A program made the position numbers and the translations under genes. Source: Verrucomicrobiota bacterium (GTDB lineage: Bacteria; Verrucomicrobiota; Verrucomicrobiia; Limisphaerales; AAA164-E04). From it: a stretch of 64,000 nucleotides of DNA. Each line of letters starts with the position of its first letter. The stretch's first letter is position 1. The notes beneath the pieces were generated by a model. It did not search any database. It was given only the letters and a program-made list of their open reading frames with translations, and was not told the origin of the DNA. The stretch spans positions 3,008,001-3,072,000 of the forward strand of contig CP170459.1 in NCBI GenBank assembly GCA_047947115.1, given 5' to 3'. Positions 1 to 64,000 of this stretch are shown here, in pieces.

Positions 1-348
1 TACTATTTTGAAACGGCTGGGGATGACAACTGGATGGGAGCGCATTTCTTTACCGGTGGCATCATGCCCAGCGATCATCTGCTGCTTTACTTCCAGGACC
101 ACATGGCCATCGATCAGCATTGGGTTGTCAATGGAACGAACTATCAGAAGACTTCTCTCGCCTGGCTTGAGAACACCGACAAACATAAGCAGGAAATCAT
201 CGATTTGTTCGAGAAAACCTATGGCACGGGCAAAGGCAACCTTTGGTATCAGCGATGGAGGATTTTCTACCTTTCGTGTGCGGAACTTTTTGGATTTCGC
301 AGAGGCAGGGAATGGTGGGTTTCCCACTACTTGTTCAAAAAACGTTAA
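1..348 (+). CDS. SAM-dependent methyltransferase, cyclopropane-fatty-acid synthase-like (5' partial)
   Basis: Frame is open from base 1. It contains WM..HFFTGGIMPS, NGTNYQKT...W and WRIFYLSCAELFG, typical of the C-terminus of this family. Confidence 0.8.
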   Translation, partial: YYFETAGDDNWMGAHFFTGGIMPSDHLLLYFQDHMAIDQHWVVNGTNYQKTSLAWLENTDKHKQEIIDLFEKTYGTGKGNLWYQRWRIFYLSCAELFGFRRGREWWVSHYLFKKR

Positions 349-363
349 ACCCGGGCACACTGA

Positions 364-1173
364 TTGAATTATTCTAACCTTACTTCAGGAATCGTCGCCA
401 TCATTCTGTTTCAGACGATATTGTGGCTGATCAGTCTGCGCAAAAAGGATGCGAGTATTGTCGACTCCTTTTGGGGAATGCTTTTTGTTCTCCTTGCGGG
501 GACCTACATGGCTTCCAGCGGGGTCGCTTCGGGAAGAAGCGTCCTTGTCATTATCTTGGTCACAATCTGGGCTAGCCGGCTCTCCCTCCATATACATTCA
601 CGAAATCATGGCAAAGGTGAAGATTATCGCTACGAGGCAATGCGGCGGGAACATGGCCCAGGCAAGTTCTGGTGGTACAGCTACATCAGCGTGTTTCTTT
701 TGCAGGGCGGACTGGCTGTTCTGGTAAGCATGCCATTACTGGCAATCATGTCATCTCCGGGCGAAACATGGAACATATTGGATCTGCTGGGATTGGGCCT
801 CTGGGTGTTTGGTTTTTATTTTGAGGCTGTCTCGGATCATCAACTTGTGACATTCAAATCAAACCCGGAGAACAAAGGCAAGTTGCTTACCAGAGGACTA
901 TGGGCCTATACCCGTCACCCGAATTACTTTGGTGACACGGTCGTCTGGTGGTCTTACTTTGTCTTTGCCTTGGCTGCAGGGCATTGGTGGTCATTCCCTG
1001 GCTCCTTGGTAATGACTCTCTTCATCTTCCATGTCAGCGGAGTAAAACTATTGGAAAAAAGCCTCACCCGTTCTAAACCGGGTTATGAGGATTACATCCG
1101 CCAGACTCCGGCGTTCGTACCCAATCTCAATCCCATGTTGCGTGATTTTAAACATTGGCTGAAGAGCCTATGA
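364..1173 (+). CDS. DUF1295 / steroid 5-alpha-reductase-like membrane protein
   Basis: DASIVDSFWG, GEDYRY and GLWAYTRHPNYFG motifs; multiple TM segments. Confidence 0.85.
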   Translation: MNYSNLTSGIVAIILFQTILWLISLRKKDASIVDSFWGMLFVLLAGTYMASSGVASGRSVLVIILVTIWASRLSLHIHSRNHGKGEDYRYEAMRREHGPGKFWWYSYISVFLLQGGLAVLVSMPLLAIMSSPGETWNILDLLGLGLWVFGFYFEAVSDHQLVTFKSNPENKGKLLTRGLWAYTRHPNYFGDTVVWWSYFVFALAAGHWWSFPGSLVMTLFIFHVSGVKLLEKSLTRSKPGYEDYIRQTPAFVPNLNPMLRDFKHWLKSL

Positions 1174-2510
1174 TCATTGGCCCACAAAAGCTTCTGACTC
1201 GCCCTCAGAGAATGGGCTACGGGATGGCTGAATTCGGCATCACGGGATCCGAGGTGCTTGTCCGGATTGGTCTGCTGATTTTTTACACGAACGCTGTCGG
1301 GTTAAGACCCGATCTCGCCGGTTATGCAATAGCGCTGAGCGTCTTTTGGGATGCGATGACCGATCCCATCATGGGAAAAATCAGCGATCATTTCCCTTAT
1401 AAAGGTCAAAGACGACGTCCCTTCATCGCCCTGGGTTCATTGATGCTTTCTGTAAGTCTGCTGGCCCTTTTCAACCCTCCGAAGATCGAAGGTCAGGCAG
1501 GTAAATTTTTCTACCTCTTGATAAGCTATATGTTCTTTAACACCTCCATGACCGTCATCGCAGTGCCACACTCGGCCTTTGCCGGTGATCTTACCCACAA
1601 CGAGGAAGAAAGGACTGAACTCTTTGGGTGGCGACTGTTCTTTGCGAATGCGGGCCTGATTCTTGGTTCAGTCATTCCGGGCATTGCATTAGCAGTCTTT
1701 GCCTTGGAATCATCACAGGCGGATCAGGTTGCCTGCTTTGTCATTGTCGGATTCATTATCATCTCCTCAACAGTCACTCTCATTGTTACCAAGGGCCGGG
1801 ACAAACCACCGCCTCGGCAAAAATCCCCACCCTTGTTTGAAGGAATTTTTCATTCCGTCAGGCAACGTAATTTCCAAAAACTGATACTGGCTTATTTCAT
1901 CGCCAACATCGGACTTTCGCTGAATTCAGCACTTGCGCTCTACTATTACAACTACTCTCTCAAACTACCGGAAACACAAACCCGCTTGATCATTGCTGTA
2001 TTCATCATGGTATTTACCATTTGCATTCCGCTGTGGATCGTTCAGACAAAGAAAACATCCAAGACTGCACTGATTTTCTGGAACATACTGGGTTTGGGGT
2101 TGATGACATGCGTCGGGTACCCGCTTTTTCCCGCAGAGAATTCGAATTGGCCGTTGATTGCCGCCATTTTGGGAGGCTTCTTCATTGCGGTCGTCGTTCT
2201 GCTGGACGTTGCCGTCGCTGATGAAGTAGATCGTGATGTGGAGGGAGAACGAGACGCTTTTGGAGCATACTTCGGTTTATGGAAAATGGCAGGTAAAGTC
2301 GCACGAGCTTTTGCGCTGGCAGCGTCCGGGCAACTACTGCATTGGATTCAGTTTGTTCCCAATGCCACGCAAACCGAACATACCTCCAGAATGTTGAGAT
2401 ATCTATTCGGTCCCGGAGTGGGGGGATTTCTGATATTGGCAGCCTTTTTGATGCTGACTTACAAGGATAAAGCATTCCATTCAGAACCTTCACAATTCAA
2501 GCCAAGATGA
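1170..2510 (+). CDS. MFS transporter, glycoside-pentoside-hexuronide (MelB-like) family
   Basis: WDAMTDPIMGKISD...GQRRRPF motif and about 12 hydrophobic segments. The ATG at 1170 overlaps the upstream stop. Confidence 0.85.
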   Translation: MIIGPQKLLTRPQRMGYGMAEFGITGSEVLVRIGLLIFYTNAVGLRPDLAGYAIALSVFWDAMTDPIMGKISDHFPYKGQRRRPFIALGSLMLSVSLLALFNPPKIEGQAGKFFYLLISYMFFNTSMTVIAVPHSAFAGDLTHNEEERTELFGWRLFFANAGLILGSVIPGIALAVFALESSQADQVACFVIVGFIIISSTVTLIVTKGRDKPPPRQKSPPLFEGIFHSVRQRNFQKLILAYFIANIGLSLNSALALYYYNYSLKLPETQTRLIIAVFIMVFTICIPLWIVQTKKTSKTALIFWNILGLGLMTCVGYPLFPAENSNWPLIAAILGGFFIAVVVLLDVAVADEVDRDVEGERDAFGAYFGLWKMAGKVARAFALAASGQLLHWIQFVPNATQTEHTSRMLRYLFGPGVGGFLILAAFLMLTYKDKAFHSEPSQFKPR

Positions 2511-2819
2511 TATGTTTGGTGCATTATTTGAGTCTGCTGATGGAACGAAAGCGTTTAATAAACCCCATAGGGCAAAATGCCACAAGGTGGGGGTGGTATT
2601 TGAGTGAGCTGAAAACCCGAAAATTGGGCTTTGGTTTCCTGATTGGTGTCTCCATGCCAGCGGTGTCAGATTACTGAGATCTTGCCCCCGCCCACCAATG
2701 GAACTAAACAACAATCAAGTGCCGCATTTTTCAACTGCCCCCCGCTGCACTTTTCGGCCGCCCTTCACAGCAACAACATCAAGCCAATCTAGTGCAGCAG
2801 CCAATTACTTCTCCGACCG

Positions 2820-2972
2820 CCCCAAATATTTGGCAATTATTTGGTTTTCGACCATAGCGCACCAGAGTGCGCCACAGCAGACCACAAACTTGGTTGTAAT
2901 TGCAATGCGGTGCGAAAGTTTCTGGGAGCCAGATGGTTTTTGGGCCAAAAAGGGGCTAAAATCGAAGAAAAT
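2820..2972. repeat. Diverged copy of the prophage right-end att arm (44294-44446)
   Basis: Both copies share CCCCAAATATTTGGCAATTATTTGGTTT, GCACCAGAGT, GCAATGCGGTGCGAAAGTTTCTG and AAAATCGAAGAAAATTGG in the same order. Confidence 0.9.
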
Positions 2973-3306
<334 letters not shown>

Positions 3307-3315
3307 TGGAATTAA

Positions 3316-3372
3316 CGAAGAAAATTGGTTGCGGGGACAGGATTTGAACCTGTGACCTTCAGGTTATGAGCC
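3316..3372. repeat. Prophage att core, left (displaced 3' half of tRNA-fMet)
   Basis: 57-bp exact direct repeat of 44437-44493, adjacent to the integrase. Confidence 0.95.
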
Positions 3373-3406
3373 GATAGCTGTAGACCTAATAACCAGTCGG
3401 TTATAC

Positions 3407-3480
3407 AATATTTGGATCAATTATTTGGTAATTGTTTGGTTTGGGGGATATAATGCACCAGAACGCACCACACTGCACCA
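3407..3480 (+). promoter_or_regulatory. Putative integrase arm / Xis binding repeats
   Basis: TATTTGG-like repeats at 3407, 3419 and 3430, and GCACCA at 3455/3465/3475 (10-bp period). Related repeats occur at 44294-44360 and 2820-2885. Confidence 0.65.
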
Positions 3481-3507
3481 GAGCGCGTTACAAACTAAAA
3501 AAAACCG

Positions 3508-4806
3508 ATGTGCCTAGAAATTAGAAAGTCCAGCAAGTGGTGGTACGGGGTCTTCCGTATCAACGGCGAGAGGACCGTTATTAACCTGCGAGTCCCCATT
3601 ACCGGCAAGCGACCGCCTAAGCGCACCATGCTGGGTGATGACGAGTTTGAGCGGTCACGAGGGAGGGCGCAGCAGGCGTATGAAAAGCAATTCGAGCAGA
3701 TAGAATCCGACCGGACTGGGCAGAAGGCCGTCGCCAAGCTGGCCGAAATGAAGACCGGCAAAGTGGTAGCTTTCCCGGCCCTTGCTGAATTGCCATTGAA
3801 CTGGGATACGATCCCCAGACGCAAGCCCCCGTCCGAGCGATACCGGAACCAATGTCGACTTACTCTGGAACGATTTGCCAAGTATGTCACCAATCACCAA
3901 AAGGGAGCGGTTGAATTTGTTGCCGTCACTCCAAAGACGGCGAAGGATTTCATGGCTGCCGAGGAAGCACGCGGCATCAGTCCGAAGACTTGGAACGACA
4001 CCCTCAAACTGCTTCGGACCACCTTCAAGCATCTTCACCCAAGTTTGAACGATGGGAGTAACCCGTTCCACGGTCTGATTACCAAGGCAACGGAAACCAT
4101 TAACCGAATCCCGTTTACCGTCGAGCAACTCAAAGCAATAACGGAAGCCTGCACCGATGACGACATGATCCGCCCCGTCATCATTACGGGAATGTGTACT
4201 GCAATGCGGCGTGGTGATTGTTGCTTGCTTAAATGGTGCGATGTAGATCTGACCGCCGGATTCCTGACCGTCAAAACAGCCAAGACCGGTCAGACAGTGG
4301 ATATTCCGATTTTCCCCATGCTCAGAGAGGAGCTGAACAAGGCAATGACGGCAACTGCCGGCAAAGGATACTGTTTCCCTGATGCCGCGCTGATGTATCA
4401 ATCCAATTCTGACGGCATCACCTGGCGGGTGAAAAAGGTTTTGGCTCAGGCCCTGGAAGGCCAATCTTTGCAAGTCGCACGGAAGACTGGGAAAAGAAAA
4501 GCATCAGTTCATGACTTCCATTCCTTCCGGGTGACGTGGATCACGTTGGCTCTAGCATCCGGAGTCCCCCTGGAATTGGTTCAGCGTGTCACCGGCCACC
4601 GGACTGTTGAAGTCGTCATGAAGCACTACTTCAAACCTGGGCGGGAGGATTTCCGACAGGCTCTCCTTAAAAGCATGCCTCAAATGATGAGTGAAAAGGC
4701 GAGCGGTTCGGTCAAAGAGGAGATTCGTGCAATTTTGGAGAAAATGACTATTCAATCACTGGAGCTTGATAAACGGAAGTTGCTTGAACTTATTGATATG
4801 GTATAG
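3508..4806 (+). CDS. int: Tyrosine recombinase / phage integrase
   Basis: TAMRRGD (R), KTAKT (K), HSFR, and TGH...MKHY catalytic residues. Confidence 0.95.
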   Translation: MCLEIRKSSKWWYGVFRINGERTVINLRVPITGKRPPKRTMLGDDEFERSRGRAQQAYEKQFEQIESDRTGQKAVAKLAEMKTGKVVAFPALAELPLNWDTIPRRKPPSERYRNQCRLTLERFAKYVTNHQKGAVEFVAVTPKTAKDFMAAEEARGISPKTWNDTLKLLRTTFKHLHPSLNDGSNPFHGLITKATETINRIPFTVEQLKAITEACTDDDMIRPVIITGMCTAMRRGDCCLLKWCDVDLTAGFLTVKTAKTGQTVDIPIFPMLREELNKAMTATAGKGYCFPDAALMYQSNSDGITWRVKKVLAQALEGQSLQVARKTGKRKASVHDFHSFRVTWITLALASGVPLELVQRVTGHRTVEVVMKHYFKPGREDFRQALLKSMPQMMSEKASGSVKEEIRAILEKMTIQSLELDKRKLLELIDMV

Positions 4807-4851
4807 TGAGCAGATTCCCGAGGTTATTGTCAAAAAGGAGAGAGTATCACC

Positions 4852-5583
4852 ATGACTAAAGTAATCACAGCATTTCTCGCGATCATCATTCTGACCCCAG
4901 AAGCAGAAGCGGAGGATCTTCTGCGTTTCAAAAGTAAGTTTCTAGGGGATGGAGTCTTCGAATACGAACTGGATTTTCCTGATGACCGATTTATCGATTT
5001 CGTGAATTTCGATTCTGTGGATTTTAGTGGATGGCAGAGTGGAATCATACTTGATTCCGAGTTTGCAGATAAATGGAGCGAAACCACAAGAGGCTGGCGC
5101 CATGATCCTATTATTTGGGAGACGGTCCCATATGCATCTAAGTTTCGATTGAAAGCAAACTCTGATGCATACCAGGTTTCTAACGTTACAATTGTCTTCA
5201 CTTATCATATGTACCCTTGGGCGGCTCTGGACGGACTTCCAAACAGTATGGAGACACCGCCGAAAACCCGGCTATATGTCAATATGCCTTGCCTGATTCC
5301 CTGTCAGCCGTCAGTGGCAGACGATTCACCTCCAGAACAGATTGCTACTTCACCGGGTTTCACAGACGTAAGAATAGATAGCCTAATCTTCACAAGAGGC
5401 AGACCAACGGGCATTAAATTTGAGGCGCACAATGGAATGCCTGTAAAAATTGAAACAAGCAATGATCTCGACAATTGGGAGAACATAGGTAACACAAAGG
5501 GAACAAGGGGACTAACCACTTGGCATTTCGCTCGTCCAAGCGATGCGGAGAATCAATTCTTTCGCGTTGTTGTTGGGCCATGA
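4852..5583 (+). CDS. Exported hypothetical protein (cargo)
   Basis: Signal peptide, and a C-terminal IETSNDLDNW...FFRVV motif resembling Verrucomicrobia exported proteins. Confidence 0.65.
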   Translation: MTKVITAFLAIIILTPEAEAEDLLRFKSKFLGDGVFEYELDFPDDRFIDFVNFDSVDFSGWQSGIILDSEFADKWSETTRGWRHDPIIWETVPYASKFRLKANSDAYQVSNVTIVFTYHMYPWAALDGLPNSMETPPKTRLYVNMPCLIPCQPSVADDSPPEQIATSPGFTDVRIDSLIFTRGRPTGIKFEAHNGMPVKIETSNDLDNWENIGNTKGTRGLTTWHFARPSDAENQFFRVVVGP

Positions 5584-5662
5584 CCATTGTGAATTAAACC
5601 CATGCGAGCTTGTGCGAAGATTCCTAGTTCGTGCTTTCGGAACCACTAAATGGTTTACCCAC

Positions 5663-5719
5663 TGTTAAAAATTTAACAAACAGCTTGACCTTGCGGTGGT
5701 TTCTGTTAAATTTTTAGCA
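5663..5719 (+). promoter_or_regulatory. Promoter with two palindromic operators for the BlaI-like repressor
   Basis: TGTTAAAAATTTAACA (5663-5678) and TGTTAAATTTTTAGCA (5704-5719) flank TTGACC (5685). The second overlaps a TGnTAAATT -10-like element. Confidence 0.7.
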
Positions 5720-5726
5720 ATTAGTC

Positions 5727-6110
5727 ATGAATCTCGATTTCCAATTATCCAAACGTGAAAGACAAATCATGGAGATTTTGCTTTCCCAACCGTCAGCTAC
5801 AGCAGCCGATATTCGATTTTTAATGCCGGAGGCCCCCAGCGATTCGGCTGTCAGAACCCATCTCCGTATATTGGTTGAAAAGGGATATGCACAGCATCGC
5901 AAAGAGGGAAACAAATTTGTTTATTCGGCAAAAGTCTCCAAGAACAAGGCACGGAAATCTGCCCTTCAAAGAATTCTGACTACTTTTTTCGGTGGATCTG
6001 TGGACACAGCTGTAACGGCCTTGTTGGATGTTTCAGACACGCAACTGTCAAAGGCTGAAATAAACCAAATTCAGGGAATCATCGACAAAGCCAAAAAGAG
6101 AGGTAAGTGA
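5727..6110 (+). CDS. BlaI/MecI/CopY family repressor
   Basis: LSKRERQIMEIL, VRTHLRILVEKG and FFGGS motifs. Confidence 0.92.
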   Translation: MNLDFQLSKRERQIMEILLSQPSATAADIRFLMPEAPSDSAVRTHLRILVEKGYAQHRKEGNKFVYSAKVSKNKARKSALQRILTTFFGGSVDTAVTALLDVSDTQLSKAEINQIQGIIDKAKKRGK

Positions 6111-6111
6111 T

Positions 6112-8028
6112 ATGGAATTCAATACGCTATTGATTCACTGGGAGTGGAAGGGAATCGTTTTACTCACTCTGTCCGCCTGTTTTCTCTGGAGCATGCGAAG
6201 GCGTTCGGCACGCCAACGACATCTCTTTCTTTTTTCGGCACTTCTTTCCCTATTGTTGATTCCGGTGGCTCATCGCTGGTTTTCGAACACCACTTCAAGT
6301 CGATTTCAAATCATCCTCCCTTCAGGATGGGAGCAAGTAGAAGATACATTTCAGATCGGTGTCGATACATTGCGATACAGGAATACCACAGACCATGTTC
6401 AACGTGATGACGATTCAGCAATGGTAAATGGTAATACGAACATCGAACCAAATACTGGAAATGCTCCTTATTCGGTATTTCGAATTTCCGATCTGAGATG
6501 GGATATTTTTTGGGGGATTGGAGTCATTCTTTTGATGATACGACTTGGATGGCAGCACTTGCAGCTGGCACGATTGATCCTAATATCTCCGGAAATCGAA
6601 GATGACCGATTGAAACGGTTGCTTGAACAGACCGTTCTTGATGTGAGGCTGGGCTCCACCCCGAATATGATCGAAACCACCATGCTTGAGGTGCCCGCAA
6701 CTTGGGGGTGGTTCCGGCCGGTTATTTGCTTACCGGCCGGAGCAAGCAGTTGGTCTTCTGAAATCCTAAAGACGGTATTGGAACATGAATGCTCCCACAT
6801 CAAACGCCGAGATTTCCTTTGCCTACATATTGCCAAGATGATTCGTGCGCTGACTTGGTGCAATCCTCTAAGTTGGTGGGCAATTCGTCGATTGCGCAAT
6901 GACATGGAACTTGCCTGTGACGAACAAATCATCGCCAGGGGCACGTCACCATCGCAATACGCTCAGACGCTGCTCAATATGACTCAATTAACTTCTCGGA
7001 TTCCATCCATCTCAGCTATACCTATGGCATCGAAGTCCAACATTCAAAGTAGGATAGAAGCAGTGGTTGCGAAGGACCAAGGAGCCGACACACGCCGGAT
7101 TCGTAAAGAGTGCGTATACATTGCCGGAGTCGCCATGCTTGCTTTGTTCATTGGATGTCAGGGCAGCTCTCCAAAACAAACCATGGCCAATGACTCGAAC
7201 ACTCAATCGCAGCTACCGATGTACGAAAACTTTTCCATCGATGCATGGTTTTTCCCGGAGTTTGTGCGTCAGGAGGATGAATTGAACCACTGGCCAGAAG
7301 TTCCACCCCGTGAAGTGCATGCGTTTAGGGCGTTTGGCGTAAAGGGAGTGGCATACTTGATTGAACGATTGGAGGGAAAACCTCTTGAAAGAATCATCAA
7401 ACTTGAATCCGTTCCAGAGGGAGTCAGAGAACGACTCAGAGAACGGGCTAGAAAACAGCAAGAAACAACTAAACGACACACGGCCGCTCGTCTACTGGGT
7501 GACCTTGGCAAGGATGCAACCGAAGCCATTCCATATCTGGAGGAGGCGGCCAATGATGAAGATTGGTTGCTTAGAGTAGGAGCCAAAGTTGCGTTAATGA
7601 AAATTCGAAATGAACCCATTGATCCATTAATTGACGAGCTATCAGCAACCCTCGGGCATCAGCATTGGAACCGAACAGCAATCATGGTAGGTCAGTTTGG
7701 ATCGCAGGCGGAGAAAGCAATTCCCATCCTCTTGGATATGCTTGAGAAACCTGAAACCATGGATGCTCTCGCAATTGATGCTCACGCAATTGATGCTTTG
7801 GGCATGATAGCCGGACAACCAGAAAAATGTGTTCCTGCGATTGCCGAATTTCTGAAGCATCCGTCAACGGCCTGTCGCCAGAAAGCCATCACGGCCTTGA
7901 TGAGCTTTGCAGAACATAACCAACTTGTGTTACCTGCTCTCCAATCTGCGACAAAAGACAAAGATGGATTGGTAAGTTCACGGGCAAAATGGATCATCGG
8001 GATGTTAGAAAAAGGAAACGCAGAGTAA
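6112..8028 (+). CDS. BlaR1-like M56 metallopeptidase with C-terminal HEAT-repeat domain
   Basis: HECSHIKRRD zinc motif, WCNPLSW and ELACDE. The C-terminus has HEAT-like repeats (AARLLGDLGKDA.EAIP.L) instead of a penicillin-binding domain. Confidence 0.9.
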   Translation: MEFNTLLIHWEWKGIVLLTLSACFLWSMRRRSARQRHLFLFSALLSLLLIPVAHRWFSNTTSSRFQIILPSGWEQVEDTFQIGVDTLRYRNTTDHVQRDDDSAMVNGNTNIEPNTGNAPYSVFRISDLRWDIFWGIGVILLMIRLGWQHLQLARLILISPEIEDDRLKRLLEQTVLDVRLGSTPNMIETTMLEVPATWGWFRPVICLPAGASSWSSEILKTVLEHECSHIKRRDFLCLHIAKMIRALTWCNPLSWWAIRRLRNDMELACDEQIIARGTSPSQYAQTLLNMTQLTSRIPSISAIPMASKSNIQSRIEAVVAKDQGADTRRIRKECVYIAGVAMLALFIGCQGSSPKQTMANDSNTQSQLPMYENFSIDAWFFPEFVRQEDELNHWPEVPPREVHAFRAFGVKGVAYLIERLEGKPLERIIKLESVPEGVRERLRERARKQQETTKRHTAARLLGDLGKDATEAIPYLEEAANDEDWLLRVGAKVALMKIRNEPIDPLIDELSATLGHQHWNRTAIMVGQFGSQAEKAIPILLDMLEKPETMDALAIDAHAIDALGMIAGQPEKCVPAIAEFLKHPSTACRQKAITALMSFAEHNQLVLPALQSATKDKDGLVSSRAKWIIGMLEKGNAE

Positions 8029-8111
8029 TGTGACCCTTCTTTCTGAAATCGATCCTCCTGTCAATAGTAGAAGCTGACAACGAATTAAACGTAAGTTCCA
8101 TTGTGCGAAGA

Positions 8112-8930
8112 TTATTGGTTGGACTCTTGCTTGTTGTTACCTATTTTGCGATTTAATTTTTCAATCAACTTGGACGCTCTGCGACTTACAAAAGGGTCCG
8201 GATCTCGAACAAGTGGTTTTAAAAAGTGGATCGCACGTTCTGGTTGGTGCATGCTTGCTATACGATAGGTGGCCCAAAGTCGATCATTGCTTGTAGATCT
8301 GATTCCGTTATACAAAACCGAATGCACATAATTTGATGATTCGTTGGAGTATTTGTTATCTAGTTCTGCTAAAGCATTGTAAGAAAACAATTTGTCAGAT
8401 GTGCTTGTGCTGTTTGTGTGTTGGGATAAGGCATGTATAATATTGATCGAATTGTTTCCAATCTTCCCGATAAACCTGTAGGCATGCTGGCGGGTCGCGA
8501 GTTGATATTTTGATTCGTCCAAATATTTCGTGAAATACTGAGCTGCCTGAGGTCCGTATTCTTCCATCAATCCAAAAATCTCATAGTCTACATCATTCTT
8601 CAACTTCAGTGGATAGCGAGTTCTAACATAGTTGGGCATCCATGACCATATTGTGGTTTTCAACTTATTCATGGCAGTTGAGTGAGTTTCCGCGTTCTTG
8701 CTCAACCATATTAGCCCTTCTGGCCCTGAATCTACTAAAGCCTTTCTGGCATCCATTGCATCATCTAATCGTCCTTCTGCTGAGGCTGCTCGTATTTTGT
8801 GTAGAATAGATGAGTAGTGGAAATTATTGATTATTGAAACGGGACTCTTGGTGAAAAGACTGAAGTAAGTAATTACGAAAATTACTGAGAACAGAATGAT
8901 CATCCGTTTTTTTCTGGTCGTTGTCATCAT
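8112..8930 (-). CDS. Membrane-anchored helical/HEAT-like hypothetical protein (cargo)
   Basis: Basic N-terminus plus a TM segment; LVRDPDPFVSRRA HEAT-like end; visibly AT-rich. Confidence 0.6.
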   Translation of the reverse strand: MMTTTRKKRMIILFSVIFVITYFSLFTKSPVSIINNFHYSSILHKIRAASAEGRLDDAMDARKALVDSGPEGLIWLSKNAETHSTAMNKLKTTIWSWMPNYVRTRYPLKLKNDVDYEIFGLMEEYGPQAAQYFTKYLDESKYQLATRQHAYRFIGKIGNNSINIIHALSQHTNSTSTSDKLFSYNALAELDNKYSNESSNYVHSVLYNGIRSTSNDRLWATYRIASMHQPERAIHFLKPLVRDPDPFVSRRASKLIEKLNRKIGNNKQESNQ

Positions 8931-9102
8931 GTCAAAAATACCTCTGTTTCGTAGCTTTCACGAACGCGTTACCTTAATTCGTAAACAACGGAGCAACAAG
9001 TTCAAATCTGTGTGCATTCAATTTTCTGTGAATAAGTTGTGAATAACTTGAACCCCCTTTAGACAGCCTTTGTCCCACGGTATCCCGCACGGTTGATACC
9101 GT

Positions 9103-10263
9103 ATGAAACATACGCATTTTACCAAACGTAAGTTTCTTGAAGGTATCGGAAAATCCCTGCTTCAAGAACTCTTCACCGCCGCCGATTCCGCTGAATCGGC
9201 GACGACATCCACCCCATCCCCGGAATTACCAGATAAGGACTACTTTGATGCTGTAGCCAAGCTGGCCATGAACCCGGAGCAGCTGCCGGATTCGATCCAG
9301 GAGGCATTTTACGCCATCGAGGAAATGTCTACCGTCGAGGGACAGGATCGATTGCAATCCGCCCTGGATTCCGAAGGCCTCCAACTGGAATTACCCGAAG
9401 ACTCGACCCTGGGAGATTTCGCAACCCGAGTCTTTCTCAAACATCCTTCCCTGTTCGCGACAAAACACAATGAGCAGCGGATGTTCCGATTGTCAGCGTT
9501 CGAGTATCACGTTTCCAAAGAGCCGGAGGATCGATCTGAAACTTTCCAAGAACCAGACAAGGAACAACTCAACCGGCTCTGTTCGGATTTGGATGATTGG
9601 TTTCGAACTCATAACCGGGGGGATCAGACTACGCGCATCTCACCGCACTTCATTGACGGGGAGTATTGGTTTCTGATCCGTCACGGGAACACGTTCGCCC
9701 GGACAACAAAAATCGAACGGCGCACCACCGACGTGCTCCACTACCGTCCAGCAAAGGATGACGTTGTTGTTTACTCTCCCAAGCGGGACGAAATCCGGAT
9801 CAACGCCCAGACCAAGGGAGAGAAGAATCTCTACCGTCAGGTCTTTGGCTGGCGTCTATTTGGGGATAGCGAACATTTCTCCGTGCCCCGGACCTACACC
9901 TTGAAACCCCTCCTGGAACTTGGGGTGGATTCGCTGGAGGTTGATGGAGTCAATGGTCTGTCCAAAGTTGTCCTTCGGGCCTACGAAACTTCAAAGCAAT
10001 CCAGATTCAAAGAAGTCGACATCAAGAAGGCAACGGACATTTTCGAATGTGCCCGTGAGCAGGCAGGAAATCTTCACCCCCTCGCGAAATTGGAAAGTCT
10101 CAATCGAGCCGTCTTTGATCTCTACTTTGAAGGCAGCAAGAAACCTCGTTCGATCCATATCACACCGCCCAATGTCTTGAAACTAAGTCGGCACTGTGAT
10201 GCGGCTACAGTTCATCACTGGCTTCAGCTACGTGGATTTAAGATTGGAAAGGACTGCGCATGA
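9103..10263 (+). CDS. Hypothetical phage protein
   Basis: 386-aa ORF with an ATGA overlap with the next gene. Confidence 0.7.
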   Translation: MKHTHFTKRKFLEGIGKSLLQELFTAADSAESATTSTPSPELPDKDYFDAVAKLAMNPEQLPDSIQEAFYAIEEMSTVEGQDRLQSALDSEGLQLELPEDSTLGDFATRVFLKHPSLFATKHNEQRMFRLSAFEYHVSKEPEDRSETFQEPDKEQLNRLCSDLDDWFRTHNRGDQTTRISPHFIDGEYWFLIRHGNTFARTTKIERRTTDVLHYRPAKDDVVVYSPKRDEIRINAQTKGEKNLYRQVFGWRLFGDSEHFSVPRTYTLKPLLELGVDSLEVDGVNGLSKVVLRAYETSKQSRFKEVDIKKATDIFECAREQAGNLHPLAKLESLNRAVFDLYFEGSKKPRSIHITPPNVLKLSRHCDAATVHHWLQLRGFKIGKDCA

Positions 10264-11261
10264 CAACGCCAACAAAGCCCAGCGCCAAGGAGGTTTGGCG
10301 TGCCATAGAAAATGTGGCCCTTTCTGGAGCTGTGGAAGCCATGTGGCGTCAGTGGTTAGGAGATGGATTTCCAACGATCAGGAGTGGCTTTTTCCGCGCC
10401 TTTGAAAAGCCTGCAGAAGTTTATCCATGCCCAGGGTACTGCGGATGCCAGCATGATGTCATCTGCCACGATGACGGAAAGATCGTTGGTGTGTGTTCGT
10501 GTGATCCTTGGAACTGTGACGACATCAAACTGACCAAGCAGGATTTGGTTGTCTATGGACTTAGCTTGAACAAATTGAGCCTGTCTTTGGCCAGAGCCTT
10601 CGGATTTGAAACAACACCCCTGAATCCCACTCCTGGGGCGCAATTGAACCAAATCGGGACTTTCGGGGGACAGCGGATGCCGATCCTGCTTTGTGTTTGG
10701 AATAATTGGGAACCCTTTTACAACGTCCTTACCGAGCGAGTGGCCAGAATGCGCGATCCCTTTATCCTCCTTACCCCAACAGGGAGGCGCTTGGATCCAC
10801 ACTGCCGGGAACTGTTGACCGCGACCAATTCGGGGGCCTTTGCCCTTGATGAACATGTCAACATTCTTGGAAACGGCACCCTTCATTGCCCTCAATCTGC
10901 CGGTCAGTTGTTTTCCGCATACTTGCCCAAAGAACTCGAAGCAGCGGACCAAAGTGAAGCCTCTCGGGTCATTGCGATGCTCCAGCAATTACGATCCGAA
11001 CACGTCGGACAGAAAGCCGCGCTTTACGAGGTTTTTTCCTATTTGGTGCTGGATGGCTGTTCCCAAAAGGAAACGGCCCGGCGGTGTAAATGTTCCACCG
11101 GATTGATCTCCCAACGAGTCGCAGAACTTGAATTGAGATTCAACGGCCTGTCAGTGGAGCAGTTACGCAACTACGCTTCTGATATTCTGGAGAGTTCCGT
11201 CCTCAAGGGGGATCGCAGGGGCAAAAAACGACCTCATGACCCTCCCAATTCCTTTGATTGA
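10260..11261 (+). CDS. Hypothetical protein with Cys cluster and C-terminal HTH
   Basis: CPGYCGC.H...CSC cluster; SQKETARRCKCSTGLISQR HTH-like segment. Confidence 0.65.
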   Translation: MTTPTKPSAKEVWRAIENVALSGAVEAMWRQWLGDGFPTIRSGFFRAFEKPAEVYPCPGYCGCQHDVICHDDGKIVGVCSCDPWNCDDIKLTKQDLVVYGLSLNKLSLSLARAFGFETTPLNPTPGAQLNQIGTFGGQRMPILLCVWNNWEPFYNVLTERVARMRDPFILLTPTGRRLDPHCRELLTATNSGAFALDEHVNILGNGTLHCPQSAGQLFSAYLPKELEAADQSEASRVIAMLQQLRSEHVGQKAALYEVFSYLVLDGCSQKETARRCKCSTGLISQRVAELELRFNGLSVEQLRNYASDILESSVLKGDRRGKKRPHDPPNSFD

Positions 11262-11302
11262 CCCCAATTTTTGAACGCTTTTTGAACCGTTCATTTTGAT
11301 GC

Positions 11303-11334
11303 AACCACCTGTAACCGCAGGTGGTTATTTTTTT
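11303..11334 (+). terminator. Intrinsic terminator
   Basis: AACCACCTG-TAACCG-CAGGTGGTT stem-loop followed by ATTTTTTT. Confidence 0.7.
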
Positions 11335-11410
11335 GCCTTCGCCCGAAAAATGAACGCTTTCAACAGGGTAGAGACCGCACGCAACAAGGCGGAGGAAACA
11401 AAGGATAAAA

Positions 11411-11611
11411 ATGAAAAAAAGCAACATAGGCAAACCCATGCGAGAAGCACGCCGCAAGCTTGGGTTCACACAACTCGACCTGGCCCGAAAGGTTGGTTGC
11501 GGAGAATCGGTGATCTCCCGAATCGAAACCGGACGCATCTCTCCTGAGTCCTGGCTCAAGGAAAAAGTGGCCAAGGAACTGGGCATCCCGACTTGGGAGG
11601 TAGGGATATGA
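11411..11611 (+). CDS. XRE/Cro-like HTH regulator
   Basis: MREARRKLGFTQLDLARKVG...ISRIETG. Confidence 0.88.
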   Translation: MKKSNIGKPMREARRKLGFTQLDLARKVGCGESVISRIETGRISPESWLKEKVAKELGIPTWEVGI

Positions 11612-11787
11612 TCCGATTTCGGGGACGTCTCATTCGCAAACGACTCACCAAACGCCAAGTCCGTTCCATGCGTATGCGTGATCCCCGCTTTCGGCAATAC
11701 CTGAGCCTGGCCCTGGAAGGAAACAAGGAAGCCATTGCGGACCTGTTCCGTGAATACAGCTTCAAGTTCGGGGAGGAGGAACCATGA
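11608..11787 (+). CDS. Small hypothetical phage protein
   Basis: GGAGG RBS and ATGA overlaps at both ends. Confidence 0.6.
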   Translation: MIRFRGRLIRKRLTKRQVRSMRMRDPRFRQYLSLALEGNKEAIADLFREYSFKFGEEEP

Positions 11788-12185
11788 ACAACATCGAGAC
11801 CTTGATCCAGGCTGCGATGGAGGCCCCCTCTGAACAACGAGAACAGGCCTTACGCCTTCTCCAAGGGAACCTCCCCAAGCCCGAGCCTTACCTCACTTTG
11901 CGTGAGCTCAGCCGAAAGATCGGATTTGGAGTCACCACGCTTAGGCGGTGGAACATCCCGCGTCACGACCTAGGCGGAACACAACGTTACCGCTTGGGAG
12001 AAGTGGAAGCCTACCTGAGAAGCGATGAATTTACACGGCGTCAAGCCGCCCTTCGAGCCGAACGGCGTAACGCACGTCACACAGAGCAATCGGGTTGCGG
12101 CAAGAACCGCTCCCGGTCTGGGATTTCACGCCGTTCAGCCCGACCAAATCACAATAAACCCAAAAAACAGAAAGGAAACAAATAG
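11784..12185 (+). CDS. Excisionase-like HTH protein
   Basis: YLTLRELSRKIGFGVTTLRRW...RYRLGEVEAYL (HTH_17/Xis-like). Confidence 0.65.
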   Translation: MNNIETLIQAAMEAPSEQREQALRLLQGNLPKPEPYLTLRELSRKIGFGVTTLRRWNIPRHDLGGTQRYRLGEVEAYLRSDEFTRRQAALRAERRNARHTEQSGCGKNRSRSGISRRSARPNHNKPKKQKGNK

Positions 12186-12186
12186 T

Positions 12187-12837
12187 ATGGCCGTATTACA
12201 ACAGCCCGTAATCCACACCAATCCGTTCGCACAACAGATTGGAGACGCCCTCGCTCCTGCGGGGACCTACATCGCAACCATCCTGGACATCCATGATGAG
12301 TTTGGAGTCAGCCGACAGAAGTTCCAAAGCCAGGAAATCGAAAAAGTTGATCTGACTTGCTTCCTCTTTGGATTCCGAGACGCACAGGGTCAACCCAACA
12401 AAGTGGCCAGCCGACAGATGAAAATCTCAGGCAACGAGAAATCCGCTCTGTTCGGATTTTTGAAAAGCCTGATGGGCCGCGCTCCCTCCTTTGGCTGGGA
12501 TTACTGCGCACTGAAAGGAGCCAAGTGCCTACTGACGGTCGAACATGTCCAACGCCGTGATGGTAATGGTGTGTTCGCTTCGATTGCCGCGCTTTCTCCA
12601 CTACCTGCCGGATACGATCAGCCTGGGCAAGTTGCTCCACAGCCCATGCCGACGGTTCAACCGGTGGCCCAAGCTCCGGTTCAGCCGACGACACCCTTGG
12701 CCGCTTATCCAACACCTCAGGCCCTTGCGCCTGAACCCTCACCGCAGCCTTCACCTGCGGCATCCCTCCCACCGGCTCCCGCCGCTCCTGCTGTGGCGCC
12801 GAGCGTAACGACCAACGATGACGATGTTCCATTCTGA
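12187..12837 (+). CDS. Putative phage ssDNA-binding protein
   Basis: Compact N-terminal domain, Pro/Ala/Gln linker and an acidic tail DDDVPF; located in the replication module. Confidence 0.6.
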   Translation: MAVLQQPVIHTNPFAQQIGDALAPAGTYIATILDIHDEFGVSRQKFQSQEIEKVDLTCFLFGFRDAQGQPNKVASRQMKISGNEKSALFGFLKSLMGRAPSFGWDYCALKGAKCLLTVEHVQRRDGNGVFASIAALSPLPAGYDQPGQVAPQPMPTVQPVAQAPVQPTTPLAAYPTPQALAPEPSPQPSPAASLPPAPAAPAVAPSVTTNDDDVPF

Positions 12838-12840
12838 GAT

Positions 12841-13659
12841 ATGGCCGTTCTAACCAAAGCAAAAGTTCCGTCGGGCCACTGGTATCGGTCCGACGGGACT
12901 CCCGCTCATAAACTCCCTACGGCCGATGGTCGTGGAGAACGTGCAACCACGGTGCGTGATGCCAAGCGTTTGGGCTTATTCCCGAGCGTCACCAGCATAC
13001 TTGGTATTTTGGCAAAGCCCGGACTGGAAAAGTGGAAGCTTAACCAGGTCGCTCTGGCAACCCTTCGCACGCCCAAGCAAACCGAAGAGTCCGAAGACTA
13101 CTGGTGCGGTCGTGTGCGTAACGTTGCGTTTGAGCAAGTCGAGCAAGCTGCCGACCTGGGAACGATGATCCATGGGGCTCTCGAACTGGCGATGAACGGT
13201 GAACCCTACGCCGATGACATGCGCCCGTATGTCGAACCTGTCATTGCGTGGAAGGAGCAAACCGGGATCGAGATCATCGAACGCGAAGTGCGATTGGTAA
13301 ACCAACAGCATGGGTTTGCCGGAACCGCAGACGTGTTCTTCCGATACGGGCAGCAGGGTATTGGCATCCTCGACTACAAAACCCGTAAAACTAAACCGGG
13401 AGAAAAGGTCGAGGCCTACGACAACCAGGCGATGCAGTTGGCAGCCTATGGCGCAACTTACTGGGGCGAAGAAAACCTCCCTCGCCTCCTTGCCGCCAAT
13501 GTCTTCATCTCGACGACCGAACCCGGGCGCATTGAGGTCGTCAAGCATCCGGATGTGGTCCGAGATTGGCAGGCCTTCAAGTTGGTTGCCTCGCTCTGGC
13601 GTTATCAGAAGGGCTATGACCCTCGCCAACATCAAACCCTCAACCAACCGGCGGCATGA
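12841..13659 (+). CDS. PD-(D/E)XK exonuclease
   Basis: PSVTSIL, GTMIH, E...FAGTAD...ILDYKT and QLAAY motifs. Confidence 0.85.
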   Translation: MAVLTKAKVPSGHWYRSDGTPAHKLPTADGRGERATTVRDAKRLGLFPSVTSILGILAKPGLEKWKLNQVALATLRTPKQTEESEDYWCGRVRNVAFEQVEQAADLGTMIHGALELAMNGEPYADDMRPYVEPVIAWKEQTGIEIIEREVRLVNQQHGFAGTADVFFRYGQQGIGILDYKTRKTKPGEKVEAYDNQAMQLAAYGATYWGEENLPRLLAANVFISTTEPGRIEVVKHPDVVRDWQAFKLVASLWRYQKGYDPRQHQTLNQPAA

Positions 13660-15488
13660 TCAAGGATACCAAGATCGTTACGCCTGGGGAGTGGGTAGAA
13701 GTTGAATGTCCGGACTTGGTCTCGGTTGACTTCGAGACATTCTACACTTCCTCCTACTCGGTCTCGGAACTCGGGCACTGGGCCTACACCCATGATGCCC
13801 GGTTCCAGGCCTACCTCGTTGCTGTCAGTGACGGCGAACGGACCTGCGTCTGTGCTCCGGGTGAATTTCCCTGGGCCAGTATCGTGCGGCGGTTTTGGGT
13901 AAGCCACAATCGGGATTTTGATCGCTCAGTCTTTGAGCGACTCCAGGTCCTGGGGCAGATCCCCAAGGATCGGATCGCACCCAAAGAATGGCACTGCACT
14001 GCCGCCTTGTGTGCTTTTCTGCAGTTTCCCCGGGATTTGGCCGGAGCTGTCAAAGCGGTCTTTGATCACACCGTGGACAAAGCCCCGCGTAAGAAAGCAA
14101 AGGGCGTATCGCCTGTCAGCGACGAGCTTCTCGCCCGCGAGATGCAGCTCTACGCCGCTCAGGACGCGTTTTGGTGCCTGCGCCTTTGGAACCACCTTGA
14201 GCGTCATTGGTCGGCACCCGAGAGGCAGCTTTTTGAACTGACCTCCCAGATGGGAAGGCATGGCCTCGGGCTTAACTGGGATTATGTCCGTGCCAAACGA
14301 AAGGAACTGGAAGAGTTAGTCGAATCCATCGCCAACGTCCTGCCTTGGAAACCGGCGACTTCGCTCAAACAGTTTGGCGAAGCCTGCGAACGGATCGGTG
14401 TTGCTCCTCCTGCTTCGACCTCAAACGCTGATCCCCGTTTTCATCGCTGGATTCGAAAGAACATCGATTCCGATGCGGCGTTGTGGGTTCGTCACATGCA
14501 ACGTATTCGTTCGGCCAACCGCACGGCGAAGGTGCTCGAAGCCATGGAAAAGCGTCGTATGCCAAATGAGCGCATGGCTTATGAACTCAAATACTTCGGA
14601 GCCACCACAGGACGTTGGTCCGGAGGCGGCGGCTTGAACCTCCAGAATCTTAACCGAAAAAGCAATGAAGGAGTCGACCTGCGCCAAGCGATCATCCCGC
14701 CTAAAGGACATGTCCTGGGTGTTCTGGACTACAGTCAAATCGAGAACAGGGTCTTGCTCTACCTGGCGGGCGACACCGAGGCCTTGGCCCAGTTCCGGAA
14801 CAATCCGGATGCCGACGCTTACGAAATCCACGCTCGTCGAACGATGGGCTATGACCGGGAAGAATCGCTCAAAGATTACTGCGACCAGAGTGGATCCAAT
14901 CTGAGGCAACTCGCCAAGGCCCGTGTTCTTGGTCTGGGTTTTGGATGCGGGTGGCGCAAGTTTATTGAAGTGGCCCGAGTGATGGCTGGGTTGGAACTCA
15001 GCGAGAACGCTTCCAGAACAGTCGTCGAAGAATTCCGCAGATCCAATCCGCTTATCGTCGGACTCTGGGGTCGATTGCACGATGCCTGTTCGGCCCGTCA
15101 TGGAGAACACTACGCACTACCGCTTCCCTGCATGCAGCAGAACGCTACGCTTAAACGTTACCTTTTTTACCGCGATGTCTGCCTCCGGGATAAGGACATC
15201 ATCGTGACCGTCGGCGGCGACCGGGTTAAAGTTTACGGAGGTCTGATTGCTGAAAATTGGACTCAAGCAACGGCTCGCGACGTTTTGGCTTCGGCCTGGA
15301 TTCGTTGTTCGCAAGCCGGGTTTGTCCCCGTGCTTAGCGTGCATGACGAACTGGTTTTTGAACTCCCGCAATCAACTGCCGAACAGGACCTCGGCAAGAT
15401 CATTTCCATCATGGAACAACCTTTGCCGTGGGCTTCTCACCTCCCTCTGAAGGTCGAAGGGAAGCTCATGGATCACTACACTAAATAA
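13656..15488 (+). CDS. Phage family A DNA polymerase
   Basis: DFET exonuclease motif, TTGRWS, DYSQIE (motif A), RQLAKARVLGLGFG (motif B) and VHDE (motif C). Confidence 0.92.
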   Translation: MIKDTKIVTPGEWVEVECPDLVSVDFETFYTSSYSVSELGHWAYTHDARFQAYLVAVSDGERTCVCAPGEFPWASIVRRFWVSHNRDFDRSVFERLQVLGQIPKDRIAPKEWHCTAALCAFLQFPRDLAGAVKAVFDHTVDKAPRKKAKGVSPVSDELLAREMQLYAAQDAFWCLRLWNHLERHWSAPERQLFELTSQMGRHGLGLNWDYVRAKRKELEELVESIANVLPWKPATSLKQFGEACERIGVAPPASTSNADPRFHRWIRKNIDSDAALWVRHMQRIRSANRTAKVLEAMEKRRMPNERMAYELKYFGATTGRWSGGGGLNLQNLNRKSNEGVDLRQAIIPPKGHVLGVLDYSQIENRVLLYLAGDTEALAQFRNNPDADAYEIHARRTMGYDREESLKDYCDQSGSNLRQLAKARVLGLGFGCGWRKFIEVARVMAGLELSENASRTVVEEFRRSNPLIVGLWGRLHDACSARHGEHYALPLPCMQQNATLKRYLFYRDVCLRDKDIIVTVGGDRVKVYGGLIAENWTQATARDVLASAWIRCSQAGFVPVLSVHDELVFELPQSTAEQDLGKIISIMEQPLPWASHLPLKVEGKLMDHYTK

Positions 15489-15493
15489 CCTTT

Positions 15494-16384
15494 ATGGCAA
15501 TACTTTACCCGTTTTCGAACTTAACGGCTGAACGCCTTAAAACCATCCCAAGCCCCGGTGGCACTCACCGCTGGTTGGCCCAGGTCGCCAGTGGATTAAA
15601 CCGCACCTTGTCGGCTGAAAAATGCGCCGCCTTTCTACGCCGGTGCTGTGATGCATTTGTCCATCATCGCCCGGTTCCGGATAGCGAGATCGAGGGGGCG
15701 ATCCAACTTGCATACGGATCGCAGACGAAGGTTCAAAATAACTTCGGCCGTCAACCCGTCGAGTGGCCGGAACCGGAGCTGCCGATTATTACAAAAGTTC
15801 TGTCCGACGTTACGCCTCGATTTGACCCTGTGCTTGATACTGGCCTCAAAGCGCATGACGTGCTTCCAAAACTATTCCTTCCCGGGGAACTTGTCTGCAC
15901 TGGTCGAGTTGCAGAACAGGCCATCGTGCGTCCGCTTGAAGAAACTCTCCACGACGCTCAGTGGGCTCAGTTCATCGTTCTTAATCCGATGCGCCAACGA
16001 ACCGGAGTCAACAACCAGGGTAAACCATCGGCACGTTGTCAGAACAACACCGCCATGCGCCGTTACCTGGTTGCTGAGTTTGATGCTCCGAACTTGAGCA
16101 AAGAACAACAGGCGCAGTTGATCACCAAACTGTCCACCTTCGCCCCTCTTGTGATGGTGGTTGATTCCGGAGGCAAGAGTCTTCACGGGTGGTTTCAAGT
16201 CGATCATTACAACGCCAAGGACCAGGTGCGGTTCTTCTGCCTGGCCTGCCTCCTGGGGGCTGATCCGACGCGCTGGGACATCTGTGGATGGCTTCGCATG
16301 CCTGGCGGTATGAGGGCGGTTGAAGGACGCCCATCAGTTCGTCAGCGCATTCTTTTTTTCCATCAGGAGGTGCCCCATGGCTGA
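15494..16384 (+). CDS. Putative AEP/RepB-like primase
   Basis: YLVAEFD, VVDSGGKSLHGWF and LRMPGG motifs; sits between the polymerase and the helicase. Confidence 0.7.
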   Translation: MAILYPFSNLTAERLKTIPSPGGTHRWLAQVASGLNRTLSAEKCAAFLRRCCDAFVHHRPVPDSEIEGAIQLAYGSQTKVQNNFGRQPVEWPEPELPIITKVLSDVTPRFDPVLDTGLKAHDVLPKLFLPGELVCTGRVAEQAIVRPLEETLHDAQWAQFIVLNPMRQRTGVNNQGKPSARCQNNTAMRRYLVAEFDAPNLSKEQQAQLITKLSTFAPLVMVVDSGGKSLHGWFQVDHYNAKDQVRFFCLACLLGADPTRWDICGWLRMPGGMRAVEGRPSVRQRILFFHQEVPHG

Positions 16385-17603
16385 TGCATTACCCTTGGAA
16401 ATCCTGATGGCCGAGTTCTTGTCCGACGGCTGGCATGAACGGATTGAAGAACAAGTCAAGAAGGTCAAACTGGTCCCGTCTGCAAAGAAGCTTCGTGCCT
16501 TTACCACTCGAAAGCAGGAGGACAATCCCAATGAGCTGATCGAGCACCGGTTCCTCTACCGGGGTGGTGTCTGCCTACTACTCGGCCCAACGGGCATTGG
16601 GAAGTCATCCCTACTGATGCAACTGGCAATCAACTTCTCCGTCGGCAAGCCACTTTTCGGAATCACGCCTGGAAGCACTTACCGTAAAACTGGGATGAAC
16701 ATTCTCCTGGTCCAAGCGGAGAACGATGATGACGATCTGACCGAAATGCGGGACGGTGTCTTTGCCGGTTGTGAACTCAACGAGGAGGATGCCGATCGGG
16801 CATTGGATCAAATCACCGTCAGCACGATCAACGATAAGAGTAGCGACGGCTTTGCTCTCGCGCTGGATGGACTCCTGGACGAATACGGGCCTTTTGATCT
16901 GGTCATGATTGATCCGGCCTTCGCCTACCTCGGTGGAGATAGCAACAGCCAGAAGGAAGTCAGCCATTTCATGCGAGAGCTGCTAAACCCACTCCTCCAG
17001 CGTTACAAGGTAGGGTTGATCCTCGCCCATCACACGAACAAACCTCTTCGGGGAAAGGAGAAGGATAACTGGGCGGCGGGAGACTACGCCTACCTGGGTG
17101 CCGGGTCGGCGGAATGGATCAACCCCGCCCGAGCCGCCCTTGCGCTTCGCTCTATCGGTTCGGACACCGTTTTCGAATTGCGGGCTCCCAAACGGGGCAA
17201 GCGGCTTGGTTGGAAAGACGACAATGATCAGTCCACGGTCACCCAGTTGATTGCCCATCACCGTGAGCAAGGCGTCATCTGCTGGCGTGTTGCCGAGGCC
17301 TCGGAGGTCGAGGAAATGGCCTCGGAGGATAAGGACGCCGGTCGGCGTCGTAGCTGCGATCTGACGGAGATCCTTCATTGCATTGAGGCCAACCCCAACG
17401 AGAACCAGGGGTTTTACAAGGAGCTGGCCAGCGAGGCCATGGGATGCTCCCAGCAGGCGGTTCAAAGAGCCATCCAACATTGCCTTCAGGAGGGGTGGGT
17501 TCGCTTCAAAGAACAGGGTCGAAATCGACTCTATCGGATCACAAAAAAGGGCCAAAAAAAGGCCTCAGAACGCCCAAATGCCCATGACTGGAAAAATGAA
17601 TGA
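16377..17603 (+). CDS. RepA/AAA_25-type replicative helicase
   Basis: Walker A GPTGIGKS, Walker B LVMIDP, LAHHTNK; AGGAGG RBS before ATG 16377. Confidence 0.85.
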   Translation: MADALPLEILMAEFLSDGWHERIEEQVKKVKLVPSAKKLRAFTTRKQEDNPNELIEHRFLYRGGVCLLLGPTGIGKSSLLMQLAINFSVGKPLFGITPGSTYRKTGMNILLVQAENDDDDLTEMRDGVFAGCELNEEDADRALDQITVSTINDKSSDGFALALDGLLDEYGPFDLVMIDPAFAYLGGDSNSQKEVSHFMRELLNPLLQRYKVGLILAHHTNKPLRGKEKDNWAAGDYAYLGAGSAEWINPARAALALRSIGSDTVFELRAPKRGKRLGWKDDNDQSTVTQLIAHHREQGVICWRVAEASEVEEMASEDKDAGRRRSCDLTEILHCIEANPNENQGFYKELASEAMGCSQQAVQRAIQHCLQEGWVRFKEQGRNRLYRITKKGQKKASERPNAHDWKNE

Positions 17604-17694
17604 ATCGAAATTGGTTTTAAGCGATTTGATTCTTGCGAAAGACGCTCAACATTAACTGCTACCACATGAAAAAATGTTTCAACATAATCAGCTC

Positions 17695-17749
17695 TGATTC
17701 ATATGAATCGAATCACCGCCCCCTAAAGGGGGGGCGTTTGATTCGATTC
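17695..17749. other. Candidate replication origin / palindrome
   Basis: GAATCGAATCA-C-CGCCCCC-TAAA-GGGGGGGCG-TT-TGATTCGATTC inverted repeat with nearby GAATC/GATTC iterons. Confidence 0.5.
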
Positions 17750-17799
17750 TATTCGGGCGATGCCGATTTTTCGTCGGCCTTAAACGTGGGAGGTTGGCT

Positions 17800-18192
17800 G
17801 TGAGTTTGTCACCCACGCAACGTACGCTTCGAGCTCTACGGGAGCAAGGCTTGATTTGCGCTATCGTCGAAAAATGGAATCCCTACGGAGGGCCTCAAGG
17901 CATCCGGCAGGATCTCTTCGGCATCATCGATGTCCTGGCTTTGGACCCGCAACGTGGCATCGTCGGCGTCCAGTCAACGGGCAACGACTTCGCCGGTCAC
18001 ATGCGAAAGCTGACCGAGCAACGAGCTCAGGAATGCCTGGACTGGCTTTCGACTCCTGGCGCTGTGCTCGAACTCTGGGCATGGCGCAAGGTCAAGGCCA
18101 AGCGAGGAGGCAAGCTCCTGCTCTGGCAACCTCGTGTCGCCATTCTGCAAGCATCGGATTTCAAGCAGGAGGAAGGAGGAGCAACCGCATGA
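17800..18192 (+). CDS. PD-(D/E)XK endonuclease / resolvase-like protein
   Basis: DLFGIIDVLAL...VGVQST motif; GGAGG RBS before GTG. Confidence 0.65.
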   Translation: MSLSPTQRTLRALREQGLICAIVEKWNPYGGPQGIRQDLFGIIDVLALDPQRGIVGVQSTGNDFAGHMRKLTEQRAQECLDWLSTPGAVLELWAWRKVKAKRGGKLLLWQPRVAILQASDFKQEEGGATA

Positions 18193-18716
18193 GCAACGAA
18201 TTTCATGACGATTGGATTCCTGACAACATCGATCCGCTCGATGCCCCAGATCAGGACTTCGACTGGGATAAGCTGTACGAACATCTGAACGAAGGTGTAA
18301 AAGGCCCGCAAACCGATCCAGAATTGGCTCAGGCTGTCGTTCGGCTTCTGCACCTGCTCCTACCGCCCAAGACAGGGCAAAGGCTCCAGGCGAAGAGTCT
18401 GGGGCTCCGCTTGATCGCCTTGGCTTGGTTGCTCAATCCTGGCTACTTCGAGGGGAGTCCATCCCTGAGGACCTTGGCCAAGCGTTGCGGGATTCGTCTG
18501 GCGTCGTTGGCGAACTACACGGGGCACTACAGTCGCTTGCTCAGATGGCGTAACCGGGCGCAGATCCATGCATGGAACTGGTGTCCCAGACGCCGTCCAC
18601 GTCACCGAGGACGGAAGTTGCAACGAAGGGTGAAGCGTAACGTTCGGAAGTTAGGAAAAGGGGCGAATACCAAGCCTGGATTGGGGATTAGTTCGGGCAA
18701 TGGAAGTAAGGCGTAA
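18189..18716 (+). CDS. Hypothetical HTH protein, candidate late regulator
   Basis: PSLRTLAKRCGIRLASLANY HTH-like segment; last gene of the early/middle block. Confidence 0.45.
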   Translation: MSNEFHDDWIPDNIDPLDAPDQDFDWDKLYEHLNEGVKGPQTDPELAQAVVRLLHLLLPPKTGQRLQAKSLGLRLIALAWLLNPGYFEGSPSLRTLAKRCGIRLASLANYTGHYSRLLRWRNRAQIHAWNWCPRRRPRHRGRKLQRRVKRNVRKLGKGANTKPGLGISSGNGSKA

Positions 18717-18916
18717 CGTTCTGCTTTTAGGTGAAGGATCAAGTTATGAATGGAAAGATAAAGCCCAAGTAGAAGCGTTTGAGAGGCGGTTGGTATGGTT
18801 GATAGAACAGTAAGAGGGACAATGTGTAAAATGGAATATAAAACAGATATAAAACATAAGGAATCTTTTTATAAGACGTTGGCGCACAAGGTTGGGCTTC
18901 AGCCCTGGAAACACGC

Positions 18917-19492
18917 ATGAGCACATCCAAACCAAAAAAACGCGCAGGAGTTCCGCCAAATTCGCAAAAACCCCAGATAAATTGCGCTTTTGACGAGGTT
19001 GTTCCGCTCGAAAAACTCGTCCCAAATCCACGGAACCCGAACCAGCATCCGCCATCGCAAGTCGCGCTTCTTGCCAAGGTAATCGCCCATCAGGGTTGGC
19101 GTTCGCCGATTGTCGTTTCTCGTCGTTCTGGTTTCATCGTCTCCGGTCACGGACGTTTTGAAGCCGCCAAGGCATTGGGGTGCTCGCAAGTGCCGGTCGA
19201 TTATCAGGACTTCAAAACCGACGCGGACGAGTGGGCACATCTGGTCGCCGACAATCGGATTGCGGAGCTTGCCGAAGTTGATGCCAACGGAATCCGAGAA
19301 CTACTCTCCGAACTCAAAGCCGAGGACTTCGATTTGGATTTGGCTGGCTTCGACGCGAGCGCGTTGGAAGGCCTGTTGGCCGAGCCGCAAGAGCCCGAGC
19401 CACCAGAAGATTTCAAGCCAGTCGATGAGGACTTGCCGACCGAGTATCAATGTCCCAAATGCCAGTATCGCTGGAGCGGTAAACCTGCGTGA
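18917..19492 (+). CDS. ParB/Srx N-terminal domain protein with C-terminal CxxC
   Basis: LVPNPRNPNQH, GWRSPIVV, IVSGHGRFEAA, LVADNRIAELA and CPKC motifs. Confidence 0.88.
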   Translation: MSTSKPKKRAGVPPNSQKPQINCAFDEVVPLEKLVPNPRNPNQHPPSQVALLAKVIAHQGWRSPIVVSRRSGFIVSGHGRFEAAKALGCSQVPVDYQDFKTDADEWAHLVADNRIAELAEVDANGIRELLSELKAEDFDLDLAGFDASALEGLLAEPQEPEPPEDFKPVDEDLPTEYQCPKCQYRWSGKPA

Positions 19493-19740
19493 GCGACCCA
19501 TGTTCGAAGGATAAACTAACAGCCCTGCGTCATGCCATTGATGGTATCGATGAGGCAATCTGTGGTTTGATTGCCACTCGGATCGCCCTTTCACATCAAG
19601 CGCAAGAACTCAAACTTCAATCTCGAATCCCGACCTATGACCCACGACGTGAAATCGAAATCCAACAACGATACGAACGCCGATGGTGCGGGGCTTCGAC
19701 CGTTGCCCGCTCCATCTTGAACCTCTGCCGTGAAGACTGA
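19489..19740 (+). CDS. Chorismate mutase (AroQ / CM_2 type)
   Basis: LTALRHAIDGIDEAICGLIATRIALS....LK......YDPRRE matches the AroQ R..ID.ID...L..R......K......D..RE signature. Confidence 0.85.
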   Translation: MSDPCSKDKLTALRHAIDGIDEAICGLIATRIALSHQAQELKLQSRIPTYDPRREIEIQQRYERRWCGASTVARSILNLCRED

Positions 19741-20977
19741 CAAACCGCCATACCGCGTGCCAACGATGAAGGAGATAGCCCAGATCCCGGACAACGGACT
19801 GAGGCTAGTTTCCACTTTCAGCGGTTGTGGGGGATCATGCCTCGGCTACCGCATGGCCGGTTTTCGTGTTATTTGGGCCAACGAGTTCATCCCAGCCGGA
19901 GCGGATGTTTACCGCGCCAACAACCCGACGACGCACCTCGACACCCGTGACATCCGAAAAGTTCAGCCGGAGGAGATCCTTGAGATCACAGGATTGCAGA
20001 AGGGCGAACTCGATTGCTTAGAGGGCTCTCCTCCATGTGCCTCGTTTTCTACCGCTGGCAAACGGCATAAGCACTGGGGAAAAGCTAAACAGTACAGTGA
20101 CACCGTCCAACGAACGGATGATCTGTTCTTCGAGTTCACTCGATTACTGGAGGGGCTACAACCAAAGGTGTTCACGGCGGAAAACGTCAGCGGCTTGGTC
20201 AAGGGTGTTGCCAAGGGCTACTTCCTTGAAATCCTGGCCGAACTCAAATCCTGTGGCTACCGTGTAGGCTGCAAGGTGCTCGACGCTCAGTGGCTGGGTG
20301 TTCCTCAAGCCCGGCAACGAACGATCTTTGTTGGCGTTCGGGAGGACTTGGGCAAAGAGCCCGTTTTCCCGAAACCACTGCCATACCGCTATAGCTTGAA
20401 GGATGCTCTTCCCTGGATCGTGCGCGGCAAATACGGACCAACCTGGAAACAGGCAAACATCCCAAGTCCCACGGTCAACGCGCATGGTTCCTACAATCCT
20501 GAAACCAGCCACCAGGGTTTGGAGTTGGTCGAAGCCCGAATCGTGGGTGGCACCGGCGCGCCGTTCGATCACAAGGGCCAAGCGTTCGACCTGAATCAAC
20601 CATCACCTACGATTCTCGGGACCAAGCCGAATCAGTTCGAGGTCGACATGGGCCGCTTTGCCATCGGTCGGGAGTGGGACAAACTGAAACCAGGGGAGGC
20701 ATCGGGCAAATACTTCAACCTTGTGCGACCTCATCCCGATCATCCTTGCCCGACCATTTGCGCAAGCCACGGCCATCCCGGTGTTGCCAGTGTCACCCAT
20801 CCAACCGAAAAGCGGAAGCTCACCATCGACGAGTTAAAACGCATATGTGCATTTCCGGATGATTTTGTTTTAAGCGGAAGCTACTCCCAACAGTGGGAAC
20901 GACTCGGGAGGGCAGTTCCACCTGTCATGTCCTTTCACATCGCACGAACCATACGAGATGAAATCTTCAACCTTTAA
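19730..20977 (+). CDS. DNA cytosine-C5 methyltransferase-family enzyme, predicted carboxymethyltransferase
   Basis: Motifs I FSGCGG, IV GSPPC, VI ENV and VIII QARQR are present. Motif X reads GRAVPP rather than GNAVPP. Confidence 0.9.
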   Translation: MKTDKPPYRVPTMKEIAQIPDNGLRLVSTFSGCGGSCLGYRMAGFRVIWANEFIPAGADVYRANNPTTHLDTRDIRKVQPEEILEITGLQKGELDCLEGSPPCASFSTAGKRHKHWGKAKQYSDTVQRTDDLFFEFTRLLEGLQPKVFTAENVSGLVKGVAKGYFLEILAELKSCGYRVGCKVLDAQWLGVPQARQRTIFVGVREDLGKEPVFPKPLPYRYSLKDALPWIVRGKYGPTWKQANIPSPTVNAHGSYNPETSHQGLELVEARIVGGTGAPFDHKGQAFDLNQPSPTILGTKPNQFEVDMGRFAIGREWDKLKPGEASGKYFNLVRPHPDHPCPTICASHGHPGVASVTHPTEKRKLTIDELKRICAFPDDFVLSGSYSQQWERLGRAVPPVMSFHIARTIRDEIFNL

Positions 20978-21629
20978 CGTCCCCAAGCATTGGAGCTTTA
21001 AGAACGTAACCGTTGCAAAGCACTTCGACCAGCATGTGCGCGAATCCCTTCCGTGGTATGATCTGGCCACGAACGCTGTTGCGCATTTTGCCAGGCACTA
21101 CATCCCGCACAATGGCGTCGTTTACGACATCGGGGCATCTACCGGAAACATTGGCCACGCGATCAAGGAGACTCTTGTTCAACGTCAGGCGCAGTTTTTC
21201 GCCATTGAGGAGAGCCCGGAGATGGCAGAGCGCTATGACGGGCCACCCCAACTTGTCGTCGCTGATGCGGTGGCACATGAGTTCAAGCCCTTTGACTTCG
21301 CTGTGTGTTTCCTGGTGCTGATGTTCCTGCCAGTCGAAATACGGATGGAGTTCCTTCGCAAATTGCGAGGGCTCACCAAACCTGGTGGTGCCTTGGTTGT
21401 CGTCGACAAGGTTCAGATGCCAGCCGGGTATGTCGGAACCGCCTTCAGTCGCCTGACTATGCAGCAGAAGTTGGCTGTGGGAGCGAAGCCGGAGGAAATC
21501 CTGCGCAAAGAACTCTCGCTTGCCGGATACCAACGTCCGCTTGATCCGCAGACACTCCCCGAAGGAGCTTTGCCATTCTTCCAGGTCGGCGAGTTTGTCG
21601 GGTGGATCCTGCCTGCGGCCGAACGATAA
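20958..21629 (+). CDS. CmoA-like class I SAM enzyme (candidate carboxy-SAM synthase)
   Basis: WSF...VA..F..HVRESLPWY, VYDIGASTG, PGGALVVVDK, EILRK..L and FFQ..EF.G parallel E. coli CmoA as I recall it (WTF..VAEVF....RSVPGY, VYDLGCSLG, PGGALVLSEK, EISQK..L, WFQ..NF.S). Confidence 0.8.
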   Translation: MKSSTFNVPKHWSFKNVTVAKHFDQHVRESLPWYDLATNAVAHFARHYIPHNGVVYDIGASTGNIGHAIKETLVQRQAQFFAIEESPEMAERYDGPPQLVVADAVAHEFKPFDFAVCFLVLMFLPVEIRMEFLRKLRGLTKPGGALVVVDKVQMPAGYVGTAFSRLTMQQKLAVGAKPEEILRKELSLAGYQRPLDPQTLPEGALPFFQVGEFVGWILPAAER

Positions 21630-21632
21630 GTC

Positions 21633-22274
21633 ATGGCTGATGCTGGCGCCATCTCAACCACACAACTTGCTAAGCTCTCCGGGCTGAGTGATCGACGCCT
21701 TCGTGAACTGGCCAGCGAGGGGTGGTTCCCCAAATCATCCGATGGGCAGTATCAGTTGGTTTCCACGATTCAGGGATTGCTTCGTTATTACCGGGAACGG
21801 GAGCAATCCCGGATCATTCTCGATTCCTACGACAGCATGGGATCGTGTTCCGCTGCTACAGGCATTCCGATAACGACCATCAAGCAGGCCAAACGCCAGG
21901 GGTGTTCAGGATTTCGTGGGAGCCGTGTTTACCTGGCTCCGCTGCTTCGGTGGTTGTTCGAAGACACGGACGGTTCACAAGTCAACTACGACCATGAGCG
22001 GGCGCAGCACGTCGTCCTGCAAAACGCCAAGTTGAAGGTGGAGCTACGGCAACTCAAGAAGGAGTTGCTGCCGGTCGAGGAGGTCAAGCACTTGGGGGCC
22101 GAATTGGGTGCTGCGATTCGCAAAGTGATTTCACGACTGCACCGCTCCGCGCCTTCGCTGGAAGGACAAGACATCGACGTGATCGAATCACGACTCAAGG
22201 AGGAAGAGGACGAGATACTGAAGCAGCTTCACACCTTGGATGAGCGGTTCAAGTCTTGGGATCGAGCGGATTGA
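21633..22274 (+). CDS. Terminase small subunit (Nu1-like)
   Basis: N-terminal wHTH (LAKLSGLSDRRLREL..EG), a coiled coil and LLPVEEV; upstream of the GpA-type terminase. Confidence 0.7.
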   Translation: MADAGAISTTQLAKLSGLSDRRLRELASEGWFPKSSDGQYQLVSTIQGLLRYYREREQSRIILDSYDSMGSCSAATGIPITTIKQAKRQGCSGFRGSRVYLAPLLRWLFEDTDGSQVNYDHERAQHVVLQNAKLKVELRQLKKELLPVEEVKHLGAELGAAIRKVISRLHRSAPSLEGQDIDVIESRLKEEEDEILKQLHTLDERFKSWDRAD

Positions 22275-22284
22275 TTTCGTAGGT

Positions 22285-23106
22285 CTAAGGCTGGGGTGCT
22301 TCGAGGGGGTATTGCTCAGCCAATTCGGGAGCGATTCTGGAAAGGGCTTCGTGTGCTTCTCTTTGCCTTTGCCTCTGGAACATTTCATAGCGATTTCGAG
22401 GCCGAGTTGAATCCGTATCGACTGTGATTGAAACAAATGAATTTGTGATTGAGTTTAGGAGGATGGGAATACCGTTTGTGGCTTTTCTGTCAATTTTTGA
22501 TAAGTAAATGGCGGCTTCGAGTCGTACCGTGTTATCTGGATCATCGAGCATAGTTTTGAAGAAATTTTTCTTGTAGTCCCAGTGTTGGGTTCGTTTTGAA
22601 ATGGACTTGATCAAATCAAAGTAACCATCGGAAGACCCTTGCGACTTATAAGCCGGATACAATTCCATCAATTCTATCACGAATGGATCCAAATTTTCAA
22701 TTGGCAGGCCTTTGAGATATGAAAGGGCAATCTGCTTTTTATAAATACCCTTCACTTCGACTGGTAATAATTTTCTGATCTCGTCCGGAATTTTAAGGTA
22801 GAGCTCATAATAGGCCTTGCTGAGGGTTGAATCTGCTGAATGGATTTTGTTGATTAGGTAGGGAACGCTGTTTGTTCCCATATTTGAAAAAGCTACTTTT
22901 GCTGCGTTTATGGTGTCAGCAAGTCCCGGATGCCCTTGCTCCCCGTAGAACCACTCATCTGCATTTTTCCCTTCGTACACAGGTAAGTCTGAATCTTTCA
23001 TCAAAGCAATAAAGACTACTGCTGTCACTACTAACAAGAGAAACGCAAAGGATGCGGCAATAATGGCTTTATGTGATGGGGCTTTCATCTGCTCTTTGTC
23101 GATCAA
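22285..23106 (-). CDS. Membrane-anchored HEAT-like hypothetical protein (moron)
   Basis: N-terminal TM, YEGK...EW and LDDPDNTVRLEAA; AT-rich and antisense to the late genes. Confidence 0.65.
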   Translation of the reverse strand: MIDKEQMKAPSHKAIIAASFAFLLLVVTAVVFIALMKDSDLPVYEGKNADEWFYGEQGHPGLADTINAAKVAFSNMGTNSVPYLINKIHSADSTLSKAYYELYLKIPDEIRKLLPVEVKGIYKKQIALSYLKGLPIENLDPFVIELMELYPAYKSQGSSDGYFDLIKSISKRTQHWDYKKNFFKTMLDDPDNTVRLEAAIYLSKIDRKATNGIPILLNSITNSFVSITVDTDSTRPRNRYEMFQRQRQREAHEALSRIAPELAEQYPLEAPQP

Positions 23107-23204
23107 TCTTTTAAGGCGGCGTTGAACCTAAAAATTCAAATGCCTTTTCTTGCCCAATTCGACAATGGACACCCTCCCACCGTTCATTTTAAGAGGTCCA
23201 TCGT

Positions 23205-23636
23205 ATGAAAGCGAACAAAGTGCCGGAAACTATTCAGACCATCATCGCACAAGCAGGCGGTATGGGACTACAAGGTCCCTTTACCTATATTGGAGCACAC
23301 GACTTCGGTTACAAATGCGCCGAACCTGAAGGTGAGTATCGATCTGGCTACATGTCAAAGCTTGTGTCCGAAGGCGGTCTCGGAAACGTTGATTTCGAAG
23401 TCGGACTGCGATTCAAAGTCAACGGAAAGCCCGGCAAGAATTGGGTGATGATCATCGCCTACGAACCTGATGACACTTACTCGGTCTGGTTGATCGAGGG
23501 ACACGCCGAGCGGAAGCCTGGTAGTATGGTCCTTGCCTGCCATCGGGATGTTTACTGCGATATGTTGAGGCAGGTCATCGAGCAGACATACGACCAAGCC
23601 ATCCGGGATCACAACCAGGGATTCATTCCGCTTTAA
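23205..23636 (+). CDS. Hypothetical phage protein
   Basis: Clean 143-aa ORF with GAGG RBS; DDTYSV...DVYCDML motif. Confidence 0.65.
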   Translation: MKANKVPETIQTIIAQAGGMGLQGPFTYIGAHDFGYKCAEPEGEYRSGYMSKLVSEGGLGNVDFEVGLRFKVNGKPGKNWVMIIAYEPDDTYSVWLIEGHAERKPGSMVLACHRDVYCDMLRQVIEQTYDQAIRDHNQGFIPL

Positions 23637-23678
23637 CTCTTCTCCTCCTTTTAAGGCGTAGCGTTTGCCCATCTCTGT

Positions 23679-25445
23679 ATGCGAACGCCACGCCATCCCC
23701 TCATCGAAGGATTTTGCTCCGCCTGTCGCCCAGCCGATAGGCGGCCACCATGGCAATGGTGCGAGCAGCATGTCCAGGTTGATGAGACTTCCCCGATTCC
23801 TGGTCGGTGGCGTTCGGATGCCTCCCCTTGGGTGCGCGCAGTGATGGAGGATTTTGCCGACAACGCCATCCGGGACATTGCCGTTCAATGTGCGGCTCAG
23901 AGTGCCAAGACCCAAACGGTCATGAACTGCGCCTGCTGGGCCATCGCCGAGGATCCAGGCCCTGCCATGTGGGTGACGGCTACCAAGGATGAGCTTCGGG
24001 ATTTTATGCGGGACCGGCTTACGCCAACCTTCGAATCCTGCCGCCCGGTCAGGGATCGCATGGCCGAACCCACCTTGTCAGGATTCGCTTTCGACGGGAT
24101 GCCTTTCTACGCTGGTTGGTCGGGATCAAAAGCACGCCTGCAATCCAAACCCATCCGCTGGCTCTTTTGTGATGAGGTTCGCAATTACCCGCCTGGGCGT
24201 TTGGAGATGGTCCTCAAACGAACACGATCCTTCTGGAACTCTCGTCGGTTCCTGATCTCGACGCCCGGGACCAAGGGCGACGCCATGGACACCGCCTACC
24301 GGGCGGGGGATCAGCGTATCTGGCATTTTGAGTGCCCGAAGTGTCACCAGTTACAGCCGCTCAAGTTCGAGCAGTTGAAATGGGATTCTAACGACACGAC
24401 CAAGCCCGAAGGCAAATGGCGATTTGATCTGCTTGCCGAGACAATCCGGTTCGAGTGCGTTTCCTGCTCGCACAAGATCAAGGACACTCCCATTGATCGT
24501 CGATGGATCGAGAACCACGGGGAGTTTGTCCCCCAGAATCCCAACGCTCCACGATCCAAGGTTAGCTACACTTGGAACGCGCTCCTACCGCATTGGATCG
24601 AGTGGAGGTCGATTGTCGAGGAGTTCCTGGCTGCGGTCGATGCCATGCGCCTGGAGGGGGACATAGAGCCCATGTATACCTTCGTCACCGAAACCCTGGG
24701 TGAACCTTGGGACTTGGATCGGTGGCTGATTACGAGTGATGATTACATCCAGCAGCGTAAAGGGGAATACGATTTTGGCGATGCCTGGCCGATTGAAAAG
24801 ACAAGATTCATCGCAGCCGACAGGCAGGCCCGTGGCGGTGAGCATTACTTTTGGGTGGCTCGGGCCTTTGGGGCTGGTGGAGCAAGTCGCCTAATTGGTT
24901 ACGGCCGCTGCAACACGACGACCGAACTCGAAGAAATCCGAAAGCAGTTAAACGTCCCCGTCGTCAACGCCATGATTGATTCCGGGTTCAAGGCCTCTGA
25001 GGTTTATCGATTTTGCCAGGCCACGGGCTGGAAAGCGATGAAGGGTGATGACGCCGAGTGGTTCCTTACCCAAGACCCGAGGACTAAGAAGACCGTCCGC
25101 CGAGTCTGGCGTCGGGTGTTGGTTGATCCCACACTTGGGACCAAGAAATCAAGAGTCCGTCGACATCTTCCGCTCTTCCAGTGGTCCAACCCGAGCATCA
25201 AGGATCACTTGGCATTGTTTACGCACGGAGTAGTCGGGCAATGGTCGATACCGAGAACGACAGGCCGGGATTATGTCGATCAGATGACCGCCGAGGTCCG
25301 AGAGGAGAAAGAGGATTCACGAGGCCGCATCAAGGTCATTTGGGTTCAGAAGCGTCGGGATAACCATTACCTGGATTGTGAGTTGATGATTGATGCGGCG
25401 GCGATTATTACGAATGTGCTGAGGGCGAGTAGTGAATCGAGTTGA
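23679..25445 (+). CDS. Terminase large subunit, lambda GpA family
   Basis: AQSAKT, LQSKPIRWLFCDEV, ISTP, CPKC, ETLGEPW and RDNHYLDC motifs. Confidence 0.93.
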   Translation: MRTPRHPLIEGFCSACRPADRRPPWQWCEQHVQVDETSPIPGRWRSDASPWVRAVMEDFADNAIRDIAVQCAAQSAKTQTVMNCACWAIAEDPGPAMWVTATKDELRDFMRDRLTPTFESCRPVRDRMAEPTLSGFAFDGMPFYAGWSGSKARLQSKPIRWLFCDEVRNYPPGRLEMVLKRTRSFWNSRRFLISTPGTKGDAMDTAYRAGDQRIWHFECPKCHQLQPLKFEQLKWDSNDTTKPEGKWRFDLLAETIRFECVSCSHKIKDTPIDRRWIENHGEFVPQNPNAPRSKVSYTWNALLPHWIEWRSIVEEFLAAVDAMRLEGDIEPMYTFVTETLGEPWDLDRWLITSDDYIQQRKGEYDFGDAWPIEKTRFIAADRQARGGEHYFWVARAFGAGGASRLIGYGRCNTTTELEEIRKQLNVPVVNAMIDSGFKASEVYRFCQATGWKAMKGDDAEWFLTQDPRTKKTVRRVWRRVLVDPTLGTKKSRVRRHLPLFQWSNPSIKDHLALFTHGVVGQWSIPRTTGRDYVDQMTAEVREEKEDSRGRIKVIWVQKRRDNHYLDCELMIDAAAIITNVLRASSESS

Positions 25446-25567
25446 TACGCCATTTTTGCTTGAGTGCGGGAAATGTATCTTGTTGAATTCCACTATGGCC
25501 TAACAAGTTATGAGGCGCGTTTGAATATGCCCGTGTTGAGTTTTTGAAATCTAGATTGCATGCGCAC

Positions 25568-26299
25568 ATGAAGAATTTGGCGAAAAGACCAATGTGGAGG
25601 AGAAAACGATGGTTGGTTATCATCGTAGTGATTGCTGTGGTTTTTGGTGCCAGTGCAATCCGGGAATTTCGGATCAGTAAACTACCCCCGAAGGAGCGGC
25701 GGTTAAAAAACTCCCAGTTCAGTTTCAGGATAGCTTCATTAAAGTATCGCTGGGGAAGTCGCATGGTGGATGGGATTGAGCAAGTGACTGGCCCTATTGC
25801 AATAGCCAGCCAATTTGCTGACTATCTTGGTTCAAAAAAGAAAGTCGCGTCTGATGAATTACGAGACGCATCCCATTTCGCTTCTATTGAAATCGTGGGC
25901 ATTTATGAAGATCGACATGAATTTAATAACGCGGCTGCAAAAATACACCTCAAGGGACTCTCTAGAAATTCCACGTTTATAATCACAAAGATGGATGATC
26001 AAAAAAGGTTTCAGAACGGTGAATTGAGAGTCCCTAACCAATTCGCTGAACAAGCCAGAAAAATCTTGGACAACACGGAGGTGTGCATTGTTAAATCGTT
26101 CCCATATGACTCGGAAAAGGAGATCAGCCAAGCTGTGGATACAATGAGAGCAAAGGGTGTTCGAGCAGTTTCAATGTCTTTTCGAGATGACTTCGGTGAT
26201 CCTCATAAGTCGATTTTCGTGCTTACCGAGGATAAGGAAATTGCAGAACAGGCCTTAGAATCATTTCCACGAGTTCAGCCAATCCCTAACCCCAAATAA
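25568..26299 (+). CDS. Membrane-anchored hypothetical protein (moron)
   Basis: RRKRW plus a TM segment; lower GC than its neighbours; start codon uncertain. Confidence 0.6.
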   Translation: MKNLAKRPMWRRKRWLVIIVVIAVVFGASAIREFRISKLPPKERRLKNSQFSFRIASLKYRWGSRMVDGIEQVTGPIAIASQFADYLGSKKKVASDELRDASHFASIEIVGIYEDRHEFNNAAAKIHLKGLSRNSTFIITKMDDQKRFQNGELRVPNQFAEQARKILDNTEVCIVKSFPYDSEKEISQAVDTMRAKGVRAVSMSFRDDFGDPHKSIFVLTEDKEIAEQALESFPRVQPIPNPK

Positions 26300-26327
26300 T
26301 TCTGAAGCGTAACGTCCCCCCAAGGAC

Positions 26328-26660
26328 GTGACAGCACGCCCAAGACTTGAAGTCCGGATGTTGGTCCGGGCGCTTAAACTTCAGCTCACCGGAGGGGAAA
26401 CCCTTGTCGGAGCTCTCAACGCATTGGTGACCTCCAAATGGTCCTCCAGCGTGGTAAACGGTCAAACCCTCCTTTCGACCAGCGAGGCCGGAGGCACTGT
26501 AACCTTCACTTTTGATCGCAGCTTCACGCCCACCGATCTCATCACCATGGCCGAGGAGGCGCTTGAGTGGATCAACACCCTCGTCGATCCAGAAAACCCG
26601 CCCCTGGACATTCCCCGATACAACCGACTCCACCCAACATTCCTTAAGGCCGTCTTGTGA
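26328..26660 (+). CDS. Putative head completion protein (gpW position)
   Basis: Small ORF coupled (GTGA) to the portal gene. Confidence 0.5.
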   Translation: MTARPRLEVRMLVRALKLQLTGGETLVGALNALVTSKWSSSVVNGQTLLSTSEAGGTVTFTFDRSFTPTDLITMAEEALEWINTLVDPENPPLDIPRYNRLHPTFLKAVL

Positions 26661-28267
26661 TTCCATTCTTTCGAAAACTGATTCCTGGCAGTGAGGCAAA
26701 CCCTTTCAATGCCTCTACCATCCCCCAACCAAAACCCAAATCCATGGGGCATACCTCACCACCACAAACGGCCAACACGTCCCCGCCAGTATCACCGGTT
26801 CGACATTACTTCGAGGCCCTGAACACGGTCGATCACCGAATGCCGGTTCCGCCAACCGGGCTTTATATCCACCGGCTGCTTTCCAAGTTCAACCGTCTGC
26901 AACTGGCCAGTGTTGCCCGGTATCTCTGGGATAACGTGGGGCCGGTGTTTTACGCCACCGACCTGGTCGCCAATTACTCAACCCCTATGATCCCCAGGGC
27001 GGCAACACTCGACCGTAAATGGAACGAAGCAGCCAACAACCTCTTTGATGATTGGGCGGATCGAGCTGACTTCACAGGGCGTTTTGACTTCTGGGATCTC
27101 CAACGTCTGTCCTCCTTCTACCTGGATACCGATGGCGAGGTGTTCGCCCTCTGGACCGACGACACTGGATTTCCGCAGATGCAGTTTCTGGAATCCTGGC
27201 GCATCGATAAGCCCACGGCCTCGGATGACCGCATCTTAGATGGCATCCAGTTGGACACTCAAGGCCGTGTTCAAGGCTACTGGTTGGATGGTCAAACCAT
27301 GCTCGAATCCAATGTTCTCCTCCATCTCTTTGACCTGGAACGTTACACTCAATACCGAGGGATGAGCCCAATTCGACGAGGGGCCAACGACATGCGGGAC
27401 GGCGGTGACATCAAGGGGTTTCAGAAGGTGCTTTCCAAGCTTTCGACTGTCCTGACGCTCGCCATCCAAGGACCACCACTGGAGGAAAACCCCTGGGGTA
27501 ATCCCCCCGAACCGGCAGGCGAGGAATCCACCTCAGAAGAAACTCCAGCCGAGAGCAACGAAAAGCAGCGCAGCTTCACCGTAGCGGACCTGGTTGCGGG
27601 AGACATCCCAACGGTTCCGGACGGGCACGAACTCAAACAGGTCAACACTCCAAGCGCCCCCGCTAACAATATCGAGGTGATCAATTACCTTGCCGGGTGC
27701 TTTGTCGCAGGCCTGGGGCTTCCTCCTGCCTTCTTCCTGGACGAGAAGCTGACCGGTCCCAACCAGCGGGCTGTCAACGGCAAGGCTCAGCGCAAGTTTG
27801 AACGCCGAAAGCAGGTGGCAGCTCGTCTCGGGCGTTCGGCCTGGCAACGAGTCATCGCCGACGCCATAACCAAGGGTTTGCTTCCTTCCAATGAAGACTG
27901 GGCAAGGTGCGACTTTATTGGCCCCTCCAAGCTCACAATCGATGCCGGACGTGAAATGGCCCAGGAACGGGAGGATGTCGCACGAGGGTTGATGACTCGC
28001 CGTGATCACTACGGCAACCGAGGTCGATCCTGGCGACGGGAAACCGACCAGGTTTTCGAGGAGATCGACTACATCTTGGACCGTGCCAAAGCCATCGCCG
28101 AGGAGCATGGCATCCCGGTTGAAACCGTCATGAACAGCTTCGGACTTGGGGGTTCAAAACCCTCTCCAAACCCCGACCAAGAAAAAGTGAAGCGTAACGT
28201 TCCGGGAGAAGAAAACGATGCCAACCAACCTACCGATGATGCTGGCGACCCAGGTCCCAATGATTGA
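26657..28267 (+). CDS. Portal protein, lambda family
   Basis: ARYLWDN, DFTGRFDF..LQ, DGEVF, QYRGMS and IDAGRE motifs. Confidence 0.9.
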   Translation: MIPFFRKLIPGSEANPFNASTIPQPKPKSMGHTSPPQTANTSPPVSPVRHYFEALNTVDHRMPVPPTGLYIHRLLSKFNRLQLASVARYLWDNVGPVFYATDLVANYSTPMIPRAATLDRKWNEAANNLFDDWADRADFTGRFDFWDLQRLSSFYLDTDGEVFALWTDDTGFPQMQFLESWRIDKPTASDDRILDGIQLDTQGRVQGYWLDGQTMLESNVLLHLFDLERYTQYRGMSPIRRGANDMRDGGDIKGFQKVLSKLSTVLTLAIQGPPLEENPWGNPPEPAGEESTSEETPAESNEKQRSFTVADLVAGDIPTVPDGHELKQVNTPSAPANNIEVINYLAGCFVAGLGLPPAFFLDEKLTGPNQRAVNGKAQRKFERRKQVAARLGRSAWQRVIADAITKGLLPSNEDWARCDFIGPSKLTIDAGREMAQEREDVARGLMTRRDHYGNRGRSWRRETDQVFEEIDYILDRAKAIAEEHGIPVETVMNSFGLGGSKPSPNPDQEKVKRNVPGEENDANQPTDDAGDPGPND

Positions 28268-29039
28268 GGCGAGAGCTGCTGAGATGCTCTTTGGTGGAGT
28301 GCTGCGCCCAGCCCTGGCCGAACCCGATTCCTGGCGTAAGGCCAGGCAGGCCTTCGCACCCAAAACTGCAATCGAGAACGGTATCGGTGTTCTAGAAATC
28401 TCCGGTGTCCTGGCCTACCGCCCCGACCTTGGTGATATGTTTTTTGATGGTTTTGAAGACAGTTCCGAGGTTCTCAAATACTTCAAAACCCTGGAATCCG
28501 ATCCAACCACCAATGCCATCGTCCTGGACATCAACTCGCCGGGCGGATTCAGCGTTGGAGGGGCAGAAGTGGCAGATGCCATCCTTAAATCCTCCAAACC
28601 AACCGTCGCTTGGGTGGGTGGCATGATGTGCAGTTTGGCCTACTGGATCGGTTCCCAGGCCAAGGCGGTGATTTCAACGAGGAGTGCCATGGTGGGCAGC
28701 ATTGGAGCCTATGTTTCGGTTGTCGACTACCATCGGATGCTCGCCAACGCCGGGATCGAGGTGAAGGTGTTTCGTAATAAGGAAGGCACTTTCAAGGCGG
28801 CGGGTATGCCGGGAGCTTCCATTTCCCAGGAACACGCCGACGAATTTACCCGCCAAGCCCAACGATCCTTCGATGTTTTTAAGGCCGATGTGCTCCGCGC
28901 CCGTAGCTCCATCCCGAATGAGGCCATGCAAGGTCAGGTCTTTGACGGTGTCCAGGCAAAGCAAAATGGACTCGTTGATGCCATTGGAAGTCTCGAATAC
29001 GCCAAGTCCGTTGCCAGGCGTCTGGCACGTGAAGCGTAA
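28218..29039 (+). CDS. S49 head maturation protease
   Basis: LDINSPGG, CSLAYWIGSQA, VGSIG and GLVDAIG motifs. Confidence 0.9.
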   Translation: MPTNLPMMLATQVPMIEARAAEMLFGGVLRPALAEPDSWRKARQAFAPKTAIENGIGVLEISGVLAYRPDLGDMFFDGFEDSSEVLKYFKTLESDPTTNAIVLDINSPGGFSVGGAEVADAILKSSKPTVAWVGGMMCSLAYWIGSQAKAVISTRSAMVGSIGAYVSVVDYHRMLANAGIEVKVFRNKEGTFKAAGMPGASISQEHADEFTRQAQRSFDVFKADVLRARSSIPNEAMQGQVFDGVQAKQNGLVDAIGSLEYAKSVARRLAREA

Positions 29040-29071
29040 CGTCCACCCCAAAGTCAGAGGAAAACAAAATC

Positions 29072-29497
29072 ATGTCAGAACAAACAACCATCCCCGATCA
29101 GGAGGACATCCTGGCAGCCAATGAACGGCTGGAAGCTGAGAACAAACGCTTGTCCGGCGAAATGACCGCCGCGACTGAGTTACTGGAAACCAGTCAGGAA
29201 CAATGCACCAAGGCCCAGGGCCAAGTCGATGAGCTGACCAAGAAGGTCGCCACCTTGGAGATTGCCGCCAAAGCGGCTGGGCAGGAGTTGAAACGCCTCC
29301 AGGATGATAACGCAACCCTTACCACCAAGATGGAGGATTTCAACAAGTCAGTCGCCGCTGAAGTCGCCAAGCTTGGGCTTCGATCCAAGGCGGCGGAGCA
29401 CAAGGAAGTCCCAGAAGATGCCGACCTTACGCCCACCCAACGGGTGATGGCTGCCAAGGGCGTTCAGAGCCTGGCCGAACTACGCCAGAAGCGATAA
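29072..29497 (+). CDS. Coiled-coil scaffold-like protein
   Basis: Heptad-rich, between the protease and capsid genes. Confidence 0.55.
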   Translation: MSEQTTIPDQEDILAANERLEAENKRLSGEMTAATELLETSQEQCTKAQGQVDELTKKVATLEIAAKAAGQELKRLQDDNATLTTKMEDFNKSVAAEVAKLGLRSKAAEHKEVPEDADLTPTQRVMAAKGVQSLAELRQKR

Positions 29498-29533
29498 CCG
29501 ATTTTCAACCATTAAACGAACCAAGACACTTTT

Positions 29534-30559
29534 ATGCCGACAACCATTAGCGATTTGTGGATTCCCGATATTTGGCTCGCAACCATGCGGGAAAAACAGG
29601 CCACCTTTCCCAGTCTCCTCAATTCCGGGGTGGTGGTGGACAATCCCAAGGCCTCGGAGCTTGCCTCCGGACCGGGAGAAGTTGCCACCATCCCGTTTTT
29701 TAAGGACATCACCGACCAGGACGATGAGATCCAGGTCGAGAACGCCGAACCTGCGGTCGATAACAAGATCACCTCGGGCCAAATGAAGGCGGTTGCCTGT
29801 AACCGGGTGACCAAGAGTTCTGCCACGGCATTCTCTGCCCAACTCTCGGGCGAAGATCCCGTGGGCGAAATCTCTGCCCAGATGGTCCAGCGACGGCTCA
29901 AGCAGCGCCAAAAGACTCTCCTTGCCATGGTGCGAGGCGCTTTCGGCTCTGCTGGGGCATCGGGCATCGCTGCACCGCTCCAGGATGTGCGAGTCGATTC
30001 CTTTGATGAGACCGGGGACGATGCCACCGCCGCTCAACTGATGGGTGTTGAGTTGTTCATCAATGCCAAGAGCCTCATGGGCGAACTGGCCGATGACCTG
30101 ATGAATGGTGCCCTCTGGGTGCATCCTACGGTCCTGGCATCCTTGGAATTGGCCGATGAAACCAGTTTTGACAAGGCCTCGCACGGACCTTGGACCATTC
30201 GAACTTACCGGGGTATTCCGATCTACGTGTCTGAATCCCTGGTTCGTCCCGGAACCACCAACGGTTTCGTGTACGAGACCTACCTCCTGGCCAATGGGGT
30301 TGTTGCCAAGGGCGAAAAACCTCAGAAGACCGATGTGGTTGATGTGGCTGCGCTCCAGATGGAGAAGAAGTTTGGGCTCAACAACGAGATCATTTACGAC
30401 CGAACCCGGTTTGTCCTGCACCTAAATGGTATGAAGTGGGTCGGCACGCCTGCGGCTGAAAGCCCAAGCAACGCCGAACTGGGGACTATCGCCAACTGGA
30501 ACCTGGTGCTGACCACTGCCAACCGTGTGGGAGCAGTCTGTATCCGAACCAATGGATAA
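29534..30559 (+). CDS. Major capsid protein (SPP1 gp13-like)
   Basis: TTISDLWIP, SGVV, IPFFKDI, KITSGQ and LSGEDP...I motifs; position in the head module. Confidence 0.85.
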   Translation: MPTTISDLWIPDIWLATMREKQATFPSLLNSGVVVDNPKASELASGPGEVATIPFFKDITDQDDEIQVENAEPAVDNKITSGQMKAVACNRVTKSSATAFSAQLSGEDPVGEISAQMVQRRLKQRQKTLLAMVRGAFGSAGASGIAAPLQDVRVDSFDETGDDATAAQLMGVELFINAKSLMGELADDLMNGALWVHPTVLASLELADETSFDKASHGPWTIRTYRGIPIYVSESLVRPGTTNGFVYETYLLANGVVAKGEKPQKTDVVDVAALQMEKKFGLNNEIIYDRTRFVLHLNGMKWVGTPAAESPSNAELGTIANWNLVLTTANRVGAVCIRTNG

Positions 30560-30564
30560 GGCCT

Positions 30565-30756
30565 ATGGCAAAAGTGGATCCATACCCTGACCCTGTGCCC
30601 TTGGTGGCGCTCAACGTGGCCCGAGTCCAAAAGCTGCAAAGCGAGAAAGGACGCGCCGAGAGGCTTCGCCGATTGGCTCGTCGTAATCGTGATGTGGCCT
30701 GGCTCTTGGGCGAGTTCGAGAACCTGGCCAAGCCAAAGAAAAGCAAGTCCAAGTGA
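30565..30756 (+). CDS. Small hypothetical phage protein
   Basis: Coupled ORF after the capsid gene. Confidence 0.5.
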   Translation: MAKVDPYPDPVPLVALNVARVQKLQSEKGRAERLRRLARRNRDVAWLLGEFENLAKPKKSKSK

Positions 30757-31094
30757 CCGTGACCGAGCAAGCCAGACTGGCTGGCATCGCTGCGCAATTA
30801 AGCGTTCGAGGTCGGCTTTTATCTCACCCTCGAAGCGGAGGGCAGTTTAAGGCCCTGGCCGATCATAGGCCGGGGTTTAAGACCGCTCCCGCTGGCGAAG
30901 GTGAATATGGCTTTGGAACGGAGGAACGCTCTCAGGACAGCTTTTATGCCCTGCGATCTGACTTGGAAGGTATCGAACTGGCCGTTGGGGATGAAGTCAC
31001 CGGGGATGGTTCAAGCAGCTTTCGAGTCATCGCCGTCGAGGACACGCCCAACAACCTCCTGGTGAGATTTACCGTGGAGGTGGCTCGTGCTTGA
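30753..31094 (+). CDS. Putative head-tail joining protein
   Basis: Size, position and a beta-rich GDEV...FRV C-terminus. Confidence 0.55.
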   Translation: MTVTEQARLAGIAAQLSVRGRLLSHPRSGGQFKALADHRPGFKTAPAGEGEYGFGTEERSQDSFYALRSDLEGIELAVGDEVTGDGSSSFRVIAVEDTPNNLLVRFTVEVARA

Positions 31095-31809
31095 TCTATC
31101 GGTCCAGGCAGATGCCTTCAACAATGCCGTCACTCGCTACGTGACGAGCTTGGGCAAGGACGCACGCCAAACCATCCGGTATCAATCGATGCTCCTTGCA
31201 AAGCGGCTGGTTCAGTTTACGCCACCCAAGACACGCTCTCAGGGGCGTAAGGCAGTCAAGCGGGACATCGAACGCGCGGTGACACCGATCCGGCCTTCGG
31301 ACTTTTCGAGTAAGAGCATCCGGAAGCTGATCTGGGCGCGGGATTACGCAGCCTTGGAAGTAATCTTCTCGAGGTTTGAACGGGGGGCCATGGCTGGGTT
31401 TAGCGTCCAGCCGTTTACGCCGGAGCTACACACCAAGCGGCGTGATCGCCGGGGGCGTGTGAGGAAATTGGCCAAGGTGGCCAGTCCGGATGCCAAGGAA
31501 GTAAAGGCCTATGTGGCCGAAGTCCAAACCCGAGTCGGTCGCGGTAAATCCGGTTGGGCGAAGGCTGTGACTCAGCTTGGGGGGAACGTTCCCGCTTGGT
31601 TGACGCAACACTCGGAAACGGGCGTTGTGCAGGACCAAAGCCAAGGCCCTGATCCCTGGGTTCGGATGCGAAACCAAAGCGAGTGGGCACGTGGAGTGGA
31701 TACCGATGTCATCCTTTCCAACGCTCTGCGGGCACGGCAAAGGGACATCGTCAAATCGATTGAGAAAACAATCCGGGACGCATCCCGCAAATCGAGGCTT
31801 AAACGATGA
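31087..31809 (+). CDS. Putative neck / tail completion protein
   Basis: Basic protein with TPP.T and VGR.KSGW; position. Confidence 0.5.
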   Translation: MLDLSVQADAFNNAVTRYVTSLGKDARQTIRYQSMLLAKRLVQFTPPKTRSQGRKAVKRDIERAVTPIRPSDFSSKSIRKLIWARDYAALEVIFSRFERGAMAGFSVQPFTPELHTKRRDRRGRVRKLAKVASPDAKEVKAYVAEVQTRVGRGKSGWAKAVTQLGGNVPAWLTQHSETGVVQDQSQGPDPWVRMRNQSEWARGVDTDVILSNALRARQRDIVKSIEKTIRDASRKSRLKR

Positions 31810-32267
31810 ATTTATGGGATCTGCAATCAGCGGTTAAGGGCACGCTCCAGGGACATGCGACCTTGGGATCGGTTCCGATCCTACTCGATGACGGGACATA
31901 TGACCGGACACCAGGTCGTGAGCTGGCGCTTAAAACCCAAGGCGTGGTGATGATCGTTTGGCAGATCGCAAGTTTTGGGATTGTTGCCCAATCGCGTGAT
32001 GGCGTCGCAGCGCACTTGGTTTATATCCCGGTAGTGATCGAGGAGAACGTGGAACGAAACCGCAATGGAGGTTTGGGCCTTCCATGGGAGAAATTGCTCC
32101 AGCATGGGCTTGAAGCCCTGAGTGGAGCCAAACAGAACAATGTTGAATTTCAGATGCATGACCCAGCTTGGCAGAACTTGGGTAAGATAGACGGGGTCAA
32201 CCGAGTGGTCTTAAACATCCTGGCCACCTCTTACGTGAAACCCGTCGCAACGGGAGGAACCTTATGA
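31806..32267 (+). CDS. Putative tail terminator
   Basis: Position and size only. Confidence 0.45.
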   Translation: MNLWDLQSAVKGTLQGHATLGSVPILLDDGTYDRTPGRELALKTQGVVMIVWQIASFGIVAQSRDGVAAHLVYIPVVIEENVERNRNGGLGLPWEKLLQHGLEALSGAKQNNVEFQMHDPAWQNLGKIDGVNRVVLNILATSYVKPVATGGTL

Positions 32268-32563
32268 AGCATATCGAACGATTTCAAAAACTCACTCACC
32301 TGGCTATCGGCCTGTGGTTGATCCACGGGGTGACGCTCTTTGCCGCCGTGACAGAGACCATTACCCCGGTTGTCCGGGCGGCTGACATCGCCCGGGAAAA
32401 GGATGTGGTGTGGTTGAGTCTTGTCACTGCCATCGTGTCGCTCCTTTTCAGCGCCTGGCTGGTACGGCAGATGGTCAACCAAACCGCTGAAACCATCCGG
32501 GCCATTAACGCTCTTACCCAGGAACTGCGTCAACGTTCTCGGGATTCCAAAACTCAATCATGA
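32264..32563 (+). CDS. Small two-TM protein (holin-like)
   Basis: Two hydrophobic segments and a charged C-terminus. Confidence 0.4.
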   Translation: MKHIERFQKLTHLAIGLWLIHGVTLFAAVTETITPVVRAADIAREKDVVWLSLVTAIVSLLFSAWLVRQMVNQTAETIRAINALTQELRQRSRDSKTQS

Positions 32564-32769
32564 AACGTGCAACCATGCCCGAGGGCAAGCGCCCCATGCA
32601 AATCGAGTTACTCAAAGATCACTGGACCAATGGGAGAAAGTTTGGGGCGGGAACTGTCCTAAGCCTTCCAGAGTCCGTGGCTCGTAACCTGATTGATTGG
32701 GGTGCTGCCCAGGAGGTAGGCAAACAAGCCAAATCCAGCAAACTCACCAAATCTGAAAAGAAAGCATAA
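32560..32769 (+). CDS. Small hypothetical virion-associated protein
   Basis: IELLK...G....GTVL.LPE..A..LI..G.A motif; coupled ORF. Confidence 0.5.
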   Translation: MKRATMPEGKRPMQIELLKDHWTNGRKFGAGTVLSLPESVARNLIDWGAAQEVGKQAKSSKLTKSEKKA

Positions 32770-32772
32770 GCC

Positions 32773-33522
32773 ATGTCTACACCCATTACTTTGGGGCACA
32801 TCGAGGCCCATGAAAAACTAACTGCCCGACTCTTTGTCGAACCAAGCGGTGAGAGCGGATTTATCGACTGCGGGAACGTGGCCGATTACAAGCACGCTCC
32901 CGAAAAGCAGTACAAGACCCGCATGGTGGCCGAGGGTGGCTATCGCCGGGTCAATGACGAACAGGTCGACACGATTCATGATCGCTGGGAGTTTACCCTC
33001 GATGAGATGGACGTGTTCAACCACCGCCTCCTGCACCTGGCCCAATCTCCGACGGCCGTCGTCCAAAGCGCCACCACCGCTCCAGCCGGAACGGCCAGCA
33101 TCACCGGTATTACCAAAGGCCGGTGCTATTTCATCGGTGCGGTCGGCCTGGACACGGTCGTTGTGACCAAGGATGTCACCACGCTCGTTGAGGGAACCGA
33201 CTACACGATTGATCTCAAGGCCGGTGTCATCACGATCTTGCCTGGTAGTGTCACCTTGGTTGATGGGGATGACATTGCGTTGACCTTCGGCAACGTTGCA
33301 GTGGACTTTGAAAGCTACACGGCAAATAGCCAAGTGTTGTTCCGGGGCACGGTTCGCATCCTTGAAACCAACCAATTTAGTGGCGTGCCGCTTCGAGAGA
33401 TCAGTTTTTCAGGAAACCTGAGCATCACCGCTTGGCCTGAGCAGTCCGGTGAGTTCGGCAAATACACAGTCCGAGCCACACCAACCACCGTTCCCACCAT
33501 CAAACGACGTGAGCAGATTTGA
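32773..33522 (+). CDS. Major tail tube protein
   Basis: LF.....GFIDCGNV N-terminus and a VEGTDYTID..AGVITIL insertion; lies before the chaperone and tape measure genes. Confidence 0.7.
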   Translation: MSTPITLGHIEAHEKLTARLFVEPSGESGFIDCGNVADYKHAPEKQYKTRMVAEGGYRRVNDEQVDTIHDRWEFTLDEMDVFNHRLLHLAQSPTAVVQSATTAPAGTASITGITKGRCYFIGAVGLDTVVVTKDVTTLVEGTDYTIDLKAGVITILPGSVTLVDGDDIALTFGNVAVDFESYTANSQVLFRGTVRILETNQFSGVPLREISFSGNLSITAWPEQSGEFGKYTVRATPTTVPTIKRREQI

Positions 33523-33532
33523 TTGAACGATT

Positions 33533-33943
33533 ATGAATAACCTCATTGAACTTTTAAACCCCGTCCAGACCGTTGACCTGGGCGATGAACAGATTGAGGT
33601 CCGTGAAATGCGCTGGGTCGATACTCTTGCTTTCTTGGATAAACTCGCCGGCAGCCTGGAACAGGTGATCGGGTCCCAGAGCATCGGAGATGATGGATCG
33701 CTGCGCCTCAATGGTGAGAAGCTACGCGAGGCCGTCCTCTCAGGTGGAGACCTAGCCAATACGCTGCTTTCACGCTCCACAGGCTTACCTCAGGAACGAC
33801 TCGGCCAACTGACCGCCTCACAGGCTTTGACGATCTTAGAGGCGGCTGTGGCCATCAACTTCCGGGAGCACCTCTTGGGAAAATTTCAAGCGGTCGGAAA
33901 GTCCCTGCAAGGAATGCTCACCGTAGCCAAGCCCACCCGCTGA
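33533..33943 (+). CDS. Tail assembly chaperone (gpG-like)
   Basis: Position; in-frame slippery G GGA AAA at 33877-33883. Confidence 0.7.
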   Translation: MNNLIELLNPVQTVDLGDEQIEVREMRWVDTLAFLDKLAGSLEQVIGSQSIGDDGSLRLNGEKLREAVLSGGDLANTLLSRSTGLPQERLGQLTASQALTILEAAVAINFREHLLGKFQAVGKSLQGMLTVAKPTR

Positions 33944-34095
33944 TCGCTGCGGTGGATTTCCTGGTCTGGCAGGGTTATCCGGCCCCCTGGATCATGGAGC
34001 TGACCTTGCGCCAGTTGATGGCCTACCTGGAAGCCGCTTCCCAGAGGTCGGCCATGACCGCCAAAGCCCTGAGTTCAAATCTCCCCATCGCATAA
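33877..34095 (+). CDS. -1 frameshift extension of the tail chaperone (gpGT-like)
   Basis: The -1 frame is open from the slippery site to TAA 34093-34095 (..LIAAVDFLVWQGYPAPWIMELTLRQLMAYL..). Confidence 0.7.
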   Translation, partial: GKISSGRKVPARNAHRSQAHPLIAAVDFLVWQGYPAPWIMELTLRQLMAYLEAASQRSAMTAKALSSNLPIA

Positions 34096-34104
34096 TAAAT
34101 CAGC

Positions 34105-36534
34105 ATGCCTGCCGATACGGTTGAAGTCGTCGTCAAGTTAAGCGGCCTAAGCGCCGTTCAGGCAGGCATGCGCCGATTGAGGGAAGTGGTCTCCGAGCCA
34201 CTGACCCAAATGGTTGCCCGAGCCCGTAACCTGGTCCTTGGATTGGGGAGCGGGCTCATTGCTGCCTTGTCCCTTCGCCGCCTGACCGCTGAGTTAAACA
34301 AGGCCAGTAACGAAATGGATCGAGCCGGTAAGGCTGGCGAACGTCTCGGTGTCGCTACCGATTACCTGACTGGTCTCGAATACGCCGCCGGTCTGGCTGG
34401 GGCAACAACCGAGAAGCTTCACAATGCTCTGAAGTTCCTGGCCCAATCTATCGAAAGAGAATCGGACGCCTTCGCAACCCTTGGGATCGATGTCCGGACG
34501 GCCGATGGGCATTTCAGGTCCCAGATGGAGATCATGGATGAGGTGGCGAACCGATTCCACTCCATGCCCGATGGAATCCAGAAGACCTCACTTGCCATGA
34601 AAATCTTCGGCGAGGAGGGCCTTAGCATGATCCCGATGCTCAACGCCGGAGCCGAAGGCATCGAACGTCTCAACCAAGAGGCACGCTCCTTTGGGTTGAT
34701 TGTATCACCCCAAGCCGCTGCGGGAGCGGCCGCATTCAACGACAACGTCAGCCGGTTACGTCTGGCGGTCCAGGGATTGGTCCGAACAGCCCTTGCCGAT
34801 CTGCTTCCAGCCTTGGTGCAGCTTACCAACCAGTTGATTGAGTGGATCCGGCAAAATGACGCCATCCAGAAGGGAGCAGAGGCCCTTTCTGAAGCCTTGC
34901 GCTATCTCCTCTTTGACATCCAGGCCATCGTGATCGTTGCACGATTCGCTTGGCGCAGCGTCATGTCTTACCTGCGCGATACCTGGGAGGCTTTTAATGC
35001 CTTTAGCCGATTGTTGGTGCGTGTCTGGCAACAACCTGTCGAGGTCCTGAAACTATTGATTGATCATTTGAAGGTGGCTGTGGCCTCGGTTGGTGATTTA
35101 TCGCAAGCCCTGTTTCTGGTCGCTACGGGAAAGTTCGGGCAGGCCAAGTCCAAGGTCAAGGAAGCGGGAGCCGAGATTGCTGAGTCTTTCAAGAACACCG
35201 GCAAGGGATTGCTCGAAACGTTCTCTGAAACGGGCAAGGCAGTCGGGGATGTTATCTTTGCCAACCTCGACCTGGTCGGTAATCGCTTCACTACGTTCGC
35301 CCAGGAATCCAAAACGGCCCTCCAAGAACTTTGGGATGCCTACGTGGCGATCTGGAAACCCAAACCACTTCCACCATTGACCGAAGGGGATAAGGGGCCG
35401 GTGGATCCTCTGGCATCTATTGGAGACCAGAGGAAGCAGATTGCCGAGCAACTGCGTGAGGCCGAGTTCCAACTGCGCCGACGTAGGCAGGAAATTGCTG
35501 GCCAGATTGCCAAGTTGGACAATGATTTTTCCAAGCGTGAGGCGGACAAGCATCAGCTTCGGATTGGGCTGCTCAAACAAGAGATCGGGCTCCTGGATCA
35601 GGAAATCCGAAAGCTGGAGGAACGTCTTGCGTTGGAGAAGGACGACCAAACCCATCAGGCCCTGACGCAATCCATCCGGGGGCTTGAGGATGAACGTCAC
35701 TCGGTTCAGGGACAGGTCAACCAACTCGAAGGTGCTCCCGATCCTTTTTCTTTTCGCCAGCAGTTCGTGGCCATGATCACGGAGATGGAAGATCGACTCG
35801 GGACTTTTGCTCAATCGATTGCCAGTCATTTTTCCAGTGTCATCGGTAGCGCCATCGATGGCATCGCTCAAGGGATTGAGGGCCTCATCCGTGGGACGAT
35901 GGATTGGGCCGATGCTCTTCGTCATATCGGTTCCTCGATCTTGAACGGCGTCATCTCGGCGATTAGTCGGATGTTCGCCGAGTGGATCGTTAAACGTGCA
36001 CTCATGGCTGCCAAGAACATGGCGTTCAGTCAGGCTGAAGGGGCGGTTGATGCGACAGCCAAGGCCCCCGGTGCGTTGATGACCTCCATCTCCAGTTTCG
36101 GAACCGCTGCGATCCTGGGGACCGCTGCTTTGATTGCCGCCGTGGCCGCCATCAGTGGCGCCTTCGCCGAGGGTGGCATCGTGCGTGGTCCTGGTGGGCC
36201 GAAGGATGACAGCATATTGGCGAGGTTATCCAACGGTGAAGGCGTGCTCAATGCCGAGGCAGTACGCTTCTACGGCGAGGGCCTGGTCCATGCCATGAAC
36301 CAGCGCACGGCTCGATTCTACGCTCCGGATCAGCCGGGAGGATCGTCCCAAGCAGGTAGGCCGTCGGGAACACAGGGAACAGCATTCACTCAGACAAGCA
36401 AAGGTTCGTCCGTTTCCCTGGTTCTGGTGGATGACCGAAAACAAGCCAAGCAGTTCATCGCTTCCAGCGAAGGCGAATCGATGATCATGGACATCGTTCG
36501 ACGCCGACGCCTGGAGGTTGGCATTCCGGGATAA
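34105..36534 (+). CDS. Tape measure protein
   Basis: 809 aa, helical and Ala-rich; AMKIFG..G..MIPMLN and FAEGGIVRGPG..DSILARLSNGE motifs. Confidence 0.9.
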   Translation: MPADTVEVVVKLSGLSAVQAGMRRLREVVSEPLTQMVARARNLVLGLGSGLIAALSLRRLTAELNKASNEMDRAGKAGERLGVATDYLTGLEYAAGLAGATTEKLHNALKFLAQSIERESDAFATLGIDVRTADGHFRSQMEIMDEVANRFHSMPDGIQKTSLAMKIFGEEGLSMIPMLNAGAEGIERLNQEARSFGLIVSPQAAAGAAAFNDNVSRLRLAVQGLVRTALADLLPALVQLTNQLIEWIRQNDAIQKGAEALSEALRYLLFDIQAIVIVARFAWRSVMSYLRDTWEAFNAFSRLLVRVWQQPVEVLKLLIDHLKVAVASVGDLSQALFLVATGKFGQAKSKVKEAGAEIAESFKNTGKGLLETFSETGKAVGDVIFANLDLVGNRFTTFAQESKTALQELWDAYVAIWKPKPLPPLTEGDKGPVDPLASIGDQRKQIAEQLREAEFQLRRRRQEIAGQIAKLDNDFSKREADKHQLRIGLLKQEIGLLDQEIRKLEERLALEKDDQTHQALTQSIRGLEDERHSVQGQVNQLEGAPDPFSFRQQFVAMITEMEDRLGTFAQSIASHFSSVIGSAIDGIAQGIEGLIRGTMDWADALRHIGSSILNGVISAISRMFAEWIVKRALMAAKNMAFSQAEGAVDATAKAPGALMTSISSFGTAAILGTAALIAAVAAISGAFAEGGIVRGPGGPKDDSILARLSNGEGVLNAEAVRFYGEGLVHAMNQRTARFYAPDQPGGSSQAGRPSGTQGTAFTQTSKGSSVSLVLVDDRKQAKQFIASSEGESMIMDIVRRRRLEVGIPG

Positions 36535-36539
36535 CGTCT

Positions 36540-37514
36540 ATGTTGGTTGAAACGTATGACAATCATGTAGTGATCCCGCACTTACCAGACTGGTCCTCGC
36601 CGGTTGAATGGACAAGGGGCTGGCAGAATGAGGTCGGCGATTGCCTCGATGGATCGGAAGAACGCCTGGCCATGCGCTCAAAGGGGCGACATGCCTTGAG
36701 GTATCTGGTTCAACCCTACGACCTGGTTGAGCGTGCCGCTTTGGTGGAACGTCTGCGTGCAGCCAAGAAGACCGGTTTGATGGCTGTTCCCTTTTGGGGA
36801 CGTGGGATGCGCTTACAAGAAGCCAGCGAAGGATCGGATACCCTCACACTGTCCGCTGAACCCGTCTGGGCCTTTGGGGATAATGATCCCATTTTCTTTT
36901 GCTCGCCCAATGCCGATGAACACGACCTGTGGGAAGTGAGGCAAATCATTTGGTTGGATGGTGTGACCATGACCTTGGATTTGCCGCTGACCCGCTCCTA
37001 TTCATCGGGTTGGTTCTGCTGGCCTATGATCCTGGGGCACGGGAGCTGTTCTGATTTTGAACTACCCAGCGACTGGCATTGCGCCGTGAGTATCGAGGTG
37101 CGCCAATTGAAGGTGCGCGATAATCCAGTCCTGACATCACTTGAACCAGATGGTTGCGAGATCCCCATGACCTTGCCTGGAGGTGGGGATAGCTTTGATT
37201 GCTACACCCCAGAGAATCCCGTGTTCACGCCGCTCGATCATGGTGCTGGCTGGACGGGGGCTTGGGCATTTGAACAATCACCCTTTGGTGTCATTGCCTT
37301 GGATGGCTTTGATACTTACTCGCCCCAAGATCCGGTGACACAGCCACTGCAAGGCGGTTCGGGTTGGCTGACTGCCTGGGCCTTTGAAGACCAGCCGCAG
37401 GAATTTAGCGCATTCGACTCTTTTGAAACCTACTCGCCCGAGAACCCCATTACCCAAACCTTGAGCGGTGGGGATGAATGGAACGGTTCCTGGGCCTGGG
37501 AACCTGAAATATGA
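36540..37514 (+). CDS. Distal tail-like protein with three 38-aa C-terminal repeats
   Basis: PDWSSPV...GSEERLA.R N-terminus; repeats begin at 37188, 37302 and 37416. Confidence 0.6.
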   Translation: MLVETYDNHVVIPHLPDWSSPVEWTRGWQNEVGDCLDGSEERLAMRSKGRHALRYLVQPYDLVERAALVERLRAAKKTGLMAVPFWGRGMRLQEASEGSDTLTLSAEPVWAFGDNDPIFFCSPNADEHDLWEVRQIIWLDGVTMTLDLPLTRSYSSGWFCWPMILGHGSCSDFELPSDWHCAVSIEVRQLKVRDNPVLTSLEPDGCEIPMTLPGGGDSFDCYTPENPVFTPLDHGAGWTGAWAFEQSPFGVIALDGFDTYSPQDPVTQPLQGGSGWLTAWAFEDQPQEFSAFDSFETYSPENPITQTLSGGDEWNGSWAWEPEI

Positions 37515-38257
37515 AAGCCATTGTTAATCGAACCATCGCCGGAGTATCGGACAACGTCTTACGCCTCTCCCAAGAAGGCGCCATCCGCCCATTGGAAGTC
37601 GGATCAAACTGGACCAAGCTCTGCGTGGGTGTTCGTTGGTCCATAGGTGATGACGTCAACGTCCCGACCGGGTTTCGAATCCATTTTGGATTGGCCTCAG
37701 CCGGTGTGGGCATCTTCGGAACAACGGGGCACGCACTCTTTGCCCGATCCAACCCGGCAACCGCCTGGGCCAATTACGCGGATGGAACTTGCTGGCATGA
37801 TTACATCAGTTCCTTCTTTGCCCGTGCGTTCGGCAACCTTTACAAACGTGTCAATACCACTGAAACGAGTCTTGTGACCAAAGTCATGACTTCCACCAAC
37901 GGCATCATCGCAAACCGGATGCCAAGGCCTACGCTTGGGGTTGCCACAGCCTGCTTCCTGGTTTTTACCAAGGGCGCCACATGGACGCTGGACACGATCT
38001 TTAACGCAGACGCGGAAACTGTGACCACATGGAAGACCAAGTTCAATTGCAGTCAACAGACTTTCATCGAGGCGGGGGAAGCGTTGTCCGTTTCCAATGC
38101 TTTGACGTTCCTTGGCTCAGGTTTTCAAACCAAGCAATACACTGGGCTATCGGTCAACGAGGCCGCCGATGGTTACCTGACCGAGGTTGTGGTCGGAGCG
38201 ACGCACTCGGGAAGTTACCTCGATGTGTCGGACATCATGGTTGCCAAATGGGCATAA
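37511..38257 (+). CDS. Tail-associated hypothetical protein
   Basis: Beta-rich ORF coupled within the tail operon. Confidence 0.55.
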   Translation: MKAIVNRTIAGVSDNVLRLSQEGAIRPLEVGSNWTKLCVGVRWSIGDDVNVPTGFRIHFGLASAGVGIFGTTGHALFARSNPATAWANYADGTCWHDYISSFFARAFGNLYKRVNTTETSLVTKVMTSTNGIIANRMPRPTLGVATACFLVFTKGATWTLDTIFNADAETVTTWKTKFNCSQQTFIEAGEALSVSNALTFLGSGFQTKQYTGLSVNEAADGYLTEVVVGATHSGSYLDVSDIMVAKWA

Positions 38258-38261
38258 GCAA

Positions 38262-39707
38262 ATGACCTATCTAACCCGACAAGTTTTTGACTATCCGATT
38301 GACTGGGCTGTGATTCCGGTTAGCCGGATCGATTATGATCTGCGCGAGATCGATCTTGGGTTCGGGGCTGAAGCCTACTGGAGCGATCAAGTCCATGTCG
38401 TTCGAGGCTGGCGTTTTTCGTTCCATTTGGATGACGCAGACTCTATCGCCCAGTTTGATGATTGGATCGAGGCGCTGAACGGACGCTTGGTCGGGTTTTG
38501 GCTCCCGACACCTGAAGCAGCGTTTGAGATCGTTGCCGGGGTTGATGCCAGTTCCTTCAAGATCCGGAGCCAAGGGCTGACGGAGACGTGGACCGAGCAA
38601 CCTGAACTCCATGTATGTTTCCAGAAGGAGGGGGAGACCATTCAATGCGGGAAGGTGATCGGTGTTGCCGACAATGGGGACGGAACCGAGACCGTTACCT
38701 TGGAATCCGCTCTTGCCGTTCCTGTCGATGCGACCTGGCAAGCCAAGGTCCTGGCTTATGTCCGCTTGGCCGATGACGTGGAGCGAGGACAGTTTGATGC
38801 CGAGGGGAGAATGACCCGCCAGTTGAGCGTGGTGGAACTCCCCCTCGAATACGCTTCTTTTGAAACCGGAACCAAACCCGTTTACCTTTACCATTTCTAC
38901 ACCTTGGATGGAGGTTCGCAGACCGATTGGCGTTACACATCCTTTGGCTGGGACATTGCTAATGCGGAGACGACGTGGACATCCAAGCGAATTACCCACA
39001 AACAACTTCATCAAAGCACGCGGGGGGATCGTCAGGAGCTGGAGATCGAGGCTGAGTTTGAGCCCGAGAATCCGCTCTATCAGCTTTGCCCATGCGCCAT
39101 GGCCATGGCCTTGTATGTCGAGGTTGTGAAGGCCGATTACAGCGATTTGGGCAACCAGACGGTGCTCTTTCAAGGTCGGGTGTTGTCGGTCGATGTCAAA
39201 GGCAGAATCGCCACGGCCAAGTGCGCTTCGTTCTTGGATGCGTTTGGGGCAGCCGTTCCTCACTTTTTCCTTCAGCCAAGGTGCAACTTCAGAGTGTTTG
39301 AACCGAACACGTGCCGGATTGCTCAATCGGCCTTTGAACATGCGGGGAGCGTTGTCAGTGTCGATGGAACATCGGTCGTTGTCTCTGGTCAAACGATTGG
39401 GGGATTGCCTGCCAACTGGTTTGCTGAGGGGCTGTTTCAGTCGGGCACAGGACCTGAGTTTGAGCAACGCACCATCCTGGCCAGCACTGCTGAATCTGGA
39501 GGATCGATTACGCTCACGCTCAACCATCGGCTTTTCTACACGAGCCAAGGGGCGGATTGTGTGGTTGTCCCTGGATGCGATGGCAGGCCTGAAACCTGCT
39601 CTGGGAAGTTTGCCAACTTCGTCAACTTTGGGGGCCATCGTTATGCCTTGAAAAACCTCACGCTGAAGGCCCTTGAAATCCCTCAAACCGATACCGCCAA
39701 GAAATGA
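38262..39707 (+). CDS. DUF2163 / BR0599-family tail hub protein
   Basis: WRYTS, QPRCNF.VF...C and VVPGCDG..ETC..KFANFVNFGG motifs. Confidence 0.85.
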   Translation: MTYLTRQVFDYPIDWAVIPVSRIDYDLREIDLGFGAEAYWSDQVHVVRGWRFSFHLDDADSIAQFDDWIEALNGRLVGFWLPTPEAAFEIVAGVDASSFKIRSQGLTETWTEQPELHVCFQKEGETIQCGKVIGVADNGDGTETVTLESALAVPVDATWQAKVLAYVRLADDVERGQFDAEGRMTRQLSVVELPLEYASFETGTKPVYLYHFYTLDGGSQTDWRYTSFGWDIANAETTWTSKRITHKQLHQSTRGDRQELEIEAEFEPENPLYQLCPCAMAMALYVEVVKADYSDLGNQTVLFQGRVLSVDVKGRIATAKCASFLDAFGAAVPHFFLQPRCNFRVFEPNTCRIAQSAFEHAGSVVSVDGTSVVVSGQTIGGLPANWFAEGLFQSGTGPEFEQRTILASTAESGGSITLTLNHRLFYTSQGADCVVVPGCDGRPETCSGKFANFVNFGGHRYALKNLTLKALEIPQTDTAKK

Positions 39708-40159
39708 TCCGACCCTTTGTGCAATCTGAATCCGGCCGCCAACGCCTCCTCGCCGTTATGGAATCCTGGCTCGGGACGCCATTCCATGCTCATGCCGGTA
39801 TTAAGTCGGTCGGAGTGGACTGCGTTCATCTGGCTACGGAGATTTACCGGGAAGCTGGGTTGCTCAGGCAGTGTCAGTTTCCAGCCTACACCATCGATGC
39901 AGGACAGCATCTCCAGGATAGCATGCTTTTGGAATGGCTTGATCAGTCGCCTCATTTTGAACGAATCGAGGAAGGCGGAGAAGTCGGCGATCTGTTCTGC
40001 TTTCGCTTCGGACGCTCTGCCCATCACCTGGGCATCTGCGCCGGTGGGGGCAAGTTTGTTCACGCACTGCTTCGACGCTCTGTCCGTTTAGCCTCGCTCG
40101 ATGACCCAACCTACGGCCGCCGCCTGGTTGCCACCTATCGCCCTGTCATTGATACCTGA
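39704..40159 (+). CDS. Phage NlpC/P60 peptidase
   Basis: SWLGTPF, GVDC, GDL..F and HLGI....FVHA motifs. Confidence 0.88.
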   Translation: MIRPFVQSESGRQRLLAVMESWLGTPFHAHAGIKSVGVDCVHLATEIYREAGLLRQCQFPAYTIDAGQHLQDSMLLEWLDQSPHFERIEEGGEVGDLFCFRFGRSAHHLGICAGGGKFVHALLRRSVRLASLDDPTYGRRLVATYRPVIDT

Positions 40160-40160
40160 T

Positions 40161-42470
40161 ATGTCCTTCGGAGCCTCAGCCGATAATCTGCCCACCGAAA
40201 AGCCCAAACCCCTGGGAGTCGACGCCACTCGTCTGGATACACACGAACAGGGGCGTGTGCTGCCATACGTGGCCGGTGTGTTCCGCATCGGGGGCACGTT
40301 CCTGTGCGAACCGTGGAATGTGCGCTCCGAGGAAATCCGTCAGAAGGTGGGCAAGAAAAAGCAAACCGTTGGCTACAACTATTTCTGCTCCTTTGCCGTT
40401 GCCTTCTGTCTTGGGCCGATTGATCGATTGGATGCCATTTATTTGGATGACGATGAAATCTGGTCTGGCGGTGTCGTGCGGGGCGTTGAGGATTACCTGG
40501 ACATCACGATCTCAAGCCGGGGGACGCTGCGGCTATACTGGGGAACGGATACGCAAACCCAAGACGGCGACCTGGCTACCAGTGGAACCACGCACCCAGC
40601 CTACCGAGGGCAGTGCTATGCCGTGTTCCTGGATTGGTCGATTGGAAGCCGCACCAACATCCCTAATATCGAAATCCAGGGGAAACGCATCCCGACATTC
40701 CCTTGGATCGTGGTGGATGAAGCCATCGGCGATGACGTCAACCCCGTGGCGGTGTTGGCCGATCTTTGGCAATCGCCATTCTTCGGGCTCGGGCTTTCGG
40801 CTGATCGATTGAATCAACCCTTGCTCAATGCGACAGCCACGACGCTGGAAGCCGAAGGCCTGGGGCTTTCGCCCATCATCAACTCTGCTGGATCGTTCCT
40901 TCAGGCCTTAGCTGTGCTTCTCGATCACATCGATGGGTATGTCAGCTATGATGCCCAAGGCCGGTTTGGGATCGGTTTGGTGCGAGGTCCTGCCGGAGGA
41001 GAACCGACTTTGAGTGAAGCCGATTTGACTGATTTGCCGGATATTGAATCCGTTTCGTGGTGGGAGACCTATAACGAGGTGTTTGTCCGCTTCCGTAACC
41101 GGGACCGGAAGTTTGCTGATGAATCGGTGTCATGGCGGGACCGAGGGAATTTTGCTGTGGTCGGATCCACTCGCAGCTTGTCCGTTTCCCGGCCTTGGGT
41201 GACAAAGCAGAAGGTTGCTTGGTTGATCGCTGCCGGTCTATGTCGTCAGAAAGCCTTGCCGTTCCTGCGTGGGACGATCCGCGTGAAACGGAGTTCGGCC
41301 GATGGGTTGGACGCTGCCAGCTTGTTCAATCTGAGCTATGCCAACTCGAACGTGAACAGCGTTCTCTGTCGGGTTCAGGAAAAGACACAGGCCGCCCCTG
41401 AAGCTGCTGACGTCCTTATCTCCTGGCAGGAGGATCGAGGATACCTGAACGCCAACCTGGCCGATGTGGCCGAGGATGTGGTGCCTGTTGAGACGACTTA
41501 TGAAACAGAAGCACCTCACGACCAACGTGTGATCGAGCTGCCCTATGCCTATAAGCAGAGCCTAGATCCTTGGATGTTGTTCCTGGTGGCCCGAGGTGAT
41601 GCGCTATCTAATGGTTTTAACGGCTACCGAGAGACCTCGCCATCGAGCTTCGAGCAGGTTGGTTCGTCAGGCGTGTTTGCACTGCGAGGAACCTTGCAGG
41701 CTGAATTTGATGAGTCGGTATTGCGGGAGGACGACAACGCCGAACTGGATGTGCTCTTTGATAGTCCGGACAAGGCACTGGAATCAGTGGCTCACGAAAC
41801 GGCCTTGACCAGTGCGCCGCTACGGATGTTTGTCGGGGACGAAATCATGGTTGGCTACACCGTGACCTTGGTGGCTACGGGACGTTATCGGATCAAAGTC
41901 CTGCGAGCCCGTTACGGAACCAGGCGACGGACGCACGTATCCGGGGCTGAGGTGTTTGCTTTGGTGATCGGCCAGAACGCTCCCTTTGAATATCAACTTC
42001 CCTGGAATCCAGGGATGACATCGGCCAAGTACAAGATTCAGCCCTATCTGATGCACAATGAGCTGGATTTGGGAAGTTGTCCCGAGGTGACGGAGGACGT
42101 CCAGCGTCGGGCTTACTGCCCACCTCCACCTCTGAATCTGCGTGTCAATGGGGATGGCTACGCCCCGACTTACACGACAGGGGAGGATGTTACGGTGAAT
42201 TGGGATGCTGTCAGTGGATTGAGGGCTGTCACTCCGGCGACTCAGGACCTGGCTCCTGATCCGGATCGGATCGTCATCGCTGTCCATGACAGTTCCGGTA
42301 TCTACAAGGGGGAGGTGTCGACAGCTTCCGCCACGGGGCCGTTGATAATTTTAAACGCCGACCTTGTAGCCATCCTTGGTGCGGAAACCGATTTCATCCT
42401 CCGTGGCTTCTCCGAACGCGGAGGATTTCGAAGTCTCGATTACGATCAAATCTCAGTAAAGAAAGAATAG
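40161..42470 (+). CDS. Phage tail tip / host-specificity protein
   Basis: LYWGTDTQ..D, PAYRGQCYAVF, IPNIE and LRARYGT....H..G motifs. Confidence 0.8.
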   Translation: MSFGASADNLPTEKPKPLGVDATRLDTHEQGRVLPYVAGVFRIGGTFLCEPWNVRSEEIRQKVGKKKQTVGYNYFCSFAVAFCLGPIDRLDAIYLDDDEIWSGGVVRGVEDYLDITISSRGTLRLYWGTDTQTQDGDLATSGTTHPAYRGQCYAVFLDWSIGSRTNIPNIEIQGKRIPTFPWIVVDEAIGDDVNPVAVLADLWQSPFFGLGLSADRLNQPLLNATATTLEAEGLGLSPIINSAGSFLQALAVLLDHIDGYVSYDAQGRFGIGLVRGPAGGEPTLSEADLTDLPDIESVSWWETYNEVFVRFRNRDRKFADESVSWRDRGNFAVVGSTRSLSVSRPWVTKQKVAWLIAAGLCRQKALPFLRGTIRVKRSSADGLDAASLFNLSYANSNVNSVLCRVQEKTQAAPEAADVLISWQEDRGYLNANLADVAEDVVPVETTYETEAPHDQRVIELPYAYKQSLDPWMLFLVARGDALSNGFNGYRETSPSSFEQVGSSGVFALRGTLQAEFDESVLREDDNAELDVLFDSPDKALESVAHETALTSAPLRMFVGDEIMVGYTVTLVATGRYRIKVLRARYGTRRRTHVSGAEVFALVIGQNAPFEYQLPWNPGMTSAKYKIQPYLMHNELDLGSCPEVTEDVQRRAYCPPPPLNLRVNGDGYAPTYTTGEDVTVNWDAVSGLRAVTPATQDLAPDPDRIVIAVHDSSGIYKGEVSTASATGPLIILNADLVAILGAETDFILRGFSERGGFRSLDYDQISVKKE

Positions 42471-42475
42471 ACCAC

Positions 42476-43021
42476 ATGGCAACCATACCTCCACACACAC
42501 GACTTAAAGACGTTGAAAACGCCGCCAACTTCATGGCCCTGGTTCAGGACAATTTCGAGGTTCTGGCCGCAGAAGCAGCCAAACGAGAACCGACTTACCA
42601 GAACGGGATGCCGACCACGGTCATTGGTCCGCCAACGACGGGAGATCACGTCACCGACGAGTTCTGGCGTGATGCCCTGGATGGGGAATGGGTTTGCTCC
42701 GTTGCCGGGACTCCTGGGACGTGGAAACAAATCCGGCCAGCAGCGGTGACTGTTGATCCGTCAACAGGGACGATCCCGACGGGGTATTTGATTTGGAACG
42801 TCACCGACGGGGCGTTGAAGCGACATGCCGGCAGCTATTCGTGGGAGATTGGAATCGGGGCGGATACCACTGCCAAGGTGGGGTTTCATGGCGCCACGCC
42901 AACCGGGCAGAGGGCTGGAGCGGATCAAGTCTCTGCAACGGACCTCACAAGCGTCATCACCTTGGCCAATGAACTCCGTGCCGCTCTCGTGGAAAAGGGG
43001 TTGATTAAGGGGGGAGTTTGA
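42476..43021 (+). CDS. Putative tail fibre / receptor-binding protein
   Basis: Last tail gene; KVGFHGATP and LANELRAALVEKGLI motifs. Confidence 0.55.
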   Translation: MATIPPHTRLKDVENAANFMALVQDNFEVLAAEAAKREPTYQNGMPTTVIGPPTTGDHVTDEFWRDALDGEWVCSVAGTPGTWKQIRPAAVTVDPSTGTIPTGYLIWNVTDGALKRHAGSYSWEIGIGADTTAKVGFHGATPTGQRAGADQVSATDLTSVITLANELRAALVEKGLIKGGV

Positions 43022-43106
43022 TTGGGGCGGTATCGTTAAACTACACGTCTCCAAATCTTAAGTCACCAACAGCCCCCTACGGGAAAATGGTCCCTTGTAA
43101 AGCTAG

Positions 43107-43607
43107 CTATTTTATCCAATCACTATAAGCGGCTTGTCCCCTGACACTGCTTGCAATAGGTGGCAGGTAGTTTTTCATGGATGATTGGTCGATGCGCACT
43201 TTTATGTCAAATGCAGTATCCTCTTCGTAAAAAAATGCCTTCAAACGCCAACGTGTTCCAATTAGAGGTTTAGGGATCGAGACATTACCGGTCGAACCTG
43301 GACTGACTCTTAAATCCCCAACAGGCGCCAAAGAAATGTTAGTGACAGTGCCATCTTGGAATTCCATAAACCAGCTATCCGGGCACATTATCGGCGAAGT
43401 CCCATTGTTAACAAAATCAAAATTGAGATGGGAATTTGTCGGAGGTTGGTTTTTGCTTTTCTTCAGCATAACTGCTTGCACTGAAGAGGAATTTGCAGTG
43501 GAGATCAGATAAGCTAAAAGGTAAAATATTAATAATATGAGAGTAAGGAAAACCACCACTTTGGCTATTCTCTTATTACTGAAACCTAGCTTATTCAAAG
43601 TTTCCAT
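43107..43607 (-). CDS. Membrane-anchored hypothetical protein (moron)
   Basis: N-terminal TM; AT-rich; antisense to the tail genes. Confidence 0.6.
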   Translation of the reverse strand: METLNKLGFSNKRIAKVVVFLTLILLIFYLLAYLISTANSSSVQAVMLKKSKNQPPTNSHLNFDFVNNGTSPIMCPDSWFMEFQDGTVTNISLAPVGDLRVSPGSTGNVSIPKPLIGTRWRLKAFFYEEDTAFDIKVRIDQSSMKNYLPPIASSVRGQAAYSDWIK

Positions 43608-43754
43608 AATTCATGAGTAGGGGAAACACCAATATTCGTCAAGTCAGACAAAGACCAACGAGAGCTTCGGGCGGCGCTGGTGGGCGTTCAGTCTTGAACT
43701 TCATTTGATGGCTCAACTGCGCAAAGCATCAATGCATCATTCTTTGTTAGGTTT

Positions 43755-44210
43755 TCAATTTTTGGGTGGCTGGTAGTTAGAAAGAAATCCATGAAGTAAC
43801 CGGTTCAACTCAATGCTACAGTCGCTGAACTTGTCGGCAGCATCTTCGAGGTCCTTCACCTCGAAAATCGATTTGGAACTGAGACGGGATTTCCCGTCGT
43901 CGTTATTACAAGGCTTCCCATGGAGAATACTGTTCCGCAGTGGTACGAGCTTGGTGAAGGTGTCGGCTGCTGCTTGTAATTCGTCTCGCTCCTCTGATTT
44001 GGGCATGTTCCGAACGAGTTCGTTCAGCTTCTTGGCAATTCGCCCTGCGGTGAGCTCATCTTTCAAGAATCTCTGGAGAGATCCAGGTTTGATTCGTTGA
44101 GCACAATAGACTACGTTCCATTCGCAAATAGCGAAACAAAACATCGCGACCCCCAGCGCATGGGAGTAGTCATTATCGATTGGCTGCCGAAGGCGTGATT
44201 CTTTCATCAT
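43755..44210 (-). CDS. Hypothetical helical protein with HEPN-like RxxxxH
   Basis: RNSILH motif in a 151-aa helical protein at the prophage end. Confidence 0.5.
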   Translation of the reverse strand: MMKESRLRQPIDNDYSHALGVAMFCFAICEWNVVYCAQRIKPGSLQRFLKDELTAGRIAKKLNELVRNMPKSEERDELQAAADTFTKLVPLRNSILHGKPCNNDDGKSRLSSKSIFEVKDLEDAADKFSDCSIELNRLLHGFLSNYQPPKN

Positions 44211-44436
44211 TCCTGTCTATCGTTTCTACCTAAAGGATATGACGATCAGTTGTCAATTCCTTGAATAACGGAGCTCTCCAGCCCCCTCCAAACCCCCAAA
44301 TATTTGGCAATTATTTGGTTTCCGGCCATACCGCACCAGAGTAGACCACGGTGAACCCAAATTTGGACTGAAAACGCAATGCGGTGCGAAAGTTTCTGAG
44401 AGTCAGGTGGTTTTTGAGCCAAAAAGGGCTGAAAAT

Positions 44437-44523
<87 letters not shown>

Positions 44524-44606
44524 AACCGAGTGAGTGGCAAATATGTTACGTTCGCCGAGTTGTTTGCAAGCGAATTCTTGCGACAACTTAAAAATCTTTT
44601 TTATTA

Positions 44607-44682
44607 GACAGGGATTCGAACCTGTGATCCCGCGACTGCGGGATTATGAGCCTGCCGAGCTACCGGGCTGCTCTACCCCGCT
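44607..44682 (-). pseudogene. tRNA-fMet-derived copy lacking the 3' acceptor strand, with a hairpin substitution
   Basis: AGCGGGGTAGAGCAGCCCGGTAGCTCGGCAGGCTCATAA-TCCCGCAGTCGCGGGA-TCACAGGTTCGAATCCCTGTC. The upstream promoter-like sequence is also duplicated. Confidence 0.85.
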
Positions 44683-44766
44683 AATCGAGTGAGGTGGCGA
44701 ATATGCAGGTTTCCTTACGTGGACTGCAAGGGAATTCTCAAATTAATTACAAAAAAGTTTTGATTC

Positions 44767-45012
44767 CTATGCTGTTTCCTTTTTAGCAGCCATTTCTTTG
44801 ATGCCCAGGGCCAGAATGATGATTCCCAGGACGGCGATGACGCCGAGGAGGCCAAAGTATTGGCTTTTGGAGATTTCCTTGCCGAAGAGGATCAGGGTTT
44901 GGCTTTGTTGAAAGGTTTCGCCTGCTTCGCCTGACATTTTGCTGGTGTGGTAAATAAATGGCGTCAGCATCAAACCTGCGCCCACGATGATCCGGATGAT
45001 TGCACTGCTCAT
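44767..45012 (-). CDS. Small two-TM hypothetical protein
   Basis: Two hydrophobic helices; 81 aa. Confidence 0.5.
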   Translation of the reverse strand: MSSAIIRIIVGAGLMLTPFIYHTSKMSGEAGETFQQSQTLILFGKEISKSQYFGLLGVIAVLGIIILALGIKEMAAKKETA

Positions 45013-45163
45013 GATGGCTGTATTGGATGGGTTCGAAGGGGTTTTGTCAATATGGGGGTGGTTCTATTTGTTTTCTCGTTCGGAAATTTCTTTTTGTCGA
45101 TATAGTCAGGCGACGGCAACCATTGACGTTAATCAACAGGCTGTGCATACTTGGCAAAGATTG

Positions 45164-45397
45164 ATGATTCATCCAGAAGACATGATCGAACCGGAATGGC
45201 TGGAGTGGTATCAGATGACACCACTTCAACGTTTGGAGGCATCGGAACGACTCCGACAAGATTACCTCGCCATGGGAGGCAGCCTCGAACCTGACCCTGA
45301 CCCTCAGAGCCCGTTCTGGAGCAGGGAAGAAATCGAGGCCTTTGCCAAAGTCCACGCCAAAGCCCGCGAACGCGCTTTCAAATTAAATAAGCCATGA
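45164..45397 (+). CDS. Small partner protein of a nucleotidyltransferase
   Basis: EWLEWYQMTPLQRL motif; ATGA-coupled to the next gene. Confidence 0.6.
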   Translation: MIHPEDMIEPEWLEWYQMTPLQRLEASERLRQDYLAMGGSLEPDPDPQSPFWSREEIEAFAKVHAKARERAFKLNKP

Positions 45398-46149
45398 CTC
45401 GTTCCGGACTTCAAACAGTTCTGAGTGTCATGAGACGGCATGACGTGAAATGTTTGCTGATGGGAGGGCAGGCATGTGTGCTTTATGGGGCTTCAGAGTT
45501 TACCAAAGATGTAGATTTTGCAGTCCTCGCTGAACCTGACAATCTCAAACGAATTGGTCTTGCCATGGAAGAATTGCAGGCAATCGTTATTGCAGTGCCT
45601 CCGTTTTCTGATGAATGCCTGGATCAGGGGCTGTCTGTTCACTTTCGGTGTCAGGCGGTGGATGTAGAAGGTTTAAGAGTGGATATTATGTCCCGTATGA
45701 GGGGAGTGGATTCGTTTCAGACTTTATGGAATCGACGTAGTATCATTCTCGATACCCATGGAAATGAAATATCCGTCTTAAATGTCCGGGATTTAGTAAA
45801 AGCAAAAAAAACGCAGCGAGATAAAGACTGGCCCATGATCCAACGTCTGATGGAAGTGCAATACTTGAACGGCATTGAGGACTGTGCTCGTCAGGATATT
45901 GACTTTTGGCTTCAAGAGCTTCGAACCCCTGAATTGTTGATTGAAGCTGTTCAAAAGTTCTCAAAGGAGGCTGATGTGCTTTCACCTACGCGTCCTTTAC
46001 TCAAAATCGCAATGAACGGGGATGTTGAGAAATTGGATCGTGCGTTGATGGAAGAAGTAGCCCGTGAGAAGGAGAAGGATCGTCAACACTGGGCGCCCCT
46101 TCGTGAGCGATTGGCTCAGTATCGGCGTGAGGCGAGAGGAGACCATTGA
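45394..46149 (+). CDS. Pol-beta-fold nucleotidyltransferase family protein
   Basis: LLMGGQACVLYG...TKDVD and LVKAKKTQRDKD motifs. Confidence 0.75.
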   Translation: MTRSGLQTVLSVMRRHDVKCLLMGGQACVLYGASEFTKDVDFAVLAEPDNLKRIGLAMEELQAIVIAVPPFSDECLDQGLSVHFRCQAVDVEGLRVDIMSRMRGVDSFQTLWNRRSIILDTHGNEISVLNVRDLVKAKKTQRDKDWPMIQRLMEVQYLNGIEDCARQDIDFWLQELRTPELLIEAVQKFSKEADVLSPTRPLLKIAMNGDVEKLDRALMEEVAREKEKDRQHWAPLRERLAQYRREARGDH

Positions 46150-46364
46150 TAACACCTAAGAAACAGGATTGTTTTGCGTTTGAATACAGGTTGTTGCACA
46201 ACTTGCTGAAATAATTTGAGTCAAGGTGGTATCATGTTCATGGACCTGCGGCCGCAGGTCCCTGCCACAGGGTGGCTAATCCGGTTGAATGCGCTTTGGG
46301 ACCAATATTCTTCGATTTTTCTATGATTGGCTTCCAGTTTTTCATACTAAATGGGCTGCAATAA

Positions 46365-49106
<2,742 letters not shown>

Positions 49107-49204
49107 GCAGGAGTTTTTTTTTGACGGGATTAACAGGATGGACTGGATGATATCCTTTTGATAAGTGTCAATAGTCAGTTTACGTTCTGACTCGTTTAAG
49201 AAGG

Positions 49205-49498
49205 ATGAAAATGATTATGCACAATCCAGCCCATCCAGGTGAATTGGTTAAGCATGACTGTTTGGATGCCCTGGGGCTGAGTGTCACAGAAGGCGCGAAA
49301 GTTCTTGGAGTGACACGACAGGCGTTGAGCAATTTGGTTAACAAACACGCCGGTTTGTCACCGGAAATAGCCATCCGATTGGAGAAGACCTTTGGAAGTT
49401 CAGCTCAGGCATGGTTGAAAATGCAAATGCAATATGAACTTTGGGTGGCTCAACAGAAAGCTTCCGAGATCAAGGTCGAGCGTTACCAAATAGTCTGA
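49205..49498 (+). CDS. higA: HigA family antitoxin
   Basis: HNPAHPGE...[22 protein letters not shown]...AIRLEK.FG...WL.MQ. Confidence 0.88.
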
Positions 49499-49546
49499 AT
49501 CTTATATCAACCTTGTCTTGGGAGGGCGTTTGGATAATATCCGCGG

Positions 49547-52500
49547 ATGAACCCTCATCAGGATGGATATGGTCACAGAGCCCTTCGGCTTTCCTGTATT
49601 GTTTTCTTTTCCACGCAATTGATCGGTCTGGGCGCCACGCAGCAGATCGGTATTCATGAATTCACACTTCCGGATGGTTTCGTGATCGAGCGGGTGGCGG
49701 GATCGCCATTGGTGGAACGTCCGATTGTCGCTGATTACGATGATCAGGGGCGTTTGTATGTGGCGGATTCATCCGGATCGAATGACAAGGTCCAGCAACA
49801 GTTGGAAGACAAACCGCATCGAATCGTTCGACTGGAGGACACGGATGGCGATGGGGTGTTTGACCAAAGTGTTGTCTTTGCAGAAGATCTGATGTTTCCG
49901 GAAGGGGTGCTTTACCATGATGGCGCCATCTATTGTGGAGCGCCTCCTGAGATCTGGAAGTTGGAGGATACCGACGGGGATGGAGTCTGTGATCAGCGCG
50001 AAGTCTGGTTTGATGCGAAGACATTGACCGGTTGCGCGAATGACATCCATGGTCCGTATCTGGGGAAAGACGGCTGGATTTATTGGGCCAAGGGCGCCTT
50101 TGCCGAGCAAACCCATACTTTGTTCAACGGTCAAACCATCCGTGATTCAGCCGCTCATATTTTCAGATGCCTTCCTGATTTGAGCGAATTCGATTCCGTC
50201 ATGAGCGGGGGCATGGACAACCCGATCGAGGTGGTGTTTGATGACGCTGGCGAAGTGTTTTTTACGACGACCTTTTATGCGCATCCCAGAGGGGGGAAAC
50301 GGGACGCGCTGGTGCATGCCTTGTATGGAGGGGTGTATCCCAAGGAACACGGAGTGCTGGATGGCTTGACCCTGACCGGTGCCTACCTGCCTGCCATGAC
50401 GCATCTGGGACCTGCTGCTCCCAGTGGTTTGGCTCGCTATGAGTCAGCGGTGTTTGGAGATAATTTCCATGGCAACCTTTTCAGTACCCAATTTAATCTG
50501 AGAAAAGTTCAACGTCATCAGCTTATTCCAGATGGAGCGACCTTCCGTACTTTGGATTCAGATTTTGTTGTGTCGTCACATCATGATTTTCATCCAACCG
50601 ATGTGCTGGAAGCAGGGGACGGATCCCTTCTGGTGGTGGACACCGGCGGGTGGTATAAACTCTGTTGTCCAACCTCGCAGCTTTACAAACCTGATGTATT
50701 GGGGGCGATTTACCGGGTGCGAAAAGTGGGGCAGCCAGCGTTTGCGAATCCGTTTGGGAACGACATGGAATGGCGTTCAATCCACGTGTTTCAACTGATT
50801 GCTTTACTGGATGATCCGCGGCCGCAAGTCAGAGAGCGAGCCATTCAGGCTCTGGTAAAAATAGGAGAAGCTGCCGTTGCTCCTTTGTCTACAACCCTAT
50901 TGTCGGAACAATCTACACTTGTTGCCAAGCAACATGCTATTTGGTCGCTGACCCGCATGGATTCCAAAAATGCGAGAGCGGCCGTCAGGCGGATGTTGAG
51001 GGAACGTGAGCCAAGGCTCGTTCGTACCGCCCTTCATTCTGTGAATGTTCGGAGGGATAAGGAGGCTGTCGGGGATCTACTCACTCTTATCGGACATCAG
51101 GATCCTCACATCGCTCGGAAAGCGGTGGAAGCCATTGGGCGAATCGGTGAGAGCCAGTTATCGGATGCTTTGCTATCGCGTGTTCATCATGTCTATGACC
51201 GTTCTCATGAACACGCGCTGGTTTTTGCGTTGATTCAATCAGGAGCGCATCCCGACAGTCTGAAAAAAGTCATGCATGAGGAGGAGAATGAAGCTTTGCG
51301 TCGGGTGGCATTGCTTGCTTTGAGTCAGATTGCCGCAGAACAATTGGCTGCTGGCGAAGTTGCGGAACTATTTGGTTCGGAGTCTGACATATTGAAGGAA
51401 ACGGCCTTGTGGGTGGCTGGTTTCCATCCGGAATGGGGTGGTGAGTTGGCTGACCATTTCGCCAGACAATTGCAACACGCATCATCAGATGCCGAGAGGA
51501 TATCCGAGCTTGCCTCTCAGGTGAATTTGTTTGTGTCGAATCCGAGCGTTCAACAGCGATTGGCTGCCTTGCTGGTAGATTCGGATATTTCACTGGATGT
51601 GAAAGAGGCGGTGCTGAAGATCATGCAATCCGGAAATCTGCGTCAGGTTCCAGCGAGTTGGGTCAAAAGCGCCGCGAACGTATTGGTGAATGAATCCTCC
51701 GAATTGAAGCAACTTGCTGTTGAAACGTTGAACCATTGGCCGCTCAATGACAGTCATGCCGCGACGTTGATTCCCGTGACAACGGCGATTGACGCCATAC
51801 AGCCTGAGTCCGGAGCTTACCGGCTTCAGGTATTGGGAATCCTGGCGCAATTGCAGAAGGAATTGAATGATGAACAGATTGCTCAGCTCACTTCCCAGTT
51901 TCGGAAAAGTGATGACAATGCCTTGCGGGATCAAGTCGTGGACACGCTGAGAGCGTGTCGTTTGTCGACCACGCAACTTCGGAGTGTCTTACCCGTGTTC
52001 GACCAATCCGGGCCGCTTCAATTGGCAAGTTTGGTGGAGTTGTTCCATGGGGCGGCGCTATCTGAGCTGGGGATGAGCCTGATGGATCGACTGGACACGG
52101 CTCCGGCCAAGTCCTCTGTTCGCCCCGATCTCCTGTTGTATGCCATTGAATCCTTTCCCGACGAGGTCAAAGCCCGTGCGAGAGCGTGGCTTCAGTCCAT
52201 GGAAATTGATCTGGACGGCCAGCGTGCCAAATTGGACGCACTCGCTGCCAGTCTTCCCCCTGGAGATGTGCGACGCGGGCAGGCTGTGTTCAAGCACGAA
52301 TCGACCGCCTGTTCGGCATGTCATCAAGTGGGATATGTGGGGGGGCAGGTTGGTCCTGATTTGACTCGGATTGGTTCCGTTCGAACGGAGCGGGATTTAC
52401 TGGAGGCCATTGTTTTTCCGAGCGCGAGTTTTGTGAGAAGTTACGAACCCATGATGGTAGAGACCAAAGATGGAGAGCTTTATTCGGGTGTGATGCATTT

Positions 52501-52678
52501 GATGGCTGACGATCAAATCCGCATAGTAACCGGTGCGCATTCTGAAGTAATCCTGAATCAGGAGGACATTGAAAGCATGCGTCCGGGACAAGTTTCCATT
52601 ATGCCGGCTGGTTTGGACGAGGTCTTATCTCCACAGGAATTATCCGATTTGATGGCATTTTTGAAATCACGAAAGTGA
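49547..52678 (+). CDS. PVC-type membrane-bound dehydrogenase-like / heme CxxCH protein
   Basis: LEDTDGDG propeller repeats, HEAT repeats, CSACH..GGQVGPDLT, and SIMPAGL. Confidence 0.88.
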   Translation: MNPHQDGYGHRALRLSCIVFFSTQLIGLGATQQIGIHEFTLPDGFVIERVAGSPLVERPIVADYDDQGRLYVADSSGSNDKVQQQLEDKPHRIVRLEDTDGDGVFDQSVVFAEDLMFPEGVLYHDGAIYCGAPPEIWKLEDTDGDGVCDQREVWFDAKTLTGCANDIHGPYLGKDGWIYWAKGAFAEQTHTLFNGQTIRDSAAHIFRCLPDLSEFDSVMSGGMDNPIEVVFDDAGEVFFTTTFYAHPRGGKRDALVHALYGGVYPKEHGVLDGLTLTGAYLPAMTHLGPAAPSGLARYESAVFGDNFHGNLFSTQFNLRKVQRHQLIPDGATFRTLDSDFVVSSHHDFHPTDVLEAGDGSLLVVDTGGWYKLCCPTSQLYKPDVLGAIYRVRKVGQPAFANPFGNDMEWRSIHVFQLIALLDDPRPQVRERAIQALVKIGEAAVAPLSTTLLSEQSTLVAKQHAIWSLTRMDSKNARAAVRRMLREREPRLVRTALHSVNVRRDKEAVGDLLTLIGHQDPHIARKAVEAIGRIGESQLSDALLSRVHHVYDRSHEHALVFALIQSGAHPDSLKKVMHEEENEALRRVALLALSQIAAEQLAAGEVAELFGSESDILKETALWVAGFHPEWGGELADHFARQLQHASSDAERISELASQVNLFVSNPSVQQRLAALLVDSDISLDVKEAVLKIMQSGNLRQVPASWVKSAANVLVNESSELKQLAVETLNHWPLNDSHAATLIPVTTAIDAIQPESGAYRLQVLGILAQLQKELNDEQIAQLTSQFRKSDDNALRDQVVDTLRACRLSTTQLRSVLPVFDQSGPLQLASLVELFHGAALSELGMSLMDRLDTAPAKSSVRPDLLLYAIESFPDEVKARARAWLQSMEIDLDGQRAKLDALAASLPPGDVRRGQAVFKHESTACSACHQVGYVGGQVGPDLTRIGSVRTERDLLEAIVFPSASFVRSYEPMMVETKDGELYSGVMHLMADDQIRIVTGAHSEVILNQEDIESMRPGQVSIMPAGLDEVLSPQELSDLMAFLKSRK

Positions 52679-53214
52679 TTGGGAATGCCAGGGACAACAA
52701 AGGGGTAAACTCCGTCTGACGCCCACTTCAAACCCCGGAGCTGTGGAAGCTTTTTCACGCAGCAAAGGAAATATCTCGGTCATTCGTGTAACGACAGAAT
52801 TCCCGCGTTCGAAGTCGTTTGGTCAGGTTATAGTGATTGCCAAAAGCATTTGCGCATAAGGGCTCGCTGTTGCTTCTTTTGCTCACGCCCGCTTCGCTAG
52901 GGACGCGGAGACGCGGAGATTTTTCTGAAATTACTTTTGGCTAACGGTATCATTGTTTTGGCGAAAACTTGTGATAGGGATTAGGCCTCCTATTCATTTT
53001 TGTGGTCTCGAATATTGACCGGAGTATTTCGTTGAGCTAGATTTGCTAACTGCTTGATCGTGCGAACAGGTCCCGCCTGAGTGCCTGTTCTGACATCGAG
53101 TGATCTGGGTGTACTGATAACCGTTTCGAGGAAATCACCTGAAAAGCATTATTTGATTTGTTTTCCCTTTAATCAAAGGGAAGCGATTCGCCGCGCTTGG
53201 AAGGATTGAATAAT

Positions 53215-53580
53215 ATGAAGAATCGAATACGCCAGACATGGATTTATCAGGTCAATGGGCAAACATTAGAACACCCTCCCCGGGGTAATGTGGTTTATGA
53301 ATCGCCACCCGAAGCCGAACCTTTGTCCAGGCTGCAAATGAAGAAGAAGTTATTGATATTTCTGGGCATTCTAATGGTCTCAGCGATATCCGTGCAGGTG
53401 ATGTTTTGGTTGGCGGGTGACAATGGTCGTTACGATCAGGAGGTTTTCAAAACCGATCTGACTCAGATATCGGTTTATTATCGCAAACTTGTTTCAAAGG
53501 ATCCGCCGCCGGGCGTATCAGCTGAAGTCGACGTCGGCAAGCAGAAGGAGGGAGTGGTTCAGCATCATCCATCAGAATGA
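53215..53580 (+). CDS. Hypothetical single-TM protein
   Basis: ORF with one hydrophobic segment. Confidence 0.45.
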   Translation: MKNRIRQTWIYQVNGQTLEHPPRGNVVYESPPEAEPLSRLQMKKKLLIFLGILMVSAISVQVMFWLAGDNGRYDQEVFKTDLTQISVYYRKLVSKDPPPGVSAEVDVGKQKEGVVQHHPSE

Positions 53581-53612
53581 TCCGTGTAGAAGGAGGACGG
53601 AACTTGCCTCGT

Positions 53613-53993
53613 TCATTGAAGCATTTGTTGGATGCTCAACAGCAGATTTTTCAACCAATGGAATTGGATGATTTTTTCCGAGTAAGCCCAAAAGCTTGCC
53701 GCAAAGAAGGTGTAACCCAGTATCCAGCTGAAGCACATTCTCTTTTCTCGTTTTGTGCGGGTAAATTTCCAATAGATCACGGCATTGACGATCCATCCCA
53801 ATCCAATGCCACTCAATGCCAGCATATGCCAGATCGGTCTTGACGCGATTTGTAAAGACCCGAATCGGAGTGAACTGATGGCCGGAACTCCAATAAAGAT
53901 GATCACCAACCATATTCCATTTCCCAGTTGAATCAGCCAGGATTTCATTTTCGGGGAAGAAGGAGCAAACGTAAAAAAGGCGGATGACCTCAA
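53613..53993 (-). CDS. Hypothetical three-TM protein (true start probably downstream of 53993)
   Basis: Three hydrophobic segments. The ORF's listed start lies inside a terminator. Confidence 0.5.
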   Translation of the reverse strand: MRSSAFFTFAPSSPKMKSWLIQLGNGIWLVIIFIGVPAISSLRFGSLQIASRPIWHMLALSGIGLGWIVNAVIYWKFTRTKREKRMCFSWILGYTFFAASFWAYSEKIIQFHWLKNLLLSIQQMLQ

Positions 53994-54007
53994 GTCACCC
54001 GCCTTTT
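53973..54007 (-). terminator. Intrinsic terminator of the secretion operon
   Basis: AAAAAAGGCGGATGAC-CTCAA-GTCACCCGCCTTTT. Confidence 0.7.
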
Positions 54008-54023
54008 CAGTAAAAAAAACGTG

Positions 54024-56702
54024 TTATCGCTTACCTCTTTTTTTGGTTTTGAGTAATTTTTCCGAGCGTTCCTGTGCGTCCTCTTTCAGGTCCTCTTCGA
54101 GATTCCGGATGCCAGGCAATGCCTCGCGTTCTTCCTGAGCCACAATGGCGGCTTCTTCGGGGGTTTCCAGAACCGTTGCCCGAAGCAGAATGATGAGTTC
54201 TGTCATGTCATTACTATCTGATTTGGAGCGAAACAAGCCTCCCAGCAGGGGAATGTCTTTGAGGATGGGGACACCAGACTTGCTCTTGTTCTTGGTTTGC
54301 TTGATGAACCCGCCCAGCATGATTGTGTCGCCATCTCTCACGGACAAGGTGGCCTGTGCGGCGCGTTGGTTCACGACCGGGTTCGGGTTGCCGTCAATGA
54401 TGACATCTCCGCCACGTTGATCCACGTTTTGGCTGATTTCCATGACGATGTATCCTTCCGGTGTGATGAAAGGTTGGACAGAAAGCTGGATGCCGATATT
54501 GATGTATTGAACAAAAGACTGGCTGCCGACCGAGCTGAAACCTCCCGTGAAACCACCGGTGACAATCGGTACGCTTTCGCCTAGAGTAAAGAAGCCGGGG
54601 ATACCATGAGACGTTTGGATGCGCGGGCGCTGCACGACCTGTACGGAGCGGTCGTTTGCGATGGCCGAAACGGCCACGTTTAGCGAGTCATTATATTGGC
54701 CGAAGTAGCTGAAACCGCCAGGCAGTCCTCCGAAGCCATTGGTGGAGGTTCCTCCCAGGTAGTTTGAGCCAGTATCGAGATTGGAATTATTGGACATGGC
54801 CCCGCCATAGGTGAATTTCCCTGAGTTTTTGGGGTTCTGAGCCATGCTTACGCCGACAGTTTGATCATCCCCGATGCCGACTTCCAGTACGATGGCTTCG
54901 ATCAGCACCTGCGCCAACAAAACGTCCACTTTGGAAACCATGTTGGTGATCATGGTCAGGTCCTGCTTGTTGGCGAAAATCAGAAGCGAATTGGATCGTT
55001 CGTCCGGGACAATGCGGGCGTTGGCCAGCAGTTCGATTTCCTCTTCGCCGTCCGCCGCACGATCGATGACCTGGCGCAACCGGTCCTGGAAACTGCTGCG
55101 ATTGCTGGTGGTGGAGCTGCGATTGACGGCAACCGGAGTGGAGGCCTGGTAGGGGCGATAGCCGCCACCAAAACCACCCCCGAAACTGCTTCCGTAACCC
55201 CCTCCAAAACCTCCCATGGATGACCTGCCAAACGATGACGAACGACCTCCCAGTCCACCCCCAAATCCACCCATGCCACCGCCGAATCCGGAATTGATCC
55301 CACCACCGAATCCGGAATTAAATCCTGAACCCGTGTTGCCCGCACCCGTGCCGGTTCCCGCTGCGGCACCTCCTCCGCTGATGAGCGCCGCCATGGTGTT
55401 GTATAATTCGCCGACCTTTCCATAGCGAATGGGGATGACTTCGAGTGAGTAATCCAGTTCGGGTTCGATGTCGATTTTTTCGATGACCTGTAACATTTGT
55501 TTAATGTTTACGGCATAGTCATGGATAATCAGGATCTGCGTGGAATCGATGGGGATCAACCCGTCCGGGTTGGCGCTCATCGGAGCCAGGATCTCGGCGA
55601 CTTCGGATGGAGCGGATGAATTGAGCTTGATGGTTCGAGTCAGGAACATGCCGGAATCCGGAATCTGGGATGCATCTTCCGAAGTGGCTTCCGGTGCATG
55701 TTGCATGGCTTCCTCTTTCGGGACAGCCTTGACGAATTTTTCTCCCATGGGAACCATGACTACATTTGCCAGGGCAAGACTTGTCGTGATGGCTTCGATG
55801 GCCTCTTCGGTGGTGAGTTCAACACCCGCCGCGGTTACCAGATTCACCGTGCCCTCGAGGGTCGGGGCGTAAAGGACCATTTTGCCGGTCAATTCACTAT
55901 AAATGGTGAAAATCGGCTCCAGCGGCATGGCTGGGAAGTTGAAGGTGTGCATGTTTGGTACCTCCGCGTCTGCTCCGGCCGCTTTACCCCCGGCAGCCGC
56001 CAAAAGTCCGGCGATGTCCGGAATGCCGTTCTGCGAACCGGCGTTTCCGGTGCTTGTGGTGTTGGCGTTGTTCCCTGCTGCAGTGCCACCCGGTGCCGGA
56101 ATGGTTCCTGTGGAACCTATGTTCGGGACGCCTTGTCGCAAAGGGACGTTGTTACCAGGAACAGGCTGCGGTGTGGTGCGGTTGCTGCTGCCGGTGGTTC
56201 CCAAACTTGGAATGGTTGCGGGTGGTCGGCGTGTCACGTTATTCGTGTTTACGGCAGAGGTGCCGGTTGATCCGGAGCCCGTGATGGATGGGAGTCGTGT
56301 GAGTGGTTTCGGGATTGCAGAAGGCGAAACCAAAGGTGTGGCTGAAGAATCGTCTTCCTCCGCAGCGGCGGACGCTTCCTCGGTGGATTCCGCCAAAGGC
56401 TTCAGGGGTTGGTTGATGTTCTTATCCTGTTGCATGGCCTGACGCAGGACGGCTCTCAACCTGGCGTCCAGTTCCTCGGGGCTTTGCCCGCGGACAGGGA
56501 GGGTCAGGATGGGGAGGAGCAACAACAGCCAAGCGTGGCGGATGCTTGCTGTGCGGAGTGATTTATAAATTGGACGAGACATGATCCTGGATGGATATGG
56601 ATTCGGGTTGAGCTTGTTCCTGGCTGGAATGTTCTGGCTGGCGGTCATGCTTTTTTTCGAATCCTCGGTTTTGTTTTTTAATGTTTTGGCGGTTTTGCTC
56701 AA
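54024..56702 (-). CDS. gspD: Type II secretion secretin (GspD-like); start uncertain
   Basis: PDERSNSL, QVLIEAIVLEV, GIQLSVQPFI and GVPILKDIPLLGGLFRS motifs. Confidence 0.88.
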   Translation of the reverse strand: MSKTAKTLKNKTEDSKKSMTASQNIPARNKLNPNPYPSRIMSRPIYKSLRTASIRHAWLLLLLPILTLPVRGQSPEELDARLRAVLRQAMQQDKNINQPLKPLAESTEEASAAAEEDDSSATPLVSPSAIPKPLTRLPSITGSGSTGTSAVNTNNVTRRPPATIPSLGTTGSSNRTTPQPVPGNNVPLRQGVPNIGSTGTIPAPGGTAAGNNANTTSTGNAGSQNGIPDIAGLLAAAGGKAAGADAEVPNMHTFNFPAMPLEPIFTIYSELTGKMVLYAPTLEGTVNLVTAAGVELTTEEAIEAITTSLALANVVMVPMGEKFVKAVPKEEAMQHAPEATSEDASQIPDSGMFLTRTIKLNSSAPSEVAEILAPMSANPDGLIPIDSTQILIIHDYAVNIKQMLQVIEKIDIEPELDYSLEVIPIRYGKVGELYNTMAALISGGGAAAGTGTGAGNTGSGFNSGFGGGINSGFGGGMGGFGGGLGGRSSSFGRSSMGGFGGGYGSSFGGGFGGGYRPYQASTPVAVNRSSTTSNRSSFQDRLRQVIDRAADGEEEIELLANARIVPDERSNSLLIFANKQDLTMITNMVSKVDVLLAQVLIEAIVLEVGIGDDQTVGVSMAQNPKNSGKFTYGGAMSNNSNLDTGSNYLGGTSTNGFGGLPGGFSYFGQYNDSLNVAVSAIANDRSVQVVQRPRIQTSHGIPGFFTLGESVPIVTGGFTGGFSSVGSQSFVQYINIGIQLSVQPFITPEGYIVMEISQNVDQRGGDVIIDGNPNPVVNQRAAQATLSVRDGDTIMLGGFIKQTKNKSKSGVPILKDIPLLGGLFRSKSDSNDMTELIILLRATVLETPEEAAIVAQEEREALPGIRNLEEDLKEDAQERSEKLLKTKKRGKR

Positions 56703-56723
56703 ATGATTATTTGTTTCAACACT

Positions 56724-57296
56724 TTATTCTTCCGAAGGTTGCTTTTGATAATTGGCAACCAGTGTCATGTTGCAGGTTAATTCGGAGTTTTGTGGTGGCT
56801 TTGGTTTCAAATCCAGGTCATGTACTCGGACCATGGATTCGCCTGAGCCGATCGAAACAAGAAAGTCGATGAGTTCCATATCGTCGGTTGTCACGGTCAG
56901 GCGGTATGCCTTTTGATCGAAGAAGACGTTGTTGGTGCTGTGATCATTGGAAATACGGACCGGACTGATGTTTGGTGTGGGCAGTTTGCTTCGACGGGCC
57001 TGGTCCTGGATGAGGCGGATCAAATCATTCGCCTGGGATTCGGTCGAGACATTCGAGCCAATCCCTTCCAGTTCCGTCAGCTTTGCCTTGAATTGAGTTG
57101 ATTTGCTGATCAGGCGGTTGTAGGAGGCAATTTTCTGACGGGCTTGTTCCATTTTCTGTCCCATCTCACCCCAGTCACTGAAACGCGGCCAGACGAGGGC
57201 CATGTTCAGGATGATAAACACCACCAGACCAACGACCACAACCAATCGTCGTTCAAAGGCGCTCAGATTATAACGATCGAAAAAGGCTTGCATCAC
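56724..57296 (-). CDS. GspM/PilO-like assembly protein
   Basis: LSAFERRL plus TM plus coiled coil; operon context. Confidence 0.65.
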   Translation of the reverse strand: MMQAFFDRYNLSAFERRLVVVVGLVVFIILNMALVWPRFSDWGEMGQKMEQARQKIASYNRLISKSTQFKAKLTELEGIGSNVSTESQANDLIRLIQDQARRSKLPTPNISPVRISNDHSTNNVFFDQKAYRLTVTTDDMELIDFLVSIGSGESMVRVHDLDLKPKPPQNSELTCNMTLVANYQKQPSEE

Positions 57297-58726
57297 TCGA
57301 ATCCTGATCTTCTCAGTTCACAATTAAAACTCCAGGTGGACATTTCGGATGTATCTCCGCGTCGACGTCCGGAAATGGCGCTGATGGTCGGGTCGCTGAC
57401 ACTTGAGAACAATGGCTTGTCGGCAACGGTGGCCGCAATCAAAGCTTCATGGTAGTCCGTCACCTTGTGGGATTGGTCCGTCGGGACGTTTCCGCGCAAG
57501 GTCAAAACCTTTCCCTGTCGAAAGTTGAAGGACAAAAGGGACAAACCGTCCGGCATCAGTTCGGAAATGACACGCAGGCTGTCCAGTGCCGAATACTTGA
57601 GGTCGACCTGTTCCTGTAGAATCTGGACTTTGGCCTGAAGCTCCATGGTATTGGTGTAGGAGTTGGCCTTGCTGCGCATGACGGTTTGCAACTCGATGCT
57701 TTCGCCGCGTCTCCATTCAAGTGCCACGAAGTAGAACAGAACGGCGAAAATGTAGACCAGCAGGACTCCTCCCAGACTGCTCATCCATAAGCCATCGACG
57801 TATTGTTGGCGGTATTTGGTCCGGATCTCGGACGGCATCAGATTGGCATTGCAACGGCTGCGTGTGGCGCGTTCGGCGCTTTCCTGGGCCAGTTCGTCGA
57901 TGCTTGCCGGGGTGGATGTTTCAATCCCCTTGGAAGACCAGCCTTGCAAAGCATCCTGCCAGGCGGCTGGAACTTGTTCATGACCGACCAGGCGAATCAC
58001 GGGCGCTTCCTGCATCCAGCCCTCCAGTTCACCAACCCAGGCAGTGTTGTTGAGATTGTCGATGATCAGCTTGGCTCCATGATCGGTCTTGGGAAGAGTG
58101 GTCAGTCCCACGTGTTGGGTCCATCCGTTGAAATGCCATGAGATCAGACAGTCGCAGGTATTCTCATTCCGTTCGATTACCTCGATCCGCACACGGTCGC
58201 CGTCTATCGGATCCGAAGCCAAAGCGTGCAGCCGGGGAAATTCGATGCGGTCCGACTGATAGCCCACCTGTTCCAGATCCCCGAGCAATGTTTCGATGGC
58301 CGAGCGTTCCGCCAACACCAGAAGGACGGTTTGTTGTGCCGGATCAGGGCAGGGGAGTGTTTCAAAGGTCCACACGATTTGTCCCACGGGAACGGGACTG
58401 AGTTTTTCGAGCTGAAACTCGAGCATCTGCCGGGTTTCAGCAAGGTCCTCACCTTTGGGGAGGTGAACAATGCGCAGGAAAATGTGCTCGGCGGGCAGCC
58501 AGGCGATGTTCAGTCGTTTGTGGAGAAATTGCCGCCAGGTTTGTTCGATCTGCCGTGGTGGCAGGGGCGTTTCTTCCGAGTGCTTCAGCTTGGATTTCTG
58601 GGCAACCTGTTTTTCTGAAACACTGAAATACCAGAGCTGTTTGGCGTCAGGGGTGACATGCATGACATTGCAGTCGGTCCACTTCTGCTTGCGCGCTTTT
58701 TTCTTTTTTTTGGGAGAGGTTGCCAT
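57293..58726 (-). CDS. GspL / PilM-PilN-like assembly protein
   Basis: Cytoplasmic domain, ANLMP, a TM segment and a PilN-like C-terminus. Confidence 0.65.
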   Translation of the reverse strand: MATSPKKKKKARKQKWTDCNVMHVTPDAKQLWYFSVSEKQVAQKSKLKHSEETPLPPRQIEQTWRQFLHKRLNIAWLPAEHIFLRIVHLPKGEDLAETRQMLEFQLEKLSPVPVGQIVWTFETLPCPDPAQQTVLLVLAERSAIETLLGDLEQVGYQSDRIEFPRLHALASDPIDGDRVRIEVIERNENTCDCLISWHFNGWTQHVGLTTLPKTDHGAKLIIDNLNNTAWVGELEGWMQEAPVIRLVGHEQVPAAWQDALQGWSSKGIETSTPASIDELAQESAERATRSRCNANLMPSEIRTKYRQQYVDGLWMSSLGGVLLVYIFAVLFYFVALEWRRGESIELQTVMRSKANSYTNTMELQAKVQILQEQVDLKYSALDSLRVISELMPDGLSLLSFNFRQGKVLTLRGNVPTDQSHKVTDYHEALIAATVADKPLFSSVSDPTISAISGRRRGDTSEMSTWSFNCELRRSGFE

Positions 58727-58752
58727 GAAAGGGGTTTCGACTGTGTCAGTGA

Positions 58753-60480
58753 TTAATCCGCCAGTAACTCCATATGTTCTTCGCTTTGAGTCACTCGAAG
58801 CACTTCTTCAATGGTGGTGACACCATTCTTGACCTTGTCCCATCCGTCCATACGGAGTGTGCTCATTCCTTGTTCCATGGCTTTTTGGGCCAGAGTGGAT
58901 GCGGCGGAGCGATTGAGGATAAGTGGTCTCAACGCTTCGGTCAGCACGAGCAGTTCGTAGATGGCGATACGTCCCTGATATCCGAGTTGGTGGCATGTTT
59001 CGCATCCGGCGCCGTAATAAAATTTGGCCTTACCGATGTCTTCTTCGGGAAAGCCGATTTTGCGGAGGTATGTTTCATCGACTTTTTGTTCGGTTTTGCA
59101 TTCTTTGCAGATGGTTCTGACCAGTCGTTGAGCCATGACCGCTTCGACCGAGGATGCGACCAGGAAGGGTTCGATGCCCATGTCGATCAGTCGGGTAAAA
59201 GCGCTGGGTGCGTCGTTCGTATGCAGGGTGCTGAAGACCAAGTGACCGGTCAAGGCGGCTCGGATGGCGATTTCAGCCGTTTCAAGATCTCGAATTTCCC
59301 CGACCATGACTACGTTGGGGTCCTGACGCAGGATGTGGCGCAATCCCATGGCAAAGGTCAAACCGATGTCTGAACGCACTGGAATCTGGTTGATGCCCTT
59401 CAATTCATATTCCACCGGATCTTCGATGGTGATGATGCGTTTCTGAACGGAATTGATGGTGCTTAGAAACGCGTATAGCGAGGTGGATTTACCCGAACCG
59501 GTCGGTCCGGTCACCAGAATGATGCCGTGTGGTTTGACGATGAGTTCCCTGAGGGCGGATTCGTGATCGGGATCGAATCCCAACTTGTCCAAACTCAGGA
59601 AAATCTTTCCGCGAGTCAGGAGGCGCAGGGAAACACTTTCACCGTAAACCGTTGGAACCGTGGAAACACGGATGTCGATTTCCTCGCCCTTGATGCGGAC
59701 ATTGATACGACCGTCCTGGGGGAGCCGTTTTTCCGCGATGTCCATGCCCGCCATGACTTTAACGCGTGAGATAAGGGCTGACTGAAAGCGTTTCAACTGC
59801 GGCGGCATCGGAGCCTGGTGAAGGATGCCGTCCACTCGGTAACGGATGCGCAACTCATCTTCCGCCGGTTCGAAATGGATATCTGTGGCACGGTCCTGGA
59901 AGGCTTCCCAGATGATCTGGTTCATGAACTTGATGACGCTGGCTTCCTGGTCGCCATCAGTGATCTCTTTGTCTTCGCCGACAATGAGTTCGAACGGTTC
60001 ATCCTCCTCCAGTTCATCGAGTGTTTCCGCACCCACTCCGTAGTATTTCTTCAGCGCTTTTTCAATTTCCGCTTTAGGGGCCAATCCAAACTGCACCGGC
60101 CCTGAAGCTTCGTATTGAACGGCATTGATCATGCCCGGTTCGAAAGGATTGCTGACTGCGACCAAAAGTTCTCCGTTCTCTTCGGTGGCAGGCATGATGG
60201 AATATTGAAAGGCCACCTTTGTGGAGATGCGCGCCCGGACTTCGGGGGGCACGCTGACATTCTGGAGCTGAATGAAGGGCCAATCCAGGGTTTTGGCCAG
60301 TTGTTCAAGGAATTGCTCCTCGGTGATCCCTTTTTCACGGGAGAAAAATGACAACAAGGAATCGACCGAACCGCCGTCGACTGCGGTCCGCCACTGCTTG
60401 CTCCAGGTGTCAAATTGCTCCGGTGAAACCAGAGAAGCCTGATTGAGAAGCGTTTTAATGGATAGAAAAGGCGTTGCCAT
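58753..60480 (-). CDS. gspE: GspE/PulE/PilB family ATPase
   Basis: ATDIHFEP, LPQDGR, GPTGSGKST, TIEDPVE, LRQDP and GHLVFSTLHTN motifs. Confidence 0.92.
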   Translation of the reverse strand: MATPFLSIKTLLNQASLVSPEQFDTWSKQWRTAVDGGSVDSLLSFFSREKGITEEQFLEQLAKTLDWPFIQLQNVSVPPEVRARISTKVAFQYSIMPATEENGELLVAVSNPFEPGMINAVQYEASGPVQFGLAPKAEIEKALKKYYGVGAETLDELEEDEPFELIVGEDKEITDGDQEASVIKFMNQIIWEAFQDRATDIHFEPAEDELRIRYRVDGILHQAPMPPQLKRFQSALISRVKVMAGMDIAEKRLPQDGRINVRIKGEEIDIRVSTVPTVYGESVSLRLLTRGKIFLSLDKLGFDPDHESALRELIVKPHGIILVTGPTGSGKSTSLYAFLSTINSVQKRIITIEDPVEYELKGINQIPVRSDIGLTFAMGLRHILRQDPNVVMVGEIRDLETAEIAIRAALTGHLVFSTLHTNDAPSAFTRLIDMGIEPFLVASSVEAVMAQRLVRTICKECKTEQKVDETYLRKIGFPEEDIGKAKFYYGAGCETCHQLGYQGRIAIYELLVLTEALRPLILNRSAASTLAQKAMEQGMSTLRMDGWDKVKNGVTTIEEVLRVTQSEEHMELLAD

Positions 60481-60615
60481 GAGTTTCTCTACTTGCCCCT
60501 AAAAACGCCGCAAGATAGGGAAAGTTGCGAAGGAGGTCAAAGGAAATGCGGAATCTGTGCTTTGAATGGGGATATTGCTTGCCTCAAACCGGATTTGAAG
60601 GCTCTTATTATTCTC

Positions 60616-61467
60616 ATGGCTTCCATGCATGTCGGAACAATTACGGTGATAGGAAAAGACAAAACCGGAGTAGTAGCTCGGGTCACAAATTTTCTGTTTG
60701 AGCATGGGGCCAACATCGAAGCCCTGGACGAACAGGTTACTCGCGGGCACTTCAGCATGAATCTGCAGGCTTCCTGGCCCGCCAGTCGGTGGTCTCCCAA
60801 AATGATCGAAGCTGGTCTGGCTGATCTGGGGCGCGCCCTGGCCATGGAGATCAAGGTCAAGTTCACATCTCCCAGTGGTCGTAAACGCATGGCCATCTTG
60901 GCTTCCTTGGAGCCTCATGCGCCTGCCGGGATACTTGAGGCGGTTGCCAAGAACACGCTTAAGGCGGATCCGGTCGTTCTGGTATCCAATCACACCGCCA
61001 TGAAATCCCTTGCCAAAAAGCACAAGGTGCCTTTCAAACAGGTGAAATGGGACAATCGAAAACAGGGAGAAGAGGAATCCCTGGCATTGATGGAGCAATA
61101 CGGAGTTGATTTCATTGTGCTGGCCCGGTTCATGAAAATTCTGTCGCCGACCTTTGTGTGGCATTTCAAGAACCGGATTATCAATATTCATCCCTCCTTG
61201 CTTCCCAGTTTCCCGGGACCGCAAGCTTATCGTCAGGCTTATGAGCACGGCGTGAAAATTGCCGGTGTGACCGCTCATTTTGTGAACATGCATCTGGACG
61301 AGGGCCCGATCATCGCCCAGGAATCCTTTGCGATCAAACCAACCATGACGCTGAAAGATGTGGTGGCTGCCGGTCAAAAGTTAGAAACCCGCGTGTTGAT
61401 CCGTGCCGTCCGGCTCTTTTTAAGCAAACGCCTCGATGTGCATTGGGGGACGGTGAAGGAAGTGTGA
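60616..61467 (+). CDS. purU: Formyltetrahydrofolate deformylase
   Basis: ACT domain (GKDKTGVVA), VLARFMKILS, INIHPSLLPSF, HFV...LDEGPIIAQ. Confidence 0.9.
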   Translation: MASMHVGTITVIGKDKTGVVARVTNFLFEHGANIEALDEQVTRGHFSMNLQASWPASRWSPKMIEAGLADLGRALAMEIKVKFTSPSGRKRMAILASLEPHAPAGILEAVAKNTLKADPVVLVSNHTAMKSLAKKHKVPFKQVKWDNRKQGEEESLALMEQYGVDFIVLARFMKILSPTFVWHFKNRIINIHPSLLPSFPGPQAYRQAYEHGVKIAGVTAHFVNMHLDEGPIIAQESFAIKPTMTLKDVVAAGQKLETRVLIRAVRLFLSKRLDVHWGTVKEV

Positions 61468-61473
61468 GCAGTC

Positions 61474-61887
61474 ATGTGGTTCAAACGTCTCATCCGATTG
61501 TTGTGGGCCGTCTTTGGCAGGTTGTTGCTTTACGGGGTGGCGATGATCATCATCCTGAACATGATTGTCCGGCATCAGATGGAACAGCGAGGGCGCTCCT
61601 GGCGTGGTGGTGGAGGCGGAGGATGGCGTCGGAACAATGAACCCACCGACCGTTTTGCGCCCCGTATGAATCGGAAATATGATCTGTCCATTCGTGAGCA
61701 GATTGAGCATTATCCGCTGCACGTTTGCGTGGCGGACGGCAATGCTCTGGATCGATTCGGAGATCCTGTCGACTACGATCACCAGGGAATGGTTGTACGC
61801 TTGTGTTCGGAAGATTGTGTGCGGGAATTCAGAACGGATCCTTCACACTATACGAAGCAACTGTTGGATGCCTCGCTGACCCAGTGA
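61474..61887 (+). CDS. Membrane-anchored YHS/TRASH-like protein
   Basis: YPLHVCV..G..L...GDPV...G..VRLCSEDC..EF..DP..Y. Confidence 0.55.
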   Translation: MWFKRLIRLLWAVFGRLLLYGVAMIIILNMIVRHQMEQRGRSWRGGGGGGWRRNNEPTDRFAPRMNRKYDLSIREQIEHYPLHVCVADGNALDRFGDPVDYDHQGMVVRLCSEDCVREFRTDPSHYTKQLLDASLTQ

Positions 61888-62221
61888 TGATTGATACTCG
61901 GGAGGGGCAAACTTCTGCTTGAACCCACTTCAAACCTCTGTGCTGTGGACACCTTTTCAAGCTGCAATGGAAGCACCACAGTCATTCGATGAACGATCGT
62001 CTCCCCGCGTTCCATTTCTTTTGCTCAGCAACGTTTTCAAGGGGAAAATTTGGGGCGAGTCCCGTATGCGGGATCTCCCCTCCTTTGAATAAATAGTGAA
62101 CAGTTCCAGGCATGACTGAATCAGGGCTGGTCATGTTTGAAAGTTGTTGGTATAGGGTTGTCGTCCTCTTTGATTGAAATAAAAACCTGCGGGTTGAATT
62201 CCAATGGAAATGGGGGGACAC

Positions 62222-62257
62222 AAAAAAAAGCGCCGCTCGACTGGCATCGAGCGACGC
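62222..62257 (-). terminator. Intrinsic terminator after the HtrA gene
   Basis: A-tract plus GCGCCGCTCGA-CTGGCA-TCGAGCGACGC on the + strand. Confidence 0.65.
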
Positions 62258-62286
62258 GGGTCAAGAATGCGCCGGCCTTGGGGAGG

Positions 62287-63825
62287 CTACAGGTCGCGAT
62301 CCTTGAGAATCACAAAACCGCGATGACCTTCGGCATTACGGTAAGAGACGACCATTCCCTTGCTGAGGTCGGCGTCGCGGTAAATTTCGGCAAAATCAAA
62401 GGGACTTCGGACCGGTTTGAAATTGACTTCGGTGATGATGGTTCCGGGCAGCAGGATTTGGTTGTCCGCCAGGCTTCCTTTTTCCACTTCCCACACCATC
62501 AGGCCCTCGGCGAGGTCGACCCCGAACATTTTGGCGCCGGATTCGTCGGCTTCCCTGAGCTTGAGCCCCAACGGGAGGTTTTGCGATTCCCGGGGTTCGT
62601 TGGCGGTGATGGCTGCGACGGGGGGGCGGGTCCATTCGCGCGGCTTGATGACCACCTGCAATCGTTCGTCGTTCCGTACCACGTCCAGTACGAGTGGTTT
62701 TCCAATACTTTGCGAACGAACCTGGTTCTTGAGTTGTTGAGCGCTGGCTACGGCTTTGCCGCCGACGGCAATGATGATGTCGGCTGGTCGCAAGGTTGAT
62801 TCGGCAGCTGCGCTTCCGGCTTGCACGGAGGAGACGATCACTCCCTGGGATACGGAGGTCACCAGATCGTTCAGTTCATAGTTTTCGATCAATGTTTGGA
62901 TGCCGATTCCCAGCAAAGCTCGTTTGAATGTGCCGGTTTCGATGAGTTGATGGCCGATTTCCATGGCCATGTTGATGGGGATGGCGAACCCGATGCCTGT
63001 GTTGAGTCCGCGAATCATGGTGTTGATGCCAATGGCTTCCCCCCGGATATTGACCAGCGGGCCACCTGAGTTGCCGGGATTGATGTCAGCGTCGGTTTGA
63101 ATGAAATCGTGATCCAGATTGCTGGACATGGCGACGGCGGATCGTCCCTTTGCGCTGACGTGACCGTAGGTGACGCTGTATTCGAGTTCGAATGGTGCTC
63201 CGATGGCGATGGCGAACTCGCCGACTTTAACTGCATCGGAGTCCCCGATCTTGATGGGGATCAAAAGAGATTCGGGTGCATCCACAAGTTGGATAACGGC
63301 GACATCGGATTGAGAATCGTAGCCCTTGACCAGTGCCTTGAAGATGCGGCCATTCATCAGGCGCACCCGGATCCGGCTGGCTGCTTCGATGACGTGGTAG
63401 TTGGTCAGGATGTAGCCTTCCTTGGAAAGTATCATGCCAGAACCTTTTCCATCGAAACGATCCCGAGGCCGCTCCGATTCGGAAGAGTCATTCCGCTCTT
63501 CCTCCTGGCCCTCGGGAGCGGGGCTTTGGTTGCGGAAAAACTCTTCCCATCGACGGCGCTGTTCCTCCGGCAAGTTGTCCAGTTCCGGATGGTTTTCAGG
63601 ACTCAGCAGGCCTGTTGCTGGTTTGACAGGATGAGCCACCTCCACCACGACCACGGATGGCGCCACCTTGTCGGCAACTTCAATAAACGCCTTGTTGAGC
63701 TTCTGTGCCCAACTTAATACATCAGACACCGACTCATCGGAACCGTCCGCATGCACGTGCCATGTCAGGGTGCTCCAGCAGATCCCGGTCAACAAAATGG
63801 TTTGTATGGTTATCCAGCGCTTCAT
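62287..63825 (-). CDS. HtrA/DegQ family serine protease with two PDZ domains
   Basis: TNYHV, DVAV and INPGNSGGPL catalytic triad; signal peptide. Confidence 0.93.
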   Translation of the reverse strand: MKRWITIQTILLTGICWSTLTWHVHADGSDESVSDVLSWAQKLNKAFIEVADKVAPSVVVVEVAHPVKPATGLLSPENHPELDNLPEEQRRRWEEFFRNQSPAPEGQEEERNDSSESERPRDRFDGKGSGMILSKEGYILTNYHVIEAASRIRVRLMNGRIFKALVKGYDSQSDVAVIQLVDAPESLLIPIKIGDSDAVKVGEFAIAIGAPFELEYSVTYGHVSAKGRSAVAMSSNLDHDFIQTDADINPGNSGGPLVNIRGEAIGINTMIRGLNTGIGFAIPINMAMEIGHQLIETGTFKRALLGIGIQTLIENYELNDLVTSVSQGVIVSSVQAGSAAAESTLRPADIIIAVGGKAVASAQQLKNQVRSQSIGKPLVLDVVRNDERLQVVIKPREWTRPPVAAITANEPRESQNLPLGLKLREADESGAKMFGVDLAEGLMVWEVEKGSLADNQILLPGTIITEVNFKPVRSPFDFAEIYRDADLSKGMVVSYRNAEGHRGFVILKDRDL

Positions 63826-64000
63826 GGATGAATTACATCACGAACCTTTGGAACGCGACAATCGGAAAATGTTCAAACTTTCTTTGCATTGTCACTTGCT
63901 TCCGGTTGGGGTATAGATGTCGTGTCCCATGCAAAACCGATCTCACATATCCAGGCGCGATTTTCTTTGGCAATCCGGAGGCGGGTTGGGGGGGATAGCC

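Follow-up and report, generated by a model that had tools for sequence, protein, structure and literature searches.

A chorismate mutase gene in a predicted CmoA/CmoX DNA carboxymethylation cassette of a Verrucomicrobiota prophage

Why would a temperate phage place a chorismate mutase gene between the genes for a ParB-like protein and a DNA cytosine transferase? The question is raised by a 64,000-nucleotide stretch of DNA from a Verrucomicrobiota bacterium (the window), which contains a 41-kb prophage integrated at a tRNA-Met gene (44447-44523, minus strand). The attachment site is marked by an exact direct repeat of 57 bp, the left copy of which (3316..3372) lies directly before the integrase gene (3508-4806), while the right copy (44437..44493) overlaps the 3' end of the tRNA-Met gene and forms the right prophage boundary. 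From the sequence we consider it rather probable that the prophage encodes a mutase-fed CmoA/CmoX route leading from chorismate via prephenate and carboxy-SAM (Cx-SAM) to 5-carboxymethylcytosine (5cxmC) in its DNA. This prediction, put forward in an earlier note on the same DNA, agrees with all sequence tests that were run.

Cassette layout and the known CmoA/CmoX system

Four plus-strand genes overlap in succession by 4, 11 and 20 nt. They encode a ParB-N domain protein (18917..19492, 191 aa), a stand-alone short chorismate mutase of the AroQ type (19489..19740, 83 aa, GTG start), a predicted DNA cytosine C5 carboxymethyltransferase of the CmoX type (19730..20977, 415 aa, GTG start) and a phage-type CmoA, the predicted Cx-SAM synthase (20958..21629, 223 aa). 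The gene for the small terminase subunit (21633..22274, plus strand; phrog_57, E 6.1e-17) follows after 3 nt, and all reading frames lie where the earlier note had placed them. The same gene order is repeated in 5/5 of the IMG/VR loci nearest to this one, counting two that are near-duplicates, and the arrangement is therefore not due to chance. A scan of positions 18600-22400 returned no sigma-70-like promoter (shuffle mean 1.6), and terminator-like sites were near chance level (7 versus 4.6). Contigs from RNA libraries of close strains span parts of the genes for ParB, mutase and CmoX as well as head genes (3/3 runs); since strand and level cannot be read from these contigs and carried-over DNA may contribute to them, they do not prove expression of the cassette.

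The mutase would likely convert host chorismate into prephenate, CmoA is predicted to form Cx-SAM from prephenate and SAM, and CmoX is predicted to carboxymethylate C5 of cytosine in DNA; the chemistry predicted for CmoA and CmoX is assigned from homologues (PMC12783734). The core of this system is known from CmoA-CmoX-CmoY of Synechococcus phage S-B43 (Yang et al., Nat Commun 2025, PMC12783734; PDB 8YF3), and a 5cxmC writer had indeed been published, as the earlier note said. ParB next to CmoX is likewise published there, with 1660 ParBc sequences beside 5,615 CmoX. The new element is the added chorismate mutase. In line with the novelty suspected beforehand, literature searches found no published account of such an addition to CmoA/CmoX, and the word "chorismate" occurs neither in the main text of PMC12783734 nor in the accessible part of its supplementary text.

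The ParB-N protein matches the ParB-like family phrog_620 (E 1.1e-37), falls below the cut-off of Pfam ParB_N (E 7.1e-5) and ends in a CPKC motif. A ParB match was present in 75/79 loci of a temperate-type CmoX sample drawn from the best 80 matches per scan. As far as the accessible part of the report on ParB-activated phage thymine dioxygenases goes (PNAS 2026, PMC13229309), a ParB-N gene also stands there beside a post-replicative DNA base-modifying enzyme, a writer different from CmoX. The protein encoded here likely assists or activates the DNA-modifying enzyme.

The predicted DNA carboxymethyltransferase and its cofactor synthase

The C5 transferase is a clear member of the DNA_methylase family (PF00145, E 1.8e-54), and its best match in the PDB is SpCmoX of phage S-B43 (8YF3, E 4.9e-64; runner-up 4.2e-27). 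It possesses both features by which CmoX is defined in PMC12783734, i.e. the catalytic SPPC motif (S100-P101-P102-C103) and an equivalent of SpCmoX Arg350, namely Arg394, which bears out the motif X arginine read from the sequence earlier. The adjacency to cmoA is given by the overlap of the two genes. Among mutase-adjacent C5 transferases with motif X visible, 47/47 have this arginine, redundant loci counted. SpCmoX accepts Cx-SAM as its only cofactor (PMC12783734) and the host genome contains neither cmoA nor another CmoA-like gene, which leaves the phage gene as the sole candidate supplier. A clear CmoB is also missing from the host, where only weak Methyltransf_9 matches were found (best E 5.7e-10).

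The prophage shares with phage S-B43 adjacent CmoA and CmoX, the SPPC motif, the motif X arginine and a CmoA of the His/Glu type. It differs in being an integrated temperate phage with the cassette beside the terminase genes and in lacking the asparagine-synthetase-like ligase CmoY (the three PF00733 matches of the genome all lie outside the window), for which reason modification would stop at plain 5cxmC. Furthermore, the prophage CmoX is only 34% identical to SpCmoX (BLASTP) and has a different target-recognition region, so that GC specificity cannot be assumed and the sequence specificity probably differs. Motif depletion does not reveal the target: GC is not depleted in the prophage, while CGCG, GTAC and CTAG are low (0.43, 0.17 and 0.25; host 0.87, 0.47 and 0.61) and CGCG stands at 0.87 in mutase-positive and mutase-negative relatives alike. 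The mark may protect against restriction and, as the earlier note also considered, conceivably against CRISPR; the one demonstrated case of protection is that of SpCmoX against HhaI (PMC12783734).

The CmoA-like protein has CmoA (TIGR00740) as its top NCBIfam match (E 1.3e-14), belongs to phrog_4752 (E 8.5e-46) and aligns with CmoA of phage S-B43 (SpCmoA) with an hhalign probability of 97.4 at only 24% identity. It shares the fold, an N-terminal W-x-F, a Tyr and the motif I residues with CmoA of the E. coli CmoA/CmoB tRNA cmo5U pathway (PDB 4GEK; PMC4482062), from which it differs by its partner, a DNA C5 transferase, and by His26 and Glu185 in place of Met and Arg199. Its score of 54.4 bits is far below the threshold of the bacterial equivalog (193.3). 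Arg199 is the sole carboxylate contact in E. coli CmoA, the accessible part of PMC7496830 contains no passage on it, and the arginine that SpCmoA has four residues later is absent as well. The alignment thus confirms the glutamate that the earlier note had seen as a worry for CmoA activity. That worry is largely answered by the biochemically proven SpCmoA, which has the same glutamate, so that the low TIGR00740 score excludes membership in the bacterial subfamily and not the activity. SpCmoA shares His26 and Glu185 of the signature His26/Thr62/Glu185/Arg193. Of 243 distinct homologues, 222 have His/Thr/Glu and either Arg or Lys at position 193, Glu185 being paired with a basic residue there in 222/222 homologues of the His26/Thr62 type. 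Another 18/243 are of a Met26 type with Val193 and 3/243 are incomplete or variant.

The absence of Arg199 could also mean that this CmoA subclade consists of plain O-methyltransferases resembling CysG/BelI, for example carboxylate-esterifying ones, or that the transferase writes only 5mC. Foldseek places CysG/BelI O-methyltransferases (E 3e-15 to 1e-14) level with CmoA (2e-14 to 7e-14), and single-sequence E-values are alike for the two (3.6e-9 against 2.3e-8). We regard this reading as very improbable. The family profile puts CmoA structures (4GEK, 1IM8, 4IWN) first, at E 3.3e-15 against 1.1e-8 for CysG, a difference of about six orders of magnitude, and proven SpCmoA shares His26 and Glu185. 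An adjoining prephenate-making gene is sensible only next to an enzyme that consumes prephenate, and an Arg-type CmoX requires Cx-SAM, here in a host without cmoA. By sequence, the closest characterised relatives of the protein appear to be the CmoA enzymes.

A short chorismate mutase

The 83-aa protein clearly exceeds the cut-off of Pfam CM_2 (40.5 versus 27 bits, E 3.1e-10). Its key residues are R14, R31, K42, P48, D51, R54 and E55. All except P48, which is present in 21/24 homologues, are invariant in 24/24 homologues down to 32% identity, and they align with Arg18, Arg35, Arg46, position 55, Arg58 and position 59 of MtCM, the AroQ-delta enzyme of M. tuberculosis. AroQ enzymes have four cationic active-site residues, joined by an Asp and a Glu in the loop and helix 2, and the protein thus has all six. 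The structure model (pLDDT 94.2) has the three-helix AroQ fold (helices 4-44, 52-65 and 70-82), and its top four structural matches are all chorismate mutase folds (1YBZ: Z 10.0, rmsd 1.6, 74 aligned; 1ECM: Z 8.6, rmsd 1.4, 76 aligned); the next unrelated match reaches Z 5.8, and for a helical protein such Z values alone are weak. The dN/dS values lie at 0.08-0.25 in 13/13 pairs.

The protein fits neither of two AroQ classes. The chain stops at residue 83 and lacks the Gln88/Glu ether-oxygen ligand that typical alpha-class enzymes have in helix 3, and Lys42, conserved in 24/24, stands where the delta class has arginine (Arg46 in MtCM). The shortness of the C-terminus and the lack of Gln88 are shared with MtCM as well as with the autonomous variant evolved from it (PDB 5MPV; PMC7762937, PMC9910054). 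Should the offset of four residues persist to the end, Cys80-Arg81 would occupy the place of MtCM Gly84-Arg85, and Cys was allowed at position 84 in selections (PMC7762937, PMC9910054). In contrast to MtCM, the protein is phage-borne, has no adjoining DAHP synthase, has Glu where Gly86 dominated the MtCM selections and carries Pro48 and Asp51 naturally. Pro52/Asp55 mark efficient mutases, and the Pro/Asp pair lifted MtCM activity 22-fold (PMC7762937, PMC9910054).

Ending at the length of the weak MtCM, without the Gln88 position and with its top NCBIfam matches all far under their cut-offs, the protein might instead be a weak or partner-dependent mutase, a chorismate- or prephenate-binding regulator or an isochorismate lyase that adds little prephenate to a CmoA/CmoX pair working as described. 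AroQ folds do double as ligand-binding domains (5GMU is among the structural matches), and close relatives of the cassette lack the gene. We consider this unlikely: all six site residues are invariant, Lys42 is not the delta-class Arg, and the activity-enhancing Pro/Asp pair is present. As for a lyase, the profile finds 5MPV, the sequence of which contains the evolved-variant substitutions, as best PDB match (E 3.5e-9; wild-type MtCM 3.6e-6) and PchB six orders of magnitude behind (2.2e-3). Complex prediction for a mutase dimer with CmoA gave a score of 0.00 and a mark of 0.32, values that count neither for nor against a complex. We infer that the 83-aa protein is an autonomously active mutase.

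Distribution and possible role of the mutase

Loci of CmoX and mutase were surveyed using the best 80 matches per scan. Within the related clade, the mutase occupies the slot between ParB and CmoX in 36/50 loci with the junction visible and is missing from 14/50, mostly leaving a clean gene-sized gap. Three distant phage lineages (L069, L276 and L320) have it in the same slot. Outside the clade, 3/101 CmoX clusters among the matches listed carry it; it occurs in 0/50 records of a cyanophage-like set that includes S-B43 and Mcat8. The co-occurrence of the three genes, on which the earlier note made its reading depend, therefore holds for much of the clade and for three distant lineages, and does not extend to CmoX clusters in general: the mutase is an optional, dispensable part of CmoX cassettes. 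Conversely, among 15 metagenomic mutase homologues with at least 51% identity, ParB lies immediately upstream in 14 and CmoX downstream in 13. A tblastn search with the mutase of 50,697 GenBank phage records returned a single weak bacterial match. A ligase accompanies the mutase in 1/19 mutase clusters versus 41/103 others; as kinship confounds this comparison and L276 has both genes, no rule is drawn. A mutase phylogeny of 62 rows and 96 columns, poorly resolved and without an AU test, separates a Verrucomicrobiota-phage group (support 95) from L069, L276, L320 and the host domain, which suggests separate origins of the mutase across lineages.

A phage chorismate mutase has been read as an auxiliary metabolic gene in a rumen virome survey (PMC10465536, seen in part; "chorismate" does not appear in the accessible part of its supplements), and the gene described here might similarly serve Phe/Tyr synthesis and lie in the operon by chance. 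One close homologue (L340) has as neighbours a gene with a B3/4 domain and an upstream gene without a Pfam match; its 1.8-kb contig shows no CmoX, which places the family outside the cassette. Such a role is very unlikely: the mutase gene is coupled in translation to the ParB and CmoX genes on either side, the same slot holds a mutase in lineages where identity to the prophage enzyme is only 22-31%, and 18/18 host genomes checked already have a mutase of their own in a long reading frame. No other aromatic-pathway gene was recognised among 47 Pfam-scanned proteins of the window (two small sets overlapping at the cassette), many prophage proteins being without family.

The host mutase is part of a single mutase-dehydratase fusion (PheA), and an AroH mutase is absent. 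With PheA present and cmoA absent, the phage mutase likely boosts prephenate rather than filling a gap. The description of the pathway as self-contained was an overstatement: the gene set for three steps is present, while chorismate and SAM come from the host, the host has its own mutase and most sampled CmoX phages lack one. Hosts produce prephenate regardless, which has to be weighed against a supply role. In the mutase-fed route the enzyme may provide more free prephenate than the host fusion releases, and this might matter when many genomes are modified shortly before packaging.

More tentatively, and at somewhat less than even confidence, we propose that a minimal, autonomous mutase free of regulation was recruited into the ParB-CmoX slot by temperate phages of Verrucomicrobiota and independently by two or more further phage lineages, that it diverts host chorismate to Cx-SAM as the rate-limiting step, that bare 5cxmC is the final genomic base, and that phage mutases counted as amino-acid auxiliary genes are mostly DNA-modification genes.

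PMC12783734 leaves prephenate availability across hosts as an open question. The cassette allows a direct test of prephenate supply, as close relatives exist with and without a single 250-bp gene and the three-enzyme set can be expressed in E. coli. If the proposal is correct, a natural 83-residue mutase would have features that directed evolution added to MtCM, and a CmoX of probably different sequence specificity would become available for carboxymethyl labelling tools. A shikimate-pathway enzyme would be tied to phage DNA modification, and some "auxiliary metabolic" mutases would have to be reassigned.

The cassette and its prophage

The four reading frames of the cassette, ParB-N (18917-19492), an AroQ chorismate mutase (19489-19740), a C5 transferase (19730-20977) and a CmoA-like protein (20958-21629), were confirmed at exactly the positions given in the earlier note, whose gene names also agree with the family matches. 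Neighboring frames share 4, 11 and 20 nt at their stop and start codons, and the small terminase gene follows next (start at 21633). The prophage comprises about 41 kb and is bordered by an exact 57-bp repeat (3316-3372 and 44437-44493), the right copy of which overlaps tRNA-Met. It encodes an integrase (3508-4806), a family A DNA polymerase, an AAA_25 protein, both terminase subunits, a portal protein, an S49 protease, a tail-type protein and NlpC/P60. We infer a host in the Verrucomicrobiota because close relatives bear that label.

Left of the prophage, part of the attachment region is present a second time (2820-3049 and 2963-3002; 85% identity to 44294-44515 over 231 bp, 40 bp exact), which suggests an earlier integration at the same site. 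GTAC (0.17), CTAG (0.25) and CGCG (0.43) are far rarer in the prophage (window 9100-43000) than in sampled host DNA and similarly scarce in L001, one of the loci sampled by our scans; this possibly reflects restriction-site avoidance. Two genes without family assignment (22285-23106, minus strand; 25544-26299, plus strand) flank the terminase genes, and GC content falls to 0.465 within 22001-23000. Gene content after the small terminase varies between related loci, the pattern expected of morons. In DNA run X1, one contig lacks 1475 bases within the large terminase gene (23820-25296), possibly representing a defective variant in that population.

The transferase and the CmoA-like protein

A core of CmoA, CmoX and ParB is already published (Yang et al., 2025, PMC12783734). 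According to the sections of that study drawn on here, CmoA from Synechococcus phage S-B43 uses SAM and prephenate to form carboxy-SAM (Cx-SAM), CmoX attaches the carboxymethyl group to cytosine C5 via Arg350 with Cx-SAM as sole accepted donor, and the asparagine-synthetase-like ligase CmoY attaches glycine; 5,615 CmoX candidates are catalogued and ParBc neighbors are noted. The C5 transferase of the window has this CmoX (SpCmoX) as its best PDB match (E 4.9e-64; next 4.2e-27) and possesses both features used for recognition in that work, the SPPC motif and an equivalent of Arg350 (Arg394). Its target-recognition region is unlike that of SpCmoX, so its sequence specificity may differ. In two sampled loci, L105 (3609-6014) and L102 (2425-6014), an intein (Hint domain) immediately precedes the catalytic motif of CmoX; the frame in L102 is interrupted.

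In E. coli CmoA the carboxylate is contacted by Arg199 only, as described in the part of PMC4482062 used here, and the earlier note had been concerned about a glutamate at this position in the prophage protein. The glutamate is indeed there (Glu185), but active S-B43 CmoA (SpCmoA) has it too. Among 243 distinct CmoA-like proteins from the sampled loci, 222 combine His26, Thr62 and Glu185 with arginine (168) or lysine (54) at residue 193, 18 have Met26 and Val193, 14 of these with Arg185, and three are variant or incomplete. In these kindred sequences Glu185 with a basic residue 193 looks like a compensating swap. Some points argue against this reading: all 54 cyanophage-type CmoA proteins carry an extra arginine at 189 that the window subclade lacks, the window protein is 24% identical to SpCmoA, and Foldseek with the CmoA model (pLDDT 80.6, first 30 residues poor) places CysG and BelI, O-methyltransferases according to published abstracts, level with CmoA. 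With a 58-sequence profile CmoA comes out on top, about six orders of magnitude ahead. By analogy with their homologues, CmoA and CmoX of the prophage would perform the Cx-SAM and carboxymethyl transfer steps.

The same CmoA subfamily also occurs in a second type of cassette without adjoining CmoX (L126, 3481-6660; L137, L141, L144, L088 and others), comprising ParB, a double-ParB/class I methyltransferase fusion of about 500 aa (phrog_5475, function unassigned), a phrog_32036 protein of about 140 aa, which from its motif we take to be HAD-like, CmoA and terminases. This setting holds 49 of the 243 distinct CmoA proteins, many in Alphaproteobacteria, and may encode a carboxymethyl writer of a different class. 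The CmoX study states that no N6 or N4 candidates were found (PMC12783734).

The chorismate mutase and its distribution

R14, R31, K42, D51, R54 and E55 are invariant in all 24 aligned mutase homologues, and P48 and R81 are each kept in 21. With an offset of four, the residues match Arg18, Arg35, Arg46, Pro52, Asp55, Arg58 and Glu59 of MtCM, the intracellular AroQ-delta mutase of M. tuberculosis. According to the parts of PMC7762937 and PMC9910054 used here, two changes, to Pro52 and Asp55, raised MtCM activity 22-fold, and efficient natural mutases conserve both residues. The phage mutase resembles MtCM in being short and lacking the Gln88 position, but has the catalytic lysine that MtCM does not. 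Its profile finds the evolved MtCM variant 5MPV first in the PDB, before wild-type MtCM and far before PchB, and the four structures most similar to its model (pLDDT 94.2) all have a mutase fold (Z 8.3-10.0, against 5.8 for the next match). In all 13 pairs dN/dS is 0.08-0.25, in most of them slightly higher than for neighboring genes.

Loci were sampled with a CmoA alignment (best 80 of 209 viral matches plus 78 genome loci) and in two CmoX scans (the best 80 matches per scan, out of at least 594 in one and at least 587 in the other). Within the clade of window-type CmoX relatives (54 loci, redundant) the mutase lies between ParB and CmoX in 36, is absent from 14 and has no visible junction in four; ParB abuts CmoX directly in 11 of the 12 measurable loci lacking it. 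When CmoX is clustered at 90% identity, 16 of 21 clusters inside the clade have a mutase versus 3 of 101 outside. The three outside mutases (L069, L276, L320) likewise occupy the ParB-CmoX slot, exceed the Pfam cut-off and are 22-31% identical to that of the window. In a FastTree phylogeny omitting broken or motif-less CmoX, well-supported branches force at least four changes of mutase presence. Whole-record Pfam scans of subsets of the records, mostly fragments, detected mutases in these three deliberately included records, in none of the other 47 of the first sample and in none of 50 in a second (48 cyanophage-like contigs, S-B43 and Mcat8). A reverse metagenome scan with the mutase returned 45 loci, 15 close homologues and 30 distant matches in longer frames. 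ParB lies upstream of 14 close homologues and CmoX downstream of 13; one of the two remaining contigs ends at the gene. In the other (L340, 579-1679) a mutase homologue (51%) follows a B3/4-domain gene, with neither ParB nor CmoX within the 1.8-kb contig.

The host genome (6.08 Mb, 95.8% complete) contains chorismate synthase, one further mutase, fused as CM-PDT-ACT, and a single prephenate dehydrogenase without CM_2 match; neither an AroH mutase nor CmoA-like or C5-transferase matches beyond those of the cassette were found in it. The ACT domain of such fusions is normally a feedback site. Each of the 18 host genomes checked carries a mutase of its own in a long frame; in 30 of 40 host relatives all mutase matches listed sit in frames of at least 336 residues, none being stand-alone.

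A proposed route to modified phage DNA

Anatomy, residues, selection and linkage of the cassette are established, and as an explanation of the whole we consider it best, and quite probable, that the mutase feeds CmoA/CmoX carboxymethylation of phage DNA. The mutase would make free prephenate outside the host mutase-dehydratase fusion, and CmoA would be its only user recognized in the prophage; demand would be high, with many genome copies to be modified before packaging. The window contains no asparagine-synthetase-like gene, and since CmoY is absent the product would be plain 5cxmC.

Other loci vary the theme. L276 (534-3391), the sole sampled locus with mutase and ligase, has the order ParB-mutase-CmoX-CmoY-CmoA, an operon that, judged by its genes, holds a full predicted chorismate-to-amide route. 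A clade member without mutase, L116, carries a short CmoY-type ligase instead (5156-5992). Inserts between CmoX and CmoA (L022, 5445-6029; L027, 4511-4906; L095; L120) encode an HNH-AP2 endonuclease, a uracil-DNA-glycosylase-superfamily protein or a small Cys-rich protein without Pfam match.

No report of a mutase added to CmoA/CmoX was found in the literature searched, which covers few subscription journals. In the part of PMC10465536 used here, phage chorismate mutase is read as an amino-acid gene, and auxiliary metabolic genes of the rumen virome include chorismate mutase, asparagine synthase and C5 methyltransferase. We suggest that these three could be parts of Cmo cassettes. By analogy with the system in the portion of PMC13229309 drawn on here, ParB may act as an activator. 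The benefit to the phage would probably be restriction evasion, as demonstrated for SpCmoX against HhaI (PMC12783734).
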